Source: Gammaproteobacteria bacterium | Lineage (GTDB): Bacteria > Pseudomonadota > Gammaproteobacteria > CAJXQU01 | Length of the DNA: 64,000 nucleotides | Reading direction: 5' to 3' | NCBI GenBank assembly: GCA_965238175.1 | Contig: CBDEGZ010000003.1 | Location: 384,001-448,000 of the forward strand | In this document: positions 1 to 64,000 of the stretch, piece by piece | Layout of the letters: every line of letters begins with the position of its first letter | How positions within the stretch are numbered: the first letter of the stretch is position 1 | Made by a program: the position numbers and the translations under genes | The notes under the pieces: generated by a model | Told to the model about the DNA's origin: nothing | Database searches by the model: none | Seen by the model: only the letters and a program-made list of their open reading frames with translations

Positions 1-233
1 CCTTGTTCAATTTCTGATCGAATTCTCGCAAGCCCATCGATAATTGCTTTAGCTTCATTGTCACTAAGCACGCCAACCTTCGCCAGCATCGTCGCATGGG
101 CAATAGAGCCTTGGATATCGTAAGCATACATGCGCTGATCAAATTGTACAGACGCCGTAAATTCCTGCACAAATGCATCTGTCGGCTGATTGAAACGCCC
201 ACCCCAGAGCTCGTTAGTTGATGATTCCGTCAT
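1..233 (-). CDS. argH: Argininosuccinate lyase, 5' part (runs off window start)
   Basis: Manual translation from ATG at 233: [50 protein letters not shown]; LWGGRF N-terminus; divergent from algZ/algR as in many gammaproteobacteria. Confidence 0.93.
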
Positions 234-304
234 GATTTTCAGTTCTAAAATTCAGTATAAATTCAAGGTCTTTTCAGTTTAACTCATTCAGATCAAAAAT
301 TGGC

Positions 305-1432
305 ATGATTTATTCATGTTATCCATCCATGTATAAGGTACTAAAAAAACCTATCAGTAATGTGAATGATAAACGCCATTCGGTAGAAGATGATCTGTTT
401 CTTCCAGATTTTTGCAACATTCGTACCATCTTTGTTGTCGTGCTTATCGGCGAATTACTGGCTATTTTATTAACACTCGCCGGAAATAATAGTTTCTCCA
501 GTAGCCTTGCCTATCTTGGACTGATCTCTTTTTTCATCCTTTGGATTGGTTTAGCCAGCTGTGCAATTTTATGCACAACCAGACCGATGTTACGAAAACT
601 AACTCAGACTCAAGCGGGTTTAACGGCTTTTCTGACTATTTTGATCATTACCGCAATATTTTCATATTTAGCGCTAGTGCTTTTACAACAAAACATTGAA
701 TCCTCTTACTTTAATAAAGTAAGCCCTCTCCACTTTATAATCGGCAATCTAGCAATATCAAGCATGATCAGCGCTTTATTACTTCGCTATTTTTATGTGC
801 AATATCATTGGCAACGACAAATAAAATTTGAAGCTGAGGCAAGAATCCAGGCACTTCAATCACGAATTCGACCACACTTTCTTTTCAATAGTATGAATAT
901 TATTGCCAGTCTGACTCGTTCAAATCCTGTACTCGCGGAACAAACAGTTGAAGATCTCGCTGATCTTTTTCGTGCAAGTTTATCTGGCCCCCAAAATCAT
1001 ACGACCTGGAGAAAGGAATTAAAATTGTCGCGGCAATATTTACGTATTGAAGAGTTACGACTTGATGACCGTTTACAAATAGACTGGCAAGTTGATGCAT
1101 TACCTGAAGATGCGCTCTTACCCGCACTCACTTTACAACCTTTACTCGAAAATGCCATCTATCACGGCATCGAACCTTTACCCGATGGCGGAACTGTTTT
1201 GATCCAGGCAAATCGAGCAGGCGATCAGCTTTCTCTGTTGATCAAAAATCCCCTTAGCCTGAATAGCAATCAAAATAACCAAGAATCGGCAAAAAAGGGT
1301 AATCAAATCGCACAAGCAAATGTCCGTCAACGCCTGGAATTATTTTTTCAAAATAAAGGCACATTGAATACCAAAACCTTTGATGATCATTACATCGTGA
1401 CGTTGGCTTTTCCTTACCAGGTGAACATGTGA
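305..1432 (+). CDS. algZ: LytS-family membrane sensor histidine kinase (AlgZ/FimS-like); true start may be slightly downstream
   Basis: FLPDFC N-terminal motif, TM helices, LQSRIRPHFLFNSMN H-box, LQPLLENAIYHG; coupled to a LytTR regulator. Confidence 0.85.
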   Translation: MIYSCYPSMYKVLKKPISNVNDKRHSVEDDLFLPDFCNIRTIFVVVLIGELLAILLTLAGNNSFSSSLAYLGLISFFILWIGLASCAILCTTRPMLRKLTQTQAGLTAFLTILIITAIFSYLALVLLQQNIESSYFNKVSPLHFIIGNLAISSMISALLLRYFYVQYHWQRQIKFEAEARIQALQSRIRPHFLFNSMNIIASLTRSNPVLAEQTVEDLADLFRASLSGPQNHTTWRKELKLSRQYLRIEELRLDDRLQIDWQVDALPEDALLPALTLQPLLENAIYHGIEPLPDGGTVLIQANRAGDQLSLLIKNPLSLNSNQNNQESAKKGNQIAQANVRQRLELFFQNKGTLNTKTFDDHYIVTLAFPYQVNM

Positions 1433-2157
1433 CTGATCTAAAAACACTTATTGTTGATGACGAATCACTAGCACGTGATCGATTACGTTCACTGGTTGAA
1501 GAAATTGGTGGCGGTACAATCGTGGCTGAAGCTGGCAATGGACAACAAGCCATTGAAGCTATTCAAAAAGAATACCCAGATGTTGTATTAATGGACATCC
1601 GCATGCCCGGCATGGATGGTATCGAGGCGGCAAAACATATCTCAGACATGAAACACCCACCAGCAGTTATTTTTACAACAGCATACGGCGATTATGCATT
1701 AGATGCTTTTGATGCACACGCCATTGATTATTTATTAAAACCTATTCGCAAAGAACGACTCGAAGATGCACTGAAAAAAGCAAAAGTAATGACACAATCT
1801 ATTATTGAATCATTACAAGAAGATCTACCTGAAACGCGCACTCATATCAGTGTTTTTGTGCAAGGGAATATTCGTCTTATTCCTGTTACAAAAATTTTAT
1901 TTTTTAAAGCTGAACAAAAATATATTTCTGTTTTCACGAAAGATGGTGAAGTATTGATCGAAGAATCATTAAAATCTTTAGAAGTAGAATTTGAGGAAAT
2001 ATTTATCCGTATTCATCGAAATACTTTGGTGAAAAAATCTGCCATTATTGCTCTCGAAAAAACAGAGCAAGGTTTATTTGTTAAGTTATCTGATGTTGAA
2101 GAATCATTACCCATCAGTCGTCGCCTACAAAGTGCGATCAAAAAACTGTTATCGTGA
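1429..2157 (+). CDS. algR: LytTR response regulator (AlgR-like)
   Basis: IVDDE...DIRMPGMDG receiver domain, FIRIHRN and LPISRR LytTR motifs. Confidence 0.88.
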   Translation: MTDLKTLIVDDESLARDRLRSLVEEIGGGTIVAEAGNGQQAIEAIQKEYPDVVLMDIRMPGMDGIEAAKHISDMKHPPAVIFTTAYGDYALDAFDAHAIDYLLKPIRKERLEDALKKAKVMTQSIIESLQEDLPETRTHISVFVQGNIRLIPVTKILFFKAEQKYISVFTKDGEVLIEESLKSLEVEFEEIFIRIHRNTLVKKSAIIALEKTEQGLFVKLSDVEESLPISRRLQSAIKKLLS

Positions 2158-2925
2158 AGTCAATTTCTTATGATCAAAATTACCGTTCTTCAAAAAATAT
2201 AATGTTTGAAAAATCACCAGATCACTTTTCATTATAAATGTGTGACTATGCGGCACGACCATAAAATCTTTCATACCTTCTAATTTCGCTCTTTCAACAG
2301 AAACCTTACCATCATCTTCACCAGGAATGAGTTGTGAGAGAATTAAATTAATACTGCTATTCCCAGCAATAATGCCAAGTTCAAAATCAGCCGCGCCGAG
2401 TTTATTAGGAACACTTTCAATATCTGTCCCCAATTCATTTCCAGCAGGTCCATTAATAGCCTCGAAACCAGGTACGTTTGATAGTTTATCAACAACTTCC
2501 GAACCTTGATTTGGTGGCCCTAACATGACTACTCGCCCAAGGTTTTTAATTTCGTTTTCTTGAAGATAATTCCGAACTAATATTCCACCCATAGAATGGG
2601 TTACAAAATGAATTTTTTTGACTTTATCCGTAACACATTCTGTTAGCATTTTTGGTATTTCATTTTCTGATAGTTCTGAAATTGAGAACTTGGTGGAAGG
2701 GTAATCGTGATTAACGGTTCTATAATTTTCAGATATTAATTCATCTTCAACCTTACTCATTGAACTACTGGATCTCGCTAATCCATGCAGCAAAATCACA
2801 CATTCATTTGAATGATCAATTTCAGCCTGATTATTATCAAGATCATTAGCAATCACTATACGACCAAATAAGACTTGTAAAAATATTGTGAAAAAAATGC
2901 AGAGTGAAAATTTATTTTTGCTCAA
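2149..2925 (-). CDS. Secreted alpha/beta-hydrolase (lipase/esterase-like)
   Basis: Signal peptide, LLHGL oxyanion motif, THSMGG nucleophile elbow, DGKVSV and SHTF. Confidence 0.85.
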   Translation of the reverse strand: MSKNKFSLCIFFTIFLQVLFGRIVIANDLDNNQAEIDHSNECVILLHGLARSSSSMSKVEDELISENYRTVNHDYPSTKFSISELSENEIPKMLTECVTDKVKKIHFVTHSMGGILVRNYLQENEIKNLGRVVMLGPPNQGSEVVDKLSNVPGFEAINGPAGNELGTDIESVPNKLGAADFELGIIAGNSSINLILSQLIPGEDDGKVSVERAKLEGMKDFMVVPHSHTFIMKSDLVIFQTLYFLKNGNFDHKKLTSR

Positions 2926-3349
2926 GTTTGTAACCTAATGATTCCAGTTTTTTTGAAATTATTTCTGCTTTTTCCTTACTACCACCGACGATATCAGGCG
3001 CTTGATCATAAAAAGCCCTGAGATCAAGAAGTGCATCTATATCTTCTGGCTCAACTTCAACTGCCTTCTCAAAACTAACACGTGCTTTTTTTGCCCAGCC
3101 CATTTTACTATACCAAGGTGCTTGCTCAGCTTGTAAACTGTAGGTGCGAGCTAACCAACGATGATAATCCGCTTTTGTTGGATCCGTTTTTACGGCCTTT
3201 TCCAATATTGAAATCGCAGTCACATAATCATCACGTTCAATGGCTTGCAAGCCAGATTTATATAACTGTTCAGCTTCAACCGCATAAGTTTGAAGTGATG
3301 GAGACAGAAACAAGAATAAAATAGCAAAAATTTGAATACTTTTTTTCAT
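2912..3349 (-). CDS. Secreted TPR-repeat protein
   Basis: Signal peptide; TPR-like helical repeats (A..LEKAV..DP, FEKAVEVEP). Confidence 0.75.
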   Translation of the reverse strand: MKKSIQIFAILFLFLSPSLQTYAVEAEQLYKSGLQAIERDDYVTAISILEKAVKTDPTKADYHRWLARTYSLQAEQAPWYSKMGWAKKARVSFEKAVEVEPEDIDALLDLRAFYDQAPDIVGGSKEKAEIISKKLESLGYKLEQK

Positions 3350-3364
3350 AATATAAAAAATCGG

Positions 3365-4123
3365 TTATGTCAGATGTCGTCCACCATCAACTTGAATAAT
3401 CTGCCCCGTACAATAGTGTGCCTCTGCAACCAAAAATTTTACTGCTGCTGCGGCATCTTCTTCCGTGCCCGCTCGTGCTAAGGGCACTCTTTTTAAATAT
3501 TCTTTTTTTGTTTCTTCTGTATAAAAATTGGCCCAAGCTACAACACCTGGTGCAATAGCATTAACCGTTATTTTTGGTGCAAGCTCCAAAGCACAGCTAT
3601 TAGTGATCTCCAGTAAGGCCGCCTTAGAAGCATTGTAGCTAGTATGTTCCCGAAGTGTTTCGCCAAGAATATGAGTGTCGATAAAGTTAACAACCCTGCC
3701 GGTGCTAGAAGGATCATTCTTTGTGTAATGTGCAACCAGCATAGTTGAAAATTTTTGCGTAAGTAATAGAGGAACCTGCGCATTGATTGTCATATCGTGA
3801 TTAAATTTTTCTTTGCTTATTTCTCCAAAAACAGAAGGTTCAAAACAGCTCGCATTATTGATCAATGCATCTAGCCGATTAAAATTTTTATTAAACTGAT
3901 CAAAAACAATTTCCACAGCCTTAGGATCATTTTTATCCACTTGAATTGATTCGGATTTTCGCCCAATCAAACTAATTTCTTTTTCCAGTTCTTGCGCTTC
4001 TTGTTTGCTTTTATTCCAGGTATAAGCAATATCGTATCCTGCTTCGGCAAGTGTTAAAGCAATCGCGCGACCTACCCGTTTTGCACCACCCGTTACGAGC
4101 GCGACTTTATTCATTGACGGCAT
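3365..4123 (-). CDS. Short-chain dehydrogenase, pteridine reductase (PTR1/FolM-like)
   Basis: TGGAKRVG, NNAS, YNASK catalytic motif, VNAIAPG, TGQIIQVDGG. Confidence 0.8.
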   Translation of the reverse strand: MPSMNKVALVTGGAKRVGRAIALTLAEAGYDIAYTWNKSKQEAQELEKEISLIGRKSESIQVDKNDPKAVEIVFDQFNKNFNRLDALINNASCFEPSVFGEISKEKFNHDMTINAQVPLLLTQKFSTMLVAHYTKNDPSSTGRVVNFIDTHILGETLREHTSYNASKAALLEITNSCALELAPKITVNAIAPGVVAWANFYTEETKKEYLKRVPLARAGTEEDAAAAVKFLVAEAHYCTGQIIQVDGGRHLT

Positions 4124-6122
4124 TCCCGCCGAGTAAATCTTTCAACCCGGCAATTGTTGCGCGACCTTCTTTTTTATCCGTCGGATCAAATTTATCTTCT
4201 CCAACAAAGTGTAAATCGTCACGAGGAAGTTCTTCCAGAAAACGGCTAGGTTCACAATCCACTTTTTCACCATAACGTTGCCGTTTTGTCGCTAACGAAA
4301 ACGTCATTGTTTTTTGTGCGCGTGTAATACCAACATAAGCGAGACGACGCTCTTCCTCAATGGTTTCCATTACAATACTATTTCGATGTGGCAATAAGCC
4401 CTCTTCCATTCCTACCAGATAAACATGAGGAAACTCTAAGCCTTTTGCGGCATGCAATGTCATCAAAGAAATTTGATCTTTATTTTCGTCATCTTCTTGT
4501 GAATTTATAACATCTAATAAGGTTAAATTTCTAACGATTTCTTCAAGCTTGGCATCTTTATCTTTGTTATGTAGACGTGTTATCCATTCGACTAAGTCCA
4601 TCACATTTGCACGACGTCGATCTGCGGCTACCGGATCTTTACTTGTTTGATCTAGCCAGTCATCGTAGGAAATATCGACGAGCAATTGCTTCAAAATTTC
4701 ATTCGGTTTCTCGCTTTCTGCTCGTTCAGCCATGCGGCTTAGCCAATTACTGAAAGTACTGAATTTTGAACTTGCTCGATTACTTAGCTCACTTGCATGC
4801 TCGGTTTCAAACATAGCAGAAAACAAACTTATGTTTTTTTCATTAGCAAAATTCGCCAACTTTTCCACCGAGCTTGGTCCCAACCCACGCCTCGGTGCGT
4901 TGATGATCCGTAACAGCGCATTGGTATCTTCCAGATTAACCAATACTTTAAGATAAGCCATAATGTCTTTGATCTCAGAATAATCAAAAAACGACATGCC
5001 TCCACTTAAGTAATAGGCGATATTTCGTTCTCTTAAAACACGTTCAAAAATGCGCGACTGATGATTACCACGATATAGGATTGCATAATCATGTAGTCGT
5101 GTTCGATGGGTAAATTTATGGTGTGCCAGATCGGTTATGACTTTATCTGCTTCGTCTTCTTCGTTCTTGGCTCGCATAACTCGTAGTCGATCACCATTAC
5201 CCAAATCACTCCATAATTTTTTTTCAAAAACATGCGGGTTACCCGCGATCAATTGATTTGCTGCACCCAAAATCCGACGCGTGGATCGATAATTTTGTTC
5301 GAGCTTGATGACTTTTAGATCAAGAAAATCACCTTGTAAGAGTTTAAGGTTCTCAGGCTGCGCACCACGCCAGGCATAGATCGATTGATCATCATCACCA
5401 ACCACAGTTAATTTTCCTTTGTCACCCGCGATCAACTTCACCAACTCATATTGCGATCCATTGGTGTCTTGATATTCATCAATCAGCAAGTATCTGATCC
5501 GTTCTTGCCAGCCAGCAAGGCATTCTGGATATTGTCGAAAAACCTGCACCGGCAATATGATCAAATCATCAAAATCAACTGCGTTGTAGGTATGTAAGTG
5601 ACGGTTGTACTGTTTGTAGAGTTCTGAAGCCAGGACTGTTTCCGCATCGAATGCTTGTGAAATGGCCTGCTCAGGTGATGTGCAGGCATTTTTCCATGCA
5701 GATATTTTTGACAATATTGGAGCAGCAAAATCTTTGAATTCGCCGTGCGATTTTCGAGTTAATTCGATGATCAAATTCAAACTATCTTGATAGTCAAAAA
5801 TCGAAAACCCTTTTCGGTAACCCAATCGTTCATATTCTTGCTGGGTGATCTGTAAGCCTAATGTATGAAATGTGGAGATCCGCAAACCTTTGATATTAGT
5901 GTCACCCGACATTTTTTTTACTCGTGTTTTCATCTCACGAGCCGCTTTATTAGTAAACGTAACGGCGGCAATTTTACGTGGTTCTAATGCACAATTTTCG
6001 ATCAAATGCAGGATCTTTGTGGTGATAACGCGAGTTTTGCCGCTACCAGCACCAGCCAAGACTAATAGAGGTGTATCAATATGCTTTACAGCTTCACGCT
6101 GCTGAGGATTAAGTCCTGACAA
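4107..6122 (-). CDS. rep: ATP-dependent DNA helicase Rep
   Basis: LNPQQ, AGAGSGKT, DEYQD, LEQNYRS, TLHAAKGLEF, EERRLAYVGITRA; 671 aa. Confidence 0.93.
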   Translation of the reverse strand: MSGLNPQQREAVKHIDTPLLVLAGAGSGKTRVITTKILHLIENCALEPRKIAAVTFTNKAAREMKTRVKKMSGDTNIKGLRISTFHTLGLQITQQEYERLGYRKGFSIFDYQDSLNLIIELTRKSHGEFKDFAAPILSKISAWKNACTSPEQAISQAFDAETVLASELYKQYNRHLHTYNAVDFDDLIILPVQVFRQYPECLAGWQERIRYLLIDEYQDTNGSQYELVKLIAGDKGKLTVVGDDDQSIYAWRGAQPENLKLLQGDFLDLKVIKLEQNYRSTRRILGAANQLIAGNPHVFEKKLWSDLGNGDRLRVMRAKNEEDEADKVITDLAHHKFTHRTRLHDYAILYRGNHQSRIFERVLRERNIAYYLSGGMSFFDYSEIKDIMAYLKVLVNLEDTNALLRIINAPRRGLGPSSVEKLANFANEKNISLFSAMFETEHASELSNRASSKFSTFSNWLSRMAERAESEKPNEILKQLLVDISYDDWLDQTSKDPVAADRRRANVMDLVEWITRLHNKDKDAKLEEIVRNLTLLDVINSQEDDENKDQISLMTLHAAKGLEFPHVYLVGMEEGLLPHRNSIVMETIEEERRLAYVGITRAQKTMTFSLATKRQRYGEKVDCEPSRFLEELPRDDLHFVGEDKFDPTDKKEGRATIAGLKDLLGGNAVNE

Positions 6123-6139
6123 GTATTTTGTTTCCCGCT

Positions 6140-6179
6140 AAAAAAGCCGGAGTATCAGGGTGATAATCCGGCTTTTTTT
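6140..6179. terminator. Bidirectional intrinsic terminator-like hairpin
   Basis: AAAAAAGCCGGA...TCCGGCTTTTTTT, stem flanked by A/T tracts, downstream of the 6256-6720 gene. Confidence 0.75.
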
Positions 6180-6255
6180 CTGAAGTTAATAGAACCCGCT
6201 ACAGCTTATATTTCGTGAGGCATATTGTTCCGTTTGTACTTGCTTTTAGCAAGAC

Positions 6256-6720
6256 TTAATTAATGTTGATGTGAACTCGATTACCGTCACGTGACTTATG
6301 ATTATCTGCGTATCCACTATGTCGCTTTCTATCTTGGCGATAATGCTTGTCATGTCGATCACGCTGTCCGTAATAGTATTGATTACGATAGCGCTTAGGC
6401 TCGGAATAATATCGGTTATCACCACCGCAGCGATTTCTGGAATATCGATCATTATAACGTCGATCACTTTTGTATCGATTCCGATAATAACGATCATTAT
6501 TCGAGTATTTACGGTTATTGTAATAGGAATTATTACGGTATGAATTATTACTATATGAACGATTGTTCGAGTAATAACGCGAGTTGTTGCCATGATGATT
6601 ACCGTAGTAATGTCCACCATGCGAACCAAATTTCACAATGACATCTGCATTCGCAGCGGGTACTACAGCAAAACTTAACAACAAAGTGCAAAGTGTAATG
6701 CTTAATTTTTTTATATTCAT
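6256..6720 (-). CDS. Secreted low-complexity Y/N/R/D/H-rich protein
   Basis: RBS (GAGGAG), signal peptide ending ANA, repetitive YxNNRxY body. Confidence 0.75.
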   Translation of the reverse strand: MNIKKLSITLCTLLLSFAVVPAANADVIVKFGSHGGHYYGNHHGNNSRYYSNNRSYSNNSYRNNSYYNNRKYSNNDRYYRNRYKSDRRYNDRYSRNRCGGDNRYYSEPKRYRNQYYYGQRDRHDKHYRQDRKRHSGYADNHKSRDGNRVHININ

Positions 6721-6840
6721 TATATGCTCCTCACCTTACGGCTTGATTAGCCTTAGGTTGAATAAACCCTAACATAAACAATCTGAATTCTTCCTGAATC
6801 GGGTATAATCACGTCCACCTAAAAAAGACGGACTACTTTA

Positions 6841-7386
6841 ATGGACAAGTATTACAAAGAAATTATCCAGAAAATTGGTGAAGATCCTGAGCGGGAAGGT
6901 TTACTAAAAACACCTGAACGAGCGGCAAAGGCCATGAGCTTTCTAACTCAAGGCTATGGCCAAACACTTGAAGAGGTCGTGAATAATGCTGTGTTCAACG
7001 TAGAATCACGCGACTTGATCATCGTTAAAGATATTGAGATTTACAGTCTTTGTGAGCACCACATGCTACCTTTCTACGGAAAATGCCATATTGGATACAT
7101 TCCTAATAATCGTGTTCTAGGTGTCAGTAAATTAGCGCGAATTGCAGATATGTTTGCCCGACGTTTACAAGTACAAGAACGATTGACCAGTCAAATTGCG
7201 CAAGCGATTATGGAAGTACTTCAACCTGACGGCGTTGGTGTTGTTGTCGAAGCAAAACATTTCTGCATGATGATGCGCGGAGTCGAAAAACAAAATTCCT
7301 CAATGGTGACTTCAGCAATGAATGGTACCTTCCGACATTATGAAAGCACGCGTGCGGAATTCCTGAATTTGATCCGTAAGAATTAA
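6841..7386 (+). CDS. folE: GTP cyclohydrolase I
   Basis: [39 protein letters not shown]. Confidence 0.97.
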
Positions 7387-7745
7387 TACCGCTTCAAAAC
7401 TGATTTAGAGTACGTTTTTGTTGTCGCAAGAACGGAGCATTTATGATCCTTAATAAAATATCAGCCTTCAGCCTATGCACATGAATCGACTCCATAAAGG
7501 ACATCACCGGATATGTCATGTTTTTTCCTAACATCCGTAACTAAATGTGACCTGTTGCTCAGCAGCTCATCGGCCGATGTCTTCGTCAGATATTTAAAGA
7601 CATATGCTCTTACCGGGGGCAATACTGTTATTGGCATTGACTAGTATTTGGGTGTACAGTTGTGCACGGATTGATGGTCAGCAGCAGTAAAAATCAGGAT
7701 TGATCTAAACAATTCTTCAAACTAATTGATCTAGAGGGGGAGATT

Positions 7746-9872
7746 ATGTCAGTACAAATGAAAACAACAGCTCATGGTGGCTGCCCGCACGATTGCCCTG
7801 ATACTTGTTCCATGGTTTTTGAGGTTGAAGATGGGAAACTTACCGGCGTAAAAGGCAACCCCGAACACCCAATGACCCGAGGTGGTCTTTGCGTCAAACT
7901 AAAAGATTACGAGAAACGGCACTACCATCCAGATCGTCTTTTGTGCCCGATGCGTAGAACGGGTCCAAAAGGTAGCAAGCAATTTGAAAGAATTAGCTGG
8001 GATGAAGCGTTAGATACGATCACAGATAAATGGAAAGCAATTATCGAAGAAGATGGTCCGCAAGCAATCATGCCTAATAGCTATCTTGGGCATCAGGGGT
8101 TGGTTCATGGTTTAAACGGTGGTGATGCATTCTTTAACAGGATGGGTGCTACCGTTACTGAACGAACATTTTGTGGCGAAGGATCATGCACAGCCTGGCT
8201 ATCCACAGTGGGGCCAACTGCAGGTGTCGATCCAGAAAGTTTTATTCACTCAAAATATATAATAATTTGGGCGTGTAACTCTGTAAGTACAAACCTACAT
8301 CATTGGCATATTGTCAACCAAGCTCAAAAGAAAGGTGCAAAAGTTGTTGTGATTGATTCTTTTGCATCAAGAACCGCGAAAGAGGCTGATTGGCATATCG
8401 CACCAAAACCTGGGACCGATGGCGCTCTGGCAATGGCGATGATGCAGGTGATAATCGAAGAAGGATTAGTCGATCAAGATTATGTTGATAACTATACCGT
8501 AGGTTATGCAGAGCTTGCCGAACGAGCTAAAGATAAAACCCCAGAATGGGCCGCTGAGATCACTGGTATTTCCGCAGATGATATCCGTACATTTGCCCGT
8601 GAGTATGCAACTACGCAACCTTCGGCCATTCGTATCGGTGTTGCATTAGAGAGAAGCTTTGGTGGTGGCCAGACAATTCGAGCTGTTACCTGCCTTCCTG
8701 CATTAACAGGTGCCTGGCGACATGTTGGCGGTGGTATTTTGCAATTTCCTGTTTGGGAACATCCTTACAAATTTGATGTGATTTGTCGCCCTGATTTGAT
8801 CCCTGAAGGGACTCAAGTAGTTAATAATTTACAAGCTGGTAGAGTCCTTACTGGTGAAACAAAGCTTGAAACACCTATCAAATCGATGATGGTCTGGAAT
8901 ACAAACCCAGTAACACAAGCACCTGAGACAGACAAAATTGTTGAAGGTCTGAAAAGAGAAGACTTATTTACAGTCGTGGCAGATCATTTTATCTCTGATA
9001 CAGCCGCTTATGCAGACATTGTATTGCCAGCATCGATGGGTGCTGAGATGGAAGATATGATCTTGTCATGGGGACATCTTTACCTGACTTATAATGCTAA
9101 ATGTATTGAGTCTCCTGGAGAAGCGATCCCGAATAATGAGATCTTCCGACGTCTGGCTGTACGTATGGGTTTCGAGGAAGAGAACTTCAAGTGGTCAGAT
9201 TCGGAATGTCTTGAAAACTATGTGGATTGGGATTCACCAGCCTGCGAAGGAATTGATCTGAATTACTTAAAAGAACATGGTTATGCTCGATTAACAGTTG
9301 GAACTAAAGATGATCGTGCACCACATAAAGAAGGCAATTTTCCAACGCCATCTGGTAAGTGCGAATTCAAACTCGCTGATGGTGCGACTAACTTTGTTGC
9401 AGGTCCATTTCGTCAGATGTATGAGGGTTTTCAACCTGGTGAATTACTTGATACATTGCCGGATTATGTACCATCAAGAGAGACACCTGAAACAAACCCT
9501 GAGCTTGCCAAGAAATATCCTCTTAACATTATATCTCCAAAGAGTCATGGTTTTTTGAATTCGTGTTATGCGAATATAGAGAATAAGATAAAAGGACAAG
9601 GAGAACAGTTTGTCATGATTAATGCGATTGATGCAGCGCAGCGCGGTATTAAAGAAGGCGATACCGTACAAGTGTTTAATGATCGTGGTGCTTTTGAAGG
9701 TGATGCTAAAATCACAGATGATGTGAACGCCGGTCTTATCGTTGCTACGCTTGGTTATTGGCGCCAGCTAAATACTGGGACAGTTAACAGTATTAGTTCA
9801 GCTGAGTTTGTTGATATGGGTCATGCACCGACATTTTCAGATAACTTGGTTGAAGTGAAACTTGCCGGATAA
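7746..9872 (+). CDS. Molybdopterin (bis-MGD) oxidoreductase, cytoplasmic, substrate unknown
   Basis: CPHDCPDTC...C 4Fe-4S motif, FERISWDEALD, PGTDGALA, SDTAAYADIVLPA, C-terminal MGD-binding domain; no Tat signal. Confidence 0.88.
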   Translation: MSVQMKTTAHGGCPHDCPDTCSMVFEVEDGKLTGVKGNPEHPMTRGGLCVKLKDYEKRHYHPDRLLCPMRRTGPKGSKQFERISWDEALDTITDKWKAIIEEDGPQAIMPNSYLGHQGLVHGLNGGDAFFNRMGATVTERTFCGEGSCTAWLSTVGPTAGVDPESFIHSKYIIIWACNSVSTNLHHWHIVNQAQKKGAKVVVIDSFASRTAKEADWHIAPKPGTDGALAMAMMQVIIEEGLVDQDYVDNYTVGYAELAERAKDKTPEWAAEITGISADDIRTFAREYATTQPSAIRIGVALERSFGGGQTIRAVTCLPALTGAWRHVGGGILQFPVWEHPYKFDVICRPDLIPEGTQVVNNLQAGRVLTGETKLETPIKSMMVWNTNPVTQAPETDKIVEGLKREDLFTVVADHFISDTAAYADIVLPASMGAEMEDMILSWGHLYLTYNAKCIESPGEAIPNNEIFRRLAVRMGFEEENFKWSDSECLENYVDWDSPACEGIDLNYLKEHGYARLTVGTKDDRAPHKEGNFPTPSGKCEFKLADGATNFVAGPFRQMYEGFQPGELLDTLPDYVPSRETPETNPELAKKYPLNIISPKSHGFLNSCYANIENKIKGQGEQFVMINAIDAAQRGIKEGDTVQVFNDRGAFEGDAKITDDVNAGLIVATLGYWRQLNTGTVNSISSAEFVDMGHAPTFSDNLVEVKLAG

Positions 9873-9978
9873 GCGAGAACGATAATAGAGTTTTTGATCC
9901 ATCGTCTTGTTGCGAAATAAGTCGATGGATCTTACTTAACCTGAGCTCGGGGTAAGAATTCATATATGGTCTCCTCCC

Positions 9979-10208
9979 GTATTGCAAGATAAAACATTCA
10001 GATAACAGGGACAGGATTGCTGTCATATATACGGCCTTCAATGAAGTTTTCAACTTCTGACCTGGATGTATTACGCGCCTATTTTCCTTATCAGGTTATC
10101 GGTATTAGTTACCCCTGAGCTCGACAGGTTTTCAATAGGCTGGTTTGACCTGTTATGCCATCTTTAGTTTTACCTTCGCAATTCGTTGAAATGATTTGTT
10201 CTCTCTAT
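9979..10208 (-). ncRNA. Putative bridge/seek RNA of the IS1111-group element
   Basis: Target-matching segments (10114-10123, 10091-10098) and circle-junction-matching segments (10065-10070, 10023-10030); each pair is separated by a hairpin; exact RNA ends unknown. Confidence 0.72.
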
Positions 10209-11222
10209 TTAGGCCGGTGAGTAGTCATCACCAGAAACCGTTATAGCCCAGGCCATTCTTGCCATTTTGTTGGCATACGCCACACACGCTCGATTATGCC
10301 CCCGCGTCTCAACTAAACGATTAATCCATTGACTCAGTTTATCGCCTTTCGTTTTGGCTCTTGATACCACGGCCTTCGCGCCTAGAATTAACAAACAACG
10401 AAGGTATTTATTGCCGCGTTTACTGATCCCCAGTAGCACCTCTTTACCACCACTACTGTACTGTCGTGGAACAAGTCCTAATGAGGCGGACACATCGCGC
10501 CCTTTGTGATAATGAGCGCCGTTTCCCACTTCATTAAAATACGCGCTCGAGACCATCGGCCCAAACCCTGGAATAGTTTGTAAACGTTGGCAAATCGCAT
10601 TGTTTTTTGCCGATTGAATGATCAATTGGTCAAATGTCGCAATACAGGCATCAAGTGATTGCCATTGTTCCTTTAGCTGGCGCAGTATCCTTTTGAAAGT
10701 AACGGACAACCGTTCGTTCTCATCACTTAATAGCAACGGGATAGATTGACGTAGGGTATTTAGGCCGGGACGAAGGCTAATGCCATATTCTGCAACAAGC
10801 GCTCTCATTTGGTTACATAATGCGGTTCTTTGTCTGACCGCTAAGTCTCTTGCTTTATGTTGTGCCTGGTTGTCTTGTTGCTCAACTGATTTAATGCCCA
10901 CACTTTTTAAATGAGGTTGTTTCGCAGCAACGGCGATGGCCAAGGCATCGTTATAATCATTCTTATTGCCGATTAGAAATGCGTTAACATGCTGAGGTGG
11001 TAGTAATTTCACCTGATGTCCCTGTTGTTGTATCGCTCGGGCCCAATACTGTGACGTTGCACAAGATTCTATTGCGACTAAACAAGGAGGTTGAGATTGA
11101 AAAAAGGAGAGTACCTGCGCTCGCTTTAACATTTTCTTTTTGATTATACGCCCTTGTTGATTACAGCAGACAGCATGAAATACGTTTTTTGCTATGTCTA
11201 ACCCGATTGTTGTAGTCTTCAT
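10209..11222 (-). CDS. IS110-family DEDD recombinase/transposase
   Basis: IGLDIAK, AIESCA, KNDYNDA (DEDD tetrad), catalytic SSGG; start set to ATG 11222 after AGAGGAG RBS. Confidence 0.95.
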   Translation of the reverse strand: MKTTTIGLDIAKNVFHAVCCNQQGRIIKKKMLKRAQVLSFFQSQPPCLVAIESCATSQYWARAIQQQGHQVKLLPPQHVNAFLIGNKNDYNDALAIAVAAKQPHLKSVGIKSVEQQDNQAQHKARDLAVRQRTALCNQMRALVAEYGISLRPGLNTLRQSIPLLLSDENERLSVTFKRILRQLKEQWQSLDACIATFDQLIIQSAKNNAICQRLQTIPGFGPMVSSAYFNEVGNGAHYHKGRDVSASLGLVPRQYSSGGKEVLLGISKRGNKYLRCLLILGAKAVVSRAKTKGDKLSQWINRLVETRGHNRACVAYANKMARMAWAITVSGDDYSPA

Positions 11223-11542
11223 TTTGGTCTTCTCCTCTTTTGATTGTGTGTATGTCAGTTCAATCATGGCACCTAGATGCCGTTAGGGGGAGGAGACCAT
11301 CACATCAGGTTAAGTAATGCTGACATATTAACGAGCACTCCGATGATTATTTTTACTCGATCATATCGGACAACAACGCAGATAAAAATGGTGATTTTGG
11401 AGAGGAATGGTTAACGTTTCAAAGTTCTCTTATAGAACTTTCAACTAATGCCACACCATAATTTCGAGCATAGCGGCCACAATAACCAGAATAAACATCA
11501 AATTGTTACTGTAGGCCAAATGTTAACTCCTAATTCTTTGAG

Positions 11543-11920
11543 TCAATTTAACGTATTAGGTACAGCTAAAGTAAATGGTGGAATGTTTGCCATAAAATGT
11601 TCCTGATCATCATTGATCATTAAATATTCTCCTTCCATACATCCAATAGATGTTTCTAGTATGGCTCCACTGGTATATCGAAAAGCCTCACCAGGTTGTA
11701 ACAAAGGTTGTTCTCCAACAACACCTTCACCTCGCACTTCTTCAATTTTTCCGTTTGCATCAGTGATCATCCAATGACGATCGAGTAGTTTTGCTGCAAT
11801 ATTTCCTATATTAGCTATGGTGATGGTATAGCTAAAAACATATTGGTTGTTTTCTGGTATTGATTGCGATTCTAGATAAGTAGTATCAATGTTTATACTA
11901 ATGTCATTAATTTTAGTCAT
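11543..11920 (-). CDS. apaG: ApaG protein
   Basis: YVFSYTITI, RHWMITD, VRGEGVVGEQP, YTSGA; start set to MTKIND. Confidence 0.93.
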   Translation of the reverse strand: MTKINDISINIDTTYLESQSIPENNQYVFSYTITIANIGNIAAKLLDRHWMITDANGKIEEVRGEGVVGEQPLLQPGEAFRYTSGAILETSIGCMEGEYLMINDDQEHFMANIPPFTLAVPNTLN

Positions 11921-11978
11921 ATAAGTATAAATAATACCATTGATGTTGATAGAATGGTCCAACTAAAAGGAGACTATT

Positions 11979-12560
11979 TTGCAAAAAATGCGTTGTGACT
12001 GGGTTCCAGAAAACGATCCGCTTTATGTTGAGTACCACGATCAGGAATGGGGCATTCCTGTTTATGATGATCAACAGTTATTCGAGATGCTAACCCTTGA
12101 AGGTGCACAGGCAGGATTGAGTTGGATTACAGTACTCCGAAAACGAGAAAAGTATCGACAGCTTTTTGATCAATTTAATCCTGAAAAAATTATTCTTTAT
12201 GATCAAAATAAAATCTCAACCCTTCTGGAAAATCCCGGTATTATCCGTAATAAGCTAAAAGTGAATAGTGTGGTAATTAATGCAAGAGCAATGTTAGAAA
12301 TTCAGCGTGAAGGGCAAACTTTTAGTGATTATCTTTGGCAATTTGTTGATGGTAAGCCAATCATCAATCATTGGGAGTCGTTAGCAGATGTTCCTGTTTC
12401 AACAGACGAATCTGATGCGATGAGTAAAGATCTAAAAAAGCGTGGCTTTAAATTTGTTGGAACAACAATCTGTTACGCATTTATGCAAGCTGTAGGGATA
12501 GTGAATGATCATACAACAGATTGTTTTTGCTATATGCCCATAATCAATGAAACCTCTTGA
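11979..12560 (+). CDS. tag: DNA-3-methyladenine glycosylase I
   Basis: RCDW...YHDQEWG, LEGAQAGLSW, IIRNKLK, FKFVGTT..YAFMQA.G.VNDH. Confidence 0.95.
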   Translation: MQKMRCDWVPENDPLYVEYHDQEWGIPVYDDQQLFEMLTLEGAQAGLSWITVLRKREKYRQLFDQFNPEKIILYDQNKISTLLENPGIIRNKLKVNSVVINARAMLEIQREGQTFSDYLWQFVDGKPIINHWESLADVPVSTDESDAMSKDLKKRGFKFVGTTICYAFMQAVGIVNDHTTDCFCYMPIINETS

Positions 12561-12652
12561 ATTAATATATACGTGCCACCTGCATTTCCAGGTGGCATGG
12601 GTATAGATCAATTATGGCTTTTTATTATTTTAAAACCTGTCCTAGTTATAGG

Positions 12653-13003
12653 CTAATAAAACACAGCCAACCAAATTGTTTCGATGTCTGGATTTGTCCA
12701 ACTGACTCGATGTTTTTGATGCGCTGTGATCAAAATTGAATCACCTTCACCTAGAGTAATCTTCTCATCTTGATCAAAAATTTCCAGCTCGGCTTCGCCT
12801 TTTAGCAATAAAACAAATTCATTCTGTTCTTGATCATAATAAAATTCTTTGGGTGAGCATTGTCCACGAGAGACAATTCGCTCGATGCGAACAGTCTTTG
12901 AACTTGCAAGAATTTCGGACAGTTCTTTGGGCAAATCTTCTGGGATATCTTTAAATAGGTTCGTCTTTTTCACGGATAAAACTTTCCAGACTTTCTTGAT
13001 CAA
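12653..13003 (-). CDS. Cupin-domain protein (start uncertain)
   Basis: VRIERIVSRGQ, YDQEQNEFVLLLKG, HQKHRVSWT, WLAVFY. Confidence 0.82.
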   Translation of the reverse strand: MIKKVWKVLSVKKTNLFKDIPEDLPKELSEILASSKTVRIERIVSRGQCSPKEFYYDQEQNEFVLLLKGEAELEIFDQDEKITLGEGDSILITAHQKHRVSWTNPDIETIWLAVFY

Positions 13004-13190
13004 AAGGCCAATCTAGTTCAGTTCCGGATTGTTTTTTCACAACGGGGATCCTTATCCCGTATTGTTCAACTAACGTTTCTGATCCCGATATATCGATGTG
13101 TTCAAGCTCGACATTTTCTATTAAATCAAATAATGCATTTGCTTGTTCACAAAGATGACAGTCTTGCGTCCCGTAGAGAGCTAGCTTCAT
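12951..13190 (-). CDS. Glutaredoxin-like protein (DUF836-type)
   Basis: LYGTQDCHLC, YGIRIPV, LDWPF. Confidence 0.85.
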   Translation of the reverse strand: MKLALYGTQDCHLCEQANALFDLIENVELEHIDISGSETLVEQYGIRIPVVKKQSGTELDWPFDQESLESFIREKDEPI

Positions 13191-14926
13191 TATTCGATGT
13201 TTGTAGTTTCAGTTTTTTGATCCATCACCTTTTCATCTTGTGAATTTTTCTCTGTCATCTTTTGCTTTTCGATTGTTTCCGCTTCTTCTGGTGTTATAAC
13301 GTCTGGAAAGGCAAAAAAGTGCAGGCCTTTAGTTGAAGTAAACAGTACGAATTGCTTGTCTTTAAACATGAACGTCACCGGCGCACCATCAATGTTAACT
13401 TGGGTTTCGTGCGACCAAAGTTCTTCACCCGTTTTTGCATTAAGCGCATGGACAACACCGGTTGGCTCTGGATAAAAAAGCACATTGCCTGCGGTGGTTA
13501 ATACTCCTCCTGTCCAAATCCAAGATTTTTCTTTTTTCTCCCAAACGATTTTTCCCGTTTCTGGCGAAATCGCAGAGACAATTCCATAGCCATTTTCATC
13601 TTCTTTTTCGATAACTTCACCACCAAGCCACTCAACACCACCTTCTCGATCGGCAGGGTTTAAGGTGAAATCCATCGGCAAATGTAGTGCAAGTAGATAA
13701 AAAAGATCGGTCTTAGGCGACCATGAAGGTGCTGCCCAATTTGCACCACCACGCGCTCCAGGAGCTATGTTTATACCTTCAGTCGTAGGACTAGCGAACA
13801 GATTTTTTTGTGGAACAAAGTTTTCTGATCGGGTTATAACTTTCCCGGTTTTTCGATCTAGGGTGTATAACCAGCCTGACTTCGATGCATGACTCACAGC
13901 GGCCAATTTTTGATCACCGACTTTCACATCATGTAATATCAGTGGGCTGGCAACGTCATAATCCCAACGATCATGTGGTGTGACTTGATAGTACCATTTC
14001 AAGTCACCGGTATTGATATCCAGTGCGACAATGGAATTTGTATATAAATTATCACCCGGACGAACACTGTCATCTAAGTTAGGTGAAGGATTACCGACAC
14101 CGACATATAAAAGTTTTAATTCGGCATCATAGGCTGGTGTCGTCCAAACAGAGCCTCCACCGGTTTTCCAAGCATCTGGGTATTGATCTTTATTAGCTTT
14201 TTCTTTTTCGATATCTCGATGAAGATCATCACCTCGCTCAGTTTTTTCTACCCAATTTCCAAACCAGCCACCGTCTTCAGGAGAGGGGACAGTCCAAAAT
14301 CGCCAACATTTCTCACCCGTGTCAATATCATAAGCATCTACAAAACCACGAATTCCATACTCACCACCAGCACTACCAACAATGACTTTATTACCAACAA
14401 CTTGTGGTGCCATTGTATAAGAATAGCCATCTTCTGAATCGATATCAGATGCCTGTGTTGTCCAAAGTTCTTTACCAGTTTGACTATCCAAAGCAATGAT
14501 AGTGGCATTTAATGCTGATAGAAAAACTTTATCACCTTGAACTGCAAGCCCGCGATTAAGTGTTCCACAACATAATGCTGTTTTTTGCCAATCTATTTCG
14601 TACTCATAGCTCCAAAGCGTTTTACCTGTATTCATATCAAGCGCAACAGCCTGATTATTTGGCACCGTAAAATAGATAACACCATCGAGCACTACGGGCG
14701 TTGTTTGTTGTCGAGCCCCTTTTGTACTGGCAGGGAAAAAACCAACGGCTTTTAGATCCGCAACATTTTCTGTCGTGATCTGATCAAGCATTGAGTGTCT
14801 TTGGTTAGTATGGTCATATCCTGACATTGGCCAATCATTTTTGCTGGGCTCAGCTGCTGTAACAATGACACTAGACAGAATTATACTTGCAAGAAAACTA
14901 GATTGTATGAGTGCTTGTTTAATCAT
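13190..14926 (-). CDS. Periplasmic PQQ-dependent alcohol dehydrogenase-family protein
   Basis: Signal peptide, vicinal CCG, PQQ propeller repeats (ALD..TGK.LW), GGEYG, GNPSP, HDRWDYD. Confidence 0.9.
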   Translation of the reverse strand: MIKQALIQSSFLASIILSSVIVTAAEPSKNDWPMSGYDHTNQRHSMLDQITTENVADLKAVGFFPASTKGARQQTTPVVLDGVIYFTVPNNQAVALDMNTGKTLWSYEYEIDWQKTALCCGTLNRGLAVQGDKVFLSALNATIIALDSQTGKELWTTQASDIDSEDGYSYTMAPQVVGNKVIVGSAGGEYGIRGFVDAYDIDTGEKCWRFWTVPSPEDGGWFGNWVEKTERGDDLHRDIEKEKANKDQYPDAWKTGGGSVWTTPAYDAELKLLYVGVGNPSPNLDDSVRPGDNLYTNSIVALDINTGDLKWYYQVTPHDRWDYDVASPLILHDVKVGDQKLAAVSHASKSGWLYTLDRKTGKVITRSENFVPQKNLFASPTTEGINIAPGARGGANWAAPSWSPKTDLFYLLALHLPMDFTLNPADREGGVEWLGGEVIEKEDENGYGIVSAISPETGKIVWEKKEKSWIWTGGVLTTAGNVLFYPEPTGVVHALNAKTGEELWSHETQVNIDGAPVTFMFKDKQFVLFTSTKGLHFFAFPDVITPEEAETIEKQKMTEKNSQDEKVMDQKTETTNIE

Positions 14927-14992
14927 TACTTACCTTGAGATTGCTGGTTTATGGGATAATGCTTCGTTAAAACTATCAGCAGATTATTATAC

Positions 14993-16003
14993 GTGAAAAC
15001 CGCCCCCAAAAATTGTCTTATAGTCGGCCCTTCCTGGGTTGGCGATATGGTTATGGCTCAGAGCCTATTTATGATCTTAAAAAAACATAACCCAAACTTA
15101 AACATTGATGTCCTCGCACCAAATTGGAGCGAACCTCTTTTAGATAGAATGCCTGAGGTGCGTGATTCAATTACGATGCCGGTTGGGCACGGAAAATTAC
15201 AATTGGGCCTTCGCTATAAGATCGGAAAACAGCTACAAAATAATAACTATGACTGGGCAATCCTTTTACCCAATTCATTAAAATCTGCACTGATCCCATT
15301 TTGGGCAAACATACCAAAACGAACGGGGTTTAAAGGCGAAATGCGTTACGGGTTGCTGAATGATCTTCGTCATCTCGATAAAGCCAAATTGACGATGACC
15401 GTGCAACGATTTGTTTCTCTAGCCTTTTCTGATCAAACACACGTTCCTGAAGAATATCCACGTCCAAGTTTAAAACTCGATCAAAAAATCGTTAAAGATT
15501 CCTTAGAAAAATTTGATCTTAAAACAGAAAAACCTGTTCTCGCTTTATGCCCCGGTGCGGAATACGGTCCAGCCAAACGCTGGCCCATTGAATACTTTGC
15601 AGAAGTTGCTCAAATCAAGTATCAGGAAGGGTGGCAAGTTTGGATATTTGGATCAGAAAAAGATCAAAAAGTCTCAGAATCGATCTCTGATCAATCGGGA
15701 GTGGTATGTATAAACCTTGCTGGCAAAACTACACTTGCGGAAGCGATAGATCTTCTCTCACAAGCAAGCTATGTTATTACAAATGACTCAGGTCTAATGC
15801 ATGTTGCCGCGGCACTTGATCGACCGTTGACTGTACTTTATGGCTCTTCCGATCCAAACTTTACACCGCCTCTGAACGAACAAGCAAAGATAATTTCATT
15901 GGGACTCGAATGTAGTCCATGCTTTCAACGAGAATGTCCATTCGAACATTTAAACTGTTTGCGGGAAATAAGGCCTGAAAAAGTAATTTCTTCGTTCAAA
16001 TAA
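14993..16003 (+). CDS. waaF: LPS heptosyltransferase II
   Basis: GPSWVGDMVM, LPNSLKSAL, CPGAEYGPAKRWP, NDSGLMHVAAA. Confidence 0.95.
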   Translation: MKTAPKNCLIVGPSWVGDMVMAQSLFMILKKHNPNLNIDVLAPNWSEPLLDRMPEVRDSITMPVGHGKLQLGLRYKIGKQLQNNNYDWAILLPNSLKSALIPFWANIPKRTGFKGEMRYGLLNDLRHLDKAKLTMTVQRFVSLAFSDQTHVPEEYPRPSLKLDQKIVKDSLEKFDLKTEKPVLALCPGAEYGPAKRWPIEYFAEVAQIKYQEGWQVWIFGSEKDQKVSESISDQSGVVCINLAGKTTLAEAIDLLSQASYVITNDSGLMHVAAALDRPLTVLYGSSDPNFTPPLNEQAKIISLGLECSPCFQRECPFEHLNCLREIRPEKVISSFK

Positions 16004-16169
16004 TCGGATCATAAAAACACTAAGTTTCAGGTAGGTAACCTTCATTTCTAGCTTTATTTCCCTTTGGTTGAGACATTTCTTATTAACAGAGATTATTTTA
16101 CAACATTTTGATAATCTAGATGTTATTTATTAATTCTTCAAATTTCATTAAAAATACAATATCTCAGCC

Positions 16170-17162
16170 ATGCGAATATTGATCGTTAAAACTTCCTCTT
16201 TAGGTGATGTGGTGCATATGCTGCCAGCAATCACCGATGCTGATCGAGTATTTCCAGATCTCGTTGTAGATTGGATCGTTGAAAAATCTTTTCAAAGTGT
16301 TCCAGAATGGAATTCAGCTATTAATAAAATCATTCCCGTGACAATTCGGCGCTGGCGTAAAAAAGTGTTTTCTTATAGTACTCAATCAGAAATCACCTCG
16401 GTAAAGAAAAACATTCAATCGATGAAATATGATGCAGTCATCGATGCTCAGGGACTGATCAAAAGTTCAATAATCACTCGTTTATGTCGGGGTAGGCGAT
16501 ACGGATATAACTTTCGTAGCGCACGCGAACCTCTCGCTAGTTTGGCTTACGATGAACGTTTTTTAGTTTCGAAAGAACTACATGCAATTGAAAGAAACCG
16601 ACAACTTACTGCACTTTCACTTGGTTATTCATACCATGACTTACCTTTAAGTTATGGCTTAGAAAATATGATCAGCGAAATTTTTTCCCAATCAAAACAT
16701 AGCGAGGAGCTTTTCCCAGATAGATATGTTGTTGGCCTGCACGGCACAAGCCGTCCAGATAAAGAATGGCCAGAAGAAAATTGGGTCCAGCTTTCACAAA
16801 AATTAGCTGATCAAAAAATCACTTTACTATTACCCTGGGGTAATCATCGCGAATATGAACGTGCAGAAAGGATTGCTGAGAAAGGCAACACCGTCGTTCT
16901 ACCAAAACTTGATCTAGATAGTCTTGCTGAAATTATTTGCAGATCAAAAGCAGTCGTTGGAATGGATACTGGATTGATGCATATTGCAGCCGCTCTAGGG
17001 AAACCAGGTGTGGCTATTTATCCTGCGACGAAGCCTGAATTAACCGGTGTAATTTCGGGAGCTGTTCATCAGCCTATTATTAATCTTGAAGGCTTAGTGT
17101 CGGCAGACATGGTTATGGAACGTTTAAAATTTTCTAATTGGGCAACAAATAGAAAGTTATAA
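16170..17162 (+). CDS. waaC: LPS heptosyltransferase I
   Basis: MRILIVKTSSLGDVVH, IDAQGLIKS, SAREP, HAIERNR, DTGLMH. Confidence 0.92.
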   Translation: MRILIVKTSSLGDVVHMLPAITDADRVFPDLVVDWIVEKSFQSVPEWNSAINKIIPVTIRRWRKKVFSYSTQSEITSVKKNIQSMKYDAVIDAQGLIKSSIITRLCRGRRYGYNFRSAREPLASLAYDERFLVSKELHAIERNRQLTALSLGYSYHDLPLSYGLENMISEIFSQSKHSEELFPDRYVVGLHGTSRPDKEWPEENWVQLSQKLADQKITLLLPWGNHREYERAERIAEKGNTVVLPKLDLDSLAEIICRSKAVVGMDTGLMHIAAALGKPGVAIYPATKPELTGVISGAVHQPIINLEGLVSADMVMERLKFSNWATNRKL

Positions 17163-17424
17163 ATACACTCGCTATTTTCATGTCCTTTTAAATAACTTGA
17201 ACTAAAAGTAAGATGCTAATAACACGGCTATGAAGCTATAAATTCCTGTTCAAACTTCCAGTATTACTGGCCTATAAACCACCACTAAAATACGTTGTTC
17301 CGTTAAAGGTCCCAGACCGCGCTACATGGACCATCAAAACCACCATACCAAATCATCATGTACCCGAGTGGCTGACCGACGAACCCTACAAGAAATGCTA
17401 ATAACTTTTTCGCACGCTGCATAT

Positions 17425-17622
17425 CTATAGGTCTAAAACATACTCCGTCCCACAATACGGGCACTTCGCTTTACCCGTTTCTTCAATAGGTAAAAACACG
17501 CGAGGATGCGAGTTCCATAAAGAAGACTCGGGCATCGGACAATGAAGCGGCAAATCAGATCTAGCCACTTCTGTTGGCTCATTTTCCAGGGTTTTATTTT
17601 GATCTTCAGCAGAATTAGTCAT
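17425..17622 (-). CDS. Zinc-finger (zf-CHCC) small protein
   Basis: DLPLHCP..LWNSHPRVFL...CPYCG; start ATG overlaps the ilvE stop. Confidence 0.85.
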   Translation of the reverse strand: MTNSAEDQNKTLENEPTEVARSDLPLHCPMPESSLWNSHPRVFLPIEETGKAKCPYCGTEYVLDL

Positions 17623-18563
17623 TAGATATATGAAAGCCATTGTGGATATTCTGATCGTCGGCCATGGACTTGATCAAAATACATAGTTTGCAGTTTTTCG
17701 GTAATCAGGCCACGCGAACCCTCTCCAATCACTCGGCCATCCAATTCCTGGATAGGCGTAACCTCAGCAGCCGTTCCACAGAAAAAAGCTTCTTCCGCCA
17801 CATAGACCTCGTCACGCGTGATTCTTTTTTCTTTTACTTCAACACCAATATCCATGGCAAAGGTCATCAGCGTATCTCGAGTAATACCTTCCAGTGCTGA
17901 CGTCAGATCTGGCGTATAAATGACACCGTTTCTAACGATAAAAATATTCTCACCACTACCTTCGGCAACGTATCCTTCATTATCCAGCAACAGTGCTTCG
18001 TCATAACCGCACTCTAATGCTTCTTGTAAGGCCAACATTGAATTCATGTAATTGCCGTTCGCCTTCGCCTTACACATTGTGATATTAACATGATGCCGCG
18101 TGTATGAAGAAGTCCGTACACGGATGCCTTTTTCCAACGCTTCTTGTCCCATATAAGCACCCCATTCCCATGCCGCAACCATCACATGAGTACTGAGATT
18201 ATCCGCACGCAAACCCATACCTTCCGAGCCATAAAAACACATAGGACGGAGATAGGCGGAATCAAGATTGTTTTCTTTCACAACTGAAAGACAAGCATTG
18301 TTTATTGTTTCTTTGTCGTAAGGCATATCCATTCTTAAAATATGCGCGGATCGAAATAATCGATCGGTATGTTCTTGCAGGCGAAAAATCGCCGTGCCCT
18401 TTTCCGCATGGTATGCACGCACACCTTCAAAAACACCTAAGCCATAATGTAAAGTATGTGTAAGTACGTGGGTTGTTGCTTCACGCCAGGGAACCATCTC
18501 ACCGTCTAACCAAATCACGCCATCTCGATCTGACATTGTCATTGCTTTTTGTTTATTACTCAT
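17622..18563 (-). CDS. ilvE: Branched-chain amino acid aminotransferase
   Basis: LHYGLGVFEG, KANGNY, EGSGENIF, LEGITR, GTAAEVTPI. Confidence 0.96.
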   Translation of the reverse strand: MSNKQKAMTMSDRDGVIWLDGEMVPWREATTHVLTHTLHYGLGVFEGVRAYHAEKGTAIFRLQEHTDRLFRSAHILRMDMPYDKETINNACLSVVKENNLDSAYLRPMCFYGSEGMGLRADNLSTHVMVAAWEWGAYMGQEALEKGIRVRTSSYTRHHVNITMCKAKANGNYMNSMLALQEALECGYDEALLLDNEGYVAEGSGENIFIVRNGVIYTPDLTSALEGITRDTLMTFAMDIGVEVKEKRITRDEVYVAEEAFFCGTAAEVTPIQELDGRVIGEGSRGLITEKLQTMYFDQVHGRRSEYPQWLSYI

Positions 18564-18566
18564 CTA

Positions 18567-21449
18567 TCAATCTTCTTCTATTAGTTTGTTCCAAATTTTT
18601 GTTACGCCTTCTCGATATGCTTTATATTCAGTTTCAGAGACAAGCGCCGGTTTTTCTTGCAGGGCTAGTTGATGACTGTCTGCGCGATAACTAAAATAAG
18701 CGTCGCGCAATAATTCCGTTTCTTCAGTTTTTAGTAATTTCAAATCAGACAGAGTCTCAAGCAATCTTAAATTGTCTGTGTAAGTTTTTAATTCCTTATG
18801 ATCCGTCGCCCAACACAACACACTATATTGTACTATAAATTCAATATCGGCCATCCCTCCGATACCCTGTTTTAAATCAAACATCCCTTTAACCTTTTTT
18901 GCCAGATTTTCGCGCATCTTTTCGCGCATCTCTCGAACGTCTTTTTTCAGTTCTTTTTGATTCCTTTTTCGCGATAAAATCGAACTGCGCACATTATTAA
19001 ATGCATCCCGGATCACATGACCACCTGAAATTGATCTGGCGCGAACTAATGCCTGATGTTCCCAAGTCCATGCTTTCTCTTGTTGATATTCTGCAAAGGC
19101 CTCCATACTCGTTACTAAAAATCCAGACATTCCACTGGGTCGCAGACGCGTATCAATTTCATAGGTTCTTCCTGCCTGCGTTACTGCAGTCAAAATATGG
19201 ATCAATCGTTGGCCTAGCCGATTGAAAAAGACATTATTATCGACCTGTTTTTTACCATCAGTAAATTGAGCTTCTCCATGACTATCATGAACAAAAACAA
19301 CATCAAGATCAGATCCATATCCCAATTCAAGCCCTCCTAATTTCCCATAGGCAATGATCGCGAAATTCGCCGAAACATTTTTTCCCTTGCTTGTAAAACA
19401 AGGCTTACCATAACGTGCGACCATTTCTCCCCAGGCAAGATCTGCTGCAGCAGAAAGTACTACCTCAGCAATACAAGATAAGTAATTACTTACTTCAGCT
19501 AAGGGTGATTTTCCTGTTATATCAGCAGCAGCAATACGCAGTACTTGTGAATGTCTGAAATGTCTCAAAATATCCATTTGTCTTTCTAAATCATCTTGAT
19601 GCACATTGAACAATTGATCATTGATAAATGTTACAAGTTCAATTTGTTCAGGTGATGAGTATAAGCTTTCACGGTCAATTAACTCATCCAATAAAATAGG
19701 TTGATTGGAAATGTAATCTGCAATCCAGGGGCTTACCGCACATAGTTTTATCAATCTCCCTAACGCATCGGGATGCTCCTTTAGTAAAGATAAATAAACA
19801 CTACGTTTAACCACCGAGTCAATTAAGTTGAGTACTCGTTGTAGCGCGACAGTTTGATCATTATTTGCGACATTAGAGATCCCTTCCAAAACGAGTGGCA
19901 TAAGCCGATCGAGGCGTTCTCGTGCATCATTGCTTAATTGTGCAAGAGCGTATACTTCCCGTGTTTGATCAATCATCTGCAGAATTTCTAACGGCTGATC
20001 AAAACCCAATTTTACCAATGCTTGTTCTGCATCTTCCTGATCAATTTCATTCATCCAAACGGCGGTTAAATCTGTTGATACTTTATCTTTTTCTTCGTCT
20101 TCACCGGTTTTGAGCAATGAAGCGAATCGAGTTGAAACACGACCACGATGTTTATCAAGCTCTAGTAAAAACCCCTCCCAATTCTCAAAACCCATTCCAA
20201 AAGCAACTCTTGCTCGATCAAGTTCTGATGTAGGCAATGCTTGTGTTTGTTGATCCGCAATTTCTTGAATGCGATGTTCAGTATTACGTAAAAAGACATA
20301 GGCTTCTCGCAGATCTTTTTGTTCTTTTTTATTTAAAATTTCCAGATTTTCTAATACCGACAGAACTTCAAGAATTTTTCTGGCTTGTAACTCAGGTTCA
20401 CGTCCCCCTCGTAGCAACTGAAAAGTTTGTCCGATAAATTCCACCTCCCGGATCCCTCCTGGGCCTAGCTTCACATCGCTTGTCATCCCTTTACGTAATA
20501 CTTCACGATCGATCATTTCTTTCATTTTACGAATTGCATCATAAGCACCGTAATCTAGATAACGTCGAAACACGAAAGGTTGTAGCATCTTCATCAATCC
20601 AGCACCGGCGCCTTTATCGCCGGCAGCAATGTTGGCTTTGATCATCGCGTAGCGCTCCCAGTCACGTGCATGGGAGACATAATATTCTTCCATCGCGTCA
20701 AAATTTAAAGCCAACGCACCACTTTCCCCAAATGGCCGGAGGCGCATATCCATGCGAAAAACAAAACCATCTTCGGTCATCTCATTAAAGACCTTGATCA
20801 ATTGTTTGCCGAGACGAATAAAAAATTCCTGATTGTCTAAGGATTTTTTCAAGCCCATTTTTTGAGCATTTGTTTCACCGGCTTCTGGGAAAGCAAAAAT
20901 TAGATCAATATCAGATGAAAAATTAAGCTCATGCGCGCCCAATTTTCCCATCGAGACAATGACCATTTTTTGTAACTCGCCATCTTCGTTTGCTGGTTGT
21001 CCAAAACGTTCGGCTAACCATTGATGCAATAAGGATAATGTTTGATCGAGCATTTCTTCAGCCAATAAAGACAAATCACTGGTTGTTTCTTCGAGATCTA
21101 CAAACCCCGCAATATCGCGCCATGCTATGCGCACCATCTCGCGATTACGGAATTGACGCATCACACACATCAGATCCTCTTCTTCTTCAATGCCGTTTAT
21201 TTTTTTTTTAAACAGTTTTGTGTAATCTTTGCGTGTACGTTTTTTTTCCAGATCAGAGTTGATAATAAGTTGCTTAAATTCTTGTGGATAGCGCAGACAA
21301 TAATTTGCCACAAATTGACTGCATGACAGAACTTTTTTTGCTACAGGATTATTGATCAAGTCTGCCAGATCAGAGTCTAGCTCAGATAATAAACATTTGA
21401 TCTGTTGGTCTAGTATTACAGGAAGTGTCTCAGAGGATTTTTTAGCCAT
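18567..21449 (-). CDS. glnE: Bifunctional glutamine synthetase adenylyltransferase/deadenylase
   Basis: Two nucleotidyltransferase domains (GKLGAHELNFSSDIDL; GKLGGLELGYGSDLD), DMRLRP/DTRLRP. Confidence 0.96.
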   Translation of the reverse strand: MAKKSSETLPVILDQQIKCLLSELDSDLADLINNPVAKKVLSCSQFVANYCLRYPQEFKQLIINSDLEKKRTRKDYTKLFKKKINGIEEEEDLMCVMRQFRNREMVRIAWRDIAGFVDLEETTSDLSLLAEEMLDQTLSLLHQWLAERFGQPANEDGELQKMVIVSMGKLGAHELNFSSDIDLIFAFPEAGETNAQKMGLKKSLDNQEFFIRLGKQLIKVFNEMTEDGFVFRMDMRLRPFGESGALALNFDAMEEYYVSHARDWERYAMIKANIAAGDKGAGAGLMKMLQPFVFRRYLDYGAYDAIRKMKEMIDREVLRKGMTSDVKLGPGGIREVEFIGQTFQLLRGGREPELQARKILEVLSVLENLEILNKKEQKDLREAYVFLRNTEHRIQEIADQQTQALPTSELDRARVAFGMGFENWEGFLLELDKHRGRVSTRFASLLKTGEDEEKDKVSTDLTAVWMNEIDQEDAEQALVKLGFDQPLEILQMIDQTREVYALAQLSNDARERLDRLMPLVLEGISNVANNDQTVALQRVLNLIDSVVKRSVYLSLLKEHPDALGRLIKLCAVSPWIADYISNQPILLDELIDRESLYSSPEQIELVTFINDQLFNVHQDDLERQMDILRHFRHSQVLRIAAADITGKSPLAEVSNYLSCIAEVVLSAAADLAWGEMVARYGKPCFTSKGKNVSANFAIIAYGKLGGLELGYGSDLDVVFVHDSHGEAQFTDGKKQVDNNVFFNRLGQRLIHILTAVTQAGRTYEIDTRLRPSGMSGFLVTSMEAFAEYQQEKAWTWEHQALVRARSISGGHVIRDAFNNVRSSILSRKRNQKELKKDVREMREKMRENLAKKVKGMFDLKQGIGGMADIEFIVQYSVLCWATDHKELKTYTDNLRLLETLSDLKLLKTEETELLRDAYFSYRADSHQLALQEKPALVSETEYKAYREGVTKIWNKLIEED

Positions 21450-21516
21450 CCCTCATTCTAAACCGTCGAAGAATAAAGGCAAAAGTTCAAGCTACAGGAA
21501 AACACTTTACTTATTG

Positions 21517-22338
21517 TTATCTCGGGTTATAAAAACCAAAACAAGCTCGGAAGAGCACGACTAATAGTGAAAAATTATCCCGCATGCCGTTTATTTTGGT
21601 CGGAATTTCTCCCTGAGGATATTGCCTGTTTGTAGGTAGCTCTATGCATAAAAACCCAAGCTTTGGTGCTCTATATGACAAGTAAGCCAATAGTTCGTAG
21701 GTCATAAAAATATCTCGGAAGGGCGCTATTCTTTCATCAAGTAATAATTTACGACTGTATGCACGAAAACCTTGTGTGGTATCTGTCCAGCGAAATCTGG
21801 AAAATAAACTCAACATTGGTGCATGGATATAGCGAATAGCGAAATCACGTGATTTAGGCGTATTCTTTTGCGCTCCTCCTTCGATATAACGAGATGCTTG
21901 TATGAAATCAACTCCCTTTTTTAAAGTGTTAATAAAATCAGAAATAGGATCAGGATCATCTTTATCATTTCCATCAATGGTTATGATCCCTTCATATCCT
22001 TGCTCTAGTGCAAATGCATAGCCACAACGAAGTTGGGCGCTCAACTTACCTGGCCCTGTTTTTTGCAATAAACCTTTGACGCCTTTACTTGTAAGCAGAG
22101 TAGGTTCCAGCGAACCATCGGTAGACCCCCCATCGATGATGATGATATCTGCAAACTGTTCTATTTTTAACACCGACATCTTATCAATAAGAGAAATAAT
22201 CCTATTACCTTCGTTAATAACTGGGATAACGACACAATAGTCCTGTTTGCGCTGCTCCCAAAAAAGCACTTCGTATGCCGGAACTTTCCAATTCGTGTGA
22301 TCTTTAGATATTGATCCTTTATTTGTCGTCAAGTTCAT
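21517..22338 (-). CDS. GT2 glycosyltransferase (polyprenol-phosphate glycosyltransferase-like)
   Basis: VIPVINEG, IDGGSTDG, IDGNDKD, ASRYIEGG, TDTTQGFRAY. Confidence 0.88.
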   Translation of the reverse strand: MNLTTNKGSISKDHTNWKVPAYEVLFWEQRKQDYCVVIPVINEGNRIISLIDKMSVLKIEQFADIIIIDGGSTDGSLEPTLLTSKGVKGLLQKTGPGKLSAQLRCGYAFALEQGYEGIITIDGNDKDDPDPISDFINTLKKGVDFIQASRYIEGGAQKNTPKSRDFAIRYIHAPMLSLFSRFRWTDTTQGFRAYSRKLLLDERIAPFRDIFMTYELLAYLSYRAPKLGFLCIELPTNRQYPQGEIPTKINGMRDNFSLLVVLFRACFGFYNPR

Positions 22339-22344
22339 CTGAAA

Positions 22345-22701
22345 TCACCCCACATGCGATGCTATCAAAGTAACACCGAGGATCACCAGAATAATCCCTA
22401 ACGCGATAGTCCAGTGAAAGGGCTCACGTAATACCAACGCTGAAAACAGTGCGATCACGGTTATCGTTCCGGAGGTTAATAGTGGGTGTGCTACGTTCAA
22501 AGGAAAACGAGATAGTGATGCGGCATATAACAAGAATGCACCTCCGTAGAGAACTAACCCTAGCCAGAAAGGCCAGTTTCGAAGTGCGGCCATAGGATCA
22601 GCTAAGGAAGGAAAAGTATGGGGTGGCATCATCGCGTACTTAACCATAATACTGGCCGAAGCATTTGCAGCAATACCTAAAATAAGAATGATCCACTTCA
22701 C
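22345..22701 (-). CDS. SMR/EamA-like 4-TM membrane protein (ArnE/F-like flippase candidate)
   Basis: 118 aa, four hydrophobic helices, PLNVAHP, ALVLREP, LGIILVILGV. Confidence 0.75.
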   Translation of the reverse strand: MKWIILILGIAANASASIMVKYAMMPPHTFPSLADPMAALRNWPFWLGLVLYGGAFLLYAASLSRFPLNVAHPLLTSGTITVIALFSALVLREPFHWTIALGIILVILGVTLIASHVG

Positions 22702-23534
22702 GATTTTAAACCTGTATTAGTATTTCTATATGACATGATCGCTACTTTGATAGCACGTTCAATTGCGACAATATGAGACTCATTTTTTGTTGCTAACATC
22801 TCGATGCTGATAATATGGTTCGGTAAAGATTTCAGTAAGAATTCTGCATTTGTAGCATGATCACAACCACCATCACCTAGAGGCAATAGATCTGGTTCGC
22901 TGGCATGTATATGCCCAATCAGAGAAGAATAGTCTTTCAGTATATCCTCGGCGTTTTCACCATTGATGGTAAGTGCTCCAGTATCGTACTGCATTTTGAT
23001 CGAGGGGTGATCAATTTGACGAACCATATAAGCCGTTTCTGCGCCGGTTGTCATAAAGTTTGCACCGTAACACTCAGGGTTGGGTTCTAGACAAAGGATA
23101 ACTCCATATGAAAGTGCAATATCACCGAGCTTACGGAAGAAATTACTAGCCATTTCATTAGCTTCATTCTCACCTAACGATCCTTTATCTCTATTTTTAG
23201 GGGAACCAAAAACCAGTCGAGTGGCATTAAGTCCAGCACCGATCCGACATATTGATTCTAGATGCTGCAACATTGCTTTCTGGCTTTTATCAGCCCCAAA
23301 TACATTTAATCCTGATGTACCGAAAAGTAATGCCTGCATACCGGTAATTTCGATGCCCCGATCATCCCACCACTGGCGAACTTGGGCTATCTCTTGATCA
23401 GTTGCATGTGTCGGATCAGAAAAATATTTCCCCGGAGCAATATCGATCGCATCAATATTGTATTGATGAAGTAACTTTACGATAGAGGCATCTTCCGTCG
23501 TATCCCAGGCAATATTCGATATCGCCAACCTCAT
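22698..23534 (-). CDS. Sugar phosphate isomerase/epimerase (xylose isomerase-like TIM barrel)
   Basis: LAISNIAW, LVFGSPKNR, LCLEPN, YDTG, HIHASE, ISIEM. Confidence 0.82.
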   Translation of the reverse strand: MRLAISNIAWDTTEDASIVKLLHQYNIDAIDIAPGKYFSDPTHATDQEIAQVRQWWDDRGIEITGMQALLFGTSGLNVFGADKSQKAMLQHLESICRIGAGLNATRLVFGSPKNRDKGSLGENEANEMASNFFRKLGDIALSYGVILCLEPNPECYGANFMTTGAETAYMVRQIDHPSIKMQYDTGALTINGENAEDILKDYSSLIGHIHASEPDLLPLGDGGCDHATNAEFLLKSLPNHIISIEMLATKNESHIVAIERAIKVAIMSYRNTNTGLKS

Positions 23535-24325
23535 TTTATTTCGCCCATTTTCGATTTAGCCGTAACAGGTTCAGATTGTGCGTAAGCACGAATAGCCTGA
23601 ATAGTGTCAGATCTGGAATATTGATAGTGACCTGAAACCCCGAAAAGATTTGCATATTGTGTGCGGAAATCATACACGGCTGGACTTCTGGACAAAACAT
23701 GATCGAATGACTTACCAAACCCCGACATTGATGCATCTCTTACACTAATTGGCTCCGCTGTCAGGTGGATAAGCTTTAGCCCAGCGACAAGGCAGGTTTT
23801 GATGTCAAACCATAAATTAACCATAGGATAAAACTGGAAAACGCCACGACTATCAATGGCATCAAGATTGTTATTATTCAAAAAATCATAGATAACATTT
23901 TTGAGCAAACCCGGACCGACAAGACCAGGTAGACGAACAATCAAACATTCAGGGAAGTGACTTTCAACAAACTTTTCCAACCTTCTCCTGTTCAGACCAT
24001 AAGCTTGCAGGCCATCTTCATTTACCACAACAGTTTCATCTACTTCTAATACATCTTTATACACATCCACCGTGCTGATCAAAATAAACGTTTTACACCG
24101 GACAGTTTTCAGACGGGCGATTAAGCTTTCAATATTTTCAGAATCTTCTTTAGGATTTTTATTCGCAATCCATTTTTTTGCAGACGCACCCGCACAAACA
24201 ATAGTGTCGAATGTTTGCCCTTCAATCTCACGAATATTCGTTGAGCGATAGAGTGATGTAAACGTTGTTTGTTTTAGTAGTGTGCTACCGACAAACCCGG
24301 TGTGCCCAATTAATGCTTTTTTCAC
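23531..24325 (-). CDS. NAD-dependent epimerase/dehydratase-like protein
   Basis: GHTGFVG, ISTVDVY, YGLNR, IVRLPGLVG. Confidence 0.82.
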   Translation of the reverse strand: MKKALIGHTGFVGSTLLKQTTFTSLYRSTNIREIEGQTFDTIVCAGASAKKWIANKNPKEDSENIESLIARLKTVRCKTFILISTVDVYKDVLEVDETVVVNEDGLQAYGLNRRRLEKFVESHFPECLIVRLPGLVGPGLLKNVIYDFLNNNNLDAIDSRGVFQFYPMVNLWFDIKTCLVAGLKLIHLTAEPISVRDASMSGFGKSFDHVLSRSPAVYDFRTQYANLFGVSGHYQYSRSDTIQAIRAYAQSEPVTAKSKMGEIK

Positions 24326-24367
24326 AAAACTTCCTCAATCACACTACAATTGAAAGTGTTTTTAATC

Positions 24368-25492
24368 TTATACAAAGCTTTCAGCATCGAGTCTCTCAAA
24401 TACATCATAAATATTATCAATTTTACCACCGAGGATAGAATAACAGTTTGGTAGTTCCGGATGTTTTTCATACAAAATTGGCCTACCATCATCCACCTCA
24501 TTTTTCACCAAAACAGTTTTGATCTCAAACAACGACTCGACATAGTTTGCTTCTGAAATAGCCAAAAGATATCTTGCAGTATCACGTAACATACGATCTA
24601 CTCGGCTTAAGCGCTCGTAATGGTTCATTTTTGTATAAGGATTATTATCAGACTCATCACTCCAATCTAGATGCGGTGTATACCGTACATGTGAGAGCGT
24701 GTGTAACCCGCGTGAAGGAAATGGCATCATTGAAAAAAATGGTCCATCCATTACAGTAATTCCTAAACCTTCAAGGGAAGGGGGCATCTTTAAAAGCGCC
24801 ATCTCTGTGATCTCATGTTTAAGCTGTGTAGCAGTCCCAGGATAATCTCCCGACAACTGGTTTAACCCACTGTATGTACAATTAAAAACATAATCGCCAA
24901 ATATAGATTCTTCTTTCTTGTGTTTAGTTTCAACGACGACATTGAGTCCTTTAGATCCTTTTAAAATATTGGTTACTCGGGTGTCAAAACAAACTTTTAC
25001 GCCATACTTTTTCAGTTCTTTTTGCACACTCTCAGCAAGCTTTTTCGAATCGAAAACATATTCTTTAACTAAATAAGCACTTTCGATCAGACGCGGTTCA
25101 AATAATGAAAAAACATTTGAGCCAGCAGTCTCTATTTCCGCACCAATTTCATCACAAAACCGCTCAAATTGAGTAGCGGTAACCTTGGAATTCTTACGTG
25201 CAATAGCGTATATATTCTCGAAATCTTGTCTGATTACCTCAGGCCAATCTTGTATAAATCGCGAAAGATTTATTCTACTTCGACTCGCTGTCGTTAAACT
25301 GCGTGGATAGTGATAGCCATTATGTACCCGAGCCTGATTATTATACGAAGCTCGCGTCATCAAAGCAGATTCCTGCTCAACTACCAGTATATTTTTAAGC
25401 CCCCGATACTTGGCAAGATAAATAGCAATAAGCGAACCGTAAACCCCTCCCCCAATAATCACCGCTTGCTGGGTTAAATCATGATCAAGCAT
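24368..25492 (-). CDS. FAD-dependent oxidoreductase (DAO-like)
   Basis: IIGGGVYG, ASYNNQARVHNGYHYPR, MDGPFFS, GGKID. Confidence 0.85.
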   Translation of the reverse strand: MLDHDLTQQAVIIGGGVYGSLIAIYLAKYRGLKNILVVEQESALMTRASYNNQARVHNGYHYPRSLTTASRSRINLSRFIQDWPEVIRQDFENIYAIARKNSKVTATQFERFCDEIGAEIETAGSNVFSLFEPRLIESAYLVKEYVFDSKKLAESVQKELKKYGVKVCFDTRVTNILKGSKGLNVVVETKHKKEESIFGDYVFNCTYSGLNQLSGDYPGTATQLKHEITEMALLKMPPSLEGLGITVMDGPFFSMMPFPSRGLHTLSHVRYTPHLDWSDESDNNPYTKMNHYERLSRVDRMLRDTARYLLAISEANYVESLFEIKTVLVKNEVDDGRPILYEKHPELPNCYSILGGKIDNIYDVFERLDAESFV

Positions 25493-26517
25493 TAGGGCTC
25501 AGGTTTTACGTAACTTTCGGTATTCCCAGAATTGTTTAACACCCCTTCTTCGATATTCAGTTTCTCATGACGGGTAATAAGAGCACTGGAGAACTCCTGT
25601 GCAACATGATATTTGGGACCTTCGTTGGTAAGGCTTGCCATATGAAGAATATATTCACCGAGAATAAGGAGTACAATAGATATCAGGAAAAACATCCCTG
25701 ATTGCTGAAGAGATAAACTAACCCATCCCGCTGCCACATCATCTTTTAGCAAAGCAATAGCGAGAATATAGACTGAATAAATCAAGTTTGCCGCTGCTCC
25801 AAATAAAGACAGCGTTGTGACAAGACGCATTGGCGTATGAGTCGTTGAAACTAATAAACGGATCCCCTGATCAAGACTCGTTCTTAAATGTTTTTTCCTG
25901 GCAAACGTAGGAACACTGCTGTATTTCAGATTAACGCGTGAAAACCCACCTGTTGCAGGGAGGTGTCGATATGTTATTGCTGGCTGTGGATGTTGCAAAA
26001 TGAAGTTGACAACGTTCTTACTCAGCACTCGATAGGGTGGAGCTTCTTCAGCTAAACGAATATCGTTAAACCATTTATAAAGCCGATTGAAAATAGAATT
26101 TGCATATCGATAAGAACGACTCGAAGCAACTTTTTGATCATTACTTGCAAAAACTACATCGATACCATTTGTCGCCTTCTCCAGCATTACTGGTAGAAAC
26201 TCAAGACCCTCCGTAAAGGGATCTATTGCAACAACAAAATCTCCCAGTGAGTTTTCAAGCCCTAATGAAGACGCAGTATCTTTATCGACCTCTTTGGTCA
26301 ATGCATAGACTTGCAGATTAGGAAGACCATTTTCACCTGCCAGACTTTTCAGAATTGAAATACTATCGTCTTCAGATGCGTTATCAACAATAATCAATTC
26401 ATAATCGCTAACCAGATCAGCAAGAAAACCGGTTGTCTCTTTAAGTAAGTTTTCGACAAGTTCAGATTGATTTCTTAATACAACAATGACTGAAAGAAAC
26501 ACTGGGAAAAAGGGCAC
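25492..26517 (-). CDS. GT2 glycosyltransferase with two C-terminal TM helices (ArnC/GtrB-like)
   Basis: YELIIVDNASED, C-terminal TMs with LGEYI motif; GTG start. Confidence 0.8.
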   Translation of the reverse strand: MPFFPVFLSVIVVLRNQSELVENLLKETTGFLADLVSDYELIIVDNASEDDSISILKSLAGENGLPNLQVYALTKEVDKDTASSLGLENSLGDFVVAIDPFTEGLEFLPVMLEKATNGIDVVFASNDQKVASSRSYRYANSIFNRLYKWFNDIRLAEEAPPYRVLSKNVVNFILQHPQPAITYRHLPATGGFSRVNLKYSSVPTFARKKHLRTSLDQGIRLLVSTTHTPMRLVTTLSLFGAAANLIYSVYILAIALLKDDVAAGWVSLSLQQSGMFFLISIVLLILGEYILHMASLTNEGPKYHVAQEFSSALITRHEKLNIEEGVLNNSGNTESYVKPEP

Positions 26518-26675
26518 TTAAATACTCTCACGTCTCGCACCAAATACTGAGGTACAAGCAGAAGTTATGAATGAAGAGTTAGTATAATTTGAACACCCAA
26601 ATAAGTCACCTGTAAACTGTTTAGACTCTGTGTTTTAGAACTTTTTGTCTAAAACTTATAAAACCATCCAAAATA

Positions 26676-26710
26676 AAAAGCCCCGCTGTCAGAAACAAAC
26701 GGGGCCTTCA
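26676..26710 (-). terminator. Intrinsic terminator after groEL
   Basis: GCCCCG...CGGGGC stem; adjacent A-tract on + gives a U-tract on the minus strand. Confidence 0.75.
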
Positions 26711-26770
26711 GGTTCTAAAGAATATCCTTAATTAAAAGATATTTCTTCAAACAAACAACATAAATGTAGA

Positions 26771-28438
<1,668 letters not shown>

Positions 28439-28460
28439 TTAAATTCGATTTTAGTTCTGA

Positions 28461-28748
28461 TTATTCGATAACGCCCATGATGTCATCTTCGCGCATGACA
28501 ACCACTTCTTCACCATCAATTTTAATCTCAGTTCCAGAATATTTACCAAATAGAACTGTATCGCCTACTTTCACATCAAGCGCTTGTATATTGCCTTGAT
28601 CGTTAGCTTTACCAGAACCAGCAGCGATTACTTCGCCACGCATTGGTTTTTCAGTTGCAGAATCAGGGAGAACAATCCCGCCTGCACTTGTAGTTTCTTC
28701 TTCCATACGGCGTACAACAACGCGGTCATGTAATGGACGGATTTTCAT
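28461..28748 (-). CDS. groS: Co-chaperonin GroES
   Basis: [26 protein letters not shown]. Confidence 0.99.
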
Positions 28749-28799
28749 CTTTTAAGGTCTCCTAAAAACAGATAAAAGTTAAACAAACAGATTAAATTA

Positions 28800-28826
28800 G
28801 TAGCACTCTATCGAGGTGGTTGCTAA
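28800..28826. promoter_or_regulatory. CIRCE-like HrcA operator
   Basis: GTAGCACTC-N9-GGTTGCTAA versus consensus TTAGCACTC-N9-GAGTGCTAA (3 mismatches), just upstream of groES. Confidence 0.7.
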
Positions 28827-28866
28827 TTATAGGTTTGCATATGGGGCTGTCAAGATAAACTTCAAG
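28826..28866 (-). promoter_or_regulatory. Overlapping sigma70 and sigma32 promoters of groESL
   Basis: Minus strand: TTGACA (28853-28848)-N16-TATAAT (28831-28826), and CTTGAA (28866-28861)-N14-CCCCATAT (28846-28839). Confidence 0.8.
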
Positions 28867-28929
28867 TACAATTGGTCAATTAAAATAGAATTCCTTCAAA
28901 ACCAGAGCTTTCAGGTGGATAAAATAAGA

Positions 28930-29550
28930 TCACTTAGCCGTACCTTCATCAAAAGAAGTGAAAAACTTGCGCCTATCAATCTGCCACTTTCGCCACGCGA
29001 AAAAAGAGCCAAAGCAAAGAAAGCCTTGAAACGTCTGAGAACCATCGGCCACATCCTGCTCCGTGAACTCAGACACAAGCTCCCCAGTCACTGCCTTTCG
29101 AGTGCCATCAAAAAACCTTTTATGCTATGAGCGAGTACTGGCACAACAGCCCAAAGATAAAAACAAAACCTACTCACTACATGACAACCATACTTTACCT
29201 GACGTATTCATGCATATCGAAACGTCACGGGCAAAGCCGTCCACAACCGTTTGCGTTCGAGACTATCGCAGCCATCATTGGCTATCTGAAATCAGATTTT
29301 CGGATATCAAGAAACTTCCTCAAAGGTATATCAGGCAATGAAATTAATCTGCTAATGACAGCACTGTCTGGAACTTGAAGAAATGGCTAGTCGCCATTTA
29401 TCTGGCCTTATTTTTGTGGCTTAAAAGGTATGCTATACAGAATCAAAATCAACCCAGCATCAATGCAACGTTAAATCGAGGTTGCTCAGAGCCAAAGGCT
29501 TCTCTGGCAAATATCCATATCGTAAGTTGAAACTTTTTCAGAGGCGACTA
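28930..29550 (+). pseudogene. Degraded IS5-family transposase remnant with probable right end
   Basis: Fragments in three frames: AKKALKRLRTIGHILLRELRHKL, YERVLAQQPKDKNKTYSLH, AIIGYLKSDFRISRNFLKG..GNEINLL; ends TTTTTCAGAGGCGACTA. Confidence 0.72.
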
Positions 29551-30095
29551 CTTTAGTGAATTTAATGCATTTTATGATGAGCGTGCACAAGCCTTACCGG
29601 ATACGCTCCCTGAAATGTTCGAAAACCGCGCATGGAAAGAGGTTGTCGATAAGGCTGGCGGCGTTAGCATTCAGTACATATAACCAAGAAAGGAAAACAA
29701 TAAATGTCATTAGAATATATCAATGTTTGTTTTAGAACAGCCGGACTTTAGATTGTGTTTCAATATTTTTACATATTGAAATTGAACCCGTTTTTTCAAT
29801 CGGTGAAAAGCTTAATAAAATTAACGAAGAAGCCTATATGAGTGTCAAAGTCCAAAAACTGGACGCCCTTAGTAAATCGTAAAATTGAGAGTGTAGAAGT
29901 GATCTGGCATTGGGTGAGGCCGGTATATTCGAGAAGAAAACGTACTACCCTCAAAACGTCTTACTAAAGTTTTCGGGTGAGGCCTCAGTCGTAATATCTA
30001 CAATGGAAATAACTGATACTTCTCATTGGGGTATGGCTGACAATATTGTGGTATTTTTCAATGAACAAGTGGCTAGCAAATATAAGGCTTTAAAT

Positions 30096-30208
30096 GCATA
30101 ACAAAGCTGTCATAGGGACATTTTTTGCTTTGCTGTGTTGGGGGGTGGCTACGCCACTTTACCTCAAAACCCCACTACACAAAAATGCCCTATACTGCAG
30201 CGTTATGT
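30096..30208 (+). repeat. attC site 1
   Basis: R'' GCATAAC ... R' GTTATGT, imperfect palindrome (CATAGGGACATTTTT / AAAAATGCCCTATA). Confidence 0.85.
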
Positions 30209-30232
30209 GATTACGAAAGTGAGTTCCAAGTA

Positions 30233-30673
30233 ATGAAAGGTGTAATATTCGTTGGTCTGCAAGCCAGTGGTAAGTCCTATTTTTATCTCAGGAAGCTTTA
30301 TAAAACTCACCTACGCCTTAATATGGATATGCTAAAAACACGGCATAGGGAAAATATTCTATTTAATGCATGCTTGGAATCGAAACAACCTGTTGTAATT
30401 GATAATACTAACTCTACGAAAAATGAGCGTGAAAAATACATTAGCGGTTTTAAGAATCACCGTTTTGAGGTTATAGGGTTTTACTTTGCTTCCAGCTTGT
30501 CTGAATGCTTAGAAAGGAATGCATCCAGAAAGGGTAAAGAGAGAATACCAGACGTAGGTCTGAAAGGAACATACAGTAAGCTGGAATTGCCTACTTATTC
30601 TGAAGGTTTTGACAAGTTGTATTATGTATCCATGAAAAATGATGAATTTCTCATAGAGGAGTGGCAAAGATGA
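30233..30673 (+). CDS. P-loop kinase (AAA_33 / polynucleotide-kinase-like)
   Basis: GLQASGKS Walker A, VVIDNTN, LERNASR lid; true start ATG 30233 after attC1; stop overlaps next ATG (ATGA). Confidence 0.82.
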   Translation: MKGVIFVGLQASGKSYFYLRKLYKTHLRLNMDMLKTRHRENILFNACLESKQPVVIDNTNSTKNEREKYISGFKNHRFEVIGFYFASSLSECLERNASRKGKERIPDVGLKGTYSKLELPTYSEGFDKLYYVSMKNDEFLIEEWQR

Positions 30674-31434
30674 AGTTCAAGGAATTAGATAAGAAATTAC
30701 GAGTTTTTGAAACCGCACATGATCATTGTGTTTTACCTGGCGTGTACATTGTAGCTAGAATTGACGGAAGATGTTTTACAACTTTAACCAAAGATAAACA
30801 TCCGTTTGAAGCCCCCTATGACCCTAAGTTCAGAGATATGATGATTGAAACTGTGAAACATTTAATGCAATGTGGTTTCAAAGTTCTTTATGGATATACT
30901 CAAAGCGATGAAATATCACTGCTCTTAGATTTAAATGAGAATACATTCGAAAGAAAGGAACGAAAGATCAATTCAGTGCTAGCGGGAGAGGCAAGTGCGA
31001 AGTTTAGTTTGCTTCTTGGCGATATCGGAGCTTTTGATTGCCGTATTTGTCAACTTCCGAATAGGCAACTTGTAATCGACTACTTTCGCTGGAGAAACGA
31101 AGATGCCCATAGAAACGCCTTAAATTCCCACTGTTATTGGAGCCTTAGGAAGGAGGGTGTATCTCCAAAAGAGTCAGCTGCTACCTTTACAAAAATGTCT
31201 GTGGCGCAGAAAAATGAGTTCCTTTTTCAAAAAGGCACTAATTTTAATGATTTGCCAAGTTGGCAAAAAAGAGGACTGGGGGTGTATTGGGAGTCTTACG
31301 AAAAAGACGGCCTTAACCCAAGTACGAGGGAAAAGGTTAAAACTAATCGTAATCTTCTTAAGACCAATCTAGATCTCCCTATGAAAGAAAAATATAGCGA
31401 TTTTATTCGTAACTTCGTGTCTGAACTCGTATAA
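30670..31434 (+). CDS. Thg1-like protein (tRNA-His guanylyltransferase / 3'-5' RNA polymerase family)
   Basis: ARIDGRCF and YTQSDEISL catalytic carboxylates, FDCR, YFRWRNEDAHRNALN, LPSWQKRG. Confidence 0.92.
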   Translation: MKFKELDKKLRVFETAHDHCVLPGVYIVARIDGRCFTTLTKDKHPFEAPYDPKFRDMMIETVKHLMQCGFKVLYGYTQSDEISLLLDLNENTFERKERKINSVLAGEASAKFSLLLGDIGAFDCRICQLPNRQLVIDYFRWRNEDAHRNALNSHCYWSLRKEGVSPKESAATFTKMSVAQKNEFLFQKGTNFNDLPSWQKRGLGVYWESYEKDGLNPSTREKVKTNRNLLKTNLDLPMKEKYSDFIRNFVSELV

Positions 31435-31545
31435 CAAACGGCTCTACACAAACACCCAAACCTACGAGGTTTTTGTGGATTTAGCTATGCTACACTTTAC
31501 CATAAAACCTCTCCGGCTTCGGTGCTGGTAAGCCGAGCGCTAGGC
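31429..31545 (+). repeat. attC site 2 (R' GTT mutated to GCT)
   Basis: R'' GTATAAC ... GCTAGGC; palindromic arms (CGGCT/AGCCG, GAGGTTTT/AAAACCTC); central CACTTTACC..AAAACC shared with attC1. Confidence 0.75.
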
Positions 31546-31587
31546 TAAAAATTACTCATCTATATACATTTAATAAAGAGGATATAA

Positions 31588-32364
31588 GTGAAAACGTTCT
31601 TAAAAATACTTGCCGGTATAGGTGCTATAGTGGTAATTGTTATTGTTGCCGTATTATTCATGACTTCTGGCATGTCTGACACGGCAGACAAGTTCTTTGA
31701 GTCTGTGAAATCTGATAATTATGATGAGGCGTACTCATTATTATCAGAAGACTTTAAGAACAATACAAGCAAGAGTCAACTTAAAGAATACCTAACTAAA
31801 AATGCGCTAACCCATTTTAAAAAAGCAAGTTGGGAAAGTCGATCTACTAATGGAGGACGTGGTGAGTTAACAGGCTCTATTATAACTGAATCAGGTGGTG
31901 GTGTACCAGTTTCTCTTAGTTTCATTAAAGGCGAAAACGATTGGAAAATATACTCAATTAGAAAGCCCACCTCTGGCATACAAGAAGAAACTGAAACTGC
32001 ACAAATCCCATCCGAAAAAGACCAAGTCAAGCTAGTTAATGAATCTATGCATCTATTTGCTGTTTCTGTAAAAGAAAAAAACATGTCTAAGATGTTTGAT
32101 CATGTTTCAAACCTTTGGCAAAAGCAAATCAGCGTTATCGAATTTGATGAAATATTCGGCTCATTTTATCAATTTGGTGATGCACTAATGATACTGGATC
32201 AACACTCACCACAATTTTCAGAAAAAGGCTCAATCAATGAAGAAGGGGTTTTATTGCTAAAAGGTTTATACCCCACCAAACCAAGTCAATTATATTTTGA
32301 ACAAAAATACATCTATGAGGGTTTAGGTTGGAAGTTAATAGGACTCAATGTCAATATTAAATAG
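31588..32364 (+). CDS. Membrane-anchored hypothetical cassette protein with two similar NTF2/DUF4864-like modules
   Basis: N-terminal TM; modules FFESVK..YDEAYSLLSEDFK...WKI and FAVSVK..MFDHVSNLWQ...WKL. Confidence 0.65.
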   Translation: MKTFLKILAGIGAIVVIVIVAVLFMTSGMSDTADKFFESVKSDNYDEAYSLLSEDFKNNTSKSQLKEYLTKNALTHFKKASWESRSTNGGRGELTGSIITESGGGVPVSLSFIKGENDWKIYSIRKPTSGIQEETETAQIPSEKDQVKLVNESMHLFAVSVKEKNMSKMFDHVSNLWQKQISVIEFDEIFGSFYQFGDALMILDQHSPQFSEKGSINEEGVLLLKGLYPTKPSQLYFEQKYIYEGLGWKLIGLNVNIK

Positions 32365-32367
32365 AAA

Positions 32368-32454
32368 GACTAACAAAAACATTAAGTCGTTTTCTGCACT
32401 CACTGGGGTGTTCCGCTCGCATCTCGCTACGCCCCCTTTATGTTGGCGTTACAT
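32368..32454 (+). repeat. attC site 3
   Basis: R'' GACTAAC ... R' GTTACAT; AACATTAAG/CTTTATGTT and GGGGTG/CGCCCC arms. Confidence 0.72.
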
Positions 32455-32482
32455 TAATGTTACATTGAATTTAGGTGAAAGA

Positions 32483-33256
32483 ATGAGCAAATACATGCTA
32501 GTTATTTTTGCGCTTACGTTTTCCTGCTTTGCTTTTTCTCAAGGTGAGCAAAGCTCTGCTAAATATGTGACATATGGAGAGCTAATTAACTCTTTAGAAG
32601 AAATCGCAAAAAATAGCTTTGAAGATTCTGAAGTTCTTAGACGTGAATTTGTTAAATTACAAAAGTCTCATGATGTGTCAAGTAGTGAGAATATTTATCG
32701 TAAATTCGTGCGAGTGCGAATGGCTTTCGAGGCCACAAGAGATTCAGGATTATGGCAATTACGCTGGGCTGTAACGAACAAAGAACCAAATTCCAGTTCA
32801 ATTTGGAGTCAATGGAATCATCTTTCAAATCCGAAGTATATTGAAGAAAATGATGCGGAGCCCACTGCTGTGGCGGAATGTGATGAGCTTTCGGCGTTAT
32901 TTGCCTTCATTTCCAGAGGGTTAGGTGTGAAGAACGTCGGCCTCTTCTGGCCAACTTGGAACCATACTGTGGCCGTGTGGACGACGGAAAACAAGAACGG
33001 TAATCTTGTGCGTATTGTTATCCCTACATCTCAAATATTCATTAGCGAAAATGCAACATTGGGCACTAAAGAGTTTGATCCTTATAAACAGAAAAATATT
33101 TATGAATATAGCCGTAAGGATATACAGAAAGATCATAAGATCTCAGCGGGGTTGGCGGAAATGATGATCCGGCAGGTTAAAGAATACGGCGCTAAGCCAT
33201 CCTCTTATTTGCAAGACCGTAGAAATCGGCTATCTCAACTGTTTGGTGGATCATAA
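32483..33256 (+). CDS. Secreted hypothetical cassette protein, transglutaminase-like Cys/His motif
   Basis: Start set to MSKYML (signal peptide) after attC3; AECDELSALF and NHTVAVW. Confidence 0.65.
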   Translation: MSKYMLVIFALTFSCFAFSQGEQSSAKYVTYGELINSLEEIAKNSFEDSEVLRREFVKLQKSHDVSSSENIYRKFVRVRMAFEATRDSGLWQLRWAVTNKEPNSSSIWSQWNHLSNPKYIEENDAEPTAVAECDELSALFAFISRGLGVKNVGLFWPTWNHTVAVWTTENKNGNLVRIVIPTSQIFISENATLGTKEFDPYKQKNIYEYSRKDIQKDHKISAGLAEMMIRQVKEYGAKPSSYLQDRRNRLSQLFGGS

Positions 33257-33522
33257 ACTTTAAGTCAGCAGGACGCCGCTCGCGGTGCCTCTTGTCGTCA
33301 CCCATGCAATAAGCGATATAGCATTTCAAATAAAACTTTCACACAAGCCTAGTGAAAAAGATATTCTGGAAAATTTAGTGTCTGTTGGAAAGAAATTTTA
33401 TTCAAACATTCAGTTTATGGAAAGTAGGCTTAAATAACTTAGGTATAAACAAGAACAATTAAGAAGGACAAACCTCCGTAGCTTGCCCTCATTGCAGGCA
33501 TTATGTGTATTGAGGATAATTA

Positions 33523-33785
33523 GTGACTTTAGAAAATCTAAATGATAACGAAATTAGTATTGTTGGCGAGTACCTAGATAATGCTGCAAATGGGCCATTT
33601 TTCCCAACTGGGAGTTTGAAACATTGTTTGGAGTTAGTAGAAAAGAAATCAAAAATGTCGCAAATAACTTCCCCAATGTTGTGACAGTCCAGAAGAAAAA
33701 AATAATGATAGTTCGCTCATTATTAACAACACACTTGTTAGTTTAGTTGGTTACCCGCATCAATTCGATGGCAAATTGAAATGAT
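33523..33785 (+). pseudogene. Frameshifted small cassette-type gene
   Basis: RBS GAGG + GTG; NEISIVGEYL..ANGPFFP then frame change to WEFETLFGVSR, later LVGYPH; preceded by degenerate attC-like sequence. Confidence 0.5.
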
Positions 33786-33930
33786 TTAAAACTTTTAAAG
33801 GCCTTGGCTTCTTTGGCAATTCTGACCAGAATCAATAGTTCATCCAACAGCTCTCGTAAAACGAAAAGATGAGGTCATTTATCTCTTGCAGCATTGGCCT
33901 TCATAATCTGGGAAACTACTTCGCGACTTT

Positions 33931-34962
<1,032 letters not shown>

Positions 34963-35020
34963 TTATTGCCCCAATCGTACAATCATTAAGTGTCGTCGAA
35001 AGCGTGCTATTATACGAAGC

Positions 35021-36328
35021 ATGGTGCAATCCTCCAATGATATTATCCCTTTCCCATCAAAACCACGTATTTATAAACGATCAGAGCACAATATTTCACG
35101 CGACGCCATCTCGGAACAAGCATTAAAAGTACTCTATCGACTCCAACAAGCAGGTTACCAGGCGCATCTTGTTGGAGGTGGTGTACGTGATATTTTACTC
35201 GGCGTGGCTCCCAAAGATTTTGATATCGCGACCGATGCCAAGCCCGAACAGGTTCGTGAACTATTTCGAAATTGCAGATTAATCGGTCGTCGTTTTCGGC
35301 TTGCACACGTCCATTTTGGTCGTGAGATTATCGAAGTTGCAACGTTTCGGGCCAATCATGAAACAGGCGGTGATCGATTAATCGAAGACGGTATGATCCT
35401 GCGTGACAATGTTTATGGTGATATTGATGATGATGTCTGGCGACGCGACTTTACTGTCAATGCGCTTTACTACAATATCGCCGATTTTTCGATCGTTGAT
35501 TATGTCGGTGGCGTCGAAGATGTAAAAGCAGGGCTGATTAAATTCATCGGCGATCCGGAAGAACGTTACCGTGAAGATCCTGTGCGAATGCTACGCGCGA
35601 TCAGATTCGCGGCTAAACTCGATTTCACAATCGATCGAGCTACAGAAAAGTCGATCTCGGAACTCACCTATCTGCTCGGCGACATTCCAACCGCGCGCTT
35701 ATTTGAGGAAGTAAACAAACTCTTCCTCAGCGGTTATGCTCTAAAAACCTTTACGCAACTCCGTCATTACGGATTATTTGATCAATTATTTCCACAAGTT
35801 GAAAAGAGCCTGCAAGAAGAAAAAAATAGCTTTACAGAAAAAATATTGATCCAGGCGCTAAAAAATACCGATGAACGAATTGCGATCGGCAAACCAATTA
35901 ACCCTGCTTTTCTATACTCGGTAATGTTGTGGCAACCAATGCAAGAACATCTCAACCACTTCCTTAGCAATGGTGCCCACCCCGTAGAAGCTCAGCGCTT
36001 GGCCGCGGATACGGTCATCTCAAAACAAATCGCGAAAGTGGCTGTTCCGCGACGATTTACTCATATGGTACGTGAGATCTGGGAACTGCAGCACCGCTTA
36101 CAAAATCGACGTGGTAAGAAACCTTATAACCTACTACACAACAAACGTTTCCGGGCAGCGTATGACTTTTTGCTACTGCGGTCAGAAGTCGATGAAACCC
36201 AAAAAGAACTAGCTGATTGGTGGACTGAGTTTCAGGATGTTGATGAAGATCGTCAGCGTGAAATGCAAACCGGTTTACCTGCGGATAAATCAAAACGTCG
36301 TCGTTCAAGAAAACGCAAAAAGTCTTAA
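35021..36328 (+). CDS. pcnB: Poly(A) polymerase I
   Basis: VGGGVRD, KDFDIAT, PAP signature LIGRRFRLAHV, RRDFTVN, EDPVRMLRA; start set to ATG 35021. Confidence 0.95.
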   Translation: MVQSSNDIIPFPSKPRIYKRSEHNISRDAISEQALKVLYRLQQAGYQAHLVGGGVRDILLGVAPKDFDIATDAKPEQVRELFRNCRLIGRRFRLAHVHFGREIIEVATFRANHETGGDRLIEDGMILRDNVYGDIDDDVWRRDFTVNALYYNIADFSIVDYVGGVEDVKAGLIKFIGDPEERYREDPVRMLRAIRFAAKLDFTIDRATEKSISELTYLLGDIPTARLFEEVNKLFLSGYALKTFTQLRHYGLFDQLFPQVEKSLQEEKNSFTEKILIQALKNTDERIAIGKPINPAFLYSVMLWQPMQEHLNHFLSNGAHPVEAQRLAADTVISKQIAKVAVPRRFTHMVREIWELQHRLQNRRGKKPYNLLHNKRFRAAYDFLLLRSEVDETQKELADWWTEFQDVDEDRQREMQTGLPADKSKRRRSRKRKKS

Positions 36329-36393
36329 TTTTAAAGCTTTAAATCACCGAAAACGGCACTGAATCTGTCCGAACATTTCAGTACAATAATCAA

Positions 36394-36891
36394 ATGTCAG
36401 AATTCAACGCCTATATTGGTCTCGGAAGTAATCTCGAAGATCCTATCAAACAAGTTCGTACCGCGCTCCAAGAGTTAGATCAAATTAAATCAAGCAAATT
36501 GATCAAACATTCATCGCTTTATAAAAGTGATCCTGTTGGGCCTGCTGGTCAGCCGGATTACATTAATGCCGTTGCTGAGATCAAAACGCGACTCAAGCCA
36601 ATAACTTTATTACAAGCTTTGCAGGCAATAGAACAGGATCATCAACGCGTTCGTTTAAAACGTTGGGGTCCTCGAACGTTGGATCTTGATCTCTTGATTT
36701 ATGCGGATCAAAAAATTGATGAGCCGGATTTAATCGTCCCACATATTATGATCGCAGAACGTTCATTTGTACTTTACCCTCTGGCAGAAATTGCATCTGA
36801 TATCCAAATTCCAGGGTTAGCATCAATGCCAGAGTTGCTTAAAAACGTGTCCAGAAAAGGACTTTCTAAATTATCAAACGAGACCTTTTAG
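36394..36891 (+). CDS. folK: 2-amino-4-hydroxy-6-hydroxymethyldihydropteridine pyrophosphokinase
   Basis: IGLGSNL, QPDYINAV, RWGPRTLDLD. Confidence 0.96.
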   Translation: MSEFNAYIGLGSNLEDPIKQVRTALQELDQIKSSKLIKHSSLYKSDPVGPAGQPDYINAVAEIKTRLKPITLLQALQAIEQDHQRVRLKRWGPRTLDLDLLIYADQKIDEPDLIVPHIMIAERSFVLYPLAEIASDIQIPGLASMPELLKNVSRKGLSKLSNETF

Positions 36892-36926
36892 TTTGGTTTG
36901 TGTAGTTAGTTTAAGAGTAGCAAGGA

Positions 36927-37568
36927 ATGAATAATCCTCTCAAATATATTGTGGTTGAAGGTTCGATTGGGGTTGGAAAAACAACACTGGCGAAACGCTT
37001 AGCAAAGCATTTTGGATCGGATCTTATCCTCGAAGGCGCAGCCGAAAATCCTTTCTTACCCTCATTTTATGAGAATCCAGCGGGTGCGGCACTCGCCGCT
37101 CAGCTTTTCTTCTTATTTCAGCGCATTGAACAGATCAAATCGATGATTCAGGACGACATGTTTAATCCAGTGCGCGTTGCTGATTTTATGCTCGAAAAAG
37201 ATCGCTTGTTTGCGGAACTGACATTGACAGAAGAGGAACTGAAGTTATACGACCAGGTCTACGCTGAAATGGCTGTTGATGCACCAACCCCCGATCTGGT
37301 GATCTATTTGCAAGCACCCATAGAAATTTTGTTAGCGCGGATAAAAAAACGCGGAATTGATCATGAACAGGGAATGGATGCAGATTATCTTCAACGATTA
37401 AGTGAAGCCTATGTGCGATTTTTCTATCACTACAAAAAAGCGCCTTTGCTGATCATAAACACAACCGAGGTAAATTTTGCCGAAGGTGAAGAAGATTTTG
37501 CTATGCTACTCTCTCACATCAGAGAATTACCCAGAGGCGTAACCTACTTTAATCAAATGACGAATTAA
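36927..37568 (+). CDS. Deoxynucleoside kinase
   Basis: VEGSIGVGKTT, NPFL..FY, PDLVIYL, RIKKRG. Confidence 0.9.
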   Translation: MNNPLKYIVVEGSIGVGKTTLAKRLAKHFGSDLILEGAAENPFLPSFYENPAGAALAAQLFFLFQRIEQIKSMIQDDMFNPVRVADFMLEKDRLFAELTLTEEELKLYDQVYAEMAVDAPTPDLVIYLQAPIEILLARIKKRGIDHEQGMDADYLQRLSEAYVRFFYHYKKAPLLIINTTEVNFAEGEEDFAMLLSHIRELPRGVTYFNQMTN

Positions 37569-37570
37569 AC

Positions 37571-38389
37571 ATGAAAAAAGTATCTCCAAAAAAATCCCAA
37601 AAAATATCAGTCACCCGACTACGTCAAATGAAAAAAGAGGGCGAAAAAATCGCCATTTTAACGTCTTATGACGCGACCTTTTCCGCATTATTAGATGAAG
37701 CAGGTGTCGATGTACAACTTGTGGGGGATTCGCTTGGCATGGTCATCCACGGTCAAGATTCCACCGTCTCCGTGACTATCGAAGATATGATCTACCATTC
37801 TTCCATAGTCAGTCAGGCAAACAAGCGTAGTTTGATCATCACTGATATGCCGTTTATGAGCTATGCAACACCAGAACAAGCCATGACAAACGCTGCGAGA
37901 TTAATGAGTGAAGGCGGGGCAGAAGTGATCAAAATGGAAGGTGGTGCATGGTTAGAAGAGACCATCTCTCTACTTAGTTCACGGGGAATTCCTGTCTGTG
38001 CTCATTTAGGTTTATTACCACAATCGGTTCATAAATTAGGTGGTTATCGAGTTCATGGTCGTGATAAGACTAGTGCAAAACAGATCCTGAAAGATGCAAA
38101 AAATCTGGAAAAAGCCGGCGCTGAAATAATGGTTATTGAGCTTGTGACCAGAAAGCTTGCTGCAGAGATCTGCGAGGCTGTTTCAATTCCCGTTATTGGA
38201 ATTGGGGCGGGTTCAGATTGCGACGGCCAAGTGTTGGTTTTACATGACATGCTTGGAATTGGTGGGCGTTACATGAAAATGTGTAAAAACTTTATGGCCG
38301 AAAGTGACAGCATTCAAAACGCGATCAAAAACTATGTGGAAGAAGTCAAAACCGGCTCTTTCCCTGCTAATGAGCACGGTTTCGACTAA
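37571..38389 (+). CDS. panB: 3-methyl-2-oxobutanoate hydroxymethyltransferase
   Basis: TSYD, LVGDSLGM, KMEGG, HLGLLPQ, GIGAG..CDGQVLV. Confidence 0.97.
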   Translation: MKKVSPKKSQKISVTRLRQMKKEGEKIAILTSYDATFSALLDEAGVDVQLVGDSLGMVIHGQDSTVSVTIEDMIYHSSIVSQANKRSLIITDMPFMSYATPEQAMTNAARLMSEGGAEVIKMEGGAWLEETISLLSSRGIPVCAHLGLLPQSVHKLGGYRVHGRDKTSAKQILKDAKNLEKAGAEIMVIELVTRKLAAEICEAVSIPVIGIGAGSDCDGQVLVLHDMLGIGGRYMKMCKNFMAESDSIQNAIKNYVEEVKTGSFPANEHGFD

Positions 38390-39246
38390 TGAATACCATT
38401 ATCCACGTTGCCGAACTAAGAAGTCAGGTGAAAAAATGGCGCATGGCAGGCGAAAGTATTTGCTTAGTTCCGACGATGGGAAATCTGCATGAAGGTCATC
38501 TTGCATTGGTCGACCGGGCTAAACAGTTATCTGATCATGTCATCGCGTCGATTTTTGTTAATCCGATGCAATTTATTCAGGGCGAAGATTTTGCAACCTA
38601 TCCACGAACAATGGAGCAGGATAGCCTCGCTTTATTTGAACGGGGTGTGAACACTCTATTCTCGCCCGAAGTTGATGAAGTTTATCCCGCTGGTTTAGAA
38701 AACCACACCGAAGTTTCAGTTCCGGCATTGGATGGTTTTCTCTGCGGCGCTTCAAGACCAGGACATTTCAGCGGTGTTGCTACGGTCGTTTCAAAATTAT
38801 TCAATCTAGTACAACCTGACACGGCCATCTTTGGTCAAAAAGATTATCAGCAACTGCTAGTGATCAAACACATGGTCAACGATTTATGCATGCCTATCGA
38901 CATACAATCTTTACCAACCGTCAGAGAAGAAGATGGGCTCGCACTCAGCTCACGTAATGGTTATTTAACTGAAAAAGATCGAAAAACAGCGCCAGCGATA
39001 TATCAACAGCTGACCGAAATAACTGAGCAGATCAAAAATGGAAATATAAACTTTTCTGATCTGGAAAAAACCGGTAAAGAAAGTTTAAAACAACTGGGTT
39101 TTGAACCTGAATATTTAAGTATTCGTCGTCAAGATGATCTCAATATCGCAGATCAAAAACGCGATCAAAAACTCATTATTCTTGTCGCCGCACGACTAGG
39201 CACAACTCGTCTTATCGACAATATATTGGTATCTCGATCATTATGA
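38389..39246 (+). CDS. panC: Pantoate-beta-alanine ligase
   Basis: PTMGNLHEGH, SIFVNPMQF, RPGHF, FGQKDYQQ, ALSSRN, RLIDN. Confidence 0.97.
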   Translation: MNTIIHVAELRSQVKKWRMAGESICLVPTMGNLHEGHLALVDRAKQLSDHVIASIFVNPMQFIQGEDFATYPRTMEQDSLALFERGVNTLFSPEVDEVYPAGLENHTEVSVPALDGFLCGASRPGHFSGVATVVSKLFNLVQPDTAIFGQKDYQQLLVIKHMVNDLCMPIDIQSLPTVREEDGLALSSRNGYLTEKDRKTAPAIYQQLTEITEQIKNGNINFSDLEKTGKESLKQLGFEPEYLSIRRQDDLNIADQKRDQKLIILVAARLGTTRLIDNILVSRSL

Positions 39247-40004
39247 CTATTGAAAAAGAAACCGCGAACAGGGCAAATACAGCAGCCGTTATTATCATCG
39301 GAAACGAAATTCTTTCTGGTCGCACACAGGATATTAACCTTTCTTATCTGGGAAAACGTTTTGATCAATTAGGTATTAGTTTGGTCGAAGCGCGCATTGT
39401 TCGCGATGTTCCGGAAGAAATCATTGATGCGGTTAATCATCTAAGAAACGAGTATGAGTATGTATTCACTACTGGTGGAATCGGTCCTACACATGACGAT
39501 ATAACTACCGACTGTATCGCTCAAGCTTTTGGCGTTAACATTGAAATTAACCCTGAAGCAGTAAAATACGTTGCCCATGGTGATAAGCCAGATCAAATTT
39601 CGGACGCTCGAATGAAAATGGCAAAAATCCCAGTCGGTGCAACACTGGTGGATAATCCTGTCAGCGGTGCACCAGGCTATCGACTTGAAAATGTCTATGT
39701 CTTCGCCGGCGTACCCAACATTATGCAAGCAATGTTTGAAGGAATGGCACATGAACTTGTTGGTGGCGATCCTGTTTTGACCAAAACCGTCAGCACACAC
39801 ATGCGCGAAAGCCAGATAGCTGAAGGATTAGAAAAACTACAAAATGAATATCCAGATATCAATATTGGAAGCTACCCGTTTTATAAAGAGCAACGCTTTG
39901 GTGTGAACATTGTCACTCGTGGCACAGATCAAAAGGAACTTGAAACGCTTGATCAAAAATTACGTGATTTGATTATTAAACTTGGACATCAACCAATCAA
40001 ATAA
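39243..40004 (+). CDS. Molybdopterin-binding / CinA N-terminal-like protein
   Basis: IIGNEILSG, TTGGIGPTHDDIT, AGVP, IGSYP. Confidence 0.88.
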   Translation: MTIEKETANRANTAAVIIIGNEILSGRTQDINLSYLGKRFDQLGISLVEARIVRDVPEEIIDAVNHLRNEYEYVFTTGGIGPTHDDITTDCIAQAFGVNIEINPEAVKYVAHGDKPDQISDARMKMAKIPVGATLVDNPVSGAPGYRLENVYVFAGVPNIMQAMFEGMAHELVGGDPVLTKTVSTHMRESQIAEGLEKLQNEYPDINIGSYPFYKEQRFGVNIVTRGTDQKELETLDQKLRDLIIKLGHQPIK

Positions 40005-40031
40005 TGGTAAAGAAGGCAAAAATGAGCTGGC

Positions 40032-41618
40032 TTATAAATCCTTAAATTTCAGATTATATTTATTTAAGTAAACTCTTATTCGCTGTGAATCATTATTAGT
40101 TTCCTTTTTTGAACTACTTCGATTAAAAAGTTGCCTACCTGCATCAGCCATACTTTTGCTTTCTTTGCAGAGACGAATAACATGTGTAAGTTGTGCCTGT
40201 TCAAACAAATCTAGATTTTCATAAGCTCCACTTGTGAGCGTATTTTTAAGCAGCTCATCATCACTATTGCTTTTAGAATCTTTGTAACCATTCCAATCCA
40301 TCTGTAATCGCTGTATTTCATGATCAACAATACTCTCCGTAATTCGGCCACCCGTCGCTAAGGTTGCCATTCGGGTGATACTCGAATTCAGATCACGAAA
40401 GTTTGCTTTCCATTCAGCGAAAGAACTTAACGAGAACGCAAGGTATTTTGATTTTGCCGAGCTGTTAAAACCAATTTTATGATTCATATCCTGTGCATAG
40501 CGTTGAAGTTCATATTCTATATTTGGTTCAATATCTTCATAACGTTCTTTGAGTGAAGGCAGCTGGTAGTTCCACAAGTTGATTCTGGCTAGTAGATCTT
40601 CTCTGAATTTACCTTCTTCAACGAGTTGATAGAGATTGCGATTTGTTCCTGCGATGAGCTGAAAATCGCTGCTGACTTTTTGATCGGAACCAAACGGAGT
40701 AAACACTTTTTCTTCAATCGCTCGTAGTAACATGGCTTGTTCGTCTAAACCGAGCTCACCGATTTCATCCAAAAAAAGTAACCCGTGATTTGCTTCTAAT
40801 AATAATCCATTTCGATTATTCACAGCTCCTGTATAGGCGCCCTTTATATGCCCAAACAGCGTAGACATGGCATTATCACCACGCAATGTTGCGCAATTAA
40901 CTTCGACTAATTGCCCTTTAAGCTGTGTGCGCTGCTGTTTTAATTCGTATATTTTTTTGGCTAAATGTGACTTGCCAACACCAGTTGGTCCCATCAATAA
41001 AATAGGCGCTTTTGATCGAATAGCAACTTGCTCAATTTCATCAATAAGTTGGTTATATCGTTTATTGCGGGTTTCGATTCCATCTTTAAGATAACTAATG
41101 TCTTGTTGGGCATCGCGGTTAAATCGAGAGGCAATTTGATCATAACGAGAAAGATCCAGATCAATAGTAAATAACTCACCATGCGCACCTTCTTTACTCG
41201 GTGCAGTCTGAATCAGTTTACCCGGGAAATAATTCGCTTCAGTCAGCAGATAAATACAGATCTGTGCGACGTGCGTTCCTGTCGTGATATGAAAATGGTA
41301 GTTGTTATTTTCAGGATCAAAATTGTAAGCATGTGAAAAGTCGTGCAGTTGACTATAGACCTGCTCAAAATCCCAGGGATCATCATAGTCTACAAGGTAA
41401 ATAGAAATCTCAATATCCAGGCAAAGAGTGCTGATGTCTTTTAAAGTGAGGTCTAATAATGCCTGATCTTGTTTGTGATAGATCAGGATCAATTCATCAA
41501 CTGGAAACTCATGGTGCATCAACAATGACATGGTTGGACGCCAGCGTAACCAGCGCTTACTTCCAAGGCCTACATTATCAAGACGAGAGCCTAAAATCCC
41601 AATAACTATATTATTCAT
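40032..41618 (-). CDS. rtcR: RNA-repair operon activator RtcR (CARF + sigma54 AAA+)
   Basis: RWLRWRPT, DPWDFEQVY, HITTGTHVAQIC, GPTGVGKS, VNCATLRGD, GAYTGA; divergent from rtcB. Confidence 0.96.
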   Translation of the reverse strand: MNNIVIGILGSRLDNVGLGSKRWLRWRPTMSLLMHHEFPVDELILIYHKQDQALLDLTLKDISTLCLDIEISIYLVDYDDPWDFEQVYSQLHDFSHAYNFDPENNNYHFHITTGTHVAQICIYLLTEANYFPGKLIQTAPSKEGAHGELFTIDLDLSRYDQIASRFNRDAQQDISYLKDGIETRNKRYNQLIDEIEQVAIRSKAPILLMGPTGVGKSHLAKKIYELKQQRTQLKGQLVEVNCATLRGDNAMSTLFGHIKGAYTGAVNNRNGLLLEANHGLLFLDEIGELGLDEQAMLLRAIEEKVFTPFGSDQKVSSDFQLIAGTNRNLYQLVEEGKFREDLLARINLWNYQLPSLKERYEDIEPNIEYELQRYAQDMNHKIGFNSSAKSKYLAFSLSSFAEWKANFRDLNSSITRMATLATGGRITESIVDHEIQRLQMDWNGYKDSKSNSDDELLKNTLTSGAYENLDLFEQAQLTHVIRLCKESKSMADAGRQLFNRSSSKKETNNDSQRIRVYLNKYNLKFKDL

Positions 41619-41728
41619 AAATATATAATTATATATTTATAGATAGATTTCAAGAATATTATCTATCATCATATTTCTACTAAAACACATCATAAAAAAA
41701 ATATTAATTTATATATTTCAATAACTTA
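41617..41728. promoter_or_regulatory. Candidate RtcR operator/UAS and IHF site
   Basis: Perfect 24-bp palindrome ATAAATATATAATTATATATTTAT (41617-41640); GATAGA-N14-TCTATC (41642-41667); IHF-like TTTCAATAACTTA (41716-41728). Confidence 0.5.
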
Positions 41729-41757
41729 AATATAAATTTCCAAGCTTGCAAAAAAGC

Positions 41758-41773
41758 TGGCAGGCCCATTGCA
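41758..41773 (+). promoter_or_regulatory. Sigma54 (-24/-12) promoter of the rtcB operon
   Basis: TGGCAGGCCCATTGCA matches TGGCA-N6-TTGCA, ~67 nt upstream of rtcB. Confidence 0.88.
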
Positions 41774-41840
41774 ATAATCTCTATCGAAAACAATTGAAAC
41801 GAATACTAAATTACTAAACAAGAATAGAAGGAAGATCAAA

Positions 41841-43094
41841 ATGGACCAGCAAAACAACATTAAAAACTCAAGCAACTATGACGTGTTATACGCAAATATT
41901 TCGAGAGTACCGGTTAAGTCATGGACCAAAGGTGTGCCGTTTGATCAGAATTCAAAGGATCAATTATTGAGCCTTTCGCAAATGCCTTTTATCCATAAAT
42001 GGATTGCGGCAATGCCTGATGTTCATGTTGGGAAAGGGGCCACGATAGGAAGCGTCATCCCAACATTTGGTGCGGTTATTCCTGCTGCCGTCGGTGTGGA
42101 TTTAGGTTGCGGAATGATGGCAGCAAAAACGACTCTGACGGCCAATGACCTGCCTGACGATTTAGCTGATATGCGTAGCGCAATTGAAAGTTTGGTTCCA
42201 CATGGTCGCTCTGCTCGACGTCGTGGTGGTCGTGATAAAGGTAGCTGGGGAAATATACCAGATGATGTGGCTGAAGCATGGTCGCCACTAGCTGATGGAT
42301 TTGATCGCCTGGTTGAAAAGCATCCGTTTTTGAAGAATACCAATAACGTCGCGCATTTAGGAACATTGGGAACAGGTAATCACTTTGTAGAGATCTGCCT
42401 GGACGAAAATGAGGATGTCTGGGTGATGTTACATAGCGGATCTCGTGGTGTGGGTAATGCGATTGGAAGACATTTTATCGAAAAAGCACAACGAGATATG
42501 GAACGCTGGTTTATTCATTTGCCTGATCGAGATCTGGCTTATATACCAGAGGGCAGCGAGCAGTTTGGTCACTATATTTCTGCAGTGTCATGGGCACAAG
42601 ATTTTGCCCGCATTAATCGTGAAATAATGATGCAGCGAACATTGCAAGCCATGACTGATGTTTTACCAATAGCATTTACGGCTGATGTAGAAGCGGTGAA
42701 TTGTCACCATAACTACATCCGTAAAGAGAACCACTACGACGAAAACGTGTGGGTCACTCGAAAAGGTGCGGTGAGTGCTCGCAAAGGCGAAATGGGCATT
42801 ATCCCAGGAAGTATGGGTGCGAAATCATTCATCGTTCGAGGGCTTGGAAATGAAGAAAGCTTTTGTAGTTGTAGCCATGGAGCAGGACGTGTGATGTCAC
42901 GTACTCAAGCAAAAAAAGTAGTTTCATTAGCAGAACACGTTCAAGCCACGAAAGGTGTGGAATGCCGTAAAGATGCGAGTGTAATTGATGAAACTCCAGC
43001 AGCGTATAAACCGATTGAACAAGTCATGGAAGCACAAAATGATCTTGTGGAAATAGTACATACCTTAAAGCAGGTCGTGTGCGTAAAAGGATAA
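41841..43094 (+). CDS. rtcB: RNA 3'-phosphate/5'-OH ligase RtcB
   Basis: MPDVHVGKGATIG, VGVDLGCGM, LGTLGTGNHFVE, HSGSRG, HHNY, PGSMG, SHGAGR, DETPAAYK. Confidence 0.97.
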   Translation: MDQQNNIKNSSNYDVLYANISRVPVKSWTKGVPFDQNSKDQLLSLSQMPFIHKWIAAMPDVHVGKGATIGSVIPTFGAVIPAAVGVDLGCGMMAAKTTLTANDLPDDLADMRSAIESLVPHGRSARRRGGRDKGSWGNIPDDVAEAWSPLADGFDRLVEKHPFLKNTNNVAHLGTLGTGNHFVEICLDENEDVWVMLHSGSRGVGNAIGRHFIEKAQRDMERWFIHLPDRDLAYIPEGSEQFGHYISAVSWAQDFARINREIMMQRTLQAMTDVLPIAFTADVEAVNCHHNYIRKENHYDENVWVTRKGAVSARKGEMGIIPGSMGAKSFIVRGLGNEESFCSCSHGAGRVMSRTQAKKVVSLAEHVQATKGVECRKDASVIDETPAAYKPIEQVMEAQNDLVEIVHTLKQVVCVKG

Positions 43095-43203
43095 GCGCGG
43101 AAAGCAGATGCTGGAATGGGCCAGCACCTTTTAGGAAAGAAGAATTCTGTATATTTCTGTTAAAAAAGTAGTTAGGAAAATACAACAAAGAATCTCAATC
43201 TTT

Positions 43204-43271
43204 ACAAACTTGCGGAGCTGGTTTTAACCAGCCTGACACCAGGTTCTTTGAGCCAATGTGTATCGGTTTGT
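43204..43271 (+). ncRNA. Putative small structured RNA element (three-way junction)
   Basis: ACAAACT/GGTTTGT closing stem; inner hairpins GCTGGT-TTTA-ACCAGC and GGTTC-TTT-GAGCC. Confidence 0.4.
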
Positions 43272-43286
43272 GCGGGTTAGATAACT

Positions 43287-43352
43287 ATCGTTATAGCTAA
43301 ATGGTAAAGCGCTGGAAACAGTCATGTGATGGTTCGACTCCATCTAACGATG
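43287..43352 (+). ncRNA. tRNA-like RNA lacking an anticodon loop
   Basis: Acceptor ATCGTTA/TAACGAT; D-arm GCT-AAATGGTAA-AGC; anticodon arm replaced by GCTG-GAAA-CAGT; T-arm GATGG-TTCGACT-CCATC; no encoded CCA. Confidence 0.82.
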
Positions 43353-43354
43353 CT

Positions 43355-43428
43355 ATCACTATAGCTCATATGGTTAGAGCAGTTGACTCAAAATCAATTT
43401 GTAGCCGGTTCGAATCCGGCTAGTGAAC
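43355..43428 (+). tRNA. Atypical tRNA / tRNA-like RNA, anticodon CAA, short variable loop
   Basis: Acceptor (A)TCACTA/TAGTGA(A) with A1:A72 mismatch; D-arm GCTC-ATATGGTTA-GAGC; anticodon arm GTTGA-CTCAAAA-TCAAT; T-arm GCCGG-TTCGAAT-CCGGC. Confidence 0.8.
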
Positions 43429-43484
43429 CGCCGAAAGGCACCAACTTACACATTAAAGTGTATTGAAATAATGTCTGAAAGGAC

Positions 43485-43757
43485 AATGTAAAACGCTCCA
43501 GACAGCAGATCATTTATGAAAAATATTCTAGTTGTTGAAGATTTCACCTTCTTCGGAAGAGGCAGTTCAGAGATAACAAGAGTGGCCTGAATAGGTCTGA
43601 ATAGACTTGAAGCGTCAACATGCAAACGACCTTTGTGGTGGGTTTGTAACTTGCGAATTTATGAGACTTTTCAATAGAGATAATTCTGTTGTCATCGCCA
43701 TAATCATCCCAGGATACATAAACCAACGAGCTAGTTTGTATGTGGAGCGTTTACATT
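43485..43757 (+). ncRNA. Putative ~270-nt multi-stem structured RNA
   Basis: Nested long-range helices 43485-43500/43743-43757, 43501-43509/43685-43693, 43533-43546/43662-43676, plus inner hairpins including a cUUCGg loop. Confidence 0.65.
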
Positions 43758-43774
43758 TTTTAAGGAGAATTAGT

Positions 43775-44938
43775 ATGTTTTTTATGAAAAAAATTATCGT
43801 TCCTGAAACGCATCATGCTTTGTTATTCAAAGACGAGCCGTTCAGTAATGTACTTATGCCAGGTGTTTATAATTTGCTCGACTTAAGAAATCGAATTAGA
43901 TTTTCTCTAGTTGATATTTCTAACACCTTAGAAAATGGTGTAAATGATCAGGCGATGAAAGTTTTAAAACTACATCCTGAAAAAATGAACGCACACGTAC
44001 AAATCTGGGAAACCGGAGAACATGAAGTAGGACTTGCTTATCAAGACAATATCTTGAAAGAAATTAAAGCACCTGCCGAACGTGGCGCTTATTGGACAGG
44101 TTTTGGTGAAGTAACGATCAAAAAAATCGATATTTCTGAAATCTTCAAGCTGGATAAAACACTCGCAAGAATGGTGTTAGCCGCTAAAGACTCCTTGCTT
44201 AAAAACTCAGCAATTAGCGCAGTGACTACGGCTACTATTCCAGAACGTCATTTTGGTTTTTTGGAAGTTGGTGGTGAACAGCACTCTAAGTTAGACGCAG
44301 GTATCCATGTTTGGTGGAAATTCAATCGTAACCTAAAGGTTAAACAGATTGATTTAAGGCTACAAAACATGGAAGTTAATGGACAAGAAATTTTGACCAA
44401 AGACCGTGTTGGTTTGCGTGTTAATTTATCTGCTACCTGGCAAGTCAGTGATGCAAAACGTGTGTCTGCAGAATTAGCAGATCATACTGATTATTTGTAC
44501 CGTGAATTGCAGTTAGCATTGCGTACGATTGTTTCCACTCAAACATTGGATGAGTTGCTTGTCGATAAAAATAAACTGAATCAAAAAATTCAAGAGATTG
44601 TTGTCAGTAAAGCCTCTCAATACGGCATTGAGTTAAAAACGGTTGGTGCAAGAGATATTGTTTTACCCGGTGAAATGAAAACGATTTTGAGCCAAGTTGT
44701 TGAAGCCGAAAAAATGGCTGAAGCAAATTTGATCAAACGTAGAGAAGAAACCCAGGCGACAAGATCATTGCACAACACTGCAAAAGTGATGGAAGGAAAC
44801 CCAACCCTTTTACGTTTGAAAGAACTGGAAGTGCTAGAAAAAATCACATCACAGATCAGTACGCTAAATGTTTATGGTGGCTTGGATGGCGTTATGAACG
44901 ACATGGTTCGTATCCCATCGACAGCTGCTAAGACATGA
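43775..44938 (+). CDS. SPFH/band-7 'slipin' family protein
   Basis: AAGGAG RBS at 43762-43767 then ATG 43775; DLRLQNMEVNGQEILTKDRV, LYRELQLALR, DIVLPGEMK, RREETQATRSLHNTA, NPTLLRLKELE. Confidence 0.9.
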   Translation: MFFMKKIIVPETHHALLFKDEPFSNVLMPGVYNLLDLRNRIRFSLVDISNTLENGVNDQAMKVLKLHPEKMNAHVQIWETGEHEVGLAYQDNILKEIKAPAERGAYWTGFGEVTIKKIDISEIFKLDKTLARMVLAAKDSLLKNSAISAVTTATIPERHFGFLEVGGEQHSKLDAGIHVWWKFNRNLKVKQIDLRLQNMEVNGQEILTKDRVGLRVNLSATWQVSDAKRVSAELADHTDYLYRELQLALRTIVSTQTLDELLVDKNKLNQKIQEIVVSKASQYGIELKTVGARDIVLPGEMKTILSQVVEAEKMAEANLIKRREETQATRSLHNTAKVMEGNPTLLRLKELEVLEKITSQISTLNVYGGLDGVMNDMVRIPSTAAKT

Positions 44939-44947
44939 TGTTTTTTT

Positions 44948-44983
44948 AGAATGGAGTTAAGCACAAAACTTAGCTCCATTTCT
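44948..44983 (+). terminator. Hairpin after the slipin gene (probable terminator)
   Basis: AATGGAGTTAAG-CACAAAA-CTTAGCTCCATT. Confidence 0.65.
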
Positions 44984-45034
44984 CAACTCTCTTTTAATCA
45001 AATCTATAGAAACCAAAATTAAGAAGGTTTGAGT

Positions 45035-45460
45035 ATGAAAAGTAGCAAACAAAGAAGATTGGAAATTAAAGAAAAAAGGAGAAAAAAAGCTGCAAAGTTA
45101 AAAATTAGTACTTTTGAGGTTTGTGATCCTCTTCCTAAAGGGGCTGTCTTATCAAGCTCAATGGAACTCCGCCATAATAATATTTATTGTGTTTTACCAC
45201 TTTTTTATGTCGATAAAGCTTATAGTTGTCAGGACTGTGGTTCAAAAGAATTATGGACAGCTAAACAACAAAAATGGTGGTACGAAATTGCAAAAGGTAA
45301 TATTTATTCTAGCGCAGTAAAATGTTTGAAATGCCGAAAAAAAATAAAACCAGAAAAAGAGACTCAAAAAAACACATGGAAAAAATGGCACTTAAAGAAC
45401 CCCATCCAAATGAGGCTTTTTTTAAGAAACGTTAATTATTTCAGGAAAAAATCAAGATAA
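45035..45460 (+). CDS. Zinc-ribbon domain protein (possible 3' frameshift)
   Basis: CQDCG...WTAKQQKWWYE...CLKC; basic N-terminus. Confidence 0.75.
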   Translation: MKSSKQRRLEIKEKRRKKAAKLKISTFEVCDPLPKGAVLSSSMELRHNNIYCVLPLFYVDKAYSCQDCGSKELWTAKQQKWWYEIAKGNIYSSAVKCLKCRKKIKPEKETQKNTWKKWHLKNPIQMRLFLRNVNYFRKKSR

Positions 45461-45517
45461 TATCGGTTGAAAATTACCAGAAGAATATACCGAAACGACT
45501 ATATCATGAAAATTAGT

Positions 45518-46743
45518 TGTAGAAGTTTAGACCCAATCTGACACATCACTAAATCAAGCGGAGCGTAGCGACGCTTGATTTAGTGAGAGTTACCCGCTTT
45601 GATGTAACTGCAACGTAAACATCAAAACACAAAGAGGTAACTCTCATGATTCATACTAATGACAAAGTTATAAAACATAAAGTTGGTCTACTCAATCTCG
45701 CTGAAGAACTCGGCAATGTCTCAAAAGCCTGCAAGATGATGGGTTTGTCCAGAGATACATTTTATCGCTACAAAGAAGCGGCTGATGAAGGCGGTGTAGA
45801 AGCCTTGTTTGATCGTAATCGGCGTACCCCAAATCTTAAAAACAGAATCGACCCGGCTATTGAAACCGTTGTGCTCGAGTATGCACTGGAAGAGCCCGCA
45901 CATGGTCAAACGCGCACCAGTAACGAGCTGCGCAAACGGGGAACATTTGTCTCACCCAGTGGCGTTCGTTGTATCTGGCTTCGTCATGGTCTTGCTTGCT
46001 TTAAAGATCGCCTGAAGGCATTGTCTGATAAGGTAGCTGGTGAAGGCTTGATCCTCACTGAGTCTCAAGTCGCGGCGATGGAACGCAAAAAAGACGACGA
46101 TGAGGCTTGTGGCGAGATAGAAACGGCACACCCTGGTTATCTTGGCTCGCAAGATACTTACTATGTCGGTACTTTCAAAGGCATTGGTCGGGTTTATCAA
46201 CAAACGTTTGTTGATACTTACAGCAAGGTCGCTCACGCGAAACTGTACCCGACTAAAACACCGATTACGGCAGCTGACATGCTCAATGACCGCGTCCTCC
46301 CATTCTACGAACAACAACGTTTGCCTATGTTGCGCATTTTGACAGATAGAGGGACGGAGTATTGTGGGCGAGCTGACCAGCATGATTATCAGCTTTATAT
46401 GGCGTTGAACAATATCGAACACACCAAAACCAAGGTCAAATCACCTCAGACGAATGGTATTTGTGAGCGATTCCATAAGACGATCCTCAATGAGTTTTAT
46501 CAAGTCGCTTTGCGTAAGAAAATTTACCAATCGATTGATGAACTGCAACTCGACCTTGACGAATGGTTGCTCAAATACAATACTCAACGAACTCACCAAG
46601 GCAAAATGTGCTGCGGGAGGACGCCGATGGAAACACTCATCGACGGACAAGCTATCTGGAAGGAAAAGTTTGTGAATTAAACTTAACCTGACAGTCGGTT
46701 ACTGATAATTGGGTAACTGTCAGATCAAATCTGAATTTCTACA
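45518..46743 (+). mobile_element. IS481-family insertion sequence with 7-bp target duplication AATTAGT
   Basis: TGT...ACA ends; imperfect 26-bp IRs TGTAGAAGTTTAGACCCAATCTGACA / TGTCAGATCAAATCTGAATTTCTACA; AATTAGT at 45511-45517 and 46744-46750. Confidence 0.93.
45646..46680 (+). CDS. IS481-family DDE transposase
   Basis: HTH (LAEELGNVSKACK..G.SRDTFYRY), SQDT, LTDRGTEY, PQTNGICERF. Confidence 0.95.
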   Translation: MIHTNDKVIKHKVGLLNLAEELGNVSKACKMMGLSRDTFYRYKEAADEGGVEALFDRNRRTPNLKNRIDPAIETVVLEYALEEPAHGQTRTSNELRKRGTFVSPSGVRCIWLRHGLACFKDRLKALSDKVAGEGLILTESQVAAMERKKDDDEACGEIETAHPGYLGSQDTYYVGTFKGIGRVYQQTFVDTYSKVAHAKLYPTKTPITAADMLNDRVLPFYEQQRLPMLRILTDRGTEYCGRADQHDYQLYMALNNIEHTKTKVKSPQTNGICERFHKTILNEFYQVALRKKIYQSIDELQLDLDEWLLKYNTQRTHQGKMCCGRTPMETLIDGQAIWKEKFVN

Positions 46744-47114
46744 AATTAGTACCATCAGTACCCACACTCTGTGTATATACCTTGTGAGCTTGGTGCAACA
46801 CCCGAAGCAACCAACGTTGGAGCCAATATCTGCTTCTTGCTCTATGAGCTCGCAAGGCCTGTCTTCTAAACCAGCAAACTTTTTTACCTGTACAAACGTT
46901 TCTTCAGCGATTTCCTCAACAGAATTTATTGCAGCAGGAAAAAACGCTTTGGTGGGCAATACTAAAACTATTTCTTTGAAAAAAGCATCACCACCAAAAT
47001 GTTTCAACTTGAAACTGAAAATCCTCATCCGACAAGATTCGCTTCGATTTAAAAATACCTAACATAAATCCGAATATCTATTCGTGGCACAACTCTTAAA
47101 TTGCAAGTTTTGAA

Positions 47115-47495
47115 TTAATCACCAAGCAATTCAACCATATAACCATCCGGATCTTTTACAAAAGCAATAACCGTTGTTCCACCCTTCATTGGTCCCGCTT
47201 CACGAACAACCTCACCGCCTCGTGCTTTGATTTCTTCTGCGGTTTTATAAACATCATCCACACCTATTGCGATATGGCCATAAGCATTTCCTAAATCATA
47301 ACTTTCTGTTCCCCAATTATGGGTCAATTCTAATACTGTCGACTCCGATTCATCACCATAACCAACAAATGCGAGCGTAAACTCACCTTCGGGGTAATCA
47401 TTTTTACGTAATAATTTCATACCCAGAACACCCGTATAAAACTCCAAAGAGCGATTTAAACTGCCCACTCTTAACATCGTATGTAGCATTCTCAT
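47115..47495 (-). CDS. gloA: Lactoylglutathione lyase (glyoxalase I)
   Basis: [35 protein letters not shown]. Confidence 0.96.
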
Positions 47496-47559
47496 CAGCG
47501 CGATCCTGTTTTTTATTTTTAGCCTCTTTTCTAGAGGCTGTTGTGTTGATCTTTTTTGA

Positions 47560-48576
47560 TCAAATATTTTTCTTTACTTTTTTTACGGTATAAATAAAAA
47601 TCGTCATGCTTAATAATAACAGCGCAGCCACGCCATTATGCGCAACAGCAACATGTAGTGGTAACCCCATCGCGATATTTGCGATACCTAAGGTCACTTG
47701 TAATAACAGGAAAAAACCCATTAATAACGCCGCTTTTTGGATTGAACTGTGCTCATTTCTCATTGCTAGCAGAAACAAAATCGATAGCGTGAAAAAAGTG
47801 GCTATGGCACCTATTCGATGCATCATATGAATTGCAGTTCGTGCATCGGTTTTTAAAACACCGAATTCATAATCGATTCCTAAACCTCTCCAAAGCGTAA
47901 AACCTTCCTTAAAATCCATTGCTGGCCACCAGTAGTTTTGGCATGTTGGAAAATCTGGACAAATCAAAGCTGCGTAATTACTGCTTGTCCAACCGCCTAA
48001 AAAAATTTGTATAAAAAGAACAATAAATCCAAATATAGCTAAGGGTAAAAGTACACCTGTTTTACTTTCCGGTGTTGTAATTATTTTTCTCTCACGTGTT
48101 GCTATAACCACCCACGTCAGCAAAACCATTGTCGTCATCCCGCCAAGCAGATGTCCGGTAACAACTAATGGTTTCAATAGCAGGGTTACTGTCCACATTC
48201 CAAGTAGCCCCTGAAAAATGACAAGACCAACTAACACAATTGGAATAATAACCGGCTGATCAGGATCTCGCCGATTACGCCAGGCTAAAAAAGCCATGAT
48301 CAAAATCAAAAAACCCAATGTGCTAGCCAAATATCGATGGATCATTTCTTTCCAAGCTTTTTCTGGCTCTAACTCTCTATGTAACTCATTACTTTCTTCA
48401 TCTCTAAAACTATCATCTATGTGTTCGCTGGTTTCCGGTACCAGCAGATTTCCATAACAACCTGGCCAATCCGGGCAACCAAGACCGGCATCAGACAATC
48501 GGACATAAGCGCCCAACACTATGACACAAAGCACGAGTATTAAAGTAAGCCGAGCAAGCGAGTTAAACGTTTTCAT
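47560..48576 (-). CDS. ctaA: Heme A synthase (COX15/CtaA)
   Basis: [37 protein letters not shown]. Confidence 0.92.
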
Positions 48577-49283
48577 AAAATTTGATCTTTGGTTTTTTCT
48601 AAAGTATTAGTGATTTTTTCTGGTATGTACTGATCTTGTTTCATTTGTTCAATTATTTTTTGATCTATATGGGGAACAAATTGAACCGGAATGCCTAAGT
48701 GTTTTTCTAATGTATCCAAAGTTTCTTCTAATTTTTCATAATCTGCATCTATTTGATTTGCCACACAAGCAATCAAACCCAGACCTTTTTCTTGTATTGC
48801 CTGGGCAGTTAACAAAGCATGATTTATACAGCCAAGCCGTAAACCAACAACCAGAATCACCGGAAGCCCAAGTACAACAGCTAGATCAGACATATACCGA
48901 TCATCACTGATTGGAACTTGCCAACCACCAACTCCTTCCACCAAAACAAAATCAGTGCTATCCGAGATAACAGAAAATTTTTCAAGAATAGTATCAAGAT
49001 CAATTTTCTGATCAAGATCTTTAGCAGCAAAATGTGGAGATACAGATGGCTGAAACGCATACGGGTTGATCAAACCATAATCTAGCTCAAGATTTGACTG
49101 CTGCATGATCAAATCCGCATCTTCATTTCTCAAACCTTGGCTGGTTTTATAACAACCACTTGCGATAGGTTTCATACCTACAGTATTCAAACCAGAACTG
49201 GACAATAACTTGATCAAACTCGCCGTGATGATTGTTTTACCAACACCCGTATCCGTACCCGTAATAAAATAGCCCTTAGTCAT
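48573..49283 (-). CDS. bioD: Dethiobiotin synthase
   Basis: FITGTDTGVGKT, KPIASG, VEGVGG, LGCINHALLT. Confidence 0.96.
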   Translation of the reverse strand: MTKGYFITGTDTGVGKTIITASLIKLLSSSGLNTVGMKPIASGCYKTSQGLRNEDADLIMQQSNLELDYGLINPYAFQPSVSPHFAAKDLDQKIDLDTILEKFSVISDSTDFVLVEGVGGWQVPISDDRYMSDLAVVLGLPVILVVGLRLGCINHALLTAQAIQEKGLGLIACVANQIDADYEKLEETLDTLEKHLGIPVQFVPHIDQKIIEQMKQDQYIPEKITNTLEKTKDQIL

Positions 49284-49293
49284 ATTTCAAACT

Positions 49294-50154
49294 TCAACTT
49301 CTTCGAGTAATTTCTGAAATAGGAAAGTGAGCGACAGTACTCCCATCTTGAGGGCGCATCGATTCGAGCGGAACCCATGCATGTGCATAAACTATCTCAT
49401 AAGTAAGTGGTAACTTACCTTCAACCCGTTGTCTTTCATAGGCCTCTTCCAACTCGTTAATCGCCTTACGACCTAACAAACCTTTTGCTCGATCAGACGA
49501 AGCATTCGTAGCACCCAGACTTTTAAGATCAAAAAGCAACGATTTCGTATCTGTATAAGTTAATGTATAACGATCAACATCTAACACTGGTGCACCAAAA
49601 CCATTCTTAATCAAAGCGTCACCAATAATATGCATATCTAGAAAATCATGTATATGAACATCCGCCTCAACCTCTTGCCACGCAGCTCGTAATTCTTTCA
49701 AAGTATCTGGGCCCACCGTCGTAAAACTAAGTAAACCACCTGTACGTAAAATTCGACGAAACTCCTTAACCACATTATTTATATCATTGCTCCATTGAAG
49801 CGCTAGATTAGAAAAGATCAAATCAACAGAATCACTTCTTAATGGAAGGTGATCAATATCCGCACAAATCAAATTTGTTCTACTCCTGAAACTGGAGAGC
49901 TTTTTTTGATGCTCTCGCAACATACCCTGAGCAATATCGATCGCATAAACACGGCTTTTTTTATAAAGCTTCTCTAGTTTTAAAGATCCTGTTCCCGTAC
50001 CAGATCCTAAATCAACAATTCGTCTTGGATCAATTTTCGTAACCGATAATCTCTCAAGATGTTCAGCAAGCACCGCTTGTTGAACTATAGCTACATCCTC
50101 ATAGCTGGATGATGCTCGGCTGAAAGATTTTGCAACTTTGTTTTTATCTAACAT
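49294..50154 (-). CDS. bioC: Malonyl-ACP O-methyltransferase
   Basis: FSRAS..Y, DLGSGTG, SNLALQW, GPDTLKELRAAW. Confidence 0.93.
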   Translation of the reverse strand: MLDKNKVAKSFSRASSSYEDVAIVQQAVLAEHLERLSVTKIDPRRIVDLGSGTGTGSLKLEKLYKKSRVYAIDIAQGMLREHQKKLSSFRSRTNLICADIDHLPLRSDSVDLIFSNLALQWSNDINNVVKEFRRILRTGGLLSFTTVGPDTLKELRAAWQEVEADVHIHDFLDMHIIGDALIKNGFGAPVLDVDRYTLTYTDTKSLLFDLKSLGATNASSDRAKGLLGRKAINELEEAYERQRVEGKLPLTYEIVYAHAWVPLESMRPQDGSTVAHFPISEITRRS

Positions 50155-50909
50155 TTAGCAATATGCTCATGGATAAGCTCTGCAACTTGATCTGTTTCAG
50201 TTACGAAAGGAATATGGCCCGAATTAGATATTATCCTGGTTTTTATTCTTGGGTTTAATAATTTGATCTGCTTTTCAACAGCAACCGGCACAAGTGTATC
50301 TCTTTCTCCAAAGATCATCATCGCTGGTGTCTTTAGATCTTTGAGATTTTCTCTCAAATCGGTATTTAATAAAATCTGCAACCCTTGTTCTAAAACTACA
50401 GGTTCTATTTTTGATTTTGAAAGACTATGTAATTCTCGAATCCACGAACGTGGATTTTTATTTCCTGATGTCACGAGACGACCAAACTTATCACGCGTCA
50501 TCGCTGGCTCTTTATTGTAAGCCAAAATAAAACCTTCTAGGACTTTTTGATCCATCGCCTCTGACCAATTTTCCTTTTTTACAAAACAAGGCGTACTTGC
50601 GATCAATATCAAGCTTTTCACACATTCAGGCTCAGTTTTAGCCAACTCCAACGCAACCAAACCACCCATAGACCAACCAATAAATACAGCAGGCTCAATA
50701 ACTTTGTCCCTAATATAACTTGACATTGACGATAGTGAGTACCCACACAATACCTTTTCACCACCATATCCTGGCAAGTTTATTTTTTGAGTCCGATAGT
50801 TCTTTTCAAAAACTTCATTTATTGCTTCAAACACACCTGAATCAAAACCCCAACCATGGATCATAACAATAAGAGGGAGGTTCCCCTTATTAGATGGCAA
50901 GTACATCAC
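50148..50909 (-). CDS. bioH: Pimeloyl-ACP methyl ester carboxylesterase
   Basis: IHGWG, LPGYG, GWSMGG, GHIPF; within the bio operon. Confidence 0.9.
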   Translation of the reverse strand: MMYLPSNKGNLPLIVMIHGWGFDSGVFEAINEVFEKNYRTQKINLPGYGGEKVLCGYSLSSMSSYIRDKVIEPAVFIGWSMGGLVALELAKTEPECVKSLILIASTPCFVKKENWSEAMDQKVLEGFILAYNKEPAMTRDKFGRLVTSGNKNPRSWIRELHSLSKSKIEPVVLEQGLQILLNTDLRENLKDLKTPAMMIFGERDTLVPVAVEKQIKLLNPRIKTRIISNSGHIPFVTETDQVAELIHEHIAKC

Positions 50910-52056
50910 CCAATGCTGAAATCAATGAATCTATATGCTTTTTTTCATGCGCAGCAGAAAATGTAATGCGTAATCTCGAAGTATTTTCAGGAACGGTTGG
51001 AGGTCGAATTGCTGATATTTTTATGCCTTTTTCTAAAAGCAGCTGACTACTCTTTAACGCTTGATCACTATCTCCGACAATTATTGGTTGAATAGGCCCA
51101 TGCGCATTTTCTGATATCGGAATATTTCGCGCAGAGGCCTGCCCTCGAAAATAACCCACAAGATCAAATAATTTTTCTCGCCTCCAACTTTCCTTTTTTA
51201 CTAGCTCTAAGGATTTAAGAATTGCTGCAGCCATAGCTGGCGGCATTGCCGTTGAATAAATATATGAACGAGCTTTTTGGATCAATGTTTCAATCAACTT
51301 TTCTGATCCGGCCACGAAAGCACCCGAAATACCAAATGCTTTTCCAAAAGTGGCTACCATTACTGGAACGTGTTCCTCGTTCAAACAAGCTTCATTCAAA
51401 CGTCCAGCCCCATTTTCACCATAAATCCCAAAACCATGAGCATCATCGACATAACTATTAACCGCATGTCTATGACAAATATCTGAGAATTTTTTCAGAG
51501 GTGCAAAATCACCATCCATACTAAAAAGACTTTCTGTAACAACCCATGATTGATTTTGATCTACCTTGCTTAATAATCCTTCTAAATTAGTCATGTCCAA
51601 ATGATGGTAACGTCGTAATTTTGCAGCAGATAATTTAGCTCCATCTATCAATGAGGCATGTGCAAACTTATCCATGATCAAATTAGTATTCTTATCAGCT
51701 AATGCGCTTAATATACCGACATTTGCTACAAAACCACTAGAAAAAAGCAAAACTTTACTGCGCTTTGTAAATTCAGCCAAAGCATCTTCTAATTGTTGGT
51801 GGATTTTTGTATGGCCTGTAATTAAGGCAGAAGCGCCACTACCTACACCATAATCTTTTAACCCCTCATGCGCCGCTGAAATAATTTCTGGATGGTTAGC
51901 TAACCCTAAATAATCATTGCTACAAAAATTCAGATACTCCTGGTTATCGATGTGAATGAACGCTGTTTGATGGTTTTGTCGCACAGATCGGAGCCGATAG
52001 AGGTTTTCCTGACGTTGCGTTTGTAGATAATTTTCTAACTGATCATCAAGCGACAT
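50890..52056 (-). CDS. bioF: 8-amino-7-oxononanoate synthase
   Basis: FCSNDYLGL, HASLIDG, FSMDGD, DDAHG, TFGKA, IRPPTVP. Confidence 0.96.
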   Translation of the reverse strand: MSLDDQLENYLQTQRQENLYRLRSVRQNHQTAFIHIDNQEYLNFCSNDYLGLANHPEIISAAHEGLKDYGVGSGASALITGHTKIHQQLEDALAEFTKRSKVLLFSSGFVANVGILSALADKNTNLIMDKFAHASLIDGAKLSAAKLRRYHHLDMTNLEGLLSKVDQNQSWVVTESLFSMDGDFAPLKKFSDICHRHAVNSYVDDAHGFGIYGENGAGRLNEACLNEEHVPVMVATFGKAFGISGAFVAGSEKLIETLIQKARSYIYSTAMPPAMAAAILKSLELVKKESWRREKLFDLVGYFRGQASARNIPISENAHGPIQPIIVGDSDQALKSSQLLLEKGIKISAIRPPTVPENTSRLRITFSAAHEKKHIDSLISALGDVLAI

Positions 52057-53070
52057 TTAGATCGGTTTCATTCCAACTCGACTTAATAAAACCTGATCAC
52101 GCTTGTGTTGTGGATTATCAGTGGTAAGTAATTTTTCACCATAAAATATGGAATTTGCTCCAGCCATAAAACATAGAACCTGATGTTCATCATTCATTTC
52201 TGTTCTACCTGCTGACAAACGCAACATGGAGGCTGGCATCATTATACGAGCGATAGCAATAATTTTTACAACTTCAAACGGATCAATATCTTGCTCACCT
52301 TCCAATGGAGTACCAACAACTTTTACCAGAACATTTATTGGTACACTTTCCGGATGTTTGGACATATTAGCTAAAGATAGCAACAAATCGACACGATCTT
52401 CTTCACTTTCACCCATACCAACAATACCACCACAACAAACATTAATGTCTGCATCTCTTACATTTTGTAATGTGTCCAAACGTTCCTGATAGGTACGTGT
52501 GCTGATAATATTCTCGTAATAGGATTCCGACGAATCAAGGTTATGGTTGTAATAATCAAGCCCAGCTTCTTTCATAGAAACAGCTTGTTCCGAGGTTATC
52601 ATTCCCAAAGTGACACAGCTTTCTAAACCTAGCGATTTTACTTCTTTGATCATTTCAGTGATTTTATCCAAATCACGATCTTTCAATTCTCGCCAAGCAG
52701 CCCCCATACAAAACCGGCTAGCCCCTTTGTCTTTAGCAGCTTGTGCAGCGACTTTTACCTCTTCCAACTCCATTAATTTTTCGGGTTTTAACCCTGTGTT
52801 GTATTTAATGCTCTGAGGACAATAGGCACAATCTTCACTACAACCACCGGTTTTAATGTTGAGCAAGGTACTAAGTTGCACTTCTGATGCATTGAAAAAT
52901 GATCGATGAAGTGTTTGCGCTTGATACAAAGTCTCGAATAAAGGTTGAACAAACAATTTTTCAACCTCCGTTCGGGTCCAATCATTACGAATTTGATCAG
53001 ATTGTTTTAAGTCGTGTTGTTCAATATTAGCGATTTTTTTTTCAATGTTTACTGTTTGCTGAACTGACAT
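52057..53070 (-). CDS. bioB: Biotin synthase
   Basis: [11 protein letters not shown] radical-SAM motif, YYNHNLD, GANSIF. Confidence 0.97.
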
Positions 53071-53114
53071 GCTGTACCTTACATTTATATTTTATTATTT
53101 AATTCTGCATCTTT

Positions 53115-53900
53115 ATGGATGATATCATGAGATCGCTCCAATCCATCAGACAAGTATATAAACAGTCTCTTTCACACCTGAAAAGTAATTATTTGATCGA
53201 GGCAAAAACATTTTGTATTTTATGTGGGGAGAAATGTAATAAAATAAAAACTTTTGAAAGAACACTTCTATGCACTGCCTGTACAAAAGATCTTCCACTC
53301 ATAGAAAACCCTTGTCATGTTTGTGGTATACCATTGCCTTCTAAAAACAGTACGACGACATGTGGAAGGTGTTTAAACACAGCACCTTATTATCAAAAAA
53401 GCACTATTCCACTTCAATATGAATTCCCTGTAACCATATTAGTTAAACAGTTGAAATATAATGATAAATTATTGTTTTCTGAGCTACTTTCACAATTATT
53501 AATCGAAAATATTCAACAAAACTCTAACCCTGTTCCTGAAGTTATTATCCCAGTACCGCTACACCCATATCGCTTAATAAAACGTGGTTTTAATCAATCT
53601 GAATTAATAGCGAAAAAACTATCTAAAAAGCTAGAGATCCCTGTTGATCTAAAAAGTTGTAAACGGATTAAAAACACCTTACATCAAACCAACTTTACTA
53701 TTAAGGAAAGAAAGAAAAACATCCGTAATGCTTTTTCGATCAACGAGTGTTTTTCTGCAAAACACATAGCGATTGTGGATGATGTTGTAACAACCGGCAG
53801 TACGGCCAACGAATTAGCCAGAATGTTTCAGAAATCTGGCACAGAACAAATCGAGATCTGGGCTTGCGCTCGCACAGTTCCTGATCAACCAACTATCTGA
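53115..53900 (+). CDS. comF: ComF/GntX-family phosphoribosyltransferase-like protein
   Basis: Zn-finger CxxC pairs, PVPLH, RGFNQ, VDDVVTTGST; divergent from bioB. Confidence 0.88.
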   Translation: MDDIMRSLQSIRQVYKQSLSHLKSNYLIEAKTFCILCGEKCNKIKTFERTLLCTACTKDLPLIENPCHVCGIPLPSKNSTTTCGRCLNTAPYYQKSTIPLQYEFPVTILVKQLKYNDKLLFSELLSQLLIENIQQNSNPVPEVIIPVPLHPYRLIKRGFNQSELIAKKLSKKLEIPVDLKSCKRIKNTLHQTNFTIKERKKNIRNAFSINECFSAKHIAIVDDVVTTGSTANELARMFQKSGTEQIEIWACARTVPDQPTI

Positions 53901-53926
53901 GTATGCATCAAAACCCTAAACATCTA

Positions 53927-56332
<2,406 letters not shown>

Positions 56333-56351
56333 CTAGTGTTTAGTGCGAGCA

Positions 56352-57422
56352 TTATAGCACTTCTTGAAAGTTCCCATGTTCCACGTGAAACAGTTTAGCT
56401 TTTTGTATGAAACCTGCTGGAATTAAGTTTTTTTCTGTAGCAGTAATAAATTGCTGTGTTTGTATAGAAGATAACATTTCTATCATGCTTTCTTTTCTTT
56501 CTGAATCTAATTCAGCTGGCAAATCGTCAACAAGCAGTATCGCTTTTTTAGCGACTAGCTGTTTGAGTAATAAAATTTTTGTTATTTCTAAAGCTGTTGC
56601 GAGAAGTTTAGTTTGTCCTCTAGATAAGACTTGAGCAGCAAACTGTTTATTAGTTTTTATCAATAGATCAGACCTGTGCGGACCTCTTCTTGTATAACCT
56701 GCTACAAAATCTTTTTCTCGACACGTTTCTATCGTTTCTCTAAATTCACCCTCACCCCAACCATTTTCATACATTAATGTGACTGGAAACTCACAGTATT
56801 TAGTCAACTCTCGTTGAAAGGTACTATCAAATTGATCAATAACTTTCTTCCGCTGTTGATCTATTACTTCTGCGGATTGAATTAATTTCTCATCCCAACC
56901 CAATAATTCGTTTATAGACCTTCTTTTTCTTAAAAGAACATTTCGTTGTTTGAGTATTTTGTAATAGGTTTGCCAATGTTGATAATAATCTTGTTTCACG
57001 TGGAACAATAGCCAATCTATCAACTTTCTTCTTTTTATTGGACCCCCAAGAATTAATTGATGGTTTTCAGGTGTTAATAAAACAATCGGCTGGATAGTAG
57101 CAAGCTTTGCAGCACTGTTTATCTTTTCACCCGCATATTTTATTAAAGTATTTCTTTTATCTCTCTCTATCCCTAAGGTTCTAATATTTTCTGCTTGTTT
57201 TATTTTTGAGACTATTTGTAGCTTTAATTTGCCATTTTTTATTATGTGCTCTGCTCTTGAGCTGCGAAACGATCTTGATAAAAAAAGTAGATGTATAGCC
57301 TCTAATAGACTGCTTTTGCCGCTAGCATTTTTCCCTGTTATCACATTCAAATAACCTGACGGCTTTAGTATTGCAATCTCAATATTGCGTAGATCTTTTA
57401 TCTGTAGTGATTCTATTGTCAC
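56352..57422 (-). CDS. recF: DNA replication/repair protein RecF
   Basis: GKNASGKSS, GPHRSDL, LSRGQ, DDLPAELD. Confidence 0.96.
   Translation of the reverse strand: MTIESLQIKDLRNIEIAILKPSGYLNVITGKNASGKSSLLEAIHLLFLSRSFRSSRAEHIIKNGKLKLQIVSKIKQAENIRTLGIERDKRNTLIKYAGEKINSAAKLATIQPIVLLTPENHQLILGGPIKRRKLIDWLLFHVKQDYYQHWQTYYKILKQRNVLLRKRRSINELLGWDEKLIQSAEVIDQQRKKVIDQFDSTFQRELTKYCEFPVTLMYENGWGEGEFRETIETCREKDFVAGYTRRGPHRSDLLIKTNKQFAAQVLSRGQTKLLATALEITKILLLKQLVAKKAILLVDDLPAELDSERKESMIEMLSSIQTQQFITATEKNLIPAGFIQKAKLFHVEHGNFQEVL
56377..56392. promoter_or_regulatory. parS centromere site (inside recF)
   Basis: TGTTCCACGTGAAACA matches the parS consensus TGTTNCACGTGAAACA. Confidence 0.88.
56992..57007. 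promoter_or_regulatory. parS centromere site (inside recF)
   Basis: TGTTTCACGTGGAACA. Confidence 0.88.
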
Positions 57423-57439
57423 TGTAAGTTGAATAATTC

Positions 57440-58540
57440 TTATAAACGCATAGGCATAATTACATAACGACTTTCACTATCTTCAGACGATGTTATCAAA
57501 CAACTACTATCAGAATCTTTTAACTCAAGGATAACTTGATCAGATTTTATAATATTAAGTACGTCCAAAAGGTATGAAACATTGAATCCAATCTCCATAC
57601 TCTCTCCAGAATAAATAACTTCTATTTCTTCTTCTGCTGTTTCTTGTTCCGGATTATTTGCTGAGGAGATAATTTTTCCTTCTTCTAAAACCATTCGGAT
57701 CCCTCTGAATTTTTCATTCGAAAGTATTGATGTTCTTGCCATACCACTACGTAATTTCTCCCTGTCAGCAAAAACCTTTTTATTACTGCCTTGGGGAATT
57801 ACACGATCATAATCTGGGAATTTTCCATCAATGAGTTTTGTCGTTAAAGATTGGTTCTCTGTGATAACGCGTAAGTGACTAGAACTTATTACTATTTCTA
57901 CGTTTTTGTCATTACCTGCTAACAAACGGTTTATTTCAAGAACCCCTTTTCTTGGCACAATAATTTGTAATAACTTGTCAAGCCCTGTTGAAAAGCGAGT
58001 TTCTGATAATGCAAGTCTGTGTCCATCTGTCGCTACCGCTCGTATGTTTTCTCCATCTAATTCAATTAATAAACCATTTAGATAGTACCTAACATCCTGA
58101 TGAGCCATTGCAAATTGAGTATTTTCTAATAATTTTTTTATGGTTGTTTCTGGTAAATTAAGTGTGCTTTTTTGATCTAAATTTTCAATTGCTGGGAAAT
58201 GATCAGCAGACATAGTACTTAGTGTGAATTTACTTTTGCCGCTGTGTATTTTTATTTTTTCTTCTTCAACGATTAATTCTACATTTGATCCATCTGGTAA
58301 AGCTTTAATAATATCTAAAAACTTTCTGGCAGGAATTGTTGTTTTACCAATACCTTCTGAAACATGTGGAATAACAAAACAAGATTCAACTTCCATATCT
58401 GTTGCTGTTAGTTTTAACGTTTCCTTCTCAACTTGTAAAAGAACATTTGAAAGGATCGGTAAACTTTGTCTTCTTTCTACAACACCTGAAATGGCTAAAA
58501 GAGGTTCCAGGAGTTCTTGTTTATTAATTAATATATTCAT
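57440..58540 (-). CDS. dnaN: DNA polymerase III beta clamp
   Basis: LPILSNVL, ATDME, ATDGHRLA, GKFPDY, YVIMPMRL. Confidence 0.98.
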   Translation of the reverse strand: MNILINKQELLEPLLAISGVVERRQSLPILSNVLLQVEKETLKLTATDMEVESCFVIPHVSEGIGKTTIPARKFLDIIKALPDGSNVELIVEEEKIKIHSGKSKFTLSTMSADHFPAIENLDQKSTLNLPETTIKKLLENTQFAMAHQDVRYYLNGLLIELDGENIRAVATDGHRLALSETRFSTGLDKLLQIIVPRKGVLEINRLLAGNDKNVEIVISSSHLRVITENQSLTTKLIDGKFPDYDRVIPQGSNKKVFADREKLRSGMARTSILSNEKFRGIRMVLEEGKIISSANNPEQETAEEEIEVIYSGESMEIGFNVSYLLDVLNIIKSDQVILELKDSDSSCLITSSEDSESRYVIMPMRL

Positions 58541-58759
58541 ATTTAAACCTTATTATTGTTATAATTAAGGAACTCTAATTCTGTTAGTAACTAATTAAAA
58601 ACCTTTATTATCAAATAATTAACTTGTTTGTATCTTTTCTTATAAACCTAGTTGAAAGCTGCATTTATCCTGTGGATTAAATCTGAATAACTTACTTAGT
58701 AAAAGCATACATTTTTACTCCACAAGCTTACCAACAAATTTATCAACAGTCAGGTTCGT
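58541..58759. other. Candidate oriC (dnaA-dnaN intergenic region)
   Basis: DnaA-box-like TGTGGATTA (58671-58679), TACTCCACA (58716-58724), TTACCAACA (58728-58736), TTATCAACA (58740-58748), next to a very AT-rich stretch at 58541-58625. Confidence 0.62.
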
Positions 58760-60124
58760 TTAAGTTGTTAGTATTCTATACAAGTTTGTATAGTCCTCAT
58801 TTATTCTTGGTTCTGCTTTACAAAGCTCATCTATTTTTCTACAGGCGTGTAGAACAGTTGTGTGATCTCGGCCACCAAAAGCATCACCTATTTCAGGAAG
58901 GCTATGGTTTGTAAGGCTTTTTGAAAGCGCCATGGCAATTTGCCTGGGTCTGGCGATGGATCTATTTCTTCTTTTCGAGTTCATGTCAATTACTCGTAGT
59001 TTGAAATATTCAGCAACTATTTTTTTTATGCTCTCAATGGTGACCAGCTTATCCTGTACAGCTAGTAGATCATTAAGTGCCTCTTTAGCAAAATCGAGCG
59101 TCACAGGATGGCCGGTAAATTTTGTATAAGCGATTATCCGTCGTAAGGCGCCTTCCAAATCTCGCACATTAGATTTGAAACGTTCACCCACCAAAAAAGC
59201 CACATCATCGGGTAAATCTATGTTCTCGATAACTGCCTTACTTTTCAGAATTGCAACACGTGTTTCGAGCTCTGGCGGATCAATTGCAACAGTTAAACCC
59301 CAACCAAAACGGGATTTTAATCTTTCTTCTACACCAGAGACCTCTTTTGGATAACGATCACAGGTTAATACGATCTGATGCTCACCTTCTTGTAATGCAT
59401 TGAAAGTATGGAAAAATTCTTCTTGAGATCGTTCCTTCCCGGCAAAAAACTGTATGTCGTCTATTAACAAAACGTCCACGGATCGGTAAAAACGTTTAAA
59501 CTCGTTAATGGTGTTATGTTGAAGCGCCTTAACCATATCAGCGACAAAACGCTCAGAATGTAGATAGACAACATTTGCGCTTGGGTTTAACTCCAGAATT
59601 TTGTTTCCTATTGCATGCATACAATGCGTTTTCCCAAGTCCAACACCACCACAGATAAACAAAGGGTTATATGCAGTGCCTGGGTTTTCAACAACTTGTA
59701 AAGCCGCGGCCTTAGCTAATTGATTAGATTTACCTTCAACTAAATTTTCAAAGGTATAATCTTTTTTAAGGCGGGTTGACGCTTTATATTTACTTTTTGT
59801 TGAGCTTACAGAGTTTGTCTGTGTCTTAATGGCATTAATTTTATTAGAATTAACCGAAGTAATAGGGGCCACTGTGCTCTTGGAGGTACCAATACTTAAT
59901 TCCAGTGAAAATGTTTCATTATTGGAAAGTTTTGTCAGTATTGTATTGATATTTTTAATATATTTGTCTTCAACCCAATCAAGAACAAAGCGGTTTGGTG
60001 CAAGAAGTTTGATTGAATTGTTTTCCTCAATGGCATGCAGAGGGCGGATCCAAGTGCTGAACTGATCTTGGGGGATTTCTGTTTCTAGTTTTTCTAGACA
60101 GCGGTTCCAAAGTGGGTTACTCAC
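58760..60124 (-). CDS. dnaA: Chromosomal replication initiator DnaA
   Basis: [40 protein letters not shown]. Confidence 0.99.
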
Positions 60125-60194
60125 GAGGACTTATGAAACTCCCTATTAGTTGTTATAGTAATTAAACAGTAAATGATATACCCCTTAATAAAAG

Positions 60195-60203
60195 TTATCC
60201 ACA
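60195..60203. promoter_or_regulatory. Perfect DnaA box in the dnaA-rpmH promoter region
   Basis: TTATCCACA. Confidence 0.8.
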
Positions 60204-60348
60204 GGTAAGTTGATAGTGTTAGGCTGGATTATGAGAACTTAGATTAGAGGCTGAATTTAAGAATACTGAAGATATAATTGACATTAAATTCAGAGAAGAA
60301 GTATGATCGCGTCCCTTTTGCTACAGATCTATAGAGAATAGAAATCTC

Positions 60349-60483
60349 ATGAAAAGAACATTTCAACCAAGTAATCTCAAGAGAAAACGTCGTCACGGTT
60401 TTAGAAAAAGAATGAAAACACGTGCAGGCCGTGCCATCCTGAAGGCAAGAAGAGCTAAAGGTCGTCATAAGTTATCTGCTTGA
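60349..60483 (+). CDS. rpmH: 50S ribosomal protein L34 (missing from the ORF track)
   Basis: Manual translation [44 protein letters not shown]. Confidence 0.98.
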
Positions 60484-60519
60484 TTCTAGAACAGTTGTAC
60501 GAAGTTCAGAGAAAAAAGG

Positions 60520-60849
60520 GTGCGCCAAAGTTACAATCTTAGAGAATCTGCTGATTATCAACAGGTTTTTAAAAAAAATGAAAGTTTGCGCGATAAAAAC
60601 TGGTTAATTTTGTACCGTTCAAATACATTAGAATTTGCGCGATTAGGTTTGGCTGTTTCAAAAAAGAACGTTAAAAAAGCGACTCAAAGGAATCGTATAA
60701 AAAGAATTATCAGAGAAACATTTCGAAAAAAAAAAGCAATGATAGTACCTACGGATATTATAGTTCTTGTGCGTCATGGTATTTCTGAAAAGAGCAACCG
60801 GGAGTTGATAAATTCCATAAATAGTCTCTGGTACAAATTGGAGAGCTAA
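60520..60849 (+). CDS. rnpA: RNase P protein component
   Basis: ARLGLAVSKK, ATQRNRIKRIIRE; canonical position after rpmH. Confidence 0.95.
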   Translation: MRQSYNLRESADYQQVFKKNESLRDKNWLILYRSNTLEFARLGLAVSKKNVKKATQRNRIKRIIRETFRKKKAMIVPTDIIVLVRHGISEKSNRELINSINSLWYKLES

Positions 60850-60887
60850 TGAAGTTCTAGTTAAATGGCTTAAACGGTTCTAGTGAT

Positions 60888-61139
60888 ATGAAGAAACTTC
60901 TTGTGATGTTAATACGAGGTTACCAGATTTTAATAAGTCCTTGGCTTGGCCATCGCTGTCGTTTCTTTCCCTCTTGTTCAAATTATGCAACCGAAGCGAT
61001 CACTTCTTTTGGTGCTTTAAAAGGTAGTTACCTTTCGGTAAAACGGGTTTGTCGATGTCATCCCTTTCACCCAGGTGGTTTTGATCCTGTTCCCCTAAAA
61101 GCGGATCAAAATACAAAACATCAATCCTCAGGAATATAA
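60888..61139 (+). CDS. yidD: Membrane protein insertion efficiency factor
   Basis: [29 protein letters not shown]. Confidence 0.95.
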
Positions 61140-61162
61140 ATAATTAAAACAGGAAATTTTTA

Positions 61163-62806
61163 ATGGACAATATGAGATTGATGTTGTTTGCAGCACTTGG
61201 ATTTGTCATGTTGTCCTTGTGGCAAGCATGGCAGCAAGATTATGGTGAGCGGCCTGAGCCACTAACGTTAGAACAGCAAGAAAATATAGACTCAGCACCA
61301 ACATCTATACAAACAAACATGGATGATATTCCAGTTGCTGTTATTAGTGATGATCAACCTGTACTTGAGAACCTTGTTGAGCCACTAACAAAATCCGGTA
61401 AGCGAATTGTAGTAGAAACGGATGTTTTTAAAGCTGTAATAAATACACAAGGTGGCGATATTCGTGGGACGGCGTTAAAAGAATTTCCGGTGACATCTGA
61501 TCGGCCAGATATTCCTTTTGTACTTTTTAACGATAACGAAAGTACATTTTATGCCAGCCAAGGGGGCATCCTTAGTAAACAAGCTGCTGCAAATCATCAT
61601 AGTGTTTTTACTTCCACTTCTGAAAACTATGTTTTAGCTAACGGGCAAGATTCATTAGATGTCGTTTTAACCTGGTCTGAGGGTGAAATAGATATTGAGA
61701 AAATAATAACCTTTCATCGTGGTGAATATCTGATCGACGTTACCTACCGAGTAAAAAATAATTCTTCGGAAAACTGGAGTGGTCGTTTTTATGAACAGCT
61801 AAATCGTAAACACGCTAATGAGGGTCGTAGAATGTTGCCAACGTTCACGGGTGCTGCGATTTCCAGCCCCGAAAAACGTTACGAAAAAATGAATTTCGAC
61901 GATTTAGCAGACGAACCAATTTCAAGAGATGGAACTGAAGGTTGGGTCGCGATGATTGAGCATTATTTTGTTAGCGCGTTAATCCCCAAAAGTGTTGATA
62001 GCTATCATTACTATAGCAAAGTACTTGATAATGGACGTTATGTAATCGGACTCTATGGGCCACAACAAAACATTGCACCAGGTGAAGTAAAAGAAGCAAC
62101 AGTGAAAGTATATTCTGGTCCGAAAACCCAGAAAGTATTAGAGAAAATTGCACCAGGACTCGAATTAACGGTTGATTATGGTGTGTTATGGTTTATTGCT
62201 AAACCAATTTTCTGGTTATTAGATACCATACACTCTGTCGTTGGAAACTGGGGTTGGGCGATTATCCTTGTCACAGTTGTGATCAAAGCTATTTTTTATC
62301 CTCTCTCAGCGATGGGCTACAAATCGATGGCTAGAATGCGAAAAGTAACCCCACGCATGACGGTAATTCGTGAAAGATATAGTAAAGATAAGGCCAGAAT
62401 GAATCAGGCAATGATGGAGCTCTATAAAGAAGAAAAAATAAATCCACTCGGAGGGTGCTTTCCAATTTTGATTCAGATCCCGGTATTTCTTGCTTTGTAT
62501 TGGGTGTTGCTAGAAAGCGTCGAAATGCGACAAGCACCGTTTATGCTTTGGATTCAGGATCTTTCGATTAAAGATCCGTTTTTTGTTCTACCGCTTATTA
62601 TGGGTATCAGTATGTTTATTCAACAAAAGTTGAATCCGCCACCACCCGATCCTTTACAGGCAAAAGTGATGCAATTTTTACCGGTTGTTTTCACCATATT
62701 CTTTGCCTTTTTCCCAGCAGGATTGGTGTTGTATTGGGTAACAAATAATATCCTTTCAATTGCTCAACAATGGACGATTACCAAGCGTATCGAAGCGGCA
62801 GCATAA
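61163..62806 (+). CDS. yidC: Membrane protein insertase YidC
   Basis: VDYG.LWFI, GNWGWAII, INPLGGCFP, PAGLVLYW. Confidence 0.97.
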   Translation: MDNMRLMLFAALGFVMLSLWQAWQQDYGERPEPLTLEQQENIDSAPTSIQTNMDDIPVAVISDDQPVLENLVEPLTKSGKRIVVETDVFKAVINTQGGDIRGTALKEFPVTSDRPDIPFVLFNDNESTFYASQGGILSKQAAANHHSVFTSTSENYVLANGQDSLDVVLTWSEGEIDIEKIITFHRGEYLIDVTYRVKNNSSENWSGRFYEQLNRKHANEGRRMLPTFTGAAISSPEKRYEKMNFDDLADEPISRDGTEGWVAMIEHYFVSALIPKSVDSYHYYSKVLDNGRYVIGLYGPQQNIAPGEVKEATVKVYSGPKTQKVLEKIAPGLELTVDYGVLWFIAKPIFWLLDTIHSVVGNWGWAIILVTVVIKAIFYPLSAMGYKSMARMRKVTPRMTVIRERYSKDKARMNQAMMELYKEEKINPLGGCFPILIQIPVFLALYWVLLESVEMRQAPFMLWIQDLSIKDPFFVLPLIMGISMFIQQKLNPPPPDPLQAKVMQFLPVVFTIFFAFFPAGLVLYWVTNNILSIAQQWTITKRIEAAA

Positions 62807-62847
62807 GCTGTTGGTGTAAATGTGTTTTGAACAGATAATAATCGGCA

Positions 62848-64000
62848 ATGTCTGAACAACAAGACACGATTGCAGCAATTGCAACCCCACCAGGTTCTGG
62901 CGGGGTTGGAGTAATCCGGATCTCTGGCCCACAAGTCACAACAATAACCGTTTCCATTGTTGGTGATTTACCTCAATCCAGAACAGCAATCTATCGATCT
63001 TTTCGATCATCAAACGATCAAATACTTGATCAAGGTCTTGCGTTATTTTTCCCAGGTCCCGATTCATTTACGGGTGAAGATGTTTTAGAGCTCCATGGAC
63101 ACGGTGGTTCTGTCGTTATGAATCGACTCCTAAAACGAGTTCTTGAATTGGGTGCAAGGCAAGCAAATCCTGGAGAGTTTTCTGAACGTGCTTTCTTGAA
63201 TGGAAAGGTAGATTTAATCCAAGCCGAAGCCGTCGCAGATTTGATTAATAGCGCAAGTGAACAAGCAGCAATCAGCGCAATTCGATCACTTTCGGGTGAA
63301 TTTTCAAAGTTAGTTACACGACTAAAAGATCAGATCATTTCCATGCGTATGTTAATCGAAGCGCATATGGATTTTACTGATGAAGAATTAGATATTCCGG
63401 TTGCTACTTTCCAGCAATCTATTCAAGCTGCGATTGATCAAAATCAGAATATTTTAGATAAAGCGCGGCAAGGTGCGGTACTAAACGAAGGCCTAAGGAT
63501 TGCGATTATTGGTGAACCTAATGTTGGGAAATCAAGTTTACTAAACAGCTTACTACAACAAGATCGTGCCATTGTGACAGATATTCCCGGAACGACGCGT
63601 GACACATTGACGGAAAAATTTTTAATAGACGGTGTACCTTTTGTGATTACAGATACAGCGGGTTTACGAACCACAAATGATCCTGTCGAATTAGAAGGAA
63701 TAAACCGAACGAACTTGTCGATGGAAACGGCAGATCTGGTTTTGATCATGTCTGAGTATCCAAAAATAGCAGAACAAATATCAACAGAGATCAAAAGCAA
63801 GATCTATGTAGTAAACAAAATTGATCAAGCGCAAGATGTTAAAGCCAAGATCAAAATGGCTGTAGCTCTCTCCCCTGCTGAAATCCAACTTTCAGCAAAA
63901 ACCGGAGAAGGTTTGGATTTGTTAAAGAAAGAATTATTAAAATTTGCTGGAGTCGATACAGGTGCAGAAGGAATTTTCACAGCTAGGCAACGGCACATCG
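62848..64000 (+). CDS. mnmE: tRNA modification GTPase MnmE (runs off window end)
   Basis: DTIAAIATPPG.GGVGVIRISG, SFTGEDVLELHGHGG, GEPNVGKSS, PGTTRD, DTAG, NKID. Confidence 0.97.
   Translation, partial: MSEQQDTIAAIATPPGSGGVGVIRISGPQVTTITVSIVGDLPQSRTAIYRSFRSSNDQILDQGLALFFPGPDSFTGEDVLELHGHGGSVVMNRLLKRVLELGARQANPGEFSERAFLNGKVDLIQAEAVADLINSASEQAAISAIRSLSGEFSKLVTRLKDQIISMRMLIEAHMDFTDEELDIPVATFQQSIQAAIDQNQNILDKARQGAVLNEGLRIAIIGEPNVGKSSLLNSLLQQDRAIVTDIPGTTRDTLTEKFLIDGVPFVITDTAGLRTTNDPVELEGINRTNLSMETADLVLIMSEYPKIAEQISTEIKSKIYVVNKIDQAQDVKAKIKMAVALSPAEIQLSAKTGEGLDLLKKELLKFAGVDTGAEGIFTARQRHI

Follow-up and report, generated by a model that had tools for sequence, protein, structure and literature searches.

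A multicopy IS1111-group insertion sequence and the predicted guide RNA encoded downstream of its recombinase gene

An insertion sequence (IS) on the minus strand at positions 9963-11307 of the window, by which we mean the whole stretch of 64,000 nucleotides that was analysed, raises the question of whether its recombinase is led to the target by an RNA that the element itself encodes. A preliminary description, made from the letters of the window alone, had proposed an IS1111-type element of this extent with four readable guide segments. We compared the element with its other copies in the host genome and with its relatives. We consider it very probable that it is an intact and recently active IS1111-group IS, with a recombinase directed by a structured RNA from the 246 nt of non-coding DNA that follow the gene.

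The element and its recombinase

The whole element is 1345 bp long when one copy of the TG core is counted and assigned to the left end, and all 24 full copies and one truncated copy in the host genome end at exactly the same bases. Together with the protein and the repeats, the 24 full copies bear out the proposed element at 9963-11307 and its minus-strand orientation. Read on the minus strand, as are all the features below unless stated otherwise, the window copy meets its flanks at ...TTACTTAACC|TGATGTGATGG on the left and at ...GACCATATA|TGAATTC on the right. The IS starts with TGATGTG-ATGGTCTCCTCCC and finishes with GGGAGGAGACCAT-ATA, so written that the subterminal inverted repeats of 13 bp stand out: the left one, ATGGTCTCCTCCC (11288-11300), which is conserved in most relatives, lies 7 nt inside the left end, and the right one, GGGAGGAGACCAT (9966-9978), lies 3 nt inside the right end. 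The core TG is found at 11306-11307 at the left junction and, as the flank copy just outside the element, at 9961-9962 at the right junction, where it is TG in all 24 copies. At 11308-11312 (positions -5 to -1 relative to the core) stands the left target half, TAACC, which reads TAACC in 23 of the 24 copies and AACC in all of them. The non-coding regions measure 85 nt upstream of the transposase gene and 246 nt downstream of it.

The one long open reading frame of the element (10209-11222) encodes a transposase/recombinase of 337 amino acid residues, with GAGGAG 8-9 nt before the ATG. The protein contains the Pfam domains PF01548 (E = 3e-16) and PF02371 (E = 6e-20), and it scores 302.9 bits against the NCBIfam model NF033542, 'IS110 family RNA-guided transposase' (cut-off 140). 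When it was aligned with 29 relatives, D9, E52, D89 and D92 were invariant wherever the aligned relative has a residue; in the same 30-sequence alignment, residue 257 was S in 25 sequences and T in two, and residue 258 was G in 26 and A in one. The latter two residues close the sequence GLVPRQYSSG (residues 249-258), which is the GL-P----SG motif of this transposase. The C-terminal domain matches the PDB structures of IS621 and ISCro4 (E = 2e-4) with the SG aligned to SG, and we take S257-G258 and the DEDD residues to be the counterparts of the catalytic residues of IS621.

For the IS1111 family, Siddiquee et al. list a transposase of 330-350 amino acid residues, the motif GL-P----S(t)G, subterminal repeats of 7-17 bp and a longer non-coding region downstream (PMC11187229), and the element shows every one of these sequence features. 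As in the IS1111 group, a single target sequence is used in a single orientation (AACC|TGA at 24 of 24 copies). Judged from its sequence, the element is an IS110-family member that belongs to the IS1111 group and has a DEDD transposase; this assignment, which had already been proposed, is supported by the Pfam and NF033542 matches, the subterminal repeats, the downstream non-coding region, the length of 337 amino acid residues, the motif and the order of the guides described below.

A two-armed RNA and its guide segments

When the downstream non-coding region was folded, as the preliminary description had suggested, the predicted structure (-61.3 kcal/mol, z = -2.6; a fold as stable was reached by 2 of 200 shuffles) was a scaffold with two arms that is conserved across relatives. 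The scaffold, closed by an ACAGG/CCTGT stem, occupies 10009-10155 and scores 164.8 bits with our covariance model R1; its outer stems extend to about 9979-10183 and enclose the junction that gives rise to both arms. According to the fold and the comparative structure, the target-binding arm (10077-10140) consists of a basal stem, GCCUAUUG/AAUAGGC, followed by an internal loop and by a hairpin, GGUA-ACUAA-UACC (10101-10113), which stands between the two target guides and has compensatory changes in three of its four pairs among relatives. The donor-binding arm (10019-10076), drawn on the same two kinds of evidence, has a GC/GC base, an internal loop, a GGUC/GGCC stem and a hairpin, GAAGUU-GAA-AACUUC (10043-10057), in which two of the four scored pairs show a compensatory change. 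Both hairpins had been placed correctly from the window alone (GGTA..TACC at 10113-10101 and GAAGTT..AACTTC at 10057-10043), and the four guide segments named at the same time turned out to form the two internal loops, each segment being one strand, at the positions given for them (CGAGCTCAGG at 10123-10114, TAACCTGA at 10098-10091, TACATC at 10070-10065 and ATATATGA at 10030-10023).

The RNA was aligned with those of 8-9 relatives whose proteins are 68-78% identical to the window protein (from Colwellia, Shewanella, Halioglobus, Paraglaciecola, Pseudoalteromonas and MAGs). In this alignment the scaffold is almost invariant and two blocks are sharply variable. The structure as written, with 30 pairs in seven helices, is 97.8% paired in these 8-9 relatives, with seven compensatory pairs, and none of 500 shuffles equalled it; when the structure was slid along the alignment as a control, pairing dropped to 31-38%. 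The covariance model R1, built from the core of the structure, located this scaffold on the 3' side of the gene at 79 of 80 loci of relatives, and the lone miss was a 749-nt contig that ends inside the gene. R1 also matched (60 bits) 3' of a gene about 45% identical on an Enterobacter plasmid; the plasmid genes of about 45% identity are annotated just as 'IS110 family transposase'. The Rfam covariance models gave no match in window positions 9700-11600 at E values up to 10, and Rfam 15 appears to be without a model that fits the RNA of 10009-10155.

The two strands of the internal loop in the target arm correspond to the target's two strands. The 5' target guide, CGAGCUCAGG (10114-10123), is complementary to the top strand of the target and would pair with it, and the 3' target guide, UAACCUG(A) (10091-10098), is identical to the top strand from -5 to -1 plus TG and would pair with the bottom strand. 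The complement of the top strand thus stands 5' of the guide for the bottom strand, as it does in the published IS1111 seekRNAs (PMC11187229).

For a covariation table we used the 58 of 81 model hits in which both ends could be located via the conserved subterminal repeat, which gave 51 distinct guide pairs; the other 23 hits were dropped for a missing end, a contig run-off or different repeats, among them the distant relatives L103, L105, L107 and L109, which have different ends. At the non-core positions, the guides agreed with their own targets in 484 of 612 cells, and shuffled targets gave a mean of 193 (sd 13.5, maximum 243), none of the 2000 shuffles reaching 484. In the 5' guide, the covarying part (10115-10123) reads -1, TG and +1 to +6 and agrees with its own target at 0.71-0.94 per position, against 0.26-0.87 with the targets of other families, where the values are 0.26-0.43 but 0.87 at an invariant G. 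The 3' guide agrees with its own target at 0.78-0.98 and with those of other families at about 0.3, apart from 0.5 and 0.96 at the two core positions. Relatives with other targets (L031, L035, L036 and L060) carry other guides at the same loop positions.

Because both target guides covary with the flanking DNA, 13 positions of the target appear to be programmable, and in this element they would be TAACC-TG-AGCTCG; the target predicted earlier, TAACC-TG-AGCTC(G), is the one to which the two covarying blocks of the guides point. The term 'reprogrammable' would apply here solely in the sense of the natural swaps of guide and target among relatives. In the 8-nt segment described earlier as the guide for the left half of the target, the identity to TAACC and TG covaries and was retained, and the trailing A (10091) proved to be a non-programmable base.

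This A also bears on the size of the core, which had been given as TGA. The base that follows the core in the 3' target segment agrees with its own target at 0.27 and with the targets of others at 0.25, and it shows no covariation; moreover, in relatives the base that follows TG or CG is unlike between the left and the right junctions. Since the post-core base neither covaries nor agrees between the junctions, we regard the core as the two bases YG, TG in this element, and not as TGA. The A after the core is fixed both in the RNA and in the left end, and here it coincides with the first right-hand base of the target. In several relatives, the left junction has the TG of the element and the right junction has the CG of the target, and the reverse was never seen among them.

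In the donor arm, the 5' donor guide UACAUC (10065-10070) pairs with G-ATGTG of the top strand of the left end, including one G-U pair, and the 3' donor guide AUAUAUG(A) (10023-10030) is identical to ATATA plus TG of the right end. We examined 41 distinct combinations of guide and end (42 were found, one of them without the segment). Position +4 of the left end can pair with its RNA column in 40 of the 41 combinations (T:A in seven and A:U in 33), and the T:A state occurs in the subclade of the window element and in the distant relatives L079 and L099. Position +5 is pairable in 34 of 41, and the core base of the 3' donor segment (T or C) is that of the right-junction core in 37 of 41. Note that this test is thin because the ends hardly vary in the clade, so that, besides the core, the donor covariation comes down to a single position with perhaps three independent switches. 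The donor guides proposed from the window alone are in this way borne out at the left-end position +4 and at the core, on thinner evidence than the target guides, and with the trailing A again non-programmable. The comparison supports the view that the second arm is a true donor loop.

A different reading, which we consider unlikely, is that the RNA guides the choice of target alone, that the second arm is a scaffold or a processing substrate, and that the ends are bound by the protein via the subterminal repeats. In its favour, an 82-nt seekRNA of ISEc11 with the target matches alone moved the element better than the long form did, and the ISEc11 authors leave open which domain binds the ends (PMC11187229). 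In addition, there is hardly any variation in this clade in the loops of the donor arm or in the ends, so that conservation by itself cannot separate pairing from protein binding, and the 5' donor guide of the window element pairs over six nucleotides, one of which is in the G-U pair. Against it, left-end position +4 changes in step with its RNA partner, with one mismatch in 41 combinations, also in the distant L079 and L099, and the core base of the 3' donor segment follows the core. Moreover, donor guides for three IS1111-group elements were drawn, by inspection, by Durrant et al. (PMC11208160). We therefore retain the reading of the second arm as a donor loop as the more probable one.

Proposed mechanism, spread and insertion sites

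What the analysis established is the anatomy of the element, its copy number and site specificity, how its RNA is structured, and the covariation of guides with target and with donor. These findings suggest the following course of events, in which the expression of the RNA, the circle, the promoter and present-day activity are predicted from sequence. In the target arm, the 5' segment would read the top strand (-1, TG and +1 to +6) and the 3' segment the bottom one (-5 to -1 and the core). The donor arm would read the joined element ends in the same geometry, namely ATATA-TG of the right end and TG-ATGTG of the left end. The element would be excised as a circle, the joining of its ends would create a promoter, TTGCAA-17-TATGAT, to drive the recombinase gene and the RNA behind it, and the circle would then recombine with the target at the TG core. 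The predicted -35 half, TTGCAA, is at 9982-9987, and 17 nt further on the joined ends read TATGAT, where the integrated copy has TATGAA. In the integrated copy, a scan of the minus strand gave no promoter-like site ahead of the RNA (4 sites against 3.1 expected). The predicted promoter across the joint and the scan of the integrated copy fit the junction-promoter model described by Siddiquee et al. (PMC11187229).

The host assembly (3.35 Mb in three contigs) contains 24 full copies of the IS, one copy cut by a contig start and five fragments. The identity among the copies is at least 99.85%; a synonymous C at element position 724 (window position 10584, Arg213) is the sole difference from the window copy in the other full copies (counted as 23 of the 24), apart from a second change at position 1271 in one of the copies with this C. 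All copies encode the same intact protein, and 23 of the 24 encode the same RNA. In the likely source run, the sequencing depth is 37.8 on the IS contig and 2-2.6 on the flanks. The high identity of the copies implies a very recent spread. Because the element is absent from five of the six congeners searched (the remaining one has an 84%-identical right-end fragment) and has no counterpart in the 24 genomes searched that belong to other families in the class, the expansion looks lineage-specific among the genomes searched. Another IS, of 1.23 kb, has more than 60 copies in the host genome, and with the 25 copies of the present element it marks a genome in the course of IS expansion.

That the burst is a fossil, the element being intact yet immobile or having spread largely via homologous recombination and segmental duplication, strikes us as quite improbable. 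The 30-mers that flank the 24 sites on the left are all distinct and those on the right comprise only 18 distinct sequences; right flanks are common to copies whose left flanks differ, and the 24 sites may be partly non-independent, with recombination between IS copies reshuffling the flanks. At three copies the neighbour is the end of the 1.23-kb IS; one flank of 900 nt recurs at three copies, and two have 900-nt flanks that are 100% identical to each other. Neither a contig with the joined right and left ends of the circle nor one with an empty site was present among the assembled contigs of four runs, which by their nature cannot show absence. Two of these runs, from strains with the same species label that seem to be without the element, contain next to none of its sequence words: no contig of X4 matched, and X5 contained only a diverged relative. 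Speaking for recent activity are the 24 distinct left flanks, the one intact protein in all copies and the RNA shared by 23 of 24, and the very recent spread that the identity of at least 99.85% and the five congeners without the element suggest. We thus keep to the reading of a recently active element in what follows.

The sites of the other genomic copies, whose comparison had been proposed as a check, are not unrelated to each other: all 24 full copies are inserted at AACC|TGA, and 23 of them at TAACC. We scored the 24 sites against the guide-predicted 13-mer TAACC-TG-AGCTCG, numbered from the core TG. The agreement was 23 of 24 at position -5, complete (24 of 24) at each position from -4 to +1, and then 3 of 24 at +2 (where 19 sites have A), 16 at +3, 22 at +4, 17 at +5 and 14 at +6. 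By blocks, 191 of 192 cells agree from -5 to +1 and 72 of 120 from +2 to +6. A perfect match to the guide was found at none of the 24 occupied sites, which have one mismatch in nine copies, two in eight, three in five, four in one and five in one. The right-target guide covaries with the targets among relatives and yet is mismatched at +2 in most real sites, the guide having C opposite A in 19 of the 24 insertions. It is one base off the main supply of targets, with C where the A-containing sites need U, and the closest relatives (L033, L037 and L057) have U at the guide position that faces +2.

The only perfect match to the guide in the genome is an empty site, TAACCTGAGCTCG, on the plus strand at 9937-9949, that is, on the opposite strand within the right flank of the window copy. 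The 10-nt complement reported earlier fits this empty site, 15 bp away, and misses the right flank of the window copy itself. Among the uninterrupted sites in the genome are this one perfect 13-mer and three copies of TAACCTGAACTCG.

On the right, the most frequent flank is the beginning of a repeat of about 215 bp whose ends are inverted copies of TAACCTGAACTCGGGATAAGAA. This repeat is a MITE-like element, and the IS is inserted 5 nt inside its tip. The targets in the host genome are the short palindromic tips TAACCTGAACTCGGGATAAG of this repeat and solo look-alikes of them; the remaining copies are in solo look-alike hairpins or abut the end of the 1.23-kb IS. Relatives in Colwellia, Pseudoalteromonas and Paraglaciecola occupy similar sequences, TAACC|TGA...GG.TAAG. 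An autonomous transposon with the target as its end was also considered and rejected: at the copy at C3:116798, the right flank consists of ordinary genes (presumably pst/phoU-like, to judge by the starts of their ORFs alone), and there is no inverted partner within 4 kb.

In the window copy taken singly, the guide matches are just modestly above chance. Scored on its own flanks, the longest stretch exactly complementary to the target has 5 nt, a length that 4996 of 5000 shuffles reached, and the longest identity is 8 nt, which 249 of 5000 reached; all four matches jointly, scored with the commonest genomic target and the non-coding region minus its last 30 nt, were equalled in 3 of 5000. Note that these single-sequence tests are weak, being confounded by the palindromic ATATAT and by the mismatched right flank of the window copy; the claim of RNA guidance is decided by comparison, because AACC|TGA is occupied at 24 of 24 copies and the guides covary across relatives. 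That the matches are chance and the protein chooses the target, as the ease with which shuffles reach the 5-nt complement might suggest, has next to no likelihood in view of the 484 of 612 agreeing cells and of the relatives that have changed target and guide together.

The unequal agreement of the two target halves (191 of 192 cells against 72 of 120), the empty perfect site and the one-way asymmetry of TG and CG at the junctions of relatives lead us to raise, as a tentative and rather doubtful possibility, that recombination of the IS1111 type has its anchor in the left target half, with the strands crossing 5' of the core or with a biased resolution of mixed cores. The crossover geometry of IS621 is unlike such an arrangement for IS1111. 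If it were true, tools derived from the IS1111 group would follow different off-target rules.

Relation to known systems

With ISEc11, ISKpn4, ISPst6 and ISPa11, as far as they are described in the material used from PMC11187229, the element has in common a DEDD protein of about 340 amino acid residues, the motif GL-P----S(t)G, subterminal repeats and a long downstream non-coding region. As in the ISEc11-type seekRNAs of that material, the complement of the top strand lies 5' of the match to the bottom strand and the two matches overlap in the target, and close relatives have been re-targeted naturally, as ISEc11 and ISXne4 have (PMC11187229). It differs from the four elements in having its own target and guides and in belonging to a clade outside those tested according to the same part of the paper, in which the donor covariation of the second arm seen here is unaddressed (PMC11187229).

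IS621 and ISCro4 (PDB 8wt6 and 9t56), in so far as they are covered by the passages of PMC11208160 considered, share with the element an RNA of two loops, each of which reads both strands around a 2-nt core, the DEDD residues together with Ser-Gly, and a circle intermediate, which is predicted here. By the same passages, they are unlike it in that their RNA lies 5' of the gene, whereas here it lies 3', and in that the order of the strand-specific guides is reversed (PMC11208160). Further differences from IS621 and ISCro4 are the long subterminal repeats of the present element and a protein similarity that is detectable in the C-terminal domain alone. The core of IS621 is CT, against TG here.

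The element is a clear but ordinary case of a mechanism that was described in 2024, and knowledge of the mechanism is unchanged by it. RNA-guided recombinases of the IS110 and IS1111 groups are under development as genome-writing tools, and the element offers a compact enzyme of 337 amino acid residues with a fully mapped guide register and 13 putatively programmable target positions. About 50 natural relatives re-targeted on one scaffold accompany it, and from its 24 natural insertion sites one can read at which positions of the guides a mismatch is tolerated. The element is chiefly of value as a natural data set for the guide register and for mismatch tolerance.

The choice of target has a counterpart in the IS1111 family. 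According to what Partridge and Hall are said to have reported in 2003, IS4321 and IS5075 of this family insert at a fixed position and in a fixed orientation inside the terminal inverted repeats of a mobile element, and the use of the inverted repeats of other elements as a target is in this respect a known habit of the family. The targets of IS4321 and IS5075 are the ends of Tn21-family transposons, and the target here is the tip of the MITE-like repeat of about 215 bp.

Core dinucleotides at the two junctions of the relatives

When the junctions and guides of the relatives of the IS1111-group element (window 9963-11307, minus strand) were compared, the core dinucleotide was found in several of them to differ between the left and the right junction in a consistent direction. 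The pattern with TG at the left junction and CG at the right junction was represented by eight distinct combinations of guides and ends, and the reverse pattern (CG left and TG right) was found in none of the compared relatives. Eleven relatives (loci L083, L086, L056, L059, L077, L088, L058, L093, L100, L094 and L108) have TG at the left and CG at the right, and in all of them CG also stands in the RNA segments matching the target DNA and the element's end (the two target guides and the 3' donor guide, respectively). Two other loci, L071 and L076, have TG at the left and TA at the right. The element seems to retain its own core at the left junction while the core of the target remains at the right; a symmetric exchange with a 2-nt stagger would not produce such a split consistently.

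Palindromic targets and the MITE-like repeat

Without the insertion, the target of the window copy (9931-9962 joined to 11308-11319) is a palindrome with a 14-bp stem, CTTACTTAACCTGA ... TCAGGTTAAGTAAG. The copy occupies the arm with the poorer fit to the guides (three mismatches), and the arm with the perfect fit is empty.

Elsewhere in the genome, a MITE-like repeat of about 215 bp (83-98% identity) has the inverted tips TAACCTGAACTCGGGATAAGAA, and one tip is occupied by the IS1111 element in most copies of the repeat. It was found at C3:2509901-2510103, C3:2362007-2362189 and C3:2864940-2865104 (C3 denotes coordinates on a contig of the host genome, outside the window numbering) and in the right flanks of about seven IS1111 copies. 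A search for an autonomous parent of this repeat, including the right flank of the IS copy at C3:116798, found none, with no inverted partner within 4 kb.

Relics, shared flanks and a second insertion sequence

Two tiny relics of the element (C3:1393265-1393345 and C3:1154716-1154810) are both flanked by TAACC ... GGTTA. One is a perfect 66-bp palindrome in which the left end's first 40 nt are joined to their own inverse, and the other is a unit of about 91 bp with the left end on one side and a left-end-like inverse on the opposite side. Both look like collapse products of two head-to-head copies inserted in both inverted tips of one repeat. A decayed relative (C3:2357911-2358383; 79% identity over the first 390 nt and broken beyond) lies in the same TAACC|TGA site as the element, indicating that in this genome an older lineage of this IS family had the same target.

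The copies at C3:116798-119042 and C3:1170729-1172973 share a right flank that is 100% identical over 900 nt and have unlike left flanks, which points to a recent duplication bounded by the IS, or to copies having recombined with each other. Several IS1111 copies have within 40 nt a second IS of about 1.23 kb (for example, C3:946623-947851), of which the genome carries more than 60 copies with 98-100% identity. Together with the 25 IS1111 copies, this abundance is the mark of a genome in IS expansion.

Follow-up and report, generated by a model that had tools for sequence, protein, structure and literature searches.

Stress responses that depend on RtcB/RtcR operons are widespread, but little is understood of the accessory parts of these operons; in rsr-yrlBA-rtcBA operons the bacterial Y RNA serves Ro60/Rsr. 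Excerpts from Wang et al. (2018, bioRxiv 10.1101/312249) state that Burroughs and Aravind predicted a tRNA next to Band-7 and RtcB which was never validated, and that the Band-7 branch of RtcB operons, predicted in 2016, was never experimentally tested. An excerpt of PMC10272220 reports that a slipin gene and rtcB were de-repressed together in an Anabaena trcR mutant. For Pseudomonas aeruginosa, the SPFH gene PaFlo8/PA4582 is reported to lie within the rtc locus (PMC13086221, PMC8619066). No paper on the 3' structured domain described here came up in our literature search, which covered Burroughs and Aravind (2016) at second hand.

The locus studied here lies in a 64-kb window (the whole stretch of 64,000 nucleotides that was analysed) and shows the features of the b7a-tRNA cassette: tRNA-like elements adjoin a Band_7 slipin gene, and rtcB and rtcR are linked to them. 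In this RtcR/sigma-54 RNA-repair operon, rtcR and the divergent rtcB are followed by a tandem pair of tRNA-like elements, then by three small hairpins, the structured RNA, slipin, a zinc-finger ORF and an IS-type integrase, with the following features (positions of the window):

40032-41618, - strand: rtcR, whose product is a sigma-54 activator that carries RtcR/CARF at its N terminus (Pfam Sigma54_activat and, at 234 bits, RtcR; NCBIfam RNA_repair_RtcR equivalog 752.8 bits, cut-off 650)
41758-41772, + strand: sigma-54-type promoter-like site TGGCAGGCCCATTGC, about 70 nt 5' of the rtcB ATG (one mismatch to TGGCAC-N5-TTGC)
41841-43094, + strand: rtcB RNA ligase (Pfam RtcB 427 bits)
43287-43352, + strand: tRNA-like element 1, 66 nt (Rfam tRNA 48.4 bits; no ARAGORN call)
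43355-43429, + strand: tRNA-like element 2, 'anticodon' CAA (Rfam tRNA 57.9 bits; ARAGORN tRNA-Leu CAA)
43430-43485, + strand: three small hairpins at 43430-39 (GNRA loop), 43442-65 and 43472-85 (GAAA loop), present in the MFE fold
43485-43500, + strand: 5' strand of the closing helix P1 (duplex with 43743-57; the family P1 covaries)
43501-43610, + strand: variable 5' domain, in which AGGTCT-GAAT-AGACTT is one of the local hairpins (structure from the single-sequence MFE alone)
43611-43755, + strand: conserved 3' domain, comprising the junction, a long irregular hairpin and the 3' strand of P1 (covariance model R1, 52.7 bits, E 2.2e-12)
43757-43767, + strand: U-tract followed by the AAGGAG ribosome-binding site (RBS, 43762-67), read from the sequence
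43775-44938, + strand: slipin (SPFH/Band-7), 387 aa, no predicted membrane helix (Pfam Band_7 95 bits)
45029-45460, + strand: small treble-clef zinc-finger ORF (Pfam zf_Tbcl 49 bits)
45646-46680, strand n/a: IS-type transposase with HTH and rve integrase core, 700 nt 3' of the cassette (Pfam)

The site TGGCAGGCCCATTGC was read as sigma-54-type against the consensus TGGCAC-N5-TTGC; this pattern was not enriched across the window (40 matches vs. 50 expected), and the position of the site alone supports it. A simple scan of the interval between rtcB and slipin detected no terminator-like site and no convincing promoter, and co-transcription of the two genes seems plausible. Among sequencing runs looked up for 43200-44200, the sequence was listed for two DNA-type runs, both from one study, and for no RNA run. 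The window's own genome (97.7% complete) gave no TROVE/Ro60 match (PF05731; the controls responded) and no match to the RtcA cyclase, although rtcR and rtcB are present. With PADLOC, the RtcR models alone matched, and slipin, rtcB and the zinc-finger ORF had no defence-system match. Homologues of the zinc-finger ORF follow slipin in two related loci (L034 and L037), and in three others (L123, L125 and L126) they separate slipin from rtcB; the ORF may be a further conserved partner.

The earlier note on this DNA had described 43485-43761 as a highly structured RNA of no family that it recognised. A search of Rfam 15 with the whole window at gathering score returned two tRNA-type matches only (43287-43352 and 43355-43428) and none over 43485-43761, in agreement with that claim. 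Under permissive settings (E up to 10) the only match over the element was sR4 at 12.3 bits, along with RUF1 at 17.4 bits, mostly in coding sequence, and 18 related loci gave tRNA matches alone. Judged from the sequence, the 3' structured domain is a family absent from Rfam 15.

The + strand of 43485-43761 reached an MFE of -78.5 kcal/mol, compared to -59.9 ± 4.56 kcal/mol in 200 dinucleotide shuffles (z -4.08), and none of the 200 folded as well, whereas 8 of 200 shuffles were equally good for the - strand (z -1.94). An RNA-level structure on the + strand, as the earlier note had proposed, is thus borne out, and its folding energy is better than that of every dinucleotide shuffle. The note had also taken the G-U pairs of its helices, together with a UUCG loop, as a sign of the + strand; many G-U pairs occur within the conserved helices of the family, and because they are frequent there the RNA is assigned to this strand.

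The long-range helices of the proposed fold fared differently from one another. The outermost, which pairs the ends of the element (43485-43500 with 43743-57), was present in the MFE fold with a duplex energy of -18.4 kcal/mol and corresponds to the covarying closing helix P1 of the family; the T-tract and the AAGGAG RBS adjoin it as described. By contrast, the second helix (43501-09 with 43685-93) and the third (43533-46 with 43662-76), both said to be nested inside P1, were not in the MFE fold and would cross helices of the 3' domain that are supported by covariation. Pairing of the 5' domain with the apical region stood at shuffle level (z -1.31 in the window, median z -0.22 in the family, z below -2 in 1 of 71 sequences), and the second and third helices were also dismissed as a pseudoknot or switch, their duplex energies being at chance. 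Among the smaller hairpins named in the note, AGGTCT-GAAT-AGACTT was recovered in the MFE fold. The base of the 3' domain was confirmed, as was the closing helix. The segment TGCAAAC does pair, but with the distal GTTTGTA (43735-41) and not with the nearby copy, and the cUUCGg hairpin sits in the variable 5' domain, where the MFE fold has a competing hairpin. The element does not stand alone, as the note had it: the conserved unit reaches 5' of 43485 and takes in the three hairpins (43430-85) and the two tRNA-like units (43287-43429). These tRNA-like units and the setting among RtcR/RtcB repair genes had escaped the note.

The slipin protein has thousands of homologues. Using an alignment of 25 of them (A1), 80 genomic loci were retrieved, which carry the database labels Thiotrichales, Methylococcales, Cellvibrionaceae, Gallionella, Methylotenera and others. 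Cultivable carriers include Leucothrix arctica IMCC9719, Thiothrix caldifontis DSM 21228, Cellvibrio fibrivorans, Simiduia litorea and Methylomicrobium lacus. The spacer between the second tRNA-like element and the slipin start measured about 235-290 nt in most loci, and single-sequence folds of the spacers showed one common architecture. An alignment of 39 spacers made with MAFFT and not fitted to structure (A2), with the structure taken from RNAalifold, gave a consensus of hairpin H1, hairpin H2, the closing helix P1, a variable arm and a long conserved 3' arm. In this alignment 84.8% of the cells were paired, compared to 34-43% when the partners were slid by 1-3 columns, and the covariation score was 0.460 (0.07-0.12 slid). 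Two-sided changes were found in 45 of 57 pairs and none of 500 shuffles attained the observed values; the earlier note had named a lack of covariation in homologues as grounds for giving up its proposal. Run more cautiously, RNAalifold predicted 21 pairs, and compensatory changes were seen in 18 of these. P1 comprises 10 pairs in the family, with two-sided changes in 7; its core CCUCC/GGAGG is conserved in sequence and resembles an SD/anti-SD pair. H1 and H2, the equivalents of the small hairpins of the window, were 100% paired in the 39 spacers with some two-sided changes, and the loop of H2 was GNRA in 33 of the 39. Members of the family differ in the length of the variable 5' domain (32 to about 110 nt), which aligned poorly. 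Two further candidates were set aside. A conserved GGGU internal loop pairing with ACCC after the second tRNA-like element, as in a T-box, showed no covariation when A2 was inspected by eye, UACCC being kept where GGGU is lost; and the CCUCC of P1, considered as mimicry of the 16S anti-SD, has only 4-5 nt in common with it, at positions that covary with their partner.

A covariance model of the 3' domain alone (R1, built from alignment A3 with 122 positions and 32 pairs, the window being outside the seed) found a single match in the 64-kb window, full-length over model positions 1-122, at 43611-43755 on the + strand. The model matched 71 of 81 sources, including 32 of the 42 that were outside the seed. 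In the R1-fitted alignment of the 71 sequences 87.5% of the cells were paired (33-37% slid) and 30 of the 32 pairs showed two-sided changes; in the window itself 27 of the 32 model pairs are canonical, and its unconstrained MFE (-92.3 kcal/mol) was close to the energy of the family-constrained fold (-90.9 kcal/mol). Nor is the RNA coding: in 14 of the 71 R1 matches all six frames are closed. In distant loci a sequence-only nhmmer profile gave weak scores (L114 21 bits; L061, L120 and L115 11-13 bits). The spacers of six distant Pseudomonadales-type loci (L116-L120 and L124) contain a perfect T-arm-like hairpin, GGGGUUCGAnUCCCC, together with GNRA hairpins and a closing helix GAGGYCCAUG.../...GGUGGGCCUC; these spacers seem to hold a diverged version of the RNA that includes part of a third tRNA-like module. 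The closest relatives of the window (L032, L033 and L037) have an extra 90 nt or so with two more hairpins between the RNA and the RBS, which are absent from the window.

These data bear on a further alternative, in which the fold is due to chance, or the element is a repeat or a degenerate mobile element, without a function of its own. The IS-type integrase gene 700 nt 3' of the cassette and the failure to find the cassette in any of the five congeners searched speak for it, and the same two observations suggest that the cassette was acquired laterally. A DNA search of 61 relatives (including 6 congeners) gave matches of true tRNAs to the tRNA-like part only and did not find the element, and five congeners had no full-length slipin of the window's type. 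One of the 61, G045, is an unpublished genome that none of our conclusions depends on. Against this alternative, BLAST and the covariance model found one copy in the window's own genome, which argues against the MITE considered in the earlier note, and R1 found one copy each in three other genomes (G157, G158 and G159); covariation was strong, and the element is conserved across Gamma- and Betaproteobacteria (database labels). Covariation and the R1 matches in 71 of the 81 sources refute it, and we give it practically no credence.

At least one ARAGORN tRNA-like element was present on the same strand within 520 nt upstream of slipin in 76 of the 80 loci. A tandem pair occurred in 45 of the 80, with a gap of -2 to +1 nt, and the pair in the window is 2 nt apart. 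The 121 tRNA-like calls comprised 39 distinct 'anticodons', with A34 in 40 calls, malformed anticodon loops in 24 and 'tta' in 2; the tRNA-like elements are, from their sequences, non-decoding mimics. Automatic annotation would list 43355-43429 as tRNA-Leu(CAA). In the main clade H1, the first hairpin after the second tRNA-like element, has a 7-nt loop of the form C-U-NNN-A-N (C in 36 of 39 sequences, U in 39 and A in 35; A2 columns 5-19, e.g. L050:3265-3283), which makes it a free-standing look-alike of an anticodon arm with a variable 'anticodon'.

Such loops are what a decoy, sensor or substrate for RNA-cutting toxins and RtcB might carry: the tRNA-like elements and the anticodon-like hairpin would bait anticodon nucleases, and P1 would hold the ends together for resealing or circularising by RtcB. 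The hypervariability of the tRNA-like 'anticodon' loops, the anticodon-loop pattern of H1 in the 39 sequences and the joining of the domain ends by P1 agree with this proposal, but it accounts for the tRNA-like parts and not for the conserved 3' domain, and the anticodon-like H1 was not seen in the window's own clade. The distribution of rtcB also speaks against it. The rtcB gene was upstream in 49 of the 80 loci. Upstream sequence of at least 3 kb was available for 63 loci; 17 of these had no rtcB there and kept the tRNA-like elements, the RNA and slipin, and because of these loci we conclude that the RNA tracks slipin and not rtcB. We therefore consider the decoy unlikely. Among loci without upstream rtcB, RNA-repair genes lie directly 3' of slipin in four: KptA/Tpt1 (RNA 2'-phosphotransferase) in L046, L059 and L063, and Hen1 (methyltransferase) in L077. 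In L123, L125 and L126 the order is rtcR, a divergent tRNA pair, a spacer of 276-279 nt, slipin, the zinc-finger ORF and rtcB.

The link with slipin was also seen in searches that started from the RNA. When 151 genomes of the class were sampled, R1 had matches in two, that of the window and G106; slipin was present in each, and G106 also had the tRNA pair. A motif-pattern scan of metagenomes gave 15 stretches, 10 of which were R1 members (66-111 bits) with slipin directly 3' in all 10; the other 5 scored 13 bits or less and were chance matches. Among 301 sampled genomes of the order that holds L048, 19 had a slipin homologue, and a tRNA-like element lay 216-407 nt upstream on the same strand in all 14 measured spacers; two closer homologues likewise had a tRNA-like element upstream on the same strand. 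Three loci of this sample have the gene order given above for L123, L125 and L126. R1 scored the distant loci of this order weakly. The RNA is thus shown to be a conserved, covarying, folded RNA in a fixed linkage of tRNA-like elements, RNA and slipin.

All R1 matches lie directly 5' of slipin on its strand (71 sources), at a median of 23 nt from the match end to the start codon and at 18-38 nt in 63 of the 71. This constant position and spacing are the best arguments for a cis-acting 5' leader of the slipin mRNA, which would set slipin translation or read-through at P1 and the U-tract and would perhaps bind a damaged-RNA fragment, a tRNA-like module or slipin. A leader would also agree with the U-rich sequence after P1 (on average 5.3 T among the 12 nt that follow, and CAUUUUU directly after P1 in the window's clade), with the pairing of the SD-like GGAGG of the P1 core to CCUCC near the true RBS, and with the lack of a detectable separate promoter or terminator in the simple scan. 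Several observations fit it poorly, however: the RBS and start codon are outside every conserved pair, 87-184 nt separate the RNA from the start codon in 7 of the 71 loci, and the sole alternative pairing tried, that of the 5' domain with the apical region, was at chance level. The size, the GNRA hairpins and the tRNA-like modules suit RNPs and ornate RNAs better than known riboswitches, and no ligand class is suggested. We regard the cis leader as possible though not probable, and as a serious rival to a ribonucleoprotein. The earlier note had offered a trans-acting ncRNA or a cis-regulatory leader of slipin, and both options stay in play here.

SPFH proteins are usually seen as membrane scaffolds, and the slipin of the window has no membrane helix and no hydrophobic segment (maximum KD(19) 0.85). 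In its AlphaFold model (pLDDT 76) the predicted fold gave Z 14-17 with stomatin, prohibitin, HflK/C, flotillin and erlin, a set that includes cage-forming SPFH proteins whose cages are closed. The same predicted model matched the shoulder of MVP at Z 10.3-11.8, with about 183 residues aligned (rmsd 3.8-3.9). The N-terminal 135 residues were also folded alone (pLDDT 84.7); with this domain Foldseek found no match at E <= 1e-3, and no clear RNA-binding fold was seen among the best VIA-align matches (Z 4.9-6.3, residues 1-49 only), the best of which (Z 6.3, residues 2-49) is the first beta subdomain of SPFH proteins. A likeness of this domain to MVP repeats was considered and not established, as it gave weak matches only.

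The reading that we favour, to which we would give an even chance by analogy with known systems, is that the RNA is the large domain of a Band-7-associated tRNA-like RNA and the partner of a slipin assembly. The composite RNA would measure about 470 nt (43287-43759) and would start with two tRNA-like modules in tandem, continue with two or three short hairpins, most of them GNRA-capped, and end in the three-way-junction domain, the latter formed by the closing helix P1, the variable 5' arm and the conserved 3' arm. It would be transcribed with rtcB from the RtcR/sigma-54 promoter once RNA damage is sensed, and cleavage of the RNase P/Z type at the tRNA-like modules may release it. A discrete released RNA is an assumption, because neither a terminator-like site nor a convincing promoter was found between rtcB and slipin. 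The soluble SPFH/slipin protein, whose gene lies just 3', would then have this RNA as its cognate partner, in an RNP that would assist RNA repair, in the way that Y RNA serves Ro60/Rsr. Three points count against an RNP: the RNA is always directly 5' of slipin, as a 5' UTR would be; the SD/anti-SD-like core of P1 hints at a role in translation; and the modelled N-terminal domain of slipin presents no clear RNA-binding fold. A bolder form, which we put forward as a conjecture and think rather improbable, makes the RNA the core of a bacterial vault-like repair particle, in which a slipin cage on or around the 470-nt RNA would catch broken tRNA or rRNA and pass it to RtcB or other repair enzymes.

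The tRNA look-alikes beside Band-7 genes would be just the front end of a larger, strongly covarying RNA, and the Band-7 branch gains a concrete, clonable RNA whose helices are defined for mutation. Under the RNA partnership of slipin that we favour, no prokaryotic SPFH protein would have been linked to an RNA before. If the vault-like particle proved true, it would add a third kind to the RNA-repair RNPs, alongside Ro60-Y RNA, and the RNA would be the first known RNA partner of a prokaryotic SPFH protein. Because the family is absent from Rfam, genome annotation overlooks the RNA and takes the tRNA-like parts for tRNA genes whose anticodons are odd.

Compared to known systems, the RNA of the window has several features in common with YrlA and YrlB: they are non-coding, lie in an RtcR-controlled rtcB operon, combine tRNA mimicry with a helix of distant ends and adjoin the gene of a ring- or cage-forming protein. 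The window differs from YrlA/YrlB in having an SPFH partner, tRNA-like elements with complete cloverleaves and an RNA several times larger, and no TROVE gene was found in the genome. The match of the YrlA model (RF02553), 22.6 bits where 69 is the gathering score, spans 43301-43411 in the tRNA-like elements and does not cover the element. The Y-RNA-like architecture suggested in the earlier note therefore holds for the paired ends and not for kinship with Y RNA. With the vault RNP the likeness is one of analogy only: slipin has the SPFH 'shoulder' and long-helix fold of MVP, is soluble and has a gene tied to a small structured RNA, whereas there is no RNA homology and a cage at this locus is a conjecture from the fold. 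ROOL, GOLLD and raiA are, like the covariation-rich RNA of the window, sizeable RNAs of unknown function that adjoin tRNA-type genes; the RNA of the window has no Rfam match to them, is smaller and is strictly tied to one protein gene. The genomic setting is the same as in the b7a-tRNA system, which Wang et al. (2018) attribute to Burroughs and Aravind (2016) and in which a tRNA look-alike lies by a Band-7/SPFH gene and RtcB under RtcR. Set against that system, the element of the window forms a three-way-junction domain of its own, about 200-270 nt long and located 3' of the tandem tRNA-like pair.
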